A stretch of 64,000 nucleotides of DNA. Source: Parasitella parasitica NRRL 2501. Its lineage: Eukaryota > Fungi > Mucoromycota. A program made the position numbers and the translations under genes. Of this stretch, positions 1-64,000 are shown piece after piece (the stretch's first letter is position 1; each line of letters starts with the position of its first letter). The DNA lies in the NCBI GenBank assembly GCA_025201805.1, contig MU619376.1, positions 1 through 64,000 on the forward strand, written 5' to 3'. The notes below the pieces were generated by a model. That model was not told the origin of the DNA. It did no database searches and worked only from the letters and a program-made list of their open reading frames with translations.

Positions 1-250
1 GGAAGAGTTGTGGGTAACATTGATTGCTTGGCGTGAGTCTTGATTGGTGTTGGTTTCACTTGGTGTGGGATATCGAAACATGAGAAGCTTGGCATAAGTC
101 TTGATTGGTGTTTGTCTTGAACTGTGGAACATTACATGGTTTATGATTATGCAGTGCTTGAGTACGCATGAATCACATGTGATCTACACACTGACATAAT
201 CTCGATCTGCATGAATTCTTGATATACTTTGACAGGCGTAGTTCGTGACA
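1..250 (-). mobile_element. LTR-like repeat fragment (5' terminus TGTCACGAAC at 250, runs off window)
   Basis: Minus strand begins TGTCACGAAC...CCTGTC, similar to TGTCATGAACCTGTC at 1064. Internal direct repeat GTCTTGATTGGTGTT. No ORF. Confidence 0.45.
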
Positions 251-251
251 C

Positions 252-932
252 TTATAATGTGATGTCATACGCGGAATGGAAAGACAGCATGACAGTGGCC
301 TGTACAGAACACTCCTGCGCACGTTTACTGCAACAAAACCTGGTAGGTTCGTCGAAATATTGTTGGACGACGCGAGCGGTGCGGGTGGCAGCGTTCAATC
401 GGGAGCGTAATTTTTGTTCTTGTTCAACGAACCGTGCTGCATCTCTGCGAGTGCTTCGGGGAACACAAGAATGAACATGAAACCAACCGCGACTGACGTT
501 GGTTGAGAAGTTTCCGCCAACATCGATGATCGTTGCAGAGGTGGGAATACGGCGCATTATCAAATCCGTCCAGATGAGACGACTTGCGGCAGCTAAAGAG
601 TGATTCGCACCACGGGTACCGTACGTATGCTTAGCGTCAGAGAAGGCCTGACACAAAAGCTCTTGCTGTTGGGTAGTCAATCGGTAAGGTACGCGCACAT
701 CGAACTGGTAGTTGGATGCTTTCTTTTCGGAGAAAGGGGACTGTTGTTGGGCCAGAAGTACGGCATTCTTGACAAATGCTGAGATGGGTCCTTCGGGATC
801 CGAAATGAAGGCGGCGGTGTACTCGTCGGTAGATGCATTGGGGAGACCAAGTCTCTCCAACTCGGCCTGGACGAGAGGCCGGAGGTGTTGAGTGGCGACT
901 TTGTCGTCCTCTAGTTCCTGGGCAAAGGACAT
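252..932 (-). CDS. Endogenous viral element: N-terminal part of an alphavirus-like (tobamo/virga-like) replicase, viral methyltransferase/guanylyltransferase domain, 3'-truncated
   Basis: Motifs NHSLAAASR, IIDVGGNF, HVHSC..RDAAR and FHSAYDI parallel the tobamovirus p126 series HSLAGGLR, YDIGGNF, VHCC..RDIMR, LHSIYDI. Intronless and GC-richer than the flanks. The stop lies at the junction with the LTR-like repeat. Confidence 0.85.
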   Translation of the reverse strand: MSFAQELEDDKVATQHLRPLVQAELERLGLPNASTDEYTAAFISDPEGPISAFVKNAVLLAQQQSPFSEKKASNYQFDVRVPYRLTTQQQELLCQAFSDAKHTYGTRGANHSLAAASRLIWTDLIMRRIPTSATIIDVGGNFSTNVSRGWFHVHSCVPRSTRRDAARFVEQEQKLRSRLNAATRTARVVQQYFDEPTRFCCSKRAQECSVQATVMLSFHSAYDITL

Positions 933-1062
933 TGTTTAGATGTTTGTTGGTTTGTTATGAGATGGGTTGATTTTAATTGGAGTATATTTAGTGGAGTCTG
1001 ATGTGGAGTAATTCTGTGGAGTTCTATTTGGCGTCGGCTTAGGCTGTGGAAACCTAAGCAGT
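933..1062 (-). promoter_or_regulatory. Putative viral 5' UTR (A/C-rich, G-poor leader with terminal stem-loop)
   Basis: Viral sense reads GCTTAGG-TTTCCACAG-CCTAAGC (hairpin), four ACTCCA copies, then CATAACAAACCAACAAACATCTAAACA-ATG. Confidence 0.55.
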
Positions 1063-1063
1063 G

Positions 1064-1525
1064 TGTCATGAACCTGTCGAGCCTTCAAGCCCAAACAATT
1101 ATACATCTTGATCTAAAAATTATATCACCTCGTTATTCCTAATCAATCCACATTGCATTCTTGCCTCTCTGATTCACACTGTCATTCTTGCCTTACTCAT
1201 CCACATTATACTATTGACTTATTGATCCACGATATCCTATTTACCTAATTGATTCACGTTATAGTAAATAGTCCAGTTCACATTTCAGTGAACTAGACAG
1301 CTCGCAAAAAAGTATAAATAGAAGCCATTATGACAAGCAAAGAAGAGTTTTCTTCGTCAGATCTCCTCATCGAATTCCAATATTAAGTATCCCTAGCAAT
1401 CTTCTTATCTTTCTCCACCTTTCCCTTATTAAATTACAGCCTCCTCATTTGAAATAAACTTCTGCATATCTTCTCTTAGTACTCTGTCCCTGATTATCTA
1501 ATAAGGCCGTAGATCCCTGATAGGC
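1064..1525 (+). mobile_element. LTR-like repeat (3' end uncertain)
   Basis: Starts TGTCATG, has TATAAATA near 1313 and AATAAA near 1454. No TSD found. Confidence 0.45.
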
Positions 1526-1724
1526 TCTGTCAGATCAAAGACATGTAGCCCTTGCTGTATAACCTCATATCGTACCCTGTCAAGTAGATTGTCACTGTGA
1601 ATTAGTTTTGTCAATTAGTAATCTAAATAAGTCACCATAAATATATGTAGTTGTAAAAAGTATAAATAGCAGATGCAATTTCGATCTTAAATAAAGTATC
1701 TTAAAGTTTTCGTATCTCGTTAAC
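1526..1724 (+). repeat. Fragment of the LTR family also present at 5605-6240 and 6795-7008
   Basis: Shared blocks CTGTCAGATCAAAGA, ATATCGTACCCTGT, AAATAAGTCACCA, AAAAAGTATAAATAGCAGATGCAA and GTTTTCGTATCTCGTTA. Confidence 0.65.
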
Positions 1725-2312
1725 ATTTGGTTTTTATTATCTTTTTAACCCAACAAATACCCTGTATTTATATCATAATAAACGATATACTTCTTTTATT
1801 GTTCGGATACAGTTGAAAGCTGTGAATTATTACAAGTCTCTTTTTATTGTATTGAAATATCTGAAATATACATCAGTACCTAAAATTTTAATTATCTCAG
1901 TAACAAGCAAAAATTTATGATCCCAAAAACGCGATTCCCCAATTCCATCCTTCCGGAAATGCTAAAATGAATTTAAGAATGAGAGCATCTCAACAACGAA
2001 TCCGTCAAGGAAGACGAGATCATAGACCCAAGAATACCGCAAACACTTATTATGAGGGTACGCAACAAGAATTTCTAGCTTTTTATGATCGAAATTTTGG
2101 GTCAGAAGATCCCACAAGGCATACTGTTACTGGATCCAAGGTTGCGTTTTACATCGAAAAAGAGGTATTAACAAAACTATAAGCATTTGTTCAATGTCTA
2201 ATGGTTTTCTTTCACCACAGCTTTCTCAACGCAAGAAATTAAGACTTAAGCATGGCGAAGATCCCGATGCAACTCTCAGTGCAAATACAATTGAGATCCA
2301 TCTTGTAGCAAT

Positions 2313-4278
2313 CACTATGGCGTCCTGGATGTTCTCGGTGAACATAAATGTGCTCAAATGGGAACATTTTTAGGGTCATGGGAGCATTAATGTGCTTGCG
2401 AGACCATAAATAATTTTGGCCCAAATGTAAAAAAAGTTGAGATGGCTCATTTTTTAATTATATAATATAATTCCTGAGACATTTCAATTTTTTTTGTGCT
2501 TGTAGTAACATTTGCTACCAAATATTTGTTGAGATATTGCAAAGATCGCATCTGTTTTGAGTAAAAAAAGTTTATTTATGCTCGCACGATCATACTAATG
2601 TTCATTCGAGAGCAAAAAGTGACGAAGAAGTACCTACTGTTAACCAAAGTGTTGTTGAAGATGATAAAAAAAAAGCCGCTGGTAATAATAATGCTAGCAC
2701 CAGTAGCAATACACTTGAATAAAGTATATTTTTGTTTGCACATGCCTTGCTTTCAAATGTTGAGACGACCTTGTAGCTGTGCTTTTCTATTGGCTTTTTA
2801 CTGCATGCTTAGCGCAAACATTGCATATTGTGNNNNNNNNNNNNNNNNNNNNNNNNNNNNNNNNNNNNNNNNNNNNNNNNNNNNNNNNNNNNNNNNNNNN
2901 NNNNNNNNNNNNNNNNNNNNNNNNNNNNNNNNNNNNNNNNNNNNNNNNNNNNNNNNNNNNNNNNNNNNNNNNNNNNNNNNNNNNNNNNNNNNNNNNNNNN
3001 NNNNNNNNNNNNNNNNNNNNNNNNNNNNNNNNNNNNNNNNNNNNNNNNNNNNNNNNNNNNNNNNNNNNNNNNNNNNNNNNNNNNNNNNNNNNNNNNNNNN
3101 NNNNNNNNNNNNNNNNNNNNNNNNNNNNNNNNNNNNNNNNNNNNNNNNNNNNNNNNNNNNNNNNNNNNNNNNNNNNNNNNNNNNNNNNNNNNNNNNNNNN
3201 NNNNNNNNNNNNNNNNNNNNNNNNNNNNNNNNNNNNNNNNNNNNNNNNNNNNNNNNNNNNNNNNNNNNNNNNNNNNNNNNNNNNNNNNNNNNNNNNNNNN
3301 NNNNNNNNNNNNNNNNNNNNNNNNNNNNNNNNNNNNNNNNNNNNNNNNNNNNNNNNNNNNNNNNNNNNNNNNNNNNNNNNNNNNNNNNNNNNNNNNNNNN
3401 NNNNNNNNNNNNNNNNNNNNNNNNNNNNNNNNNNNNNNNNNNNNNNNNNNNNNNNNNNNNNNNNNNNNNNNNNNNNNNNNNNNNNNNNNNNNNNNNNNNN
3501 NNNNNNNNNNNNNNNNNNNNNNNNNNNNNNNNNNNNNNNNNNNNNNNNNNNNNNNNNNNNNNNNNNNNNNNNNNNNNNNNNNNNNNNNNNNNNNNNNNNN
3601 NNNNNNNNNNNNNNNNNNNNNNNNNNNNNNNNNNNNNNNNNNNNNNNNNNNNNNNNNNNNNNNNNNNNNNNNNNNNNNNNNNNNNNNNNNNNNNNNNNNN
3701 NNNNNNNNNNNNNNNNNNNNNNNNNNNNNNNNTGTAGGTGGTTATTTGTTATTGTCGCCAACAAAATTTATTTTACTGATGCATTTTTCTTGTATATAGC
3801 AAATACCTCAGCAGTTGCTTCAATTTCAAATCGGGTAATAGCTAACCTTGTACTGTTTTCCATAATTGCCTGTGTGAACCAAAGGCTACATAATCAAGAC
3901 AATATTGTATGTAACGATATGAAATGAAAGCAATAATAAATTACTGGTCCATACTACAAAAATTGACAAAACTTACAGCTACATTTTTATACGCAAATTT
4001 TACTTTTTTGAGTAATTATTTTGAGTGTACGGGCACATTTTCGCTTCATGAGCACATTTTTTCAAGCCTTTTGAGCGTAATTTTAAGCCTATGAAACTAG
4101 TAATTTATGTGCTCATCTAAGCATAAAAATGTGATCATTTAAGATGTTTCAATTTTTGCTCTCGCATGAGCACATTTATCGCCTTAACCTAGCTCGATAA
4201 GCACTTTTTTTGGCTCTAAAAACTGTTCCCGTTCATGCACATATATATTCTCATGAGAACATCGGCGAGGCCATAGTG
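2313..4278. mobile_element. CACTA (CMC/EnSpm) DNA transposon, apparently non-autonomous, spanning the N gap
   Basis: TIRs CACTATGGCGTCCTGGATGTTCTC and GAGAACATCGGCGAGGCCATAGTG, 3-bp TSD AAT on both sides, subterminal GTGCTC/GAGCAC repeats. Confidence 0.8.
2833..3732. other. Assembly gap (N run)
   Basis: Run of N. ORFs spanning it are artefacts. Confidence 0.99.
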
Positions 4279-4421
4279 AATTGTCGATCTTTGGAGAGAT
4301 CAACGAAACAAAGGCATAAATACTTTCCCTCATCCTGGAATTGAATATGAACAATTTATGAACACTCTCGCAAGAAAAGAGAACAAGAAGAGAGAAGAAT
4401 ATAAGACCGTCGTGCAGCAAT

Positions 4422-4847
4422 CGTGGATATAATATCCATACTTCATACATCGATCATCAGTTCATGCTATATTTGAATCATGAGTGTACTACTCAATAGA
4501 TATTATCAAATGTGTACATAGTCGGAAGAATAGAATAACCAACATATAAAGATAAGAAATGAATCTTAACAAATCACAATACATGCAAGTCAATGTATAA
4601 TATAGCCTGATATTTTGATCAAAGATCTTAATCCAATAGTGAGGCTACATGAATAGATAGAATATTCTTTGAAGATTGATAATGATTGAGATGTGATAGT
4701 GGAAACTATATAAAGAGGGCATCAATCTGTAATGATTAGAGTTCTCCAGTCTGAACTAAATAATAAATCTATACGTTATCTAGTTGACTTATCTTGTTTT
4801 TTTATACTTTTTTTCTGTGAATATCCTTACATCAAGCATATTCCACA
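4422..4847 (+). mobile_element. Solo LTR inserted in the Crypton ORF
   Basis: Termini (C)GTGGATAT...ATATTCCACA, 5-bp TSD GCAAT, internal TATATAAA and AATAAA. Confidence 0.75.
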
Positions 4848-5604
4848 GCAATAACTGTTGGTGATGGATACACGACGGTCGAGGAGTTGAAGGCTTGATT
4901 GATCACTACATCGCTCAAAATAGCGAAGAAAAGGCTTGCGTGATGCCTTAATTTGTTTACTCTCACATTACATGTATCTTCGTGGAGCTTCTGCTTGTCA
5001 AGCTGAATTAGCGGATCTTCAGTCGCTGAATTTTGCTGCTGAAGGGCCTACACCTTGCCCTGCCTTGCTGTTTCTAATGACTGATAGCAAATCAAACAAG
5101 CATGATGGAGCCATTCAGATATCTGGATGTATGCGAAGCAAGTTCACTGAGATTTGTCCGCTCATGATGCCCTCGTTCTATCGCTTCCAATGCCAGGGAG
5201 AGGCGTTCCCAAACACGACAACTTCCAGAGACTGGTTTGATATCAAGCTTTTCAAAGGGTCAGATCGCTTGGTGGAGATGTCTTCCAAAGCACATTTTGT
5301 TGCCATCAAGAAAGGACTCGGCGCTTGTAGAATTCAATCAAGCAAGGCCACCCATATTTTTCTAGGTGCAGGCGCACGAATGGCAGATGTGTGGGGTGTC
5401 GATGAAAGCGAAATCAGACGAAACGGCTAGTGGAACTCTACGTCTATTAACAGGTCTTACTTGACAGGTCTACCAAGAAGACTCATGCGGCAACTTGCTG
5501 GCTTCCCAAGAGAAGAAGGCCACTTTTATCTTCCCAGAGGCATGATAGATCCTCCAGAAGAACTAAAGCGCAAGCTTTTCTCTGATGTGGACCTATGGCA
5601 AGAT

Positions 5605-6240
5605 TGATCTGCCATAATGTAGGTTAGGAGATCATGATAGTGTACTTCAATTAAAGATTCGAGATGATTGTCCAATGATGTGTTGTTGTTCAGGTCGAAA
5701 CAGGCGAATAAAGTCTTTGTTTCAAATCAGGAAGGTTATCTGTAACACAGATCTGTATGATTGACAAACAATAAGGTACTGTCAGATCAAAGATCAATAA
5801 CCTTGTAGTGTTGAGATCAGCAAGATCGAAATAAGAAAAGTATAATATAAAACGTTGAATTAACGAGATACGAAAACTTGAGATTACTTTATTAAAGATT
5901 CAACTTTGCATCTGCTATTTATACTTTTTACAACAACATAAATTTTTGGTGACTTATTTAAAATACTAGTCGATAGTAATCGATAAGAATAATTTGCAAG
6001 CAACATCATATCCTTAACAGGGTACGATATATTATTATACTACAAGGTTATTGATCTTTGATCTGACAGTACCTTATTGTTTGTCAATCATACAGATCTG
6101 TGTTACAGATAACCTTCCTGATTTGAAACAAAGACTTTATTCTCCTGTTTCGACCAGTATAACAACACATCATTGGACAATCTTCAATCTTTAATTGAAG
6201 TACACTATCATGATCTCCTAACCTACATTATGGCAGATCA
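5605..6240. mobile_element. Two copies of one LTR family in inverted arrangement (partial + copy 5605-5809, full - copy 5809-6240)
   Basis: About 200-bp near-identical inverted arms starting TGATCTGCCATAATG. The minus copy runs TG...CTCAACA with TATAAATA and AATAAA. Confidence 0.75.
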
Positions 6241-6794
6241 TGTAGTATGCAGTAAATTTGAAAGATTTACGAAATAAAAAAAAAAAAAAGTAAAAATAAA
6301 AGCGATATGAAATTACAATTATAATCAAGTTTGGGGTTCTTTATTATAAAAGTATACTGAGGTTTTATCTAGAGAAAAACATCTTAGTATTTATAGGATT
6401 TGAATTGTTGTATATCAGTTCTCATGAATGAAGCATTGATCCTAGAGTCAAAGCGTTAATTTGTCGTTGTTTAATTTTAGGTTTTAAGGAGAAGCAAATT
6501 ATGCTGAATGCTTTCACCATTGATGGAGATTTGCGTAACATTGATTGGCCGTGTTAGGATGGCTATCGTCATACTTTAGTTATTCTGTTAAAGATATCCT
6601 TGTCTAGAATGATGGGAAAAACCCATTGAATGACGAGCTGCCATAATTGATAAGGTCTTAAATTGTATTTGTAATTCGATTTGATTTATATGACTTAATA
6701 TGTTATGCGAACTCGAATGGCACGAATTGACTATGCGTGACATTTGAGTCTTATTTTTTTAGATACTTGCTTTTAGTTATACCATTCCATTGCA

Positions 6795-7008
6795 TAGTAT
6801 AATAATATATCGTACCCTGTTAAGGATATGATGTTGCTTGCAAACTATTCTTATCGATTAGTATCGACTAGTATTTTAAATAAGTCACCAAAAATTTATG
6901 TTGTTTTAAAAAGTATAAATAGTAGATGCAAAGTTGAATCTTTAATAAAGTAATCTCAAGTTTTCGTATCTCGTTATTTCAACGTTTTATATTATACTTT
7001 TCTTATTA
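6795..7008 (+). repeat. 3' half of the same LTR family
   Basis: Near-exact reverse complement of about 5835-6040. Confidence 0.75.
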
Positions 7009-7964
7009 TATATTCTATAACGAATATGTACAACACACAACAGAGATATAACCAAAGTTACCAAAACTAATGGTTATGGGGATAAAGACTACTGTTTATT
7101 TGTTTAAATAAGATATAACTTATGTAATACTTGGAGATTGGGGGGGAAGCGTTCTGATCGTTTGATTAATATAGGGGTCAAAGAGACGACCTGGCTTGCG
7201 CCACCACACAACAGTATAGTAAGTAATAACCCTGATAGCAATGTTAACAATTAGATACATTACCCGTCCATTAACATAGTACATCATTCTACCCTTACTA
7301 CTAGATAATTGTATTTCATCACAGTGTTGTACGTGAGCATAAAGTCTTAATGATGTATATTTCAGATATTTCAATACAATAAAAAGAGACTTGTAATAAT
7401 TCACAGCTTTCAACTGTATCCGAACAATAAAAGAAGTATATCGTTTATTATGATATAAATACCCTGTATTTTTATCTTCAATTATTTACTACAACTGACA
7501 TGGTAGCTGTTGTAATAACCAATAGATTAATGTGATAGTATGTTGTCACTGTTGATGAACGAATAGAAAATACACCGTGTTATCATTGTCAATTGGTTTG
7601 ATATGTTTCATTGTTGAGATTGATCCAAGAATATGAGCTAATGTAACATATCAAATAGTTTGTTCGCACCTTGACATTTGAGAGCAAGTCCGCATATCTT
7701 GTTGATGTCATGGCAGCCGAGACATTGCGATATCCAGTGACCGTTGAGATATTATACTGGTTTGACATGAAAGAAATGGTGTTTGTAGCATATTTCTTTT
7801 TATTTTTGAAGCTCAGTAGGATATTGACAGTTGATGTTTATTTTCTTTGATGTTATTATGGTCGAATTGGTGGAAAGGGTTCAAAATATGGAATGAAAGG
7901 CTCTCAATTTGGATTTCATCTAATTAACAATAGCAATAACAACATATATATCTTACTTACAACA

Positions 7965-8271
7965 TGATGTGTCAATTTCCCAACCGGAAGTCAAACTCAA
8001 GTAAACTCAATCCTGAACACAATTCAGGAACATATCCCAATGGATCATGTTCCTTATTTATAACTCAACATGACATGTTCATGGATAATAGATACGATCT
8101 ATCGTTCCATTCTCTAAATCACACCATGTCTCACACTTGTATCTTATCCTCCCATCAGTCCACTTAGATTCACTAGTATATAAACCATCATTTTTCCATG
8201 TAATAAACGAGATCTTTACCTGATTAATTCACAACCGTTTTATTTGAATAATTTCTCATTCTGATAAATCA
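7965..8271 (+). mobile_element. Solo LTR
   Basis: TGATGT...AAATCA termini, 5-bp TSD CAACA, TATATAAA and AATAAA. Confidence 0.7.
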
Positions 8272-8893
8272 CAACAGAAACAACAAGAATAATGTCAACA
8301 AAATCATCTCTTCAATCACATTCTTCTATTTTATTTTATTTTATTTTAATTCCTTATCATATTCAAGCATCTGCCGCACAGATTGCAACATTTTCTAGTT
8401 AGCCATTTAGTATAAATATCTCTTTCAATTGCAGGATTCTAATAAAAAAATAACTTTTTTCCATTCTTATTTTTATTGGTTTCATTTTGACAAGACAACA
8501 TTAGACGTTATTTTCTGTGTTCCTTAATAACTTGTAAGTTACATGATGATTACAGAGAGGATCAACTGGATGATGTTTATTAACATAGCTCTGATTCATT
8601 TTGTAATTTTTAGCTTGTTAATTACATCTAAATCCAATATCCTTCAAGTTAAAGAATTTCCATTTGATCAAACCGATCATATTTCGAACTATTCTCATTT
8701 ATCCGTTTCAGGTTCGTATCTGATACAATCATATAATATATTTGCAGTAAATCAGCAAGCGTAGTACTTGTAGGAATTGATATAGTGCAGATGTAGCAGT
8801 GCGTATACATCACTTAATATTAATGCTATATTTGCCAAAATGAGGTTGACTTCCAATTATATGGTCCGCCGCCTAGTGGCTCTGCAATGCTAC

Positions 8894-9104
8894 TGTTATA
8901 TCAATAACATGGCAAGGTCTCACATCAGGATCTCAGATCAGTCCCAGGGTCTTACAGTAAATCATGGGTAGTCATGATTTACATTATGCAGCTAGACAGT
9001 AGAACCCTAGTGTAATGAATGTGTATATAATACATAGAGAGATGTATTATGAATAAAGGTGTAATTCTTTGGCAGATTTATTTTATCAGACTTTTGACAT
9101 AACA
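8894..9104 (+). mobile_element. Short solo LTR (211 bp)
   Basis: TGTTAT...ATAACA termini, 5-bp TSD GCTAC, TATATAA and AATAAA. Confidence 0.75.
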
Positions 9105-9639
9105 GCTACCCCGATGAATAAATAATGCAGGCTCCAGCTCAAACTATTTGAATTGGGATGATGAAAATCTGAGCAGTAAATTTAATCTATACATTATCCA
9201 AGTTTATGAATATGAGGAAGGTGGAGAGAGGGTCAAACTGGATCTACCGAATAGCACTGGAGTAGGCTAATCAATAGATTCAAATCATTTTGTCGTGGCT
9301 AATATTATTCAAGATGAAAACAGGTGCCATCTTTCATTGTAAAGTAGGTCCAGCAATATGCTTACATATAATCTCAATGAATAATGGTGGAATCTGTAAT
9401 CTAGTAGAAAGAGTGTAGTTGCCGAGAATGAAAGCAAGCAGTATAGACATGCCGTTTAATAATGCTGTGAAAATGTATCTTCCATCTGGTCTGAACAGGT
9501 TTAACACTTTGCGTTGGTGGTAGAGACTATTTCACTATTCTTTGTTTTGAGGAAGTATTCGGCTTGGAATAGCACGTTAATGTAGTAGCGTCGTTAATTT
9601 TTATTGCTTATTAGGTGTGATTTCTAAACGACAAAGATG

Positions 9640-10770
9640 AGGTTACTCGTGAGATGGAACTAACAGAGGTAGCAGGGAATTGCAGAAGAATTTTCGCCTT
9701 TTACCAGGCGTCGGCAGCTTAGTATGGCGAGGTTGAGGAAAATGCAGGGCCACTCTCTGTATGCGAGGGGCACCGATAGCCTTGCATTGACCGCGCTGGC
9801 CATCTGCTGGACCTTCTCGATTTAAAGTGGTACCGCCAGCGAAGAGCACTAATTACATGCGAGAGAGCTCAATTGCTTGGCATTCTTGCAAGAAATTTAT
9901 CAAAAACCGTGTCCTCAGAGGAGCGATGTTGGTGCTTTGCCGACAAGGTGTCCATATTCTCCACAGCAAGAGTGGCTGAGATGATCTGACCATGAGTGTT
10001 GTTCATCAGTGTCTACTAATCAAACTGGTAGAAGAGCTAGGATTTTTGGCTCTTTGCTACCATCAGGTGAGTATATTGATGTTTGGGATTGTAAATTAGA
10101 AGGAAAAATCTTTACTTGTTTGGAGAAAGCAGAGAGAGCAGAGAAAACAGACTTTTTACAGGTCTTGCGTAGCTATATCTGGGAAACTGCAATGGTGTTT
10201 TGAAGTATGTCAAGGGCCGCATTGTTGACGCTTTTCACTGCAAGTATGGTAAGGTTGCAATTGGCGAAGTTCATCACAGTATATCTTGTATCGCTCGAAG
10301 CACTGGCAGAATTGATATATTAGAGTATATCATCCCACTTCGAAAAAGACTTCCGGTCTTCTTCCGCCCAAGGAAGTTTGCTGGTAAACTGTTCAGTGAT
10401 GGGCTGCTTGGTGTTGAGGTTGAGCACAATAGAGCTGGATTCGTAAAATAAACAACCTTTCATGTGAAACTCAAGGCCCAAGTCTGTGCATGCGTTCTCG
10501 AAGCATATGAGGGTGTTAATAAAAAGAGATTTTCAACGTGAGTACGCTTAGCTTTGGCATCAGCTTGTAGCCTGTGATAGTCTTTAATAGATACTTGGTC
10601 ATATCGAGCCCACAGGTTGAAAATCTCTGATAGACATCATATTTGCTGCCCTGGCAGATGTCAATATGTGTGCGCTGCAGATATTTTTTGCACATTTCAA
10701 GGCACCATAAAAAAGGGTAGCTATTATCCCGTAAAGAATTACGTGAGAGCATAGCTATCGACAATATCCG
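9640..10770 (-). pseudogene. Degenerate coding-like sequence, family not recognised
   Basis: A minus frame reads FENACTDLGLEFHMKGCLFYES...WDDIL*YINSAS...QI* with isolated in-frame stops. Confidence 0.3.
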
Positions 10771-11362
10771 TAATTTCTATCAAGGCATTTTCTTGTCTAT
10801 TCTAACAATGTAAGGAGTGAAAACAATGTAAAAGATGTCTTTAGTGGCGGTGGCATATCTAAAGTCCTTAGTGGATTAGCAAGTTGCTTTTTAGGCAGAA
10901 GTGATATTGGGGTACTTACGGTTTCATCAGTTCACTCATTTGAACTATAACAGGAGAGTTTTTACCTACAGTTTCATAAGACCATGTATGTACCAAAACA
11001 ATAGCATTGGTGCCTGAGACATTTTTAATTTTTGACAAGGGCAAGGTCGGTGTGGTTTTGGAGAAAGACAAAAGTCAGCAATGGAATTCATTGCACATTT
11101 ATAAACTGTTACGCGGTGAGGTAATATCTTTCAATAGAATACTGCTTCTTTGGAATCATTCTGCAACAATGTGTGCAAGCTGTTTGACACAACACCTAGA
11201 AATACCTTCTGAATTTTGCCGTGCCTGGCAACCAGTGAAATTATGAGCAGGTTTATACAGATATTGCATAAATTGCTCTACAAGGCAAAATTTTGAAACC
11301 AAGCAAGTTTTAGCCCTGGACCTGTAAATGTTTTACTTTTGCCTTTTCTTCTCTCTCCTGAC

Positions 11363-12617
11363 ATGTTGCGACAGCTTTCACGACTTGGTTTCAAGCCATT
11401 CAGCAGCAAGCGTGTGAGACACTGTGGAATACTGAAAAGACACTGTTATTAATTGGCTCTTAGATCATTTCCAAAAATGCTTTCACAGTTTTGCAGCACC
11501 AACGATTTGAATTTTCAGGGGTAAACAACAAACGGATTAGCGAAATATATAAGAAATCGATTGGACTAAGAAAAGGCAATAGACACTTGTAAATTTGTCC
11601 CAAAAAAACTTTCGTCAGGTTGGGATAGAAAAAGATGCGGGGGCATTGCAGGACTTACTTCGTAGAGTGATGGAAGTTGATGCAGACATTACTAAAACTC
11701 CAGTTGCAGGGTTTTCGCCTAAAGTAAGCACACTGTTAATCAAATGACAAGGATTAAGGCCAACGCTGTTACATAGACACAATCATGCATAGCCTATTGT
11801 TTGGCTGATGAATTCTCTTTGGAAGTTATCTCTAGAAAGTTCCCGTTTGGTGAATACGTTGTAACCAACACCTACGACGATATGCTGCACATTTCGAACA
11901 CAGTTTTGGGTGGAGACATACACATGTTCAACAATGGCATTGTATCATTCTGGGGCTTTGATCAAACTAACCAAGACAAATTTCTAAACAATTTTAGAAA
12001 ACACGAAAACGCAGTGTGTTTCACAGAAGCCAAGGAGACGGCAGAGTACGCAATTGATGAGGATGAGTAAAGCAGTATATTATATTTATGTAGTAGTTCA
12101 ACTTGGTTCTCATATTTGAATGTGTAGAGTAACGGACATGAAAGGCGATGTTATGATTTTGAACCCTCATATCCCACCAATCAATTTATCAAAGATTGCA
12201 TTTTCGTACGGGCTGGGACGAGCAGCAAAATTAAATAGTATAGAGCACTCCCTCAAAGATTATCTAGCAGAAATTAATGGGATTCCTGATGACTTTTGCA
12301 ATGCAGAGTGTACAGATGGGAGATTGAGCAATCGATTATTAACCGGAAAACTATTATGTATCCAACAAAGAATGGTAAAAGGATCTCGAGATGGGCTGTT
12401 GGGCACGTCAGATTTTCACTGGGCAAGGCCTGAATTAAAGGGATATGTGGACAAGATTTCAGCTAGGTTCGATGTGGCTGCAAGGATTGCAATCTTGAAC
12501 AAGCTAATAGGTAATCATAAGTAAGATGGGTCTCTGCCCTACAACTAATACATTAGGCTTGTAGAATATGCAAAAAGTGTCATCAATGCTGCCAAAGACC
12601 ATGATTTATTGAAATAA
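11363..12617 (+). CDS. RMD1/RMND1 (DUF155) family protein, multi-exon, apparently lacking the C-terminal TM segment
   Basis: AYCLADEF, IHMFNNGIVSFWGF, AFSYGLGRAAKL..IE, DFHWARPEL, FDVAARIAILNKL. The N-terminus MLRQLSRLGFKPFSSKR resembles a mitochondrial presequence. Confidence 0.7.
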
Positions 12618-13572
12618 AATGCTTGTCTTTAAAATCTCAATCCATGACATCACCGTAAAGCAAAAAAGTACCTTGATGCCTTATAACATGCGTTTGAGCA
12701 ATCTATGCTGTCCACATTTCAACTATCCACTATGCAAAACATATTGCAACGAGGCTAAACCTGCTTTATCTCTCTCTCTCTCTTTGTAGTCAGCAGCATC
12801 GCCATATTATGAATTCCAGGTCCTGTTGTTGAAAAAGAGCCTTTGCATTGTGCGCATGTCATACAATGCATCCGTGCCTTTTTTTTTTTTTTTTTTTTTC
12901 TGCTGGGGCTGTGACATCTAGAGACAGACAGTTGGATACCGTACTCAAATCTCAACTCGTTGTTGACACACCATATTTCCTGTCAAGCCGACGCAAACGC
13001 TTGCACTATTTTCAATTAGATCTATTCCAAGACGAATGCCTTGTTAACCAATATTCAATCCCATTCGTCAAGACTCGCGGCTTTCAATCTGCTGCATTTA
13101 CCCGTGTCAACCCACATCTTTTTGCTCAAACCGCAATCAAGAAAATCAGCACCACGGCTTTTGTCTGCGACATTATGGCACAATTATCAGCAAGAGGATT
13201 GGGCATCTACTGCAACTCACAGTAACGCTAAACCTTCTGAGAATAGAAAAATGGGTATTTCTTACAACAGCTGGCTCGACCATCTACCATTTTTGACTAC
13301 TCGAATTGAACACACCTATTAGTACTTGGCTTCTTTTTTGGTCCTGTGGCGAGTAAAACATCTTGCATAGGTGAATGGCTCAATTGACATTACGTAGCTT
13401 GCGGTATTTCAATGACTGCTTACAATACTGCCAGCTGCTAGTCCAAGTTTAAGAGGAATACATGGACAGGTACTATTTTGTGGTCTGGCATTGCAGCTGA
13501 TGCTGCGTGGTCTTCCATCGCAGTTTGATATATACTATTACTATAGACTTGATAAAAAAAGATACATTTTAT

Positions 13573-15145
13573 TTATTGGGGATAAGTGGGATAACCGTAT
13601 TGATCGTTTTGTTGCTGATTGTTGTTGGGCCTGTTTCCAGGAACTGAAGGAGCAAGTAGATATCCTGAATTACTAGACATGTCTGTTTGCTGATACCTAT
13701 TTTGAGATGGCTGGGGGAAACTAGGCATGTCAGATGTCGGGTAATCAGGATTTGAAGCTGGATAGCTGGGCATTTGATTAACAGGAGCAGAGGGAGAGCC
13801 AGGTAATTGTTGATAGTTGCTATAGTTAGATGATGGTGAATAAGGTGACACCTGTTGAGAAGGAAAACTGGGTGGCGATTGCGGAGGATGTGCATAGTTG
13901 GAAGATGGTTGAGGAATTGGTGGGTAGGCTGAAGCAAGTGGATAACCGCTTGAATTAGCTGGAGGCGAGAAAGAAGATGTAGCATTGGCAGGAATAGGTT
14001 CAGGAAAACTAGATGGGGAAGGTGCTTGTCCTTGTTGAGCACTTGGAGGAGGATAGACGTCCTTTCTAGGTGGAGGTGGAGGGTAATTGTTTGAAGATGG
14101 TGCTTGGCCGGGTTGGGCAGGAGGAGGAGCAATGGGAGTGCCGCCATAGAATGAGCCGTAGTTAGCTAATAAAGGATCAATGCGAGAATTGCCGGCAGCA
14201 TTGGTAGTAGAAGAAGCCGGTATGTTGCTCCCAACGCCAGCAATCTTGTTGTTCTCGGGCACCTTTTTCAATTCTGGAGGTACGCCCGGTTCAGCAGCGT
14301 AACCAGGTCTCGGCTGGCCAAATCCTTCTTTTTTATGCAATGGCACACTAGTGGTAGCCATGTTCAAGGCATTTTCGAATTGGTGGTAGGGTTCAAACTG
14401 CCATAATTGATTCAAATTATCCGTCTCCTTTCGTTTGTACAGTAAAACTTGAGCGCCGCCTTTGGCACTATCCCCCTAAGAATACATGTTGGTATTCCAA
14501 CACATGGCAAAGGGATTCGTACTTACTCGAATATCAAGAACAAGACTGGGATATTCTTTTGAACAGATAAAGCCGTTCTCATAGACCCACTACTCTATCA
14601 TCAATACCAGCCATTACTCGTTGCATAAATACCCTTTTACCTCTTGAGATTGCTTGTTCGGTTTGATCTTTTTTTGAACGATTGATTTATCAGATTTGAA
14701 AGCGCCTACCAATCAATATAAAAAAATTGGAAATTACACCAAAAACGGTTTACTTACGTGAACTAATATCCATGGCTTTTGAAAAAAAAAAAAAAAAATG
14801 CAGAGCTTAGTGAATGATATCATTCTTATCGCACAGGCTACTTACCGTGACCAGATTTTTTGTTGACCAATTTGCCTTTGTCATAGGACCAAAGTCTAAA
14901 CAAGCAAGAATCACTTCTAGGCCCCATTCTGATCACAAACCCAACTTACTGGTTATCACTGTCTTGGAACTTTTGAGGCCATACGATTATATTGGCATCA
15001 TCCTGTGCAAAAGTGATGGAAAGCCGTCAATGGAGGGCTTCTTAATCTTTTCAAAACGAAAATGATGAATTACCTTTGTCTGACCATCAAAAACATCAAG
15101 CGCAAAACCGTGCTTGCGAGACAAAATATAAAAATATCCTTCAGG

Positions 15146-15150
<5 letters not shown>
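13573..15150 (-). CDS. Ricin-B/CBM13 beta-trefoil lectin domain protein with Pro/Ser/Gln-rich C-terminus (start obscured by homopolymer run)
   Basis: FPEGYFYILSRKHGFALDV, IIVWPQK..DNQ, SLVLDIRG..GAQVLLY..DNLNQLW (QxW repeats). Several short introns. Confidence 0.75.
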
Positions 15151-15229
<79 letters not shown>

Positions 15230-15646
15230 GGAAAAAAAGAGAAAAGAGGAGTAGTTGATTGTTGAGTTCGAGTTTTTATACGAATATTTGTGCGGCAATT
15301 TAATAAATCACAATGTTGAGCACCACACTGCACTAGCCACGCATTTTATGAGACATGCTCTCGTTCAGGCTTTTCAGCTGGGCAATCGCAAATATTCTAT
15401 TAAATGACACGTACATCGTTTTGCGATTTTTCAATTTCATGTGTAATTTGATAATGTTAGTGTTTATTAATAAACAATGGCTAATGTGTAACTTGCTTTG
15501 TTTGGAAGTCAACACCTCCTAATAAAAGAGGTGCATTTTATGCTCTTTTGATCCACAATGAACTTTTTTCCAGGAAAAATGGCGACGATAATTTACTTGA
15601 ATCTAAACCTTTTTGGGAGCAAGAAAATTATGGAGTCACTGGAGTA

Positions 15647-17358
15647 CTAAAACACAATGAAATAGATGGCGATACTGGATGCCAGCATTAGGTTCATGAT
15701 TTTACAAGTCCTTATTAAACCCAAAGATGACAGACCACCATCGTTAGCTAGTGCATTCATGACATCAGTATCTAAAAAGCCAAAGCCTGAGAAAGTCGCA
15801 TTCGTAGTAACACCGCCTGTTGCACTTGAATTTCCACCGGTGGCATAGCCAGGAAGCGTGATCAGTAGTAATTTATTAACTCGAGTGGAAGGTGCTTGTG
15901 ATCCCCAGATCCAGTCGTCCGTGCTATAAGCAGGAGCGCCAGCTAAAGCGGTAGGATCGATGCCAGTAGTCCATGCAGCTGTCATTCCCGAGGATGCATC
16001 AGAAATGTTGACAGTAGGCTGATATTCTGAACGGCCCTGAGTATAGTCGCCAATGGATAGACCATACGTCAAATTGGTCTTGATTTTGTTGGCGACATCC
16101 AGAGGCGTTGTTATGTTGACGTCAAAATTGACGGGAGTTGCAGCTTTGGTTGACAATAGCTGAACCACACCCAAACGAGCATTAGGGTGTGCGTTTGCTA
16201 CAGTGACAGGGAATCCTTCTACGCTAAAGTCATATTGAAGAGAGTTTGGCTGCATGATGATGGGAGCTGTGTTGTTTAATTGCAAATTACTGGTTCTATA
16301 GATAATGCGAATAGTGAGATTAGAATTGTCAGCAGACATGTTGCCGCCAGTATTATTGTAGACAACATTCGCAGTTGTGCCGGTCTGGAGGTAGGATTGT
16401 GTAGCGTTGTTGGGAACAGTGAGATTTGTCACTTGGAACGGCTGCCATGCCAGATTCTGCAATGAAGTGACTGAATAAATCGGCTCGTTTGCATCATAGA
16501 ATCCATTTTGGTTGGCATCTTCGAACTCAATGACGTGAGAAAACTGTAAACGATAGACAAAATCAGCATCGCGAGCATTGTGGTCTGAAGAGCTAAAGAA
16601 TGCATGATCGACCATAGGGTACTGGTTGTTTGTACTAATGTTGAAAGAATAGTGGTAATTATCATCCTTTCCAGAGTTGGTTGTGCCATTGATGACCGCA
16701 TTTTGGGTATTACTGCCTTGTTCGGTTAGCTGTGGTGCATAATAATAGCCGTTATTTTGGTTGTAGCGATGATATGCTGAATTATATCCGTAAAAGAGAA
16801 AGGGCGGCAGAATTGCAAAGTAGAGCAATGATGGATTATAAAATCCTGTATATCCGTATCTAGAGGCTGAGCTATATCCTCCAGAATAAGCGGGGGGATA
16901 GTTGGAATATGTCGCTAAATGTGAAATCCATTGTTAGCCTATATACTTGCAATGTACCTAATACGGTTCTAAAGCTTACATCGTGTGCTAGCATAGTAGG
17001 GAGGCGGTGCTCCACCAAAACCCCCACTTCCGCCCTTGGATGACACCGTTTTGGAAGTAGATCCTGTGCCTATGATTACATGTCAATAGACATTAAGTTA
17101 TGCCCTTATTCAAGCCTACCTGCTACACCTTGGCCTGTACTTCCAGTGCGAGTTCCACTACTGGATCCTCCACTTCTACTGGATCCTCCACTGGATCCTC
17201 CACTGGATCCTCCACCTCTACCGCCGCCCCCACCTTTGGCAAGAACGGCTATGCAAAACAAATAGCTGATAAATACAATACTGAGCGACAATAATGACAT
17301 GCGACTTACCAAGTGTACAATATATCAGCCCAATGGCTGTTTTCAAAATAAGCTTCAT
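15647..17358 (-). CDS. Secreted/surface protein with signal peptide, Gly/Ser-rich N-terminus and hydrophobic C-terminus
   Basis: MKLILKTAIGLIYCTL^AVLAKGGGGGRGGGSSGG..., long final exon with many N-x-S/T sites, ends LMLASSIAIYFIVF. Confidence 0.7.
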
Positions 17359-18373
17359 TGAAATATATATAAATCTATTTTTTTTTTATTTTTTTTTTTC
17401 ACTCTGTTAAAGAAAGAAAACTGTGAAAAATGAAGAAGAAAAAAGAAAAGAAGCTTTATAATGGGGAAACAGAAGTCCAAGAACAAGCTGCTGGTGTTAC
17501 TTGCCTATTTGGTCAAGTTTCGTACCTTTTTAGCTGCTAAGCAAGGGATATCACAAGGCTGGTGAATGTGTAACAGCGCTTCTGCGCTCCACGGTATTCT
17601 GCCAAAATACAGTGATTTTCATACAATTGTCCTACGCCACGCCGTATTCGAATGGCATGCTTAGCCTTTTGAATCTTTTTGCATTGACATGACAAAAATT
17701 GAGATGAGACCAAGTAGACGCAATAAAATTTTCTCAGCTTAGCATGATGTCTTCATTGTGTGCTTCATTCTTTTGTTTCTCGTGAGCATATACAAGATAA
17801 AAATAAGCACGTAAACATAGCATACAACGATTATTTGATGCACCTCTGAGGCCTTAAATCAACCAAGAAGCCCGTAAATTATTCCTTCAAAATCACCGAA
17901 AGCTTTTTATCTCTACTCTTTATGGCCGTCAAATTTTTTCCATTCCACTCAAGAACTGTTTTATTTATGATGGTTTTTTTTTTTTTCGGGAAAGTCAACT
18001 TACTGAATTCTAAACATCAATACTTGTCAGAATTATTACAGTCATTACTAAATTCTTTTCTTTGGATATATTGTAGCATTTTAGTACACTAAATAAAGCT
18101 TATTTTCTTCAGTTAACGTTCGCTACATACTCAGAAAGGAGTATAAAGCTATCATTCTTTTGTTACGATCTAGTATGCGAGTTGAAATCTCTCAAGTTAA
18201 ATCTACTTGACATATAATACAAATTTAAAAGCTGTTTCGCGACTCGGGTTGATTACACTCTAACGCAAAGATTGAAAATTGATTTGTAGCATATATGTTA
18301 TGTATATAAAGAAGCTGACCAATTCCTGTAATTAATTAAATGGTTTATATAAATATATGAGAATGCGATAAAA

Positions 18374-20320
18374 TTACATCAAGAATTTGAGCGTCGTAGC
18401 AAGTGCAATCACAATGGTCGTCAAAGAGTTGACAAGATTGGCTACAGCATTATTGGTTTTTTTCTTGGAATTATTTACGACACAATCAACAGAGCATTGA
18501 AATGCTAAACTTTGAGGGTTGTTTACGATGCTTTGATCAGGGCAAGATTGAAATTGATTTGGAGTCATATAACAGTATCCGAGAGCAGGGGCTGCCATTG
18601 AAGAAGGAAATTGACCATTCAATGCATTAAAGTTGAGACTAAGATGTTCGAGCTTGGTGAGTTGATCGATTTGGCTGGGTATAGGGCCTGTGATGATGTT
18701 GTGCCCGAGGTTCCTAAATCGAGTATTGGAGATTATTTCGCCAAGATCGAACAGATGTCTACTTACAATCTTTTGACATTAGTAATCTGGCCCAATTTTG
18801 GTGATAAAGTACCAGTCAATCTGTTGTTGGACAAATCTCTACATTAAATTTATGTTAGACGTCGAATATTGCAATTGTGTAAGAGACATACAAGACTTCC
18901 AGTTTTAGCAATGAATATATCTCTTCAGGAATAGATCCATTTAACATTTGGTGTGACATGACCCTGCGCTCATTTTACATAAGTTTGCATCTATTCAAAA
19001 CATGATGAAAAAAGAAAAAAAAAATTTTTCTTACAAGGATTGCAAATTTGTCATATTGCCGATAGAAGCAGGAATATTTCCAAGCAAATGGTTACCTTTG
19101 ATATTTCTATATGAGGTATAAGAGTTTGTAATTCCATCATCATGTATCATCAACTCACAGTTGAACCAAACCAGAAACACTGCCTAAATCAATAGGTAAA
19201 AAGCCATTCAAAGCGTTGTTGTCTAGATAGCTGTAATTGAATGATAAATACCGACTTATCTTGATCATGAAAAATAACAACTTACAGGGATCGAAGAGAT
19301 GAAATCTGAGTGATTACTGTTGGGAATGGACCTGTCAAATTATTGTTGCCAAGATACAAGTTTTCAAGTGATTCCATGCTTTTCCAAGAGTCTGGAATAG
19401 TCCCAGTAAACGAATTATTTTTGAGATGACTGTGTGTATATTTGGGTATCACCCAGGTGTGAGATAATTGAGCATGACTATCTCATAGATAACCGACACT
19501 TACATGTTTGTTAAATTTACAAGGTTGCTAAAACCGGAGGGAAGGCCACCAGAAATCGAATTTACATCTAAATTACTACGTAGATAGATGTTTACTCAAG
19601 TGTAAATAAAGCGTTGCGCTTCAGCATCTTACATTGACTTTAAACTGGCAAGATTTGCAATTGTTGCGGGCAAAGGTCCAGATATGTTGTTGTTACTCAA
19701 ATCGCTATTAAAATTATTTAGACGCCACTTTTTCAAAAAAAAAAAAAATCTATTTCCAATATGTTACATATTCTGAATATCTGGCAGTTGATCAAAATTG
19801 TTTGGGAGCTGCCCTACAAGATTATTGTATGCAAGATCACTTGAGGGGGGGGGGGGGGGAAGGGGGATTAGCGTTCAATGCAAGGGGCTCGTAGATAAGA
19901 AGCTCACATCTTTAATACCTGTCCAATGCTGTTGCAATGAACATTGTACCAACTACAACATGTGGACATATCGGTAGAATCCCATCCAGTTCGGACGATC
20001 CATGCATTACCGTTCAATGATTTATACAATTGCTGCAAATTTTGACATACAGTGGGATTCACAGTTTTATTGACAGCTGGCATCTCGGATTCAGTGAATG
20101 TCGATTGAGCTTCTTGGTCAGATGCAGTTGTTGATGTGGCGGGTTCTGCTGTTGATGAAGTGCCAAGTTCCGTCTCCAGAGCTGTCGTGGTGGAAGTCGC
20201 TTGACTTTCGATGGCTGAAGATGCGTCTGACATGGTTGTGTCATCGTCACCACTATCGTCCTCTTGGCAAACGGCGAAAGCTATGAAAAAGAGCAAAATA
20301 ATTAAAATGTTACTTTTCAT
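18374..20320 (-). CDS. Extracellular LRR receptor-like protein (signal peptide, Ser/Thr stalk, LRRNT cap, 24-aa plant-type LRRs, GPI/TM-like tail)
   Basis: CCSWYNVHC cap, repeated LxxNxLxGxI/LP motifs, 72-nt exons, hydrophobic C-terminus. Confidence 0.85.
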
Positions 20321-20632
20321 TTCAAAGCAAGAAGAAAGAAAAACAAGATGGGGAGAGAAAGAGAGAAAGAGAGAAAGAGAGAAAACAAGACATGATTTTT
20401 TTTTTTAAAAATAGATATCTTTAGAAAGGGGCATAGCAACAAATCCAAGGAACCAGAAGCCATCAAAACAAATTCTAGCCTGTGACCGGGATGAGATGGC
20501 CACACGTGGAAAATTACAAGGTATTTATAACCATCACCATCATCCGCCACGGCTTTCTCCCCTTTTAAACTATATTGCCAACAGCTACATAGCAACAACA
20601 ACAACAGCAGCAACAGCAACGCAGTAATTACA

Positions 20633-21291
20633 ATGTCCGAAGTAACCATCAGAATTGGCATTCTTAATGCTAAAAACCTTGCTGCAGCGTAAGACATCAC
20701 AATGGTAGATTTTGTGCTTATTTGTTTATCGGCTCTATCATACAATCTAGTGATAAAACAGGCTTCTCAGATCCCTACGTTGTAATGAGAGTAAAGTAAG
20801 TGATTTTGGGCCACTAAAGCTTGCATACAAACGATGATCAATATATAGCAACAAAAAGTACAAGACAAAGTCTATCAAACAGACATTAGATCCTGTATGG
20901 GATGCCCATTTCGACATACAAGTGTCCCCCAAAAAGACACCCACTTTGTTGTCATTCACTGTCTGGGATAAGGATACATTTGGAAGAGATTTCCTTGGTG
21001 AAATAACAATTCCGTTCAAAAACATTTTTGATAGAAACAATCAAGGCGTGTCAGATGGTGTAGCGAGAAACTACAAGGATCCCAACAACTTTGAAGCTTA
21101 TTATCAATTGGCAAAGAGGAGCGAAAAGAACAATGTATCTGGAGATCTCTGCCTGAAGTTTGGCATACTTGAGGACCGTGTTGGAGATGTCAAGAGGTAA
21201 TGTTGATTGACTGATACTACAAAAGACCGCTTTTTTCTAATTGTGCAAATACTTTAGATATGCTGATGCTTGGCAAGTATTGAATGCGTAA
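20633..21291 (+). CDS. Small C2-domain protein
   Basis: AKNLAA..D..GFSDPYVV, KTKSIKQTLDPVW, FTVWDKDTFGRDFLGEITI. Three short introns. Confidence 0.8.
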
Positions 21292-22438
21292 CTCTTTTAT
21301 ATATATGCACAGAGCATGCATTCTTTTAGATATCGTTTATTTATACCATCATCCTCTATATATATATATACAGTATTCCAAATTTATTTTTAGACATGAT
21401 TGTACCACATTTTGCACTTGGCTTTCATGTTCAGTTTATTAAAGTAATTTGAATGATAAATTTGACCATATTGTCTATAATCGTGATTCTACTTTATGCT
21501 CTGCCGAAAAATCGGTTTAGTATACAGTAGTCAGACTCGGATTAAAGCCCGTATTACCATTTCTCCACTATGGATAACTCCTCGAATTCTTCAGTTTTTG
21601 ATGTGACATTGTCCTTGACAGCTATAAACGAATCACTGAAGTCAGAGCCTGGTGAAAGGAAAACTAGCATTCTGTACCATATATACCCTTTTATTAGATC
21701 ATGACTTCATGCTCCTCTTTGTACGAATGAGTTTATCAATCATATGTGTAGGGTTACTTTTTCTCTGGGGGTGCATCGGAATATGGTGTACCGGCAATCT
21801 CCGCAGAGCTATAGCTATTATCAGCATCAAATTCTGAAAATATTATATCATGGATAGTGAGTTTCCTAGCAGAATGAGTATTTCCAAGACCAGCATGACA
21901 CTGGGGGATTCATCATTAACAATGGATTTAATTGTAGAATGAGAGTCGCTGGAAACAGCATCGCCATCACCATCGCTGAAGCTGAGCAATTCCGTTTTCC
22001 TGGTATTTGCATAATCAAAAGTAACAATGGCAAACTTTTGTGAGGCTTCTTGCCATTTTCTTGTTTTAGATTTTCCAACAAGCGACACACTGGCTTTTCA
22101 TATAAAAATTGCATATAAACAACGCTAATAGGCTTCGATAAAGAGCAAAATATAGATTAATTTACATTTGGCTGACATTGACGAATTGTACTTATTGTAG
22201 AGCCCTTGATAAAAAATAAGAATATAATCGACATCTCTAAAGACAAATTTTGGGACAAAAATGTTTAGGGAAGGGGAATCTTTGGATAAATTATTCTCTT
22301 GTTTTGCATCCGGAAACTACACCTATGCGGAGGTAATGGCTAACAGATTCAATTGAAACCCAGGACCATGAGTCATTTTATTGAGAACAACTGTGGAAAA
22401 GCTTCTGGTTAGTTTTTTACTCTTCCCACGCAAACACA

Positions 22439-23992
22439 ATGAGTTCAGATCGTAAAACCTGGAGTATCAAAGCATCAAAAACTGCCAATCAAGCGAGCAA
22501 CCCTATTAGAGCGATTGTTGATAAACTAAAGTTGAATCCTAATGCTACAAAGCCCCTCATCAGTTTGTCAATCGGTAAGGCCACGAAATGAGCAGAGACT
22601 TGAATTTTTGACACATTTAAATAGGTGATCCTACTATCTTTGGTAATTTCAATGTTGATCCTAGTATCAATGATGCCGTTGCCAAGCAATTGAACAGTTT
22701 CAAGTCTAATGGCTATCCACCTGCTGATGGTAAGCAACTTCATCATAGCCGTTGCAATGAAATGTTGACCAAAATCTGCTATAGGTACATTGGCTGCACG
22801 TACGGCCGTTGCCCAAGTCAATAACGACCCTACTGCACCATTGACAGCCGATGATGTTATCTTGGCTAACGGTTGCTCTGGCGCACTCGAAATGTGTATC
22901 AATGTGCTTTGCAATGATGGTCAAAATATTCTTTTGCCTCGCCCTGGGTTCTCGCTTTACGCATCAGTGGCTGCCACTCGTTTTGTCGAGCCTAGGTACT
23001 ATGATTTGGTGGTAACAGGAGCATACAACAATATATCTTGCATTTAATACTGACGTGCCTGTTTTGTAGCCCGAGAATAACTGGGAAGCGGATCTATTGC
23101 AGATGGAATCTTTGATCGATGATAAAACAAGTGCAATCCTTGTCAACAAGTAAATATACGTGCATCCAAATGGTTGTGGATTGAAGCTANNNNNNNNNNN
23201 NNNNNNNNNNNNNNNNNNNNNNNNAAAAAAAAAAAAAAAAAAAGCCCTTCCAATCCTTGCGGTTCTGTTTACTCTCGTCAGCATCTGGAAGCTATTTTAG
23301 AAATTGCCGAAAAATACCACGTTCCCGTCATTGCTGATGAAATCTATTGCGATCTTGTCTTTGAGGGCAACAAGTTTTATCCTATGGCTACCTTGACGTC
23401 GACTGTGCCAATTTTAGCAGTCGGTGGTCTCGCAAAAAAATGGCTTGTTCCTGGATGGAGAGTTGGGTGGATTTTGATTCATGACCGTAACAATGTGTTT
23501 GCTGAAGTCAACGCTGGCCTTCATCAGCTGGCTCAAATTATTCTAGGCCCCAATTCTCTTATTCAAGCTGCTATCCCGGATATCCTTGAGAAAACGCCCG
23601 AGTCTTTCTTTAAAGACACTATCAAACAGCTCGAAAAAAATGTCGAGCTGAGCATAAGGGAAGTATCCAAGATTGATGGCATGGTACCTGTTAATCCTCA
23701 AGGAGCCATGTATATGATGGTGCGCATTCAAGTCGAAAAGTTCAAGGATATTGAGTCTGATGTAGATTTCAGTGCTAAATTATTGGACGAGGAAAATGTC
23801 GTTTGTCTTCCAGGAGAGGTATATAATATGGAGCACTGTTTGAAGAATCGAGACAGTAATAACTGATTCTGATCTATTTTATAGTGTTTCAAGTATCCTA
23901 ATTTTGTCAGATTTGTCATTACTCCTACATATGATCGTCTGGAAGAGGCTTACAAGAGAATGGACGAGTTTTGTGCAAGACATCGCAAATAG
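22439..23992 (+). CDS. Tyrosine aminotransferase (PLP class I/II)
   Basis: SIGDPT, GCSGALEM, PSNPCGSVY, IADEIY, GGLAKKWLVPGWRVGW, PQGAMYMM. Confidence 0.9.
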
Positions 23993-24365
23993 GCTTTATA
24001 CAGAATTAAACCGCACAGACCCTTAAAATTTCTTGTATAAAAAAGATGATAGTGAAGGAGGAGTTTATGGATACAAACTATTTTTAAAAGCTACAAGTAT
24101 AAAACAAAACCAAGGAGACTTATTATATACATGATTTTTTGGCTCCTATAAAACGCTGTTGCATAGCAACATGTATATATATAAAAACTACCCCCCCCTC
24201 CTTGAGGCACCAGATACAGTACTCCTAATCTAAGCTATCTTCAACTTAGCTTCGCAAATAGGAGTAAAGCAAAGAGCGGATCAGTCTGCTGTAGAGGATG
24301 TTATATACGATCTTTTGCCTTTCTTCTTTTCTTTCTTCATTTCCCTGTCTATAAGCAATCCAGAA

Positions 24366-26281
24366 ATGAGATTCCACCACACAACAATTACTACTGCTAT
24401 CGTTGCATTTGTCAGCTTGACATTTGCTCAGTCAGAGGGAAATACGGTGCAGCCTGGTGCGGCAGCAGCAGCAGCGTCCTCTGCTGGCGCCTATTCTTGC
24501 GATCCAAATGTCTGCAAACTCGCCAATGGTTGTGTTTGTGCATCCAAGAATCCCCCCAACGGATTAGCACCTAACGATACGCCGCAATTTGTTACGGTAA
24601 CATTTGATGACTCTATTCAACCTCAATTATACAAGACAGCAAAGCGAATGCTCAACGTCACGTAAGTTTTGGTGATTGCAACTGTATGCCAATTTAGAAC
24701 AGAGTGCCTAATCACAATTGTTAGGAATCCTAACGGTTGCTCTGGCCGCGGCACATGGTGAGAACGTAAAATATACAGCATTTATCAAACACTAAATCGA
24801 TATAGGTATGTCTCGATGCAATACACAGACTTTTCTCTAGTACAGCAATGGTACTCTTCAGGAAATGAAATCGCAGAGTAGGTGTTTGTTATCCAGTGCA
24901 AATGTATACCATCTCATTCTTGTGTAGCCACACGTTCTCTCACGTAGGCACTCCATCTGATCGTAAGTCCTTTCATGATATATATTAGAAGAAGCAAGAG
25001 TCTAACAAACGAATCTGCATCTTTCTCCTTCCCTTGCACCCCTTAAATCTGCTTGTTCTTTCAGAGGAAATAACGAGCTGCAAAGAAATGTTAAACACCT
25101 ACGGCGGTGTTCCCAATGGCAAAATCCAGGGATTCAGAGCCCCTTTCCTGAACTACACAAAAGAAACATTGAATCATTTGTCGAAATTGGGCTTCCTGTA
25201 TGATTCAAGCTCTAGTGCACTACAAGATGATGCATACTGGCCATACACGTTGGATTATGGCATGGCAAACGATTGTTGGACTGGTATCTGTGGCGCTGGC
25301 CAAACTAAATTGCCTGGCCTTTGGGAGATCCCCATGTACGCTGTTCTCGACAACATTAGCACGCCTCAACTTATGGACGTCTACATCTCTGGACAACCTG
25401 AGGATGTGACAAAATGGAGTCTTGACACATTCAACAAACATTACAATGGCGGCAGACAACCTTTTGGTATTTATGTTCATCCTAGTAAGTGGAGTCAAAT
25501 GTCGCATCCGTGAAAACAGCCCCTAATCGTCAATCAATAGCCCATTTGACTGGATATCCTGGATTGCCTGATCCTGCGCCAAAGCTGGATGGATTGGTGT
25601 CTTTAATAAAGACACTCTCCGAGAAACCAGACGTATGGTTTGTTACAAACCAGCAACTACTCCAATGGATGAAGAACCCAGTCAAAGCATCAGAGCTAGG
25701 AAAACAAGATTACATGCGTTGTGAGCAACCTGTCATTGCCAAAGAAATATGTAATGGCTTAGATGATGATAACAATGTGAACGTAGACGACGGCCTCTTG
25801 AATAGGTAGGATCGCATCTTAATTCTGGCCATGCCATATTCGTTGTATCTATATGCTAACGTCCATGCCAGTTGTAACTTTGGCACAACCACATTCAACA
25901 CTTGCTTCAACTGCCCAAGTACTGCACCCACATTAGATACACCAAAGCCAGCCACTGCTGCTCAAAACGGAACTGCTGGTTTTCGTTATCCTTTGCCCAA
26001 CGATTGCGAGTGAGTCTTTAAAAGCATTAGTCGTAAATAGCTACTAATTCACAATGATGCATAGCACGAAATGGTGGGACCCTATTGGAAACTCCTGTCT
26101 CTGCACATCAACTGAATGCCAGTATAAGGACACTGCTGTTCCAGTCAATCGCACTGCAGGCGGTAACGGTGTTGCCTCCAATGGATCTGGCTCATCCAGT
26201 GGTGCAAATAACATTATGAATAATCAATTAGAAAATGTATTCTTTATTACAGTTACACTTGTCGTATCGTTGTTATTTTAG
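24366..26281 (+). CDS. Polysaccharide/chitin deacetylase, CE4 family, secreted and probably GPI-anchored
   Basis: Signal peptide, VTFDDS, GNEIA.HT.SH, GFRAPFLN, FLYDSS, WPYTLD, PGLWEIPM, hydrophobic tail. Confidence 0.85.
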
Positions 26282-26538
26282 ACAAACATACATTTTCAAA
26301 GCAAACGCCATTATAGCAACTTTATTTTATATTCTAATTAACACACAAACACACACGATCATAAACATTTAGCTGCCCTGAACAGGCAGATTAGAGTGGC
26401 AAGCCACTGTAGTGAACCAATTCAGTAGAAGCCGTCACTGTATTCAGTATACTTGCATGCTTTTGAGCTTCTTTTTTTTTTTTTTTTTTTNNNNNNNNNN
26501 NNNNNNNNNNNNNNNNNNNNNNNNNTATACCATTCAAC

Positions 26539-28081
26539 ATGACTGAAGTTGTTGAGTATAAGGACAATGGCTTGATACAAGTGCAGCAAACTGTGGTTAT
26601 AGAAATGCCCAGCGGAAACGCTAAACTAATTGTTTTGAAGCCCAACACGTAAGTTTAAATGTGCATGCCATTGCTGATGTCAATTGTTAATTTTCTCTTG
26701 TTATAGCATGATCAACCTGGGTAAATTTGGCAGCTTTCAGTCAGACTTCTTAATAGGAAAGCCCTTTGGTTTGTCGTATGAAATTATTAGCAAGCAGGGC
26801 GAAATCCGACCTGTTGTTCACGTATCAAAAAATAGTAGCATTGGTAAATATGGTATGCTTTCAGATTGTATCGCCACTTGACATTTGCGAGTAGAAGAAA
26901 CCGCTGCCAATAATCAACTGATTATTGATGATTCCTCAAATCAGAAATTAACGCACGAACAAGTGTTGGCATTGAAAGAAAAGGGCTTGCAGGGCGAATT
27001 AGCGACCGAGGAAATTATTAAGATGATGGTCAATTCTCATTCCAGCTTTTCGAAAAAGACCGAATATTCCAAAGCGAAATACATTGAACGTAAAAAGAAA
27101 AAGTAAGCATTTTTCTTTGGAATAGGCACCATTCATAACTCTTTGTTTCAGATTCATGAAAACATTCACACCAGTCCGCCCTACAATCAACACAATCAAC
27201 GATTACTTCATCTCCAAAAACCCTGAAAAAATCAAACATATGCGCATCGATACACTTTCTCAACTACTGAGCATGGCCAATGTTCGTGCTAACTCCAAAC
27301 TGCTGGTTGTAGATGACACTCAAGGTTTGATTGTCTCATCGTGTCTCGAGAGGATGGGCGGGTATGGGCAAGTGGTGGCAATTCACGAAGGTGACCATCA
27401 CAACTACGATCTTTTACGATACATGAATCTCTCGAAATCCGCACAAAGTATATTGTATCCCGTACCCATGACTATGATAGACCAAAGCATACCAAACGGT
27501 AAGAATGAATTGAACTGCAGTAAATGATGCTGATGAAATCGGTAGATTCGTTCGAGATTTTAACAGATGAGCAAGTGTTGCAATTATCAAGAAATGAAAC
27601 GACTTCTTACGGCAGACGTAAAGCAGCTTGGCAAAATCGAGTGAAATGCAGAAAGGCATTGCATGATGGGAATTTTGATGGCCTCATCGTATCATCTTCG
27701 TTCCAACCCGAGACAGTCATCAAGGAGTTGATGCAATACGTCAATGGGTCAAGGCCTGTCGTGGTGTACAGTTTCAACAAGGAAGCCCTATTACAGACAG
27801 CATACTGGATGCGTAGATCAAGGGACTTTTTAAATGCAGAATTGACGGAAAGTAGTATGCGTCAGTACCAGGTCTTGCCAGGACGTATGCACCCCAATAT
27901 GAACATGAGCTGTGGTGGCGGCTACTTGTTATCTGCACTCCGTGTTATTGATTGTCCGTTCGATCCATCTCTTGTCAAAAAGAGCGCTGACGACGGCAAT
28001 GATAGAAGGTCAAGAAAGAAAAAATGTTTGCCTGCCATCAACGATGGCGAAGAACAAGACCAGGAGCAAGAAGCAAACTAG
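26539..28081 (+). CDS. TRM6: tRNA (adenine-58-N1)-methyltransferase non-catalytic subunit
   Basis: NLGKFGSF, NQKLT.E...LK, FSKKTEYSKAKY, RIDTLSQLL, RQYQVLPGRMHPNM..GGGYLL. Confidence 0.9.
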
Positions 28082-28296
28082 ACTTAAATATTTATAAATG
28101 TACAATAAAATTTGCACTAGGTATTACTAGGTATTCCTTATTGGGTGCCTTGCTGAAAGAACAAGCGAGAAGGAATTGTTAGTGACGATGTTTTAACTGG
28201 TGTCAAAGAAAATCAAAATTTTCGAGAACATGTTTGCTTTGCCTTACTTTTCCCCCTTTTTTCTTTCTTTCATTCAAATACATCATATTATACAAC

Positions 28297-30301
28297 ATGG
28301 CGCCTTCATCTATGATGGTAAGTATCTGCGAAATTGTCAATACCCTCAATTTCATCGAGCGAATACACAGAAAAGGGGAAAAGACTCGACACAGAAATAT
28401 ATACAGCACGGCATGTTGGATCTGTGAAAACAAGCAAAGCCCAACATGACGCGTTTAGCTGATTCCCCGTTTTCAAACGCCAAAGCCAAAAAATTTCTGT
28501 GTTTTGTCTGATCCCTATATATCCTGGGTGAATATTAATCATATGTTTTGTTACTATAGCAACCACAAATCATCTTGCTAAAAGAGGGAACTGACACATC
28601 TCAAGGTAAAGGCCAGCTCCTCTCCAACATCAACGCTTGTGCAGCAGTCGTCGATACCGTAAGAACTACCTTGGGCCCCAGAGGTATGGATAAGCTCATG
28701 GTCGATAGCAGAGGCCAAGTGACTATCTCCAATGACGGCGCTACCATCATGAAATTACTGGATATTGTGCATCCTGCTGCAAAGACTTTGGTCGACATTG
28801 CTCGTTCTCAAGATGCCGAGGTAGGAAACGGGGAAATCAAAAAGATATGCTTATATATTGATCAATGAATGAAAGGTTGGTGATGGTACTACCAGTGTCG
28901 TCTTGCTTGCTGGTGAATTGTTAAAGGAAATCAAGGGTTATATTGAAGAGGGTGTTAGTCCTCATGTCATTATTAAGGGCTACAGAGCTGCCGCCCGTTT
29001 GGCTATTAACAAAGTAAAGGAATTGGCTGTCAAAATCGATAAAAATAATGAAGTGTAAGTCTACTGCTGCTTGTTTACTTGATAAATCTAACGTTGTGCA
29101 CAGTGAGTTCCGTGATTTACTCTCCAAATGCGCTTCTACTGCTATGAACTCCAAGCTCATCTACTCTCAAAAAGATTTTTTCACAAAGATGGTGGTTGAT
29201 GCAGTCATGTCTCTGGACCAAGAAACACTGAACGAACGGTTGATTGGTATCAAGCGTGTTCCTGGCGGTGCTATGCAGGATTCTGTTCTTGTTAGAGGCG
29301 TTGCTTTCAAAAAGACCTTTGCATATGCTGGCTTTGAACAGCAGCCCAAATCATTCAAAACTCCCAAGGTGCTCTGTCTCAACGTTGAACTGGAGCTGAA
29401 GGCGGAGAAGGATAATGCTGAAGTTCGTGTAGAGGAAGTCTCTGAATACCAAGCTATTGTAGATGCTGAATGGCAGATCATTTTCCAAAAGTTGGAGGCT
29501 ATCGTTGCTAGTGGCGCCAAGGTTGTCTTATCCAAGTTGCCCATTGGTGATTTAGCCACCCAATACTTTGCTGATCGCGACATTTTCTGTGCTGGTCGTG
29601 TTGCCAAGGATGACATGGATCGCGTCGTTCAAGCCGTCGGCGGTTCTGTTCAATCTACTTGCTCGGATTTGCGTACTGAACATCTTGGCCAGTGTGAATC
29701 GTTTGAGGAGAGACAAGTAGGCGGCGAGCGCTTCAATATCTTTGAAGGCTGTCCCCAAGCAAAAACTTGTACTCTTATTCTTCGCGGTGGTGCCGAGCAA
29801 TTCATTGCCGAAGTCGAACGATCTCTCCATGATGCTATTATGATTGTTAGACGTGCTATTAAGAACAATCTGGTTGTTGCTGGCGGTGGAGCTACTGAAA
29901 TGGAGCTTTCCAAATACCTCCGTGTCCATTCTCGTACCATTGAAGGAAAGCAGCAGCTCATCATTGGCGCCTATGCAAAGGCATTTGAAGTTATTCCTAG
30001 ACAATTGTGTGACAATGCTGGTTTTGATGCTACTGACATTCTGAACAAGTTGAGAATGAAGCATGCTCAAGGTGGCGTCTGGTACGGTGTTGATATCAAT
30101 AATGAAACCATTGCAGATAACTATGAGGCATTTGTCTGGGAGCCTGCACTTGTAAAGACAAATGCGATCGCTGCTGCCACGGAGGCTGCTTGTTTGATTT
30201 TGTCTGTTGACGAAACTATAAAGAATGCTCCAAGTGAAAAGCCCCAAGCAGGTCCAATGCCTGGTGGTGCTGGACGTGGTCGTGGTATGCCCAGACGATA
30301 A
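28297..30301 (+). CDS. CCT7: T-complex protein 1 subunit eta
   Basis: [73 protein letters not shown]. Confidence 0.95.
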
Positions 30302-31789
30302 ACCATCTGCTGTTGTTCTCTTCCCACTATTTTATATATTTTTTTTTTTCTCTCCTATCAAAAGCAAAGAAATCTGAATGCCCCCCTTCTACATTCCCTA
30401 TTTTGTTTGATTAATAAAAACATGCTTTTTAAGTAATGCCTAGTCTCAAAAATCAAGAACTGCTCAAGATGTTTAAAGCCTTATTTACAGCAGTTCAAAA
30501 TGATGATCTCTTTGATGATAGTCATATGATCTATATACGACAGTATAATATATAACACGTCCGTTTTTCCAGAATAAACTTCATTTGTACTTGGCAGAGA
30601 TGCGTGTAGGCATAAATATCTGGTTGTTCTCTAATCTGGTAATGTATGTCATATTGTGTCCCTCCACTAGAAAAGCAAACAATACGACATAGGCCCAGAA
30701 CGGTCTTTTGATATTACAAAAATCGTATACTTCTCAAGCACCATTTATATACTTTCATTATTCAGGTAACTGCAATTGCTAGTTCAAATACTTGATGTGT
30801 TGTTAATGCATCGTTTTGTCGTAAGTACATATACACTAGTTCCTGATTTTATACAAAGACTGAGAATTGTGCATGATTGTGAAACGTGCGCTTTTTTTAT
30901 GTGATAAAGAATCTGTTTCAAGGATATTGATGAAGACAAGAAATGGTCTATACTCCTCTCAAAATATAGAGAAAGTCTATTAGGACGAAGACGTCATAAA
31001 AGAGGCTCTATAAGTGCTTGTCATGAAAGTGGAAGAAGAAGATGTCGAGTTATTAAGTGCTTTTAACAAAGACGAAGAATTGAAAGAAGAATTTTTGGCT
31101 AATTAACCTTGAGTAAAGAGAGGTAAAGCTGGTGAAATAGTAGTAGGAAGGGCGTATTTTAAAATACACATGGCCATCGCTATCAGTGACAACAAAACTA
31201 CTACTACCACTACAACACTAAGGGGTGTCAACGAGAGCATAAATTCATCAGGATAATAATCATATAATCTTGTAATAATCGTAACAGCAGCAACAGCAGC
31301 ACCACAAAAGCAAATAATGTTAGTAGTAACAATACACAACAACTAAATGGTATGTGGGTGGAGCAATAGCAGCAAAAATAATGACGAAAGAGTAGGCGTG
31401 AAGGTATGTTCATCAGCGTTATCTTGTATTATTAATAGCCACAATAGATAGATTGTAGAGAGAAGGATCCGATGCTGAAACCATTACAAAAACTGCCTTC
31501 ATAAGAATAGTGTTATAAAGGCTAGGAAGAATAATCATCGCAAAACCTTGCGCACCAGCACTGCCACAAACAGCAACAGTGTATCAGCAGTGGTAGACAT
31601 AATAAAAGACTTAAGGGAAAGAATGCATCTTTAATTATTATGGTTGTTATACAAGAATTTTTTTTAAGAACAACGGTGAAGCCCTCATTACGACAGCACG
31701 ACTCATAGCAACATTAACGCCTACAGAAAGGTGGGATAAAAGTTATATTCGTTATAATATAATCAGATTGGAAATAATGTGAGTAATTT

Positions 31790-31960
31790 AATAGGCAAAT
31801 TGCTTTATAACTGTCACGGGATAGTTGTCAGAACAGCAAAAGGTTTCCTACGGAACTAGGATATACACGGTGTATATTTTATAGGTTGATTTGGGGCAAG
31901 CAATAGCATTGAAACCAACGACTTGCTAAAAAAAATCTTATCTGAATGCCATTACAGAAT
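31790..31960 (+). pseudogene. Possible highly degenerate gag zinc-knuckle / aspartic protease remnant
   Basis: Frameshifted CF.NCHG-like and VDLGASN-like motifs only. Confidence 0.2.
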
Positions 31961-34097
31961 GTCGATTTAGATTTTTTATCAACTTGTCTCTTGCACATGA
32001 TGACTATTAGTATTAATATTCTAGTACAAATCTCATCTTATCCCAATTTTTAAGACAGAAAAACAACCATACAAATCAGGGTACCTAAGGCTTAATCAAT
32101 TAGTATACTCATGAGTGTGAAGGCAAATTACTGCCTCACTGCAGATTATACTAAACAATTCTACTACTACAAATCTTATTGATACATTTATTAGTTTGAA
32201 GCTGGTTTACACACGTCAAGTCATTCGAGAACAATAACATTGATAACTAGCACTGATTTAAAAAGATTGGATATAAAAAACGTGTTACAGTGCGCTATGG
32301 TGTTTGTGATAATATATTTTAGAGTCTTTGGAAACAAACCTTTTATTTCTGATAAAAGTCAAGTTTTTGAGAGAAGAGAAATGTCTTCCTTAAAATTTTT
32401 AAAGTGTGGATTTCGATATTTAAAGAAATAGAGTAATTACTTTGTTCATTCATAATGGAAATACAAAGTGAATGTTTTGTGAAACAAGCCATCTACATCA
32501 TATCTTTAAGTTCAAGGTAGTCTTTAAAAAAGGTTACGGTTGTCTATTGACAGACATCAGTGATTCTGGGTTCTTGTAAATCCAGTCGCACAGCAGAACA
32601 GCTAGTCAAAAATGTGCCATCTTTTCCATAATATTGGAATGGTTCAAAAGTGTGTGTCTTTGCAAAAGCCAGCGTAGATTTTTAGACGTCTAATTTTTAT
32701 TTTTTTTTATTTTTTGGTCTACGCGAACTTCTGTGTAGTATTGTCAGAAAAAAAGACAAAAATTGTAAGAAAACAAAGTTTAACGATTTCAAAAACAAAA
32801 AAGAGTAGTTCAAAGTAATGCATTAGACTATAAGGAAGCTTTGATTGCATATTTGCATATCTTAGAGAAAGTTTTTGTGCTCTTTGAGTTGAAATCAGAT
32901 GAAGGTAATGAGTTTTTTTTCGGAAAAGTATTTTTCAAAATCGGAGCGTGAGACTGTCAGGCCAGGTAAAAGCATGCAAGTACTACCATTAGAGAGCTAA
33001 GAAGCACATTATTAAAAAAAAACTAAATTACAATTGCTTTTCTTTTGAATTGGGTAAGATATGGCTTCTCAAAGCTAATGCTTTCCTTAAAAAAACACTA
33101 TTCTTCTTCAATAGCGGAGATTAAACGCGTCCAAAATCAGGAAGGAAAAAATTCTTTCAGAAACTCCATTTGGATAATTAGAAAACAAAATTGCTTCTTT
33201 AAGGCAAGACATCATCCTCTGATACTATGCATACCACGGCTGTCAGTCTATGATAATAGCTGTCTTTTTGGACGCTCTACATGCTGGTATCATTTCATAA
33301 TTCCCGTATACTTATGGAATGAATTACGTCTAGAAAACTTCAAAAACAAATCAAGAGGAAAAGTCAATATTTTGCTTAATAAAAGCGTATTTCCAGTCTC
33401 TCAGAACAAAGAATGGTCTCTTACGATCATTTTTCTCCAATACATGTTATAGTAAAAAGTTGCATTTTTGAGGTCAAAATCGAGAATAATGCATAATCAA
33501 TGATTTTGAATGGGTGGATACAAGAGAAAAATCGAAAAAATCCGTCATTTTGCGTTAAAAAAAAAATCATGCTCAAATTGTACCAAAATTAGATATAGTA
33601 TAGTTCCTTCGCACTGGATACTATTTTTGGTGTTTTCAGGGCACTTTTGATTATGAAAATCAATCAAAAAATGGCATATAAGCTGTAAAAAATATTCTTC
33701 TGGAGATAATATCATGTTAATATCAATTTTAGTACATAATAGAGCTCTATGAAGTGAGTAATTTTGATCCCACAAGTATACCTTTCTTTATAGTAGTTTG
33801 ATAAAACAGGTGTGGCTCATTGAGTTGGAAGCAGAAGAGAATAATTAATGAATACAATGTTTTGTTGTAATAACCCCTTGATATTTGTGAATTATTCATA
33901 AATTGCTAATTGCTAGTGACAGAGAAGCCCTATTACCATTGATGCTTATAATAGTGCTTAATGTCAGTTCGAAAGTCTCTTTTTTCGTGATTCTAATGCT
34001 GAACATGTAAAATAAAAAGTAGAATTGAGGGTAGAATTGAGGTTGCGGGTAATTTTACTAACAAAGGTTAATGCTTCATGATAGGCTTCTGGTAGAT

Positions 34098-34165
34098 TTC
34101 AGGTACCAGGTTCCAGGCTCCAGGCTCCAGGCTCCAGGCTCCAGGCTCCAGGCTCCAGGCTCCAG
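34098..34165 (+). repeat. Tandem 7-mer minisatellite (CTCCAGG)n
   Basis: About 7 perfect units plus degenerate 5' units. Confidence 0.9.
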
Positions 34166-35228
34166 TTACTGTACTGTAAAGTATCAAATTCTAAATAGGG
34201 GACAACTTGCTATACCAAACATATTTTTGTACACCAACTGTTTCTTTATAACGAGTCTTGACTGTATATTTTTTCCTTGATATTGTATGTGCTGACTTCA
34301 CTCAACAGATGTAACATAAAATGATAATGCGAAATTATAAAAATAAAGATTGCCATTGACTAAATCTACTATGATTTTTCATTGTGTAAATGCATAATTT
34401 GACGGATACGTACATTTCAATGCCTTAATAGTATATGCAGTTTAATACTTTGACACTTTGATGGTTCTGTGGTTCTATGGATTAATTTTAATACCTATGC
34501 AGTTCTATAGACTAGTCTAAATATTTGAGCTTATTTAGATGTCTAATATCTAAAGGATATATCTGAAATAGTTTATCAATTATAAAATTCAATCAATTTT
34601 GAATTGTGGCCTGTTAGGTATCTGAAGTACATGTCGTTAATTTCGTATATATTATCACAAACACTGTGACATTTACCAATTACTTGAACTTTTTTTTTCA
34701 AAAACCATAAAAAGACCGTATACGCCATGAGCTCCTTTTTCTTCTTTCGTTCTTTTGACCACATTAAGCACAATGAGTATATTTTCTTGGTAACATAAAG
34801 AGCTATTGTGCTGCAGAGCTTCCTATTAACTTTCTATGCGTCTCCAAACAACCAAAATAGGAAAGCTATTGAGTGGCTAGAAAAATACAACACTGCCATT
34901 GGTTTTTTTTTTTATTTTATTAAAGGAGGATATCTGTCCAAAAACAAGGTCGTCGCTGAAGAAGAGTTTAGGGTAGCAGTTGAGAGTTTGAAAGAGAAAG
35001 GGGACAACGATGTGAAAAGATGGGCTAGCTAAAAAATAAAGTATAGTTAAATCATTTTTAGGTAACCGTCAGAGCAGACAAAATTTACCAGCCGCATCAT
35101 ATTAGAATACACGTTCATCAAGGGGGTTTGAATGAAACAGATACATGCTTCAAGTCACGATAATGGTGAGAGGGTCCATCTCCTCTTCAACAAAAGTTCT
35201 TCGTAAACTGACTTTTGTATACCAACGT

Positions 35229-35708
35229 ATGATATTAGGCATAGGGGTCGATATTGTGCATTTACCACGTATTGCTGCCTTGATTTCAAGACGAGGAAGT
35301 GATCAACTTGCTAAACGTATACTGAGCCCAACAGAATATACTGAATTCCAAACGAAATACAGTGTTGAAAATAGCAATCAATTAAGATTTTTGGGATCCA
35401 GGCAAGTTGCATTTATTTGTTGGTTTCGTGTGAGACGCCAATTAACAGTCGATAGATGGTGTATTAAAGAAGCTGTATACAAAGCCTTATACCCAATCCA
35501 TAAACTAGAATGGAAACAAGTTACTGTATTCAAAATGGCTGGTAATATGATGACACTGCCATACCTATGTATAAATATCCCTAATGCCTATATAGGGAAG
35601 CCGTATTTAAGCATCATAAATGGCAATGTATATGGTATACGTAAAGCGCATGTATCACTATCGCATGATGGACACTACGCTATAGCCCAGGTTATTCTTG
35701 AAAGTTAA
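35229..35708 (+). CDS. AcpS-type 4'-phosphopantetheinyl transferase (holo-ACP synthase, PPT2-like)
   Basis: MILGIGVDIV, RWCIKEAVYKA, GKP, VSLSHDGHYAIAQV. Two in-frame introns. Confidence 0.9.
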   Translation: MILGIGVDIVHLPRIAALISRRGSDQLAKRILSPTEYTEFQTKYSVENSNQLRFLGSRQVAFICWFRVRRQLTVDRWCIKEAVYKALYPIHKLEWKQVTVFKMAGNMMTLPYLCINIPNAYIGKPYLSIINGNVYGIRKAHVSLSHDGHYAIAQVILES

Positions 35709-36068
35709 AAAGAATCCCGATCCTATTTTTATCTCGAGTTACAGCACCATTTTAGGTTATTTTGCCTTCCTTTTTGTACATGATAATAAAGCGTTGTAAT
35801 TATTCTGCTAGCTGAAGATGTGTACATTGATTTTTGATCTTTTTTTTCTTCTTCTCTCTTTTCTAATATTAAGATAGTTCCCCCTTTTTTTCCCTCCTTT
35901 TTTTTTTCTTTTTCCTTTGGTTTTCTTGCAGTAGCAGCTTAGTTTATTCTTTTATTCTTTATTTCCTTGTATGAAAAGTATATCGATTGTAAATCAACAC
36001 ATACACTCAACACAATAACCATAGCAACAAAGAACAAAGGGAAGATCGCCACAGAAACAGAGCAAATC

Positions 36069-39000
36069 ATGTCACAACAAGCTACGCCGACAACCACCAC
36101 TGCAACTAGTCATACAGACAATACATCAGTAGTTACAAGTGTTAAACACGCACTGGTTTGTTCAAAATGTAATTTGCCTTTAGGCGATCAACTTGTAAGA
36201 GCTTTAGAAGGTGCATTTCATCCAGAATGCTTTACATGCTGGGTAAGACATTGAGTAGGTATATAGAACGTATGTACTCACAGATACATAGGACTGTAAT
36301 ACACCAGTAGCATCAAGATACTTACCCCATCCAACTGAAATTGGCCAGCCATTATGTGAAAGAGATTATTTCAGAAAGTTGGGTCTTGTATGCGCTCAAT
36401 GTAATGAAGCTTTACGTGGAACATACATTATCGCATTAGATAAAAAATATCATACAAATCATTTCACATGTAATGATTGTTCAACTGTATTTGGGCCTGA
36501 CGATTCCTATTACGAACATGACTCAAAAGTGTACTGTCATTTTCACTATTCTACTCGATTCGCTGTTGCTTGTGCTGGATGCGACATGTCAATATTGAAG
36601 CAGTATGTGGAAATTGAAAGGAATGACAAAGTCGATCACTGGCACCCAGAATGCTACATGATTCAAAAGTTTTGGAGTGTGAAAATTGCCTACCCTTCAC
36701 ACAAAGAAGATGACTCTGTTATTTTTAGAGGTAGATGTCATCCATCCTTATCATTCAATATAATGTATTGATCTGTAAATTATAGAATACAAACCAGAGA
36801 CTCCACCAGAACTGCTCAAGTCGCAAAAAGAGATGGAAGAAAAGGTGATTAGTATATGGTCTGTACTGTCAGCCTTTGAAGGTATTTTTGCTTTGTTTTT
36901 TTTTCTTTTGTGTCAAATCAGTCGCATGTATTCTGATGTATTCTGATTCCACATACTTTTCCTATAGAATCGTCGGCTGTTTGTATCTCTGAAATGCTGC
37001 TTCATGTGTCTAATGGTGCTTATATCGAGAGTATATGTCTTTCAGAGAGATTCCTTGTGCATGTCGAAGCATTGTTTGCTGGGATCGACAAGATACAGTC
37101 AGTTTATCAAGAATACGAGCAACCTGATTTTAAATACACAAGAGAAGCCAAGATGCTGTGTAAAAAGATTATCAATTTCTTTTCATTATTATCAAGAACT
37201 GGAGACATGGAAATGAAAAAGCTGGGTATAACGCAAGAGCTACTCTCCCTCGTTACTGGATTAGCGCATTACCTCAAGATTCTGATTCGATTAGCGCTGA
37301 CCTCTGCTTTACGTTTGGTAAGCTTATTTATAAACTGTCCAAGTGATGTACTCACTGCTGCTATTTATAGGAAATCACTGTTGGGAAACCTGTAGTCGTT
37401 TCTCGCCTACTTGCCAAGTTGATGGAGATCCCCGGCAAAGAAAGATATAGCCGGGATTGCCAGCGTTTGATTAAAGCGAAAAACACAGATTTCTGCTATT
37501 CGTGTCGAAACACAATCGAGGACCAATGTATGAGGTATGGCGACTATAGATGGCATATGGCTTGCTTCAAGTGCAGACAATGTTCTCGCCAACTGAACCG
37601 TGATTATGCTGTATTCAATTCTGCCTCATGTACGACTCACTGCATCCAGTGCGCTGGAGTGCCAAACGGAGAAGCGACTCCATTTGAATATATCACAAAA
37701 CTTACTCAATATAGTTTCCTACTGAGAGTTGCGCTTAGCAGACTCTGTAACTTGCTTCAGATTACAGGTACAGTGTATTTTGACCCTCTTTTTTTTTTAT
37801 GTTTTCTAACGTTTTTTTTTTTTTTTTTTCTGTAAATCATGTCAGATATGCAGCTATCTTCAGTCGACTACTCGTCAAAAGTCAAGCCAAGTAACAGCAA
37901 TAATAACATAATAAAGGACGCCGTGCAATTGTCTCCTTCAGCCGAAAAACAACTGACCCTGATGACAGACGACAAATTCTATCCCACCGAAATCATCGAT
38001 GCTAGAGATACAGTATCATCTTCAACGACTCACTTGGACAGGAAAGTCTCAAGATCATTCAAATCGGCAAACAAACGCTCTACTATTCTCGGTAATGCGG
38101 ATCTGGCTGCTTCACTAAAAACACAGCCTCAGTCAACCGCCTCAAACGACACCAGAGCCATGCCACCTGCTCGTATGGACAGTTTGCAGCGTGGCAGACT
38201 TGGCCGATCAAGTCCAGGAGCCGATCAACACAAAGACCTGCCTGACTTGCCTGACTCTAGAAACAACAACGCTACTCGCCACAAAGCAACTCGCAGTGTA
38301 GGCTTGGACGATCTACCTCAGTTGGCTGCTGCCGCTGTTGCCTCTAAAAAACACATGATGACAAATCTGCCCCACAGCATTCATATCACGACAGGCGCAT
38401 CAGGCAGGCCACGTATATTTCTGTCTGAACTCTCAGCATTGCAATACATGATCATTCGTTATGTCGCCGTTGTGCAAATCGAACAATACGTCAAATCTTC
38501 ATTCTCGTCAAGCGAATTGCTCAACTTGGTTGAATTCAAAAAATCATCCATCTGGGGCAAGTTTTTCATTCCATTCAAAAACAAAAAGAATTACGGGCCA
38601 AAAGCTAAGGAGGAAGGAACTTTTGGTGTTCCATTGGATGTATTGACTGAAAGAACCGGCGTGGAATCCAACCTGGGCTCTGGCCATTCTCCATTGAAAT
38701 TAGCCTCGTTCATCGATGACGCTATTACCGCCATGAGGCAGATGGACATGACTGTAGAAGGCGTGTTTAGAAAGAACGGCAACATCAGACGTTTGAATGA
38801 ACTGGTTGATGCTCTGGATAAAAACGCAAGTGATGTGGATCTGACGCAAGAAAATGCCATCCAAGTTGCGGCCCTGCTCAAGAGGTTTCTCCGTGATCTA
38901 CCGGATCCGCTATTAACACATCGACTGCACCCTTTATTCATGTGTGCAGAGCGTAAGTTGAGCATGGAACTCTAGTTGCGCCATTATTCATATTGACGGC

Positions 39001-39927
39001 TTTATTAGGAATTGAAAACCCAGTGGAGAGGCGTCGCGCACTACATTTGGCATGCTGCATGCTGCCCAGATGTAATCGCGCCACTATGGAAGTCTTGTTT
39101 GTCTTTTTTAGATGGGTTGCGTCGTTTTCTCATGTCACTGGGGATGTTGGCAGTCGAATGGATATTCCCAACTTGGCCAGGGTGATTGCACCCAATATTT
39201 TGACAGCAAATTCAAAGGATCCTCTCAAAGATGACTCGTTTGCATCGATTCGCGTAATAGAGGTCTTGTTAGAGTCCCACGAAGAGTTTTGTTTGGTAAC
39301 GTATCTGCGCAAAGTAAACGATAGCCGTTGTACTTACAGTCTCATTAGGTCCCTGATGACCTGGAAATTTTCCTGGAAGACCCTAACCTCAGCGATGTGG
39401 ATATCTCGCCCAAAGAATTTTTGAAAAGAGTCGAGCAAACAGTCAAGCATAAGAATCCAAGCAGCCTCAACCTAAATGGAGGAGGCGCATCATCCAAAGC
39501 CAGTATGCATTCCAGCAACCCTACCTCCAATGCCGAAGGAGCCAAGCTCTTTGATGGCACTGTCACCGATGGTCGCCAGCACCCTCCAACATCCATTTAT
39601 GCGCAGCAGCAGTATCTACCATATACCAACAACCATCCTAACTCTGATTTTGTGCCGCAACAGCTGAACATGAGGTACCACCAGCCTGGCAGTCCTGTTC
39701 CTGCTCCTCCTCGTCGCATGGATAGTCATGAGTCGTTTACCTCTATAAATTCCCATCATCCAATTAACAATATAGACCAACATCTCCCTCCGCCACAGCA
39801 TAGATTTGTACCTCAACATAACAATTATCAGCAACAGCATCACCATCATAATGATCAACCTCCTCTCAATACGGCACCTACTTCCACTTCGTCTCAGGCT
39901 GCCAACATTATTCCTACCCAATTTTAA
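36069..39927 (+). CDS. LIM-domain Rho GTPase-activating protein (LRG1-like)
   Basis: Multiple LIM domains (CxxC..FHPECF), TFGVPL, VEGVFRKNGNIRRL, VAALLKRFLRDLPDPLL, MDIPNLARVIAPNIL. Confidence 0.9.
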
Positions 39928-41934
39928 ACAGATAATATAATGCCCCTGCGTCTTTCTGTACAATATATACATATATACACTTTTTCTTTTTTTTTTTTTT
40001 TTGTTTTTCCCAAATTTAATCATTCAAGATTACCTTAAGCAATTGGCTATTGCTTCATATTGTGGGCGATTGAATCTCTGTTGGATTTTTCAAAAATAAC
40101 GTATAGATTGATCCCCGCTAGTTAGCTTCAGTTATGTAAGACTGATCAGCCCACAAATTATAATGAGAAATGGCCAGTTGCAATGAGCCACAACGAACTT
40201 TTTTACATGTCAAATTCTCCAAAATAAAATAAAATAAAATGGAATTTGCATTACCTGATGTGGATGTGGGCAGAATACCTTTGTAGTCAGGTATGAGGAA
40301 ATCATGTAAACATGACACTATAAAGCAGCGCCAGGCATCAAGTGTCTTTTGCACCAAATACAAATACAACATTGTGCAAGTGGGAAAAAGAAAGTTTAAA
40401 CAGTTGATTGATTGGTGAGCAATCAGCTAATATTCGTTGGAAAATTACGGGCAATAGTAATGCAAATTAGTAATCTCCAAGACCTCCCTTGGGGATGTAA
40501 TGATTCCACGCAATGCGACACTTACTTTATTCGAATTTGGTTGGTATAACACAAGCATTTTTTGGGCTTAACACTGTATATTGCTACGCATTAGGCAAAT
40601 ATATATCATGGCTGCTCTTTATATATTCGTGATGAATTAAATTTCTACATGAAAATAAACATATAATTCAACTGTTACTCAAAGGTGCCGGATATTATTG
40701 GGCTGTAAAAAAATGGCATGTCGCACAACAATAACATGATGTTTTCAAGACTCAAATCAATGAGCATACAAATCCATAAATCAAGATATGCCCCGTATTG
40801 ATCGAGTGCCAAAATTGGTACCATTATCCTTCTGTAATATTTTTGAAAAGCAGTGGTGCAGCCATTTAAGCGCAGTTGGTATATGGTGTTGAACAATTTC
40901 ATGTCTTTTCTCGGGATTAATCAGTGTTCACAACACAACGAGAAATTGCGGAGGCCTTGATACTTGTGTTCCCGCTAAAGTAAGCGCGGGGAAAGCCAAA
41001 AAATTATACTAGTAGTTTGTGTGATCTCCCTATGGTAGGCTACATAATTTAGGTGCTGTTTGATATTACGGGCACTATTTATTCTGTTAATACAGATATA
41101 GACTTTGATGTACTGTTATGTTTTAGCGATATACGAGGATGCGGATGTTTTATAGGGCTTTCAGGGTGTCTTTCAATTGATAGAAATAATGTGGGGTAAA
41201 TATATGAAGATGGGTCCGATCTTTCTGTTGACAATTTTGTTAAAGTCTAGTCCTGAATAGTACACGATGATTGGTCTGCTTAATCAGTTTTCGTGGCAGT
41301 GGATAATCGTTTATTCGTTTGATGGATATACATTTAAACATGACATTTATCAGAATATTTAGACGCAAACACGGCGCAAAGTATCCATCGAGAAACTAGG
41401 TTGACTTTGATGCCATCATATATTGTTTGCAGCTTTCTACTGCACTGCACAAGTTTTGTGAACTGCATGATTGCCAGGTATTTGTGAAATGGCAAATTGC
41501 GGCAAAAAATGGGTAAAACAGAGAATTTTCGTGGTGAAATGGGACTCAGCCGTATAATGGATATATGGAAAAAGGGGTTTGTCAGGGCAAATGCAAAGAA
41601 GGTTTTGAGTTACCCATGTGATACTTAGATGCTCGTTGAAATGAATACAGTTGTGTATAAACACCACGATGAAGTATAAGAGGAATGCGAACCTGTATAT
41701 GTGGTTAATAGGCAGCGTGGAGAACTAGACCTTGCATGAGGTGCTTATGCTCGACACAGCCAACTGTAAAGAATAAACGGATCAAGAGCATAAACTTGAT
41801 TATAAATAAAAAATTCATCATCGTCTTCCCCGTGAAAATTCCGGGTTTAGCAAAGTTGCGAGCCCCCCGCAAAGTAAATAAAAAAGGGTCAGATTTGATT
41901 TGAACCTTTTCTCTCTCTTTTCACTTATTACAAA

Positions 41935-42951
41935 ATGACAGACATTAATTACAAAAGCGACCCACCACTTTACGACCTCCAAGATGTAATCCAACAGTAC
42001 CAATCACAACCAGAGTTGCTCAAACTGATTTTAACAAGCAAAGTAGAGGAAGACAAACGAAGAGCTGAGGAAGCAAAATTGCGTGCAAAGGAGCTCGATC
42101 TTTACTTTCAGCACAAGCGCAAGAAATCACACAAAATACTGCCTTCCATTTCACCCTCATTGAAAAAGGCTCGCTCTGCTTCATACGCTATCCCGCCTCA
42201 ACAAGCATCTGCCTTTGGCACTCCTTTCTCTGGTACTTCTGCTGGATCTGCATACCGCAGCCACCATTCCTCGATCTCATCCACGTCTTCCTTGTCCGGC
42301 TCAGTCTCATCATTGTCAGAACTTGAAAATGAGGACGAGGAAGAACAGGGTCATTTGGATCATCAACAACGTAGACACTCTGCTGCCGCTGCCATGCTGG
42401 CCATGGGAGGCGCTGCAATGAGCGACTCCAATATTGAAACCATCTCAAATGCCTATCCGTCGCCCATTGACGAGCATTTCAGTGATGGGAAAGAAGAAGA
42501 AGACGAAGACCTGAATAAGCCCCGTCGAAGACGGGAAATGCAACCCATCACTAAAATTGTGGAAACAAGAGAGTTTCCCTACGTTGACAATTATTTTTGG
42601 AAAAATAATGGCAATACTGTCCAAAAGAAAACAGGCTGCAAGAGCATCTATTACAAATGCTCTAATAGTAACAAGGTACGATCGCAACGGGATTTGGCGG
42701 GGGGGAGAGTTGGATTAACGGGTTTCCCCGTGATTCATTTTATTGGTCTTGATGGCATATGAAATTCATGCTTATTGGGTTTTCACACGACTGTTCATTG
42801 GATGCTTTGACTAATGTAAAGTCTTTATATGTAATAGGGGTGCTCTGTAAACAAAACTGTAACCGCTAGACCGAACGGTGAATATCTTATAAAATACAGA
42901 GGCTGCCATCTACAGGAATGCGGCAGAGTTGAAAGAATACGAGATTTATAA
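41935..42951 (+). CDS. Fungal WRKY-like transcription factor (WKNNGNT type)
   Basis: DNYFWKNNGNT..IYYKCSNSNK^GCSVNKTV...IKYRGCHLQEC, with intron about 42676-42837. Confidence 0.8.
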
Positions 42952-43445
42952 GACCAAGTCGAAAAGATATAATATACCAGAATCATTCAGCAATATTCAT
43001 TCATCAAGCCATACAAACAATTGTAATTTAGCTCTCTCTCTCTCTCTCTCTACCGTCCCTTCTCTGAATCATACATTATTACATTCAATTATAAAATAAA
43101 ATAAAATAACCGACTCAACAAACATTTCTATTTTACACTTTTTGTATAATTATTTCACATACAACATGTCGAACGATTACAACACACTGGTCAGATTGCC
43201 TGGTTCCACGTTGGATCCCTGTACACAGCTGGTGTTGTATGACACTAATCCTCCATTATCAACATCAGCACCATCCGTACCATCGGCATCGTTGGCTGTC
43301 AGTCCAAACAAGAGATTGCCTCCACTAAAACGTCAACATAAACCACCGGCCATCATTATAACGAACGATAAGCAGAACAGTGTTAGCAGAGATGAGGACT
43401 ATTCGCCCTGGTCTGGATGAAGCTTATCCATCAGTAATCTCTTTA

Positions 43446-43790
43446 TGTTGGATACGGGTTTAGATGTAGCACATGGACACTATATGAGTTAAACTTTGTA
43501 TTCAACATTGTTATTAATATTAAAGTCATGATGTAATGAAGTACAGTTATCTCGTAGTAAAAGGGTAGAATGATGTACTGTATTAATGTCAAGTTGGCAT
43601 TTCTATATGCTAACATTGCTATCTGGGCCATTACTAACTGTATAATATACGTGGATACTATTGGACAAGTAGTAATTGACAGTAATGTATGGGGGTAAGT
43701 TTACGGTGATAAACTTCTTTATGATGATAGATGTTGATCAGACACTTCTGATCAATTGTGATTAGTAAAACTAACTATGCTTTTAATTAT
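43446..43790 (+). repeat. LTR-like repeat family (related minus copies about 46225-46445 and 7220-7330)
   Basis: Starts TGTTGG. Shared block AAGGGTAGAATGATGTACT..TTAATG..AACATTGCTATC. Confidence 0.6.
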
Positions 43791-43796
43791 TTACTA

Positions 43797-46221
43797 CTAG
43801 CTGACCTGCTCGCTTCGCTCACGACAGCCATCGTCGCCCTATCGAGAGTGCAATCTCTTGATAAATATTTAATGTTCTCTTATTACTTTCAACAGATCAA
43901 ATCTTTGCATGCACATTACTGACAGACTGGCAGGCTCATTGGCGCGTTATTTTCGATGGCATCCTGTTTCTCCCTCACTCAGTCCTACAGCGTACTGTCC
44001 GTTCCTTCTCCCGACCGGAAGATGAGCTACGGTCCGATCTTTAGATCTTTGGTCTTTTACATGTTATTTCCTTGACTCTCTTCATTTATACTATTTAATA
44101 CTATTTCCTTATATATACCCACATCAATCTTTTTATTCCCTCAATATGACAGTTTAAGGGCTTTAAATAAAGGAGGCAAAACTCCCCTATGAAAAAAAAA
44201 AAAAAAAAAAATAGTTCTTTTACTGTTGTTATATATGAAAGTCGGGCTGGCCAAACCTTCTTACGATGTTGATGGCGTTCTGTATAGCTGCTGCATATAA
44301 CGTGCTAATCTAATAAATGAACTTGGCAAAATTATTCTACTTCCAACTATACTCAAATCGGTGGATCCATCTTCCAATCTTATTGCATCCTCTAAACTGC
44401 TCAGTTAATGAGATCTTGGTAACTTTTGATTGTGTCTAAGAAACTGAAGATATTGTAGCTCAATCTTGGCGTATATATCCACTATTTAACCGCTGAAACA
44501 AATTGCCAATAAACGAAGATAACGATTGCCACCTCTAATCACTAATGTAAAAAAAAGCATAGTAGTTCATAGTAGTTACATTTTTGCTACTCAAAGAGAT
44601 GGTCTTAATATTCCAATATGCGGTGCCATTATGAAACATCAAGACATAGGCCATCGCGTCATACCATTGATTCAATTCACTTATTCTCTAAAGAGAACTT
44701 CCAGTTATAGGTCGAATTACAATTTCTATTGTTGTTTCTGGGTTATCGTCTCCAACAATGAGCACACCAATCTCGGTAGTTGGTGTGTTGTATCTCCTTT
44801 GATCTGGTGTACCTTCAGCTCTAAATACTGTAACATTGAAACATCAAGAACAAAGTTAGGGTCCTCTGCAATTAATCGAGCCATTGACTTGAAGTCATGA
44901 ACAAAACGATTTATGTCATGCATCAGTGCTTGAGGTTGGTCAAGGAGGTGATGTTAAAATGCTGGTTATGAGCGTGGCGGTTTCGAATCTCATTTCCTGA
45001 GTAGAGGATATAAATTTGAAGCAAATTTAGGTGCCTCGTCTACTCCTGGATGCAATGTTCTAATTCTATGATAAAGGCTGCCATGAATTCTAAATGAATG
45101 GCAACCTGCAGATGCATTGGTTATTGTCGAATTAAGGGTACAACCTAGTGAGGCGAACCTCAAAGCACTATTGTAAGCTCTTAGGTTTGACCTAAACTCC
45201 TTGCTTTTTCCGTCTGATCCTCTCAATAAATTGGCAACCAACTCAGGCAACTCAAGCAAAGGGTCAATAACATACTTACCTTGCCACAGCACAAAGAGAA
45301 ATCGGGATTTGTACTGGTGCCTCCATTCTTCTCTGAAGCCTACATGCATGCTTGACAATGGCGACAGATGCTATTCATTCCACCAAGATCATGGCGTTCG
45401 GTGACAGAGGGTGTATCTCTTCTGGCCATGTTGTGAGTATTGTTGTGCGTCGAGTTGGCGCACAATCTACTGGTAAATCGCAAATGACCTTCTTGTCCAA
45501 AGCTTGAACAAACACGACTGCTGGTTGTTGCATTATTAGCGCTGATTGTTTCTATTTGCTGATCTGATCTACTTCCATAGCTTTAGGTTGAGATCCTAGT
45601 TTATACAAAAAATTCGATTATGATTGTAAAATGAAAACATATTTGTGGCATACGATTAGCAATGTTGTTAGCGCAATCACAATAAAAAGATCGACGATAG
45701 CCTATACCACCACAACTTGCGCAAAGCCTGCTTGTAAAAAGTAAATGGCCTTTTTGACCACAGCTTGAGCAGATTCTGGTAGCAGGCATTTTGTGTTCGT
45801 AGTAATAAAATGTGCCAACATATTATTAAATAGAACAGAGTGTACAACTTAAAAAATCGCCTTTGCTGGTTAGACCATATCCAATTTCGAGAGATTTGTC
45901 CGACCTTCAACATTATTCATTCTGTTTAGAGAGATTTTATTTTAAATGAAAATACATGTCAACTTATTTGCGTTGTTTCATACGCACATGTTTTACTTCT
46001 AATTTTTGTGAAATGTTTACGTATTTTCAATTAGTTTCAGAAAATGACGTTGTGCCTGAACTGAGAAACCAACTAAAAGGAATTAGCTCCATTTCTTCTT
46101 TGTGTAAGTTTGTTTTATTGATAGAATAAACTGACTTGGAATTTGACAGTTTCTACGAAGCGTATATAAAAAAAATTAGCAGACTGGCAGACTCCCCTTT
46201 TTGAATTATTATTTTGATTGA
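43797..46221 (-). mobile_element. Helitron A, internally deleted (Rep/helicase N-terminal remnant)
   Basis: 3' end ...GAGCGAAGCGAGCAGGTCAGCTAG. ORF remnants YNSALRFASLG..SFRIHGSLYHRI..L.P (44990-45358), MHDINRFVHDFKSMA and N-terminal CxxC knuckles (45601-45789). The 5' TC near 46221 is tentative. Confidence 0.75.
43895..44211 (+). mobile_element. 5'-truncated non-LTR retrotransposon (LINE) tail with poly(A)
   Basis: Matches the LINE at about 57820-57900 (QIFACTLL..WQAHWR.IFD). A20 tail at 44192-44211. Confidence 0.7.
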
Positions 46222-46724
46222 TTGACAATTAGATTTACTATCACAATTCATCTGACACTTCTGATCAACATCAATCATCGTAAAAGAGTTTATCACCATA
46301 AGCTTACCTCCATACATTGCTATTTGTCCAGTAATATCCACGTATAGTACTTGGTAAGTAATGGCCCAGATAGCAATGTTAGTAATTAGAAATACCAACT
46401 TGACATTAACATAGTACATCATTCTACCCTTTTACTTTATCACTGTATAATATCTATCTTTTACGGACGTGAACAACCTCCCCTAAATAGGCTTTTATAC
46501 AAGAACTCTATTCTACCGCAACACTTATATAAAGGTAAGCAATTTAACATTTTTCCATCTTTGTCTACATCAACTGTAGACTCAATCCCATCGACCGGAG
46601 CAACCCCATTTCATCCTTTTTAAATAGTGTTATCAACGTTCAATTCAGTAGATCCTGACAGTGGCCATAAACAATCGAAGAATTAAAACCCCAAGATCGC
46701 GATCAATCTCAACCAAAACGCAAG

Positions 46725-47462
46725 ATGTCTTCTCCCCACGATGAGTTACCCCACGATGATTCAACTTCCAGTTTACTTTCCGGAGACTTTAATTCTAGTA
46801 CTCAGCATAGAATAAGCCCATCCAGCACTCACAGTGTAGCTCCGAGTGGAACCATGGAGACATACACTTCCAACGTGTCTCGTAGCATCGGTCACTTGGC
46901 TCATGGAGCCGACACCCCTGACGTTTCCGTTGAGAGTAACCTCTCGTCTCTGGATTTCCGCCTTGACAAGTCCCTCAACCAAATACCATCTGACTTAATT
47001 CGTAGTAACGTTATGTCCATCGAAGAGCGAAACGCGGTGTTACAAGCTCTCTTCGCGACTGTCCCTGGAACCCTTGATGACAGAGACAAGTCCGCCATCT
47101 TATTCTTCATCTGCTCTGTCGCCGTAATGAACGGTACTTCTGACATGGGCCTATACGGAGGGTCTACCATCTTACCTGGTGGCGGAGTATTTCACATGTG
47201 CGCTGTTCCCTCTTGCACGGATTACGCTATACGGCGTTTCTTCCGCTCATTGGCGGCAATTACGTACGAGATGCTCGAAAGCAACCACGAGTTGGCTTCT
47301 GCCGCTGCGGAGAAATGGGGTATGCCAAGCTCCCTTAAGTGCTTTGCATTTGACTATGCCGATGCTTTGACTGGTCTGCCCACCGAGACTCGTCGTCTGA
47401 TCCAGGAGTTCAAGCGCCGCCGCATCCTTGCTGCTAATGCTAGACGAAGAGTTCGTCGATAA
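46725..47462 (+). CDS. Endogenous viral element: filamentous +ssRNA virus-type coat protein (poty/flexi/clostero-like fold)
   Basis: Ordered motifs MNGTS, AIRRFFRSLA, KWG..., CFAFDYAD correspond to NGTS, (T)LRQ/RF.R.FA and AFDF of filamentous CPs. Disordered Ser-rich N-terminus, basic C-terminus, intact, intronless, GC-richer than flanks. Confidence 0.7.
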   Translation: MSSPHDELPHDDSTSSLLSGDFNSSTQHRISPSSTHSVAPSGTMETYTSNVSRSIGHLAHGADTPDVSVESNLSSLDFRLDKSLNQIPSDLIRSNVMSIEERNAVLQALFATVPGTLDDRDKSAILFFICSVAVMNGTSDMGLYGGSTILPGGGVFHMCAVPSCTDYAIRRFFRSLAAITYEMLESNHELASAAAEKWGMPSSLKCFAFDYADALTGLPTETRRLIQEFKRRRILAANARRRVRR

Positions 47463-47734
47463 GGTCATTCTTGGGATGATCGCCGTCCAAATGACGGGCG
47501 CACTGAACAATAGCGCATCAATTATGCTAAATCTTTCAACAGATCATTGCTTTTTTTTTTTTTTTTTTTTTTTTTTTTCTGAGACTAAATTAAATGTCCA
47601 AATGAAAGTAACCGATTAGGAAGACTTGTAAACATTCACTACCAGTGCACATAGTATGATATGTCATCATGTGACGAGTTATACCGACGACAAGGTGAGG
47701 TATGCTAAAGTATAGAGGTTGATCGAGCTTAGTA

Positions 47735-48218
47735 AGACGCACGAGAGACGTATTACGCTTGTCTGAACCTTGAACCCATGGACGGTGCCGACAAATTTAT
47801 GACCAAGGATGACCAACTCAGTTTATCCGCTTGCAGAGAAGGCATAAGCAATTGAACATTGGGATCTTTCAACAATTGCTTGAGTGATGCCTATCGTTTT
47901 ATGACAAGAGTCGACAATTTCAAACATGGGAAAGATACTGTCACCATTCTTTCGTTGGCAAACCTTAAACAGCATGCGGCAGATATTCTGAGGACATCTA
48001 CGGGAAACAAACATTTGATGTACGGGTTTGACGTGGGGCAAATCCACGTACCTCAATTGAAAAGGTTTCTTTCGGTCGATATATCTAATTTGCAAACTGT
48101 CACCGAACAACAAGACCTTCTTAGGTTTGCAGTACGCAATAAGAGATTGAACCGTTCCTGGATAAACAAGGTTCTATCCCGAGAACTCCGGATAACAATG
48201 CATGAGAAGGAGTGTTGA
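47735..48218 (+). pseudogene. Second Helitron B cargo, coding-like, unknown family
   Basis: Frame DARETYYACLNLEPM...ISN*TLGSFNNC...HEKEC with a single stop. Confidence 0.3.
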
Positions 48219-48591
48219 AAGTAATAAAAGAACATTAAATATTTATCAAGAGATTGTACTCCCGATAGGGCGACGATAGCTGTCGTGAGCGAAGCGAGCA
48301 GGTCAGCTAGTAGTAATAATTTAGATCAGAGTAAGAAATATTAGAATTAGGCAGATATTTTCACTACTGTCACAAGATCTGGTAAGAGTTGAACCTCTTT
48401 ATAATAACTGGATGTTTCATGTAAAGTGAGACATCTTGTAATGTGAATCATTACCCATGCCTGCCCATCAATAACAGTTGTCTGTCGTATTTCAAAATTT
48501 CACAAGAGATTGGTGTCTCAATGACGAAGATCATTCTTTTTAAAATCTGTAGATTTAGAGAACAGAATTTTCTATTGTTATTGTAAAAAAA

Positions 48592-51500
48592 TTATACTTG
48601 TTGCGGGAAACAAGTAGGCCCATCATGGCCACCGCCATTTACTATTAATACACGAGCACCGAATTCAAAGGGGTTGCTGTTGTAAGCAACGAAATTGGCT
48701 TTGCCACCTCTGTTCAAGACGCCTGGTCCGCCCAAACCTTCAGTGTCAATTAAACCAAAGATCTCTGCAAGATTCCATGTTACTAGGCCAACAGCATCCT
48801 GTACAGTCAGGTGAGGGTTGTGTGCAAGATTCCATCCAGCCTCCCAGATCAAGTTGCGAGCGTCTCCGTTATCAACATCCGTGCTTCCCAAGCCAACACG
48901 CACTCGATGCTTCAAAAGCACATCCAACACAGTGCTGGGTGTGATTGGAGGTCCTGCAAGACAAAATCGAGATTGCCAGGTGGTGGGAAAACAGCGCGCA
49001 GGCATCAACACGACAGGAACGTCTAGTCGGCTTAAATGCTCAGCAACCAAATGTGATTCAGCACCACCGAGTATAACAAATTTGACATCATGGCCATGTT
49101 CCTTGGAGATTACTTGCTTGATCAGCAAAATAGATGCAATCTCATCCTTGTCGTCTACTTGAACAACAACCGGAATTAAACCACGAGCAGCGCGAGCAAA
49201 AACGTTGTATAGCGGATCTTTTTTGATGTTGGAAATCAAAAGATTGCGGATCGTAGCAATTTGCTTGGAAACAGTCATTGCCCCTATACAATTTCCATCC
49301 ACATACACAGCATCAGCATCAGCATCAGCAAAAAGTGAGCATTGTGCTGCTCTATAGCGTCTTACCAGAATGGTCAATCACAAAATTCAGTGCTACTTCC
49401 TCCTTGACTAATGCATCCACCGCATCCAAAATTGTGTTTTCAACACCAGTGCCAAAAGCAACAGAAACACCAGCAAGTAAATCAGAGCCTACCTGGGGCT
49501 GAGACACAGCGGTAGTGACACCTTTTATCATCTGATGAGTCTCCAAAGTTTGCTGCAAGATATATAAAGATAATCATACCTGCTTTGTAGGCTTTTTGAA
49601 GGTGCAGACCGTTGAATTTGAGTCCATCCACAGCACGAACTATCTTTTTGTACAACCCATCGTCAGTAACATCATTTTTAGCATAGCCATCTTGTGTCGT
49701 TTCTTCTGCCTGAATCTCAGAAAGCCCCAAAGGTACTCCCATAGACACAATACCCTTTATGTATGAAAATTAGCACTTGGCATTTCGTCGTTCGCCAGAT
49801 GGACAGCTTACCGGAATTACAACAGCGCCCCCCATTTCAAAAATAGGGCTGGAATTCGGCCATTCCACATGATCGCGATCACAATCGATGCCGATGCAAG
49901 AAATTTCGCCTTCCTTCACTACTATGTAAAGCCCTTGGTCGAGTTCACTAGCACGCAAAGTATTGCTTGCATTCATGTAAATCTCACCAATGTTGCGCAA
50001 AACGAACGAATCAACACCACTTGCACACGCAGCACTAAACGATTCGGGGTTGTTCAATCCATGGTCCTCTAAACGCATTGTTTTTTGAGAAAATGGTGGC
50101 AAATAGTGCCTTTCGTCGTCAGTTGCCGCCTCTTTTACGGATTCAGCTTCCATCACTTGCTTGAGAACAGCCTCTTGTTCAGTAACGCTCTTTCCCCAAG
50201 GCTTTTGAAAATCGAGTTCCTCGCCATCAATAATAACATGTTTTGGACGAGCACCTAATCTCAGAGGATGGCGCTCCCAAATGACGATATCGGCATCCTT
50301 TCCCACCTCAATACTGCAAAGAGTGTCTAGTTTCTAGTTTCTTTTTTCTTTTCTTTTTTTTTGGTACTATAATTGCATGCCTACCTTCCTATACGATGAC
50401 CAAGCTTTAAAGAATTGGCAGGTACAGTTGTAAGTGACTGAAGCGCTTTATGCTCATCAAAGCCGTAATGATACGCTTTCTGTGCTTCATGCATTAAATC
50501 ACGCTATATCACAGAAAATGGTGAGTCCATTGTCACTAAAGGACTGATTTTCCAGCAATCTTACAGCATTTGTCACAGGGTGGTCGCTCTTGAACGCTAC
50601 TGGGATACCTGCAGTATCTAAAATCTTGGGTGCATGGACATTTTGATCCCAAGCTTCTGCCTAAAATGAAAATCAGTTGGCTGTACTCTAACAATTGCCA
50701 ACAATAGATTGACCTTGTATCCCCACATATCTAATAGCAGCCTCTTTTAGTATACAACCAAACATTGTTCCAGTGTAAGTCACTTGCCTGCAAAAGTAGC
50801 GATTGTAATGTTGGTCTTTGCCCGCTTTATAACCTCGGGTACCTGCCAAGCACTGAGAGCATGATGGAATGCAGCAATTTCAAAGTCAAATTCAAGCGAA
50901 TGATGCACCATGGCTTCAATGTCTTGAGGCAAATAACAATGTACGTTCAAATTGACTTGCTTGCGTAAAAGCGCTATCAAGCTGTTCAAATCAAGATGCT
51001 CAGGATAGCTCTCTGTGAGCCGAGTGATTTTGCGTTCATCAATGGCTTCGTCGGCAGGGAAGGTTTCGTGAATCCGAGCGGCAGCATCACACCAATCGTC
51101 TTGCTTCCGCATTAGCTTCTGTGCCTGTTCAAACCTGCGACGAAACAAGTAGTTTTCACCGAGGCCTTGGTTAACAGGTAAGCATCCGTTACATGCCAAT
51201 TGTTTTTGCTTCTCTACTTACGAGTCATGGGCATCATGTTGAGTTCCCCACCATAATAACCTTTGGGGTTTTCTCCACAAGCCATCTTCATGTACCGCCA
51301 AACAATCTCTTGGTCTTCTTCCGATACACCGGCCCCAATCAACATATCTTGGTTTGACAGTGTAGATACAGGGCGAAGTTTAATAACTGCAGCCTCACCG
51401 CCCATCAAATTACCCGAGCCAGGCAGTATTAGAGACGTGGTGATACCTCCGCTGGCAACAATTTTCAGGCCAGGATCAGTAGGGCTCAAGGCGTCAATTA

Positions 51501-52146
51501 CACGTACATAGGGCGTAGTGGGCGAAGTCATTTCGTTGGTATCATCTGAAGCAGTTAAACCCCCTAATGAGTCCACGGTCATATGCGAATGCATATCGAT
51601 TACACCAGGTGTAACAACTCGTCCGCCAGCATCCAGTATACGCGTATCTTTAGGAACATCTAGGTCAGTGCCTACGGCTGCAATCAACCCATTCTTCAGG
51701 TAGACTTGGCCTCCTTCAAGGTAACTGTTGCCCAACCAAATGTGGCCATTGCGGATTAAAATATCGGAAGCCTTGGGGGCAACGCGGGGATTACGGTGTC
51801 GGGTACGGGTGGTATTCGTGTAGGACTGGCCTCTCTCCATAGTATATTGACATTTGGCGAGGCCTTCTTTGAACGAATTCAGCGAAATACCAGGGGAAAC
51901 AACCTTCGCAGGGCTTGAGCTATCCCAGAATCCTTCAACTTGCGCATTGCTGGCGGACACAATTGCTGGTAGGTGGCTTGAAAGATAAACACAACTGGTG
52001 CCGAAGAAGGCTAGTGCTGATACCGTCAAGATGAGCCGATTTCTTTGCTGTTTACGGCTGTAAGAAGCAGGCAAGTCTGGAGTCAGCAAGGGTCTAGTCA
52101 AAGATGCTGACTTGCCCTTGCTGCTGGTGTTGTTATCGCCAAACAT
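48592..52146 (-). CDS. Amidohydrolase-family protein (tandem composite domains, N-terminal TM anchor)
   Basis: DAGGRVVTPGVIDMHSH, LILPGSGNLMGG, MKMACGENPK, VHCY, FHHAL, FKSDHPV, GKDADIVIW, then a second degenerate domain. Confidence 0.85.
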
Positions 52147-52248
52147 GATTTGTTTTGAAAAAGAGGAAAGGAAAGGGGAAGAAATTGTATATTTACGCTA
52201 TTTATGTGAAACGTGAAATTGGCAAATGAGATGCATAATGTGCTATTT

Positions 52249-52370
52249 GGCAAGGTATCTGCCCTCTCTGCGAAAATCTTCAGTGACGAGACAATCAGAA
52301 CCGTGAATACCCGTAGGATGGAACTGGACAATCTCTGGGTCTTGAAGAGGAAGGCCAGCACAAGAGACAG
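52249..52370 (-). pseudogene. Short fragment of succinate dehydrogenase flavoprotein (SDH1/SdhA)
   Basis: [36 protein letters not shown] versus canonical [34 protein letters not shown]. Confidence 0.75.
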
Positions 52371-52612
52371 GCTGCTTGGAATCCCATTTATGCTCTTTTT
52401 TTTTTTTCGTCAATCGGTCTGTCAATAATGCGATAAAAGGCCTGTTCAAACCGCAACAACTCGTAGCCTTTTCTCTTCCCTTGCCTTTAGGACATTACTC
52501 ATAATGTATTCAAAACTTGTGGAAGACACTACAAAAAAAAACATGATCGAAGAGGTAAAAACTCTCATCAGTCCTAATCTGTTGAACGCTTTCACAAACT
52601 TTTATCTATAAG

Positions 52613-52988
52613 GTGAGGATCTTTAGTCCTTCAGAGAACGGTGAATTATGGAAATGCCCATTTTGTGACCCATCAAATACAGTGTACAAATTATTAGTGC
52701 CGCCTGCTAAAGAAGCAGAGCGACTACACCAGATAAAAAGACTTGTTAGAGAACATGTCGAATTACATCAAAAGGACCTGATGAGCAAAATGACGGAAAG
52801 AGATTATGACAAGGTAGGAACCATCCATCTCGTCTCTTTTTTTTTTTTTTTTTTTTNNNNNNNNNNCTATTGTACATGTACTCATAATCGTCTAGACAAG
52901 GGCAGAGAGCATCAAAAGAGTCAGATTATGGATTACAGGGACCATTGCAGACCGTGGACTATACGAAGAAAATCCACTCCAGGAATAA
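52613..52988 (+). CDS. Small hypothetical protein or fragment with CxxC...HxxxH (C2H2-like) motif
   Basis: WKCPFC ... EHVELH. Start unclear and an N gap lies in the intron. Confidence 0.35.
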
Positions 52989-53037
52989 AAAAAAAAAAAA
53001 AAAATCTTTACACAATATACGCCACTGTTAATCGTCG

Positions 53038-53691
53038 TTATACGGGCACAAAGCTACTCTTCAGTAACTCGACATTTGGCCATACCTAGCGTGATGATTT
53101 ATCAGGGTCCGTTATATTTACATGGTCAGGGCGTATATACCTTGGCAAATACTCTCCCTTTGATCAATCCCATGGCAACCGGCCCGTATGCTCTCGAATC
53201 TGTCGAGTTGCTTAAATTATCCCCACTAACCCAAACATGTCCTTGAGGAACATTCACATATTTTCTATCTGCTAATGTTGGATCTTCACAGACACTATCT
53301 CCAGCCTAAACTGGTAGCATTATTACACATGTCCTGTAGAGGAGTACAGCAAACTTACCAAGCCTATCACTCGTTTCAAAACAGATCGACCAGGCTTTGC
53401 TGGTGACATGCAGATAACAACATCGCCTATCTCTAGATCTCTAAAGTGATGTGTGATGTGATCCACTGCCACTATACCCGACATTTCAAAATTGGGCAGC
53501 ATTGAAGGACCAACGCACTATATTCTCTAATTTAACATCAAGGCAGTACCATTGGAAAACTAAACTAATCAGGCATTTACCCAAGTAACTTCGGCTACAT
53601 AGGAATTGAAACAATGAGCAAAACACCCAAACTGAAATGTGATCTTGGCGAATTTCAATGCTGCTATTCCATAGCGTCTGAACACACCCAT
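53038..53691 (-). CDS. IMP1: Mitochondrial inner membrane peptidase subunit 1 (S26)
   Basis: [57 protein letters not shown]. Confidence 0.85.
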
Positions 53692-53714
53692 TCTCGTCAA
53701 AAAGTACAATGTGT

Positions 53715-53811
<97 letters not shown>

Positions 53812-54108
53812 AAAGAGAAAAGGGCATGCTGTAGGGGGGCGTATGACAAATGAATGCTGAATTGGATCTCAGTTGGACAGCTGTATGCTGAAGTGTCAAA
53901 TGTATTTGCTTCGGACCCCCTCTTGAAAACGAAACGGATTAAGCGCAGGGTACGAAAGCCCCACAGCCTTGTCCTATATGATTAGAGTCTTGATTGTATC
54001 TATTGAATGGTCTGCTTTGAAACATTCAAGTACAGTAGATAGAGCATTTTTTTTGATAAAAAGCTTGGCGATCCTCGCTAAAGAAACACACTTTTATTGA
54101 TTGATAAA

Positions 54109-55195
54109 CTAAAGCTTTGGCGTATGAGGGAGTACAACAAAACCAATGACGGGGAAATGAGTATAGGAAGCGAAGCCATATTCTTCGTGTTGATTCTCAA
54201 TGACAGTTTCATGGATAGTGCTGTGTACCAAAGTACCGATGGAAGGCACCAGGCCTGTGTCAGTAGGCATAACAGAAACAACTTGACCCAATTTAGCCTT
54301 CAAAGAGCCATCATGTGTAGCACTAGCAAGTTTCCAAGATTGCTCTCTAGCTACAACAAGTGCCTTTTCTGCGTTAATTTGGACCAAATTACCAAGTTCC
54401 TTAAAGCGAACAGCAACCAGTGTCTTTTTTAGGTGCTCATTCAAAACAGGAACGTTGGACTTGAGCCATTTATTGCCAACGAACTGGCCAAGGAACCAGA
54501 CATTCATGGCAATGTGAAGATCAGCCAAGGATAAAGCTTTGGTGCCCAAAGCCCAGAGCGAGCCATTCTGATGGCGAGATTTAACGAGGTTTTCGACAGC
54601 TTGAAGCTCTGCATTTAGGCTTTGAAGCATATAGGGAGCGGTGAATGCAAGCGACTCTGGGTCAATTTTACGGCCTGAGAATTGCCCACGATCTTTGACA
54701 AATGCTTCGCCCAATGCACCCATAGGGATCTGAGAAACGACAGCCTGGAATACTGATCCCTCTGTCCATCTTGCCAAGGATAAAGCTGAATGCTCGGTAG
54801 AGTTTCCTTGATCATCAAGAGGGTAAAATGTCGGCTCTGGGAATCTACAAGCAAGGTTAGGAATCAACTGGTATCACTTTTGCAAATTGTTCAAATGACC
54901 TTTTTTCGAGTTCAGCAAAGATGGCCTTGGAGTCGCAGTAGGTATGGTTGCCGATTTGAAGGACGGGAGTCTTGCGATAACCAGCATCCAGAGGTCTGCG
55001 AAGAGGACGAGGCTCAATGGGCGAAATTACTACAAGTTTGAAGTCGACATTTTTGTATTGCAAGGCCCAGGCAACTTTTTGAGCAAAAGGAGAGTTTGGA
55101 TACCAATGCTATTGACGAACAGGTCAGCTTTTGTGCTTTGTCCCTCAATGAGGTCTATGTATGATAAATACCAAAATAAGTTGAGGATTAGACAT
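54109..55195 (-). CDS. Glutathione S-transferase-like protein
   Basis: HWYPNSPFAQKV, GYRKTPVLQIG..YCDSKAIF.ELE, LSLADLH. Confidence 0.85.
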
Positions 55196-55674
55196 GCTTT
55201 AGTTTCAAACGAACGGGACAAAGAAGGCTAATTACGTTCATTTGAGCCTTTTATGTTTTTTCCCTTCATCACCTTCGTGACCTTGATTTCTTTTCAAGAT
55301 GAGCAAGCATTAATTCAATAAGGAAAGGAACACAAGCAAGTTATCAGCATGCTTTAATTTGGGTGTTATCGTATTCTCAGGGTTCAGAAACAGCACAAGC
55401 ATCGTGTAAATCCAATTAAGCTTTGTTTATTATTCATCACATGTCCATCTAATGCGGTAGGATAAATTGAATGTTGTTGATTTGAGCCAACATCCCTTCA
55501 TGACTTACATCTCATTCATCGTTCCCGCAGAAACAACCTCAAGAATGGTCATGAAGCCGGTTGGAATAAATTCAGGACAAGGTGCAAAGTGGTCAAGGCA
55601 CATTATACTTCACCACGCATGACTTGATTGTTGGCAGCCCCTGAGCAGTTGTCATTTGCAACAAACAATCGATA

Positions 55675-57700
55675 CTGTCATTTTAGAGTTTCTGGAGAAT
55701 AAGTTGAGGTTTCTGAAAATAAGTTTCAAGGTTTTTGATCATTTGTCCGGCGTTTCTGAAAAAAGCTGAGGGAGTTGATGATACAAGCTGAGAAGTTTCT
55801 GAGAGGAGAGAAATGCGTCCTGAAATAAAAAAAAAAAAAAGGAGAGTTTATAGGTAAAATCTCTGTTTATTCATGCTGGAAAAAAAAAAGAAAGATATCT
55901 ACATCATATCGGTGAGATTGAGGCAATCTTGAAAAAAAAGAGACAGAATGCCTAATCCAACCACGGCAATCACTCATAGTTACAGTTTTGCCTGCTTCCT
56001 TGATTCTGGGTGTCAATGTATCATTTGTATCTAATGCTGATCTTTTGACATGGTATTTGACTTTGGACCAAAATTCTTCAATGGGATTCAAAAATGGAGA
56101 GTATGGAGGCAGATAAACACATTTATGGCCTTTAGATTCATTAAGTTTTCGTATGCATCCATTTTTATGAATAGGTGCGTTGTTCATAACGATGTATTGT
56201 CCTGGTAGATTGTTCTTGTCCAGTACATTTAGAACATTTTCGAGATAGTTCATGAAATGCTCGGTTCTTGTTCCTAATTTCGCTGTGACTCTGACAGTTT
56301 TACCATCGGCAGACCTCTTCTTGGAAGCAGATCCAAGCACCTCAGGCAACCTCAAAGAAATGTCGATGATACCCGCTGAAGAGATGGCACCAAGAATAGT
56401 GATGTTCCTACCCTTTGATTTAGGCACCAAAACCTTGCAAGGCTTTCCTTTTCTTGACCAAACTCTTGTTCTGCTGATGTAAAGATTGAATCCAGCTTCA
56501 TCCAAAAAAAACACAGTTATTTTCAAAATCCATATCTTTGTCAGCCAGCCATCCTAATACAGCTTCTCTTCTTTTCTGCTTTGTTTCATCTGAATTTCTG
56601 TACTCAGATATTTGTTGAACTTTCTTGATTGATAGCGCGCAATTATCTCTGATAAAATGATAGAATGCTGTTCTGGAAATGACTACGTCTGGAAATTTCG
56701 GCATTAAAATTTCACGCATGTATTCGAGAGTGTACGTGCCACGATGGTCGATTAGTTCTCGAATAAAAAAATCCTGTGCTTTTCCTAAGATCTGAGCTTT
56801 TGGTGGCCCCCCTTGGTTTCCAGATATCAGGGACTTCTTGATGTTCAGTATAATACTGAGCATACGGTAGGCAGTCTGCAGGATGATACTAGTTTTATTT
56901 GCTGCTGCTTTGATGGGCCATCCTTCTTGCGTTAAGCCGCAAATTCAACTACTTGTTCTCTGGTATATTTTCTGCAAGTCTTCCTCGTTTTGTTTTGTCT
57001 TAACGATTGCTTATATCTCTGAGATTTATTTTGCTCTGCTTCAGAGTCGTCTTCATCATGATCTGATCCTTGAAGGTCTTCTACCAGAGATTGATCCATC
57101 TCTATATATTCTTCATCATCTTCATTTTCATATTGATTCTCTGTACGATCACCGTGAAAAAAAATAGGATCTTCCTCAAGTGATTATGGACCGCAGATTG
57201 AACTACGTCCAAATCAGAGAAGGCCTCCAGCAGTTCCTCGTGGGCAACCTTCATCTTGCCTTCCTCATCATTCTCAAAGAAAGCCGAAAGAAACATGGTA
57301 TGAGCCGGCAGCATTTTTGGGGGGGGGGATGAAAATTGGAACAGCCCTAGTGGTCGTTTTAGGGCGTTCTAGCTGCTGCTGTCGTTGTTGCTCTTTGGCT
57401 CTCTTCTTGCTTTCTTGATGGGCCGCCTGCTTTGTCAAGATTATCTCTGTTCTTCTCTCAATGGCTTGTTCCATGAAAGAAGGGTACTCCACAACAACCT
57501 CCTTCTCCTTTATTTTTTTTGTTGACTTTGCTTATATATCCACAGCCTGTGGGGTACTTGATGTTCATCTTGGCAGAGGCGTGTTTCATGGACAAGCCTT
57601 CGACAAAATACCAGGCGGCCCTACTTGATTTTGATTTTATTGTAAAGGCGCAAACAGCAGGATGACTATCATGCAGTATCAGTACCACAAACCCAGCACA
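55675..57700 (-). mobile_element. Degenerate Tc1/mariner-IS630 (DDE_3) transposon
   Basis: VFF/LDEAGFN, IVMNNAPIHK (catalytic D to N), YLPPYSPFLNPIEEFWSKVK, frameshift near 56510, subterminal TTTCTG..AATAAG repeats at 55690-55830. Confidence 0.8.
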
Positions 57701-57739
57701 TTTCTAGTGTATATACACACGTATAAAAGTGCTTGGCAA

Positions 57740-58400
57740 GATTTTTGAGATTGTGATGGGGTCATAAGAGTGGGAGGTGGGTAGCAAAGGCAAGCGCTTG
57801 CAGATGGGATAGGATCATAAAAAAGCAAGATCGAAAATCATGCGCCAATGAGCCTGCCAGACAGCCAGTAATGTGCATGCAAAGATTTGATCTGTTGAAA
57901 GTAGAGTACAAGGTAATTGTTCAACTCGTGGAAGAGGATTGTCGGAACAAGCCAAGATGGAGACCAGTTGATGGACGAGTGCATGGTCAGAGAGAGCGAG
58001 TGGAGAGATATAATAGCTTTGGAATATGGAGTTTAAGTGGGCAAGAAAAAAGAAAATGGCAGAGGTCTTCTTCCGCTTGGCCAGAGCAAAGAGAGCAGAA
58101 AGGAGAGGAATGGAGATGCGACATGAGTCGGTGAAGGAGAGACTTGGTAGGGATTTTAGCATGTAAATCTCGATACCACACCGTACGAGAAGAGAGAGGG
58201 ATGACTAGCGACCAAAAGTGCGACCACTCCGTAGTAGGGGGCGGTAAAGATGAGGCGAGTGGAGGCGAGTGGAGGCGGAGGCAGTAAGGACCGATAGCAG
58301 GTGATACTGTTGAGAGGTATGCGTCGAGAACAACGAGTCAAGGAAGAGGAGGCCGTCGTCGTACTAGGTACGAAGAGGCTCGAGCAAAATGAACGTAAGG
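57740..58400 (-). mobile_element. LINE fragment (C-terminal zf-RVT region)
   Basis: VVWYRDLHAKIPTKSLLHR..SPFCSLC..EEDLCHFLFSCPLK, then IFACTLLAVWQAHWRMIFD. Confidence 0.75.
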
Positions 58401-58589
58401 TTGGAGGAAAGAGATGGGAATGTTGTAAAGTCCTGCGTACAGTAGGATATGCTAAATATAGTCAGTATATTTAAAGAAGAGAAAGAGACTGACTTTATTA
58501 TATAGTAATTGAATAGGTTATTTATATGATTATTAGAATGACTTGGCAATATATACAGTACATGTGGCAAAGGGTGCTGCTCACTGATG

Positions 58590-60540
58590 CGATGGTGAAT
58601 AGATCGGGCCTAATGTAGCCATCCCGTGGTGGTCGTCTCCCTTGGTCAATTTGAGTATGATCGGGTTGACAATGTCACTCAACGACTGCTGCTCGTCTAG
58701 AGAAAACGCATGCTCAATGCTATTGGCGTCGTGCTGTTGCTTCAGTGCCATGATGTTGCTAATCGAATCCTCTACAAGACACTATACGCAGAAAGATCAA
58801 CAGCCTATACTCGTGCTATCGTAAATACCCATTACCTTGGTGCTCCAGAAAAACTGCACAAATCTTGGGACATGTACGGCTTTGTCAGATTCATCAGGCA
58901 AAATGTGGACTGAGGCCTCGCGCCACAGATCAAAGACACCTTCATTGCGATAGCCAACACTCCAGAGATGCAGCCTCTCGTCTAAAGCCAAAAGAAAAAG
59001 CTGTTATCATTGAAAATATCCTTTGCAAAGCGACATGATGGCGTACCTGCTGCGTGAATAAAGTAAGTCTTGATCTTCATAAATGTGTCAACAGAACCGA
59101 ACCGATAGTCGTCTGCGATGCACTTGATCATTGAGAGCAGCCCATACACCCCTTTGTGATGATCGAAATTGGGTTTCGTCTTGTCTAGATTGGTAAAGGA
59201 TCCGGAGGTTTCGAGTACTAGTATCTCTTGTTGCTTCAGGCCCGACGATGGCACTACCAGTCAAAATGTATGCAACTTACATCTCCTCCAAAATGTTTCG
59301 AAGAAACTCAAAGCTTACGTCCTTTTGCTCAAACAACATCATTGATATGCTGTTGACAACTCTTTCACGACCAGCCTCGTCTTGCTAAAAAAATAAATAA
59401 AATAAATTCTTTGCTACAACGTGAATCAAAGCGTATGTACTTACAGCAGCCGTAAAAGCCATGATGTATTCCTTGAAAGTTTCTGGCATTGGATAGGGGC
59501 ATTTTTGTCTTCATCTGCATGTGCGTTGCATACAGGCTTTCATCCAAATCAGGCTTTCCCAAGACGCCCTTACCAGTACGAACAATGCCATTAGCTATCA
59601 AGCTATTATAAATCAGAAATAAGAAAACATTAGCTTCTATGGCAGTGACTTTGAAAAGCCCTGATTTACCTAAAGGGATCAAAGTCATTGATGTTGCTGT
59701 TGGCATAGGCAACCCAGTCTTTCCATACGCTAGCTGGCGATACCTAACAGGCTAGTTGAGTGCTCTTATGAAAAGGATAGCCACTCATATCATTACCTGG
59801 TTGTGGGTTGCATCCTCTTTTTGCGCTGGCAGTACTGAGGAAGGCTTGAGCATGAGTGAGAGATTAGTTTTTGTATCACTATCAAGGGCAAGCAAGCGAA
59901 CTTACCTCAGCAGGGGCACCACGGACATTAATGGAGCCGTGATTGGTCGAGTTGTTGAGATTGACCATGTTGCCGTAATTGACGATAGTTTCTGCGTTGT
60001 TCAGCTTGCGTTTTTTGCAAGCTTTTCTTGCTTGATTTGCCTTTAGCAGGGCAGGCGTTGGCTACGATAATGTCAATATCTTTCAAAATCAAATATCATG
60101 TATAATCTGTACCTTTTTTGCCGCTATCAAGTCCTGTACATAATCCTTAATTCGTGTAGGAATGCCTTCGAGCCTTGAGATCCAGTTCAAATCGTTGGCG
60201 TAGTCATTTAATATTTTGCTAATTTTCTTCTGCTTCTTGACTGTTGTTGACGCTTCAAAATAGGTCTCTGCATCCCATTCAACGGCGGGTTTGGTGTTAA
60301 AGAAGCCTCTTGAACCCTCACCAACAATGGGAACCTTGAACTGTTTCTCCTCTTCTGTGAGTTAAATCATGGTAGGTATGTCAATGCCAATATCAGTGGC
60401 ATTAAAACCAAGGCACGATCTGTTGTCTTGCCAATCCACTCTTGGAGCTCTATTGTATCTTTTCATCTATCTGTATCATCCACTTCAAATAATCCAAATG
60501 CTTGCTCATATACACGATTCGTGGGAAGAGACACGATTTT
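58590..60540 (-). pseudogene. Degenerate multi-exon gene of a Mucoromycota-type expanded hypothetical family (possible PD-(D/E)XK-like nuclease domain)
   Basis: EILVLETSG, DHHKGVYGLLSMIKCIADDY, FIHAA^RLHLWS..GVFDLWRE. Interrupted frames. Confidence 0.4.
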
Positions 60541-61289
60541 GCAGAGGTTAGTATTTTAATAGTAATACGGATTCCCTTTACCGATGATATTCTCCAGGTT
60601 AAGGCTCACTCGCTTTTGGTAACAAGATTCTCAATAGTTGAGGCAAAAGGTCGCCGGTTTCAAGAATACGCTCCTTCGACCCACTCATGGCTTTAATTCA
60701 AAGACTATCGCCAATGGTAATGGCAATACAATACAGGAAGTATCTATATTTCGCTGCTTCACTTTTAAGGGCAAACACGATTTACACACAGGCTTATCGC
60801 CTCTGCGACCGGCTTCTATCATGCTGAAGGGCTTTGTAAGGCATGGTGGGAGCTTTTTATCGTGAACAGTCTCCGTAGACTTGGAAGCTACTCTTGCTTT
60901 GACACAACTAAATGCAAAAAGAGTTGACTCGTTTGCTTGCAAACAAGGTGTCTATTGAGATTTGGTTTGTCTCATTAGCATTCATGTCTAGATTTTACAT
61001 CCATGATAAAGAATACTTTTACTAATCTACTTAAGGGTGGACAGCAAATGTTCACTATGCAAGGGACTCTCTAAAGGCCAGGATATTACGGTTCAAGGCC
61101 ATCCATGGTACTAAATGCGTCTCGATAAGGTTGTCACTGGAGGTCAAGGCTCTTGTACAAAGGAATTTGAGGATTGTCTAAATAACTTGATCAACCCGAT
61201 TAATCATTCTAATCAACTTGAATACCTTTTACAAATAATTTGATTATCCTTTGCAAATAACCCCAATTTTTATTTTAAACAACTCGAAA

Positions 61290-61575
61290 TAACTTGTGTG
61301 TTCATTCCAAAACTGTGATGATGGTTTATGATTACAATTGCTCAACTTTCAAAATGGATCTCATTGCACCAGCCACATACAGAATGATCAAGCTAAAATC
61401 ATTCTTTATCCCTCGAAGCCTCTATGATCTCTCTACTCTGCACACTGCCACAGCCTCCTTGAAGCAAGTCAATCTTTAGGTCAAGAAACAAGTCGCCTTG
61501 ATGAATGATGCCACCAGAAACCGTATCAGTGACTCCCTAGAGTGGTTGCGTTTACCTGTGATCATGAAATCATAA
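61290..61575 (+). pseudogene. Degenerate C-terminal gene fragment, unknown family
   Basis: TFKMDLIAPATYRMIKLKSFFIPRSLYDL, with an in-frame stop downstream. Confidence 0.25.
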
Positions 61576-64000
61576 ATAAGCCATTGCTTCTTTTTACACC
61601 AACATCCATACCCTCCACATGTAAGCATCATTCTCTTACGACATTTCTCACATCACATATATGTGGTCGCTATTGCTCAAAGTGAGCATTGCTTGTCTTT
61701 TTTCTTTTTTCTTTTAGCTCTCTTTATACCGTGTTCTATTTCACATATATGTTAACCCCATAGTACAATACAACATATTTCTTTTAATAAATTATTAGTC
61801 TAGTGAATTATTGCTAATACAGTCCACAAAAGAGCTCTATCTTTTTCTTGATGAGAGCGGCAGTGTTCACAGTCAAAGGATTGAATGGATGCAGCAGTCC
61901 AACGAGCGTGGCAGATACGGTCGCATAGTTGGAGATTCGAAGGTGGCAACAAAAGAGATGATGTTACGTGTCCATGAAGCCAAAGAGCGTCCGGTGGCAA
62001 GATCAAGACCACAAAAGGCTCCTTTTTTTTTTGCCTGAATGGCAATGCCAAACGCCTTGGAAGCGGCATGTCGTAATCAAGTCTCGTTAGCTGGTCTCGC
62101 CAGCATTTTCTTTGACTTTCTGCTGTATGCTTTTGTTGCTGCTACGACACAAATATGTGGTAGTGTCCCTTGTTTTGACGAGCATCCAAAGCGCACCAAG
62201 CTAGATACATTCAACAGTTAGCCCTCTCGTTTTTGTATCAAAAACAGAAATGCACTCAAGGATGGATAATGTATAAAAAAGCTACTCATTGTCAGCATCA
62301 CAATGCTGATCGACGTAAATCGTGTCGGTAGAAGCTGAATCTACACTTGAAAACGCTTTTCTTTCCAAATCATTCGACCAAAAATAAAAATAATAAACTA
62401 GCTGCTAGCATACGAGCCCGAAAATTTGTCGACTGGGTCTTCTTCTTTTCAGGCAAGGTTCTTAACATGCATCTTTAGGACATTATTAAAATTACATAAA
62501 CCTTAGTTGTTGGTCACAACTACATTAATCGATTGACTGGTATCGTGTTATTTGGCGGATGAGTGAAAAGAAGAATGTCTCTCGCTCACTCTGAGGACAT
62601 AGCCTTCCCTTAATATTAGAAAACACTTATCGTCCAGCAGATGAACAGAATTGATTTATTTTGTAAGATTTAACATTGCATTATTTGGGTAAGCCCGCTT
62701 AAATTATCACCGTAGTGAAACGAAGGTCAACATAGTTTTGGAGGGGGGGGGGGCGGATTACAGCTCGTAAAACTTTAAATGTGGAGCAATACGGTCCCAT
62801 CGTTAGATAGCAGCCCAATTTTAGAACAACATTCTGGTGGTGATGATGTGGCATTATCAAACATTTTTTCCTCAAATTTCACTTCTCTACTCCAACTCGT
62901 AGATCATGGTTGTATTACTAGCTCCTATGGCGTCTGTGGCCCTTTGACCACGTTTTCCGAGTCAATGGGTGTGCAGTGTTCTTCCGTTCATCGGCGATGC
63001 GTAATGTGGCGTGTTGCTCAGGCTTGGAACAACTACAATGTTTCGTATTGCTTGAAATGCTTTCTGAATTATTTTAGCTATTACTCACAGTGTTTCTCAT
63101 TTTAGAATCTTCCTGATCAAATCACGCCTTGGGATGTACTGCGTAGTTTCCAACCGTACTTGAAGGTGAAGAACGAGAGCCTACAGTATGTTCGAAACGT
63201 TTTATCAAGATTGCAGTTTAAGATAAACAATATGTATTAGACTAATAGAAGGCTCTGGGATGCAGTGGAATTTTGAATGTGCACGGAGCTCAAGATGCTG
63301 GTTATCGCATGTACCAACGAAACAATTCCAGCTATAACGACCATATTCTCAGCACACAACTAGTATATATATATGGCTTTTTATTTTATATTCAATGTAT
63401 ACCTTTTGATAATAGCTCTTTTTATTTCTTTCATATACCTCAATTCTTTTAAAATCAATTTAATAAATAGGATAATACATCCGTTGGCACAATAGCATCA
63501 TACAGTTCAGGGCCATTTGTGTGCTTTCATTTATTGGGGTAGTACCTGACATGTTTGTTTGAAATAATGACAATTTAATACAAATTTTCTTACTTTATAT
63601 ATATCTCAGATCAACTTATGGCTAAAACAGGAGCAATTTATGCGATTCACCAATCATTTGATCATTTATATGCCAAAAACGATATACTTTATTTTATATA
63701 TACTTCAGAGAGTTTTCAAACAGTCAAACCGACAACATAAAGCTTCCATTGCTTCTTCATAATCAAAGGGGATTTTCCCAATCAATTCGGGCAGTTCTGT
63801 ATTCTTAGCTAATTTTACATATCTATATCCTGTGGAGATATTCACTTGACAGGCAATGCTAGATTCTTTTACGGTCTTTCTACCAATAAAGTAACTGTGT
63901 AAAAGTTTTAATATCTGGTCTTTGCCGTAGTGTTGGTGCTATCGTGTGTATTCATGCAAGAACTCGTTTTTTGATCTGACAGTTTTGTGCGACCAAATTT

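Follow-up and report, generated by a model that had tools for sequence, protein, structure and literature searches.

This locus raises the question of how part of an RNA-virus capping gene came to stand in genomic DNA, from which kind of virus it was derived, and whether it still serves a function. In the 64-kb stretch of DNA analysed here (the window), an open reading frame, referred to as the capping ORF, ran on the minus strand from an ATG at 932 to a TAA at 254-252, comprising 226 codons with neither an intron nor an internal stop. A stop-free frame of this length was obtained in 4 of 2000 shuffles of positions 201-1000. The motifs HSLA, DVGGN, DAAR, and HSAYD were located at residues 111, 137, 164, and 219, respectively, which was consistent with the initial annotation of an uninterrupted, intronless ORF carrying four capping motifs. 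The comparison with Pfam PF01660 (Vmethyltransf) that the same annotation had proposed gave a match well above the curated cut-off (E 1.5e-16, 60.8 bits versus 27), in which residues 81-226 of the protein were aligned with profile positions 1-135 of 310.

The structural comparison pointed in the same direction. A search of the PDB with the single sequence returned 0 matches; a profile built from 23 relatives was aligned with residues 16-154 of chikungunya nsP1 (E 1.2e-9). When the capping ORF was modelled by AlphaFold2 with the 23-row alignment (pLDDT 83.5), the top fold matches in the PDB were again chikungunya nsP1 (E 1.2e-5). The fold matches in BFVD were viral replicases throughout, the first being Sisal-associated Virgavirus C, which we take to be linked to the viviviruses. 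The capping ORF and nsP1 thus share one fold over about 150 aligned columns, including the His, Asp, and Asp-x-x-Arg positions; however, nsP1 has approximately 470-535 residues, so that the capping ORF represents less than half of a capping domain. Each named match was either an RNA virus or an isolated fragment in the genome of a eukaryote, and there were no cellular genes among them. Its base composition (GC 0.52, GC3 0.54, and CpG o/e 1.14) lay outside the ranges of eight host ORFs (0.45-0.49, 0.41-0.49, and 0.57-0.92, respectively). To our knowledge, the Martellivirales have no DNA stage. The capping ORF is a fragment of an alphavirus-superfamily capping domain and a non-retroviral endogenous viral element. 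The coordinates of the features are given in Table 1.

Table 1 Location of the viral and host features in the window.
Feature	Position	Strand	Description
Capping ORF, virus-derived	252..932	minus	226 aa and stop; N-terminal extension (~1-80) and start of the capping domain (81-226); truncated
G-free, CA-rich leader, 65 nt	933..997	minus	Possibly viral 5′ UTR
Multi-copy host repeat adjoining the ORF end	1..250		TG/CA terminus at 250; putative, LTR-like
Host repeat cluster	990..2830		Includes one arm of the 124-nt inverted repeat
124-nt inverted repeat arms (97% alike)	1755-1878 and 7348-7471		Enclose an N gap and the NDC10_II ORF 4924-5427
Candidate filamentous-type coat-protein ORF	46725..47462	plus	Intact, intronless, 245 aa, 26.8 kDa; putative
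Poly(A) tract (T28 on the plus strand)	47551..47578	minus	11 nt past the last stop of the helicase remnant; likely a copied viral tail
Remnant of a viral superfamily-1 helicase, C-terminal half	47590..48212	minus	Two in-frame stops and one frameshift

Integration into a chromosome had been claimed, and contigs of a DNA run bore this out across the left junction. For positions 1-1700, 15 runs were listed, and three DNA runs among them were examined by contigs and depth. Part of the region was present in 7 of the 15; three runs, from two samples and two studies, contained 0.59-0.67 of its words. The other eight had next to no words of it, which is not proof of absence. There was no RNA run among those listed as containing the region, a result without bearing on expression. 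In run X3, whose sample and study differ from those of the best-matching run, a single contig of 674 nt corresponded to 215-888 with 0 differences at a depth of 29.6, compared with 25-33 for the other single contigs of this run. Since this contig crossed the left junction without a change, extending 36 letters onto the repeat side of 250, the capping ORF is genomic. None of the contigs examined spanned the right junction (889-1002). Runs X4 and X6 showed no cover over 286-950; their repeat contigs were of the same length as those of X3, and no contig joined across. This lack of cover was read neither as an empty site nor as absence, and no empty-site joint was found among the examined runs.

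Subsequently, the relatives of the capping ORF were collected. An exhaustive protein search yielded 161 proteins at E<=0.001, the best 150 of which were taken further. The 90% cluster of the capping ORF included the Parasitella parasitica protein KAI8636770.1 (93% identical, 265 aa), which is already annotated in NCBI. Among the matches listed, the top two after the capping ORF itself were KAI8637120.1 (P. parasitica, 371 aa) and KAG0175871.1 (Apophysomyces sp. BC1021, 228 aa), with identities of 37% and 35%, respectively. All three are, like the capping ORF, truncated Vmethyltransf proteins on genomic contigs, whereas their end points differ from it and from each other; no description of them as endogenous viral elements was found in the literature. 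These named relatives suggest that the host belongs to the order Mucorales; five ORFs of the window that were compared with an exact-match collection to place the host genus had no entry there. Word-indexed protein searches returned the protein itself only, and no relatives were found in the viral_contigs and metagenome_contigs DNA collections. KAG0175871.1 (P0004) ends two residues past the end of the capping ORF despite their 35% identity, which may be chance or a recurrent break point. Another protein, CAH0387562.1 (P0006), has 426 aa with Vmethyltransf as its only domain and is encoded on a 64-Mb contig of Bemisia tabaci; it likely represents an endogenous viral element of the insect, from a different lineage.

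A rapid tree was first computed from 150 rows (the repeat-rich P0014 was dropped and P0002 added), and a careful tree of 50 rows chosen from these followed. In the latter, a split with support of 91/97, below star level, joined the four Mucorales genome proteins with the group of RmVV1 RNA1 (P0061) and with capping-helicase proteins lacking an RdRp. The four Mucorales copies formed a single group in 26% of the bootstrap trees only. Rows with ToMV_Hel_N or Vmethyltransf_C domains grouped separately from the capping ORF (94/87), and a tree in which the capping ORF was forced together with five Virgaviridae-like rows was rejected by the AU test (p-AU 0.0158), this group having been chosen after the tree was seen and labelled by Pfam content, not by name. 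Informative names were available for 6 of the 15 relatives looked up, and "vivivirus-like" is our reading for the unnamed rows. Judged from these sequence comparisons, the best label is likely that of a virga-like mycovirus in the neighbourhood of RmVV1 and the viviviruses. The proposed origin from a virga-like virus of early-diverging fungi is therefore likely, whereas the label "tobamo-like", which had been given to the same source, is not supported, because both the tree and the AU test point away from the Virgaviridae-like rows. No RdRP-like or linker-like match was found in the 64-kb window.

RmVV1 has seven poly(A) segments, of which RNA1 carries a capping domain and a helicase (PMC11351042, consulted in part). 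It shares with the capping ORF the capping domain, the N-terminal extension, the same side of the 91/97 split, and a Mucorales host, whereas the identity between the two capping proteins is only 23%. Endogenisation of RmVV1-like viruses in Mucorales has already been proposed in print, for hypothetical proteins resembling RdRP that are encoded in the genomes of R. arrhizus; according to the same passages, the genomic matches concern RNA2, 3, 6, and 7, not the capping domain of RNA1 (PMC11351042). Neither Parasitella nor Apophysomyces was found in the text passages or by a term search of the supplement of that report. Aspergillus flavus vivivirus 1 and the other viviviruses, for which a family Viviviridae has been proposed, are segmented fungal Martellivirales with a 29-kDa coat protein of the poty/clostero type; the passages of that source mention neither Mucorales nor endogenisation (PMC12169780).

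Myers et al. reported endogenous RdRP genes in Mucoromycota genomes in 2020 (PMC7482067, in excerpt). Both those genes and the capping ORF are non-retroviral RNA-virus sequences in Mucoromycota genomes; however, those genes are older, indeed ancient, expressed, conserved, and derived from another virus group, whereas the capping ORF is young, truncated, and likely decaying. Parasitella is described as a fusion parasite that passes nuclei and genes to its hosts (PMC4241652, in part). The portions of PMC10079182 and of a bioRxiv study (10.1101/2021.12.02.471044) that were consulted contain nothing on these elements, and the latter study excluded viral sequences. In our literature search, the scope of which was papers outside subscription, this capping-domain element was not described in any of the papers found.

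The capping ORF is flanked by multi-copy host repeats on both sides. On the minus strand, the left repeat starts with TGTCAC at 250, one base past the ORF stop, and contains an internal 29-nt direct repeat. The summed depth of the three DNA runs was 307-789 over 1-285 versus approximately 30 on the capping ORF. No second copy of this repeat occurred within the 64-kb window. The earlier observation that the ORF stops where an LTR-like repeat begins holds to within one base, whereas the identity of the repeat as an LTR is plausible only, being suggested by one TG/CA end and the high depth, with the far end outside the window. The stop at 254-252 is aligned with a Glu in KAI8636770.1, which reads on, so that this stop may have arisen by a point lesion instead of being supplied by the repeat. 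In none of the frames of the window was a continuation of the protein found to the left of it.

On the ATG side, the cover by host repeats begins at about 988-1003. Among the G-free runs of the window that lack a long homopolymer, the intervening leader ranks third in length, after two of 72 and 73 nt, and is therefore only suggestive; it presumably resembles the omega leader of tobamoviruses. Because the N-terminal helices are alignable with the RmVV1 group, Met1 is probably the viral start; the leader and these helices together suggest a nearly complete viral 5′ end. The host repeat contains, at 1021-1044 and some 90 nt ahead of the ATG, a stable hairpin with a 9-bp stem, and no Rfam families were found in positions 1-2800. 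Further along, the NDC10_II-domain ORF is presumably Crypton-like, and the stretch 1755-7471 that encloses it is probably a DNA transposon.

We compared the capping ORF with its relatives at individual sites. It differed from KAI8636770.1 at 15 positions, each by a one-base step, and lacked six residues that are present in that copy. Ser98 is Pro, His102 is hydrophobic, and Phe218 is V, I, or L in 13 of 13 other rows (the Parasitella copy and 12 relatives), and the Parasitella copy has in turn an odd residue, Gln219, at a conserved column. In simulations of random change, the frame was still open after 8-15 replacements in 44-65% of cases. An open frame is thus expected about half the time without selection and shows no function. 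Judged at the sequence level, the capping ORF and the Parasitella copy look like young pseudogenes, and the capping ORF is likely decaying rather than working. Against decay, the four catalytic-type motifs are intact, and KAG0175871.1 ends two residues later, which could hint at a kept fragment. The initial annotation regarded the insertion as recent; the copy is indeed young, and it is already altered at sites that are conserved in relatives. A role as a source of siRNAs or as a dominant-negative replicase, which was also put forward, is possible but finds no support in the altered conserved sites or in an open frame that needs no selection.

A second viral locus, which is new beyond the first reading, was found at 46.7-48.2 kb, 46 kb from the capping ORF. 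In a tblastn search of viral proteins against the window, 21 matches fell at 47.6-48.2 kb, the best being the tobamovirus-like row P0058. PF01443 matched 47826-48170 (E 3.1e-5, 24.4 bits versus a cut-off of 21), and our own profiles matched the helicase remnant with E values down to 1.4e-10. The alignment reaches the C-terminus of the capping-helicase proteins and is followed by 11 nt and then by the 28-nt poly(A) tract, an arrangement that would fit a polyadenylated RmVV1-like RNA1, in which the helicase closes the protein, if both loci came from the same virus. The window contains 6 T-runs of at least 15 nt and 12 long A/T runs, and the chance that one of these T-runs lies within 30 nt of a fixed point is about 0.3%. 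On its 5′ side, the remnant is cut by a repeat at 48213-48335. We also considered whether the remnant could be the missing 3′ part of the capping ORF copy; this was rejected, because on the minus strand the remnant is located upstream of that copy, its GC content is 0.42 versus 0.52, and its decay is far more advanced. It is best read as a separate event.

Tail-to-tail with the helicase remnant and adjoining it lies the 245-aa ORF, the composition of which is like that of the capping ORF. Its best match among 177,635 PDB sequences was the coat protein 4dox_A, which we take to be that of papaya mosaic virus, at a non-significant E of 0.45-0.49. No Pfam family, no Atlas match, and no relative in viral_contigs or metagenome_contigs was found for it, and its single-sequence model, with a pLDDT of 40, was unusable. 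The candidate is similar in size to the 29-kDa coat protein of viviviruses, whereas its own coat-protein match is non-significant. For RmVV1, the passages of PMC11351042 name no coat protein, whereas the second locus holds a candidate one. Hairpins were predicted in the 88 nt after its stop. An inverted pair of 124-nt repeats (92%; 43771-43894 and 48213-48335) encloses the second locus together with a stretch that appeared by eye to be a decayed retroelement, and a second inverted pair lies at 43556-43774 and 46229-46436.

Taken together, these findings make it probable, though not beyond reasonable doubt, that the capping ORF derives from the 5′ end of a capping/helicase gene, copied into DNA from a plus-strand RNA virus that was likely a segmented RmVV1/vivivirus-like mycovirus; the copying was likely done by a host retrotransposon, and the copy is likely a decaying pseudogene. 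The fragment stands in genomic DNA between transposon-derived repeats. Its source would have been RNA1 of a polyadenylated martellivirus infecting Mucoromycota. Polyadenylated viral RNAs may have served as templates for the reverse transcriptase of a host retroelement, with the tail as the priming site at least in the case of the helicase piece. Such copying is suggested, albeit for a separate event, by the poly(A) tail of the helicase remnant, and a poly(A) as a mark of insertion was seen at the second locus only. A retroelement is likewise the likely maker of the capping ORF copy. Since the start codon and the leader survive, either the left repeat would later have cut a full-length copy, or an LTR element would have captured the 5′ end by template switching. 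The product, if made, would lack more than half of the domain, could not cap RNA, and would evolve without visible constraint.

Other explanations must be weighed against this one. The segment might be an assembly chimera or a contaminant that does not belong to the chromosome, as the high-copy repeats on both flanks, the N gaps in the contig, and the unbridged right junction in the contigs examined would allow. However, an RNA virus is not expected in DNA contigs at single-copy depth, the X3 contig is identical and crosses the left junction, the words of 1-1700 recur in three runs from two studies, and related copies are present in other assemblies; we therefore consider this explanation extremely improbable. 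An origin from a true member of the Virgaviridae, i.e. a tobamovirus-like virus, possibly of plants, would account for the motifs common to both, for the G-free leader, which is reminiscent of the tobamovirus omega leader, and for the row P0058 as the best match of the helicase remnant. The separate grouping of the ToMV_Hel_N/Vmethyltransf_C rows and the rejected joint grouping argue against it, as does the fact that the nearest relatives, among the matches listed, are in Mucorales genomes, and it appears very unlikely.

Somewhat less improbable, yet still unlikely, is that the capping ORF has been kept as an antiviral memory, either through repeat-driven transcription that feeds small RNAs into RNAi or through a truncated protein with a poisoning effect on the capping rings of viruses. 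The frame is open with an authentic start and leader, and the ORF sits among transposon repeats. In addition, nsP1-type enzymes are oligomeric according to PDB titles, which makes poisoning conceivable, the end of the Apophysomyces copy is almost at the same residue, and a function at the RNA level would not require a conserved protein. On the other hand, the changes at conserved sites are non-conservative, the open frame can be explained without selection, and the two copies from Parasitella, of 265 and 371 aa, have other end points. A question that is compatible with the preferred reading of a decaying viral copy, and that alters only the count of events, is whether the window and Parasitella copies represent one integration, duplicated or allelic in one species, in which case the window may itself be from Parasitella or a close relative. 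The 93% identity with single-base differences and the lesions on both copies (Gln219 in the Parasitella one) make this a serious possibility, to which we assign somewhat less than an even chance. Against it, X3 shows a single copy of flat depth over 286-855 (at a likeness setting of 85%) in one unbroken contig, so that no second close copy was seen there.

A wider reading can be put forward as a speculation of low probability. The contig would archive the 5′ end of RNA1, the polyadenylated 3′ end of RNA1, and an intact coat-protein gene of an undescribed family of segmented Mucoromycota viruses, and would thereby supply the RmVV1 lineage with its first coat protein; should the host be other than Parasitella, the nearly identical copy in that mycoparasite would record the passage of the virus or of its DNA copy between parasite and host by hyphal fusion. 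The phenomenon itself is known, and the gain is incremental. A lineage of Mucorales RNA viruses that has hardly been sampled gains a capping-gene fossil and probably helicase and coat-protein fossils as well. The poly(A) tail retained at the helicase remnant is a pointer to the route by which RNA entered fungal DNA. Furthermore, this young copy is matched almost identically by one in a fusion mycoparasite and would provide a test case for the movement of viruses between moulds and for whether RNAi is fed by such elements.

Two other features were observed in the window. A broken DDE_3 transposase, presumably of the Tc1/mariner type, lies at 55867-56863. A WRKY-like gene at 41935-42759 carries the motif WKNNGNT and is of the Mucoromycota type, which points to a host of this phylum; Mucoromycota was the commonest phylum in its Atlas clusters, which have 54 and 76 members with the phylum known.
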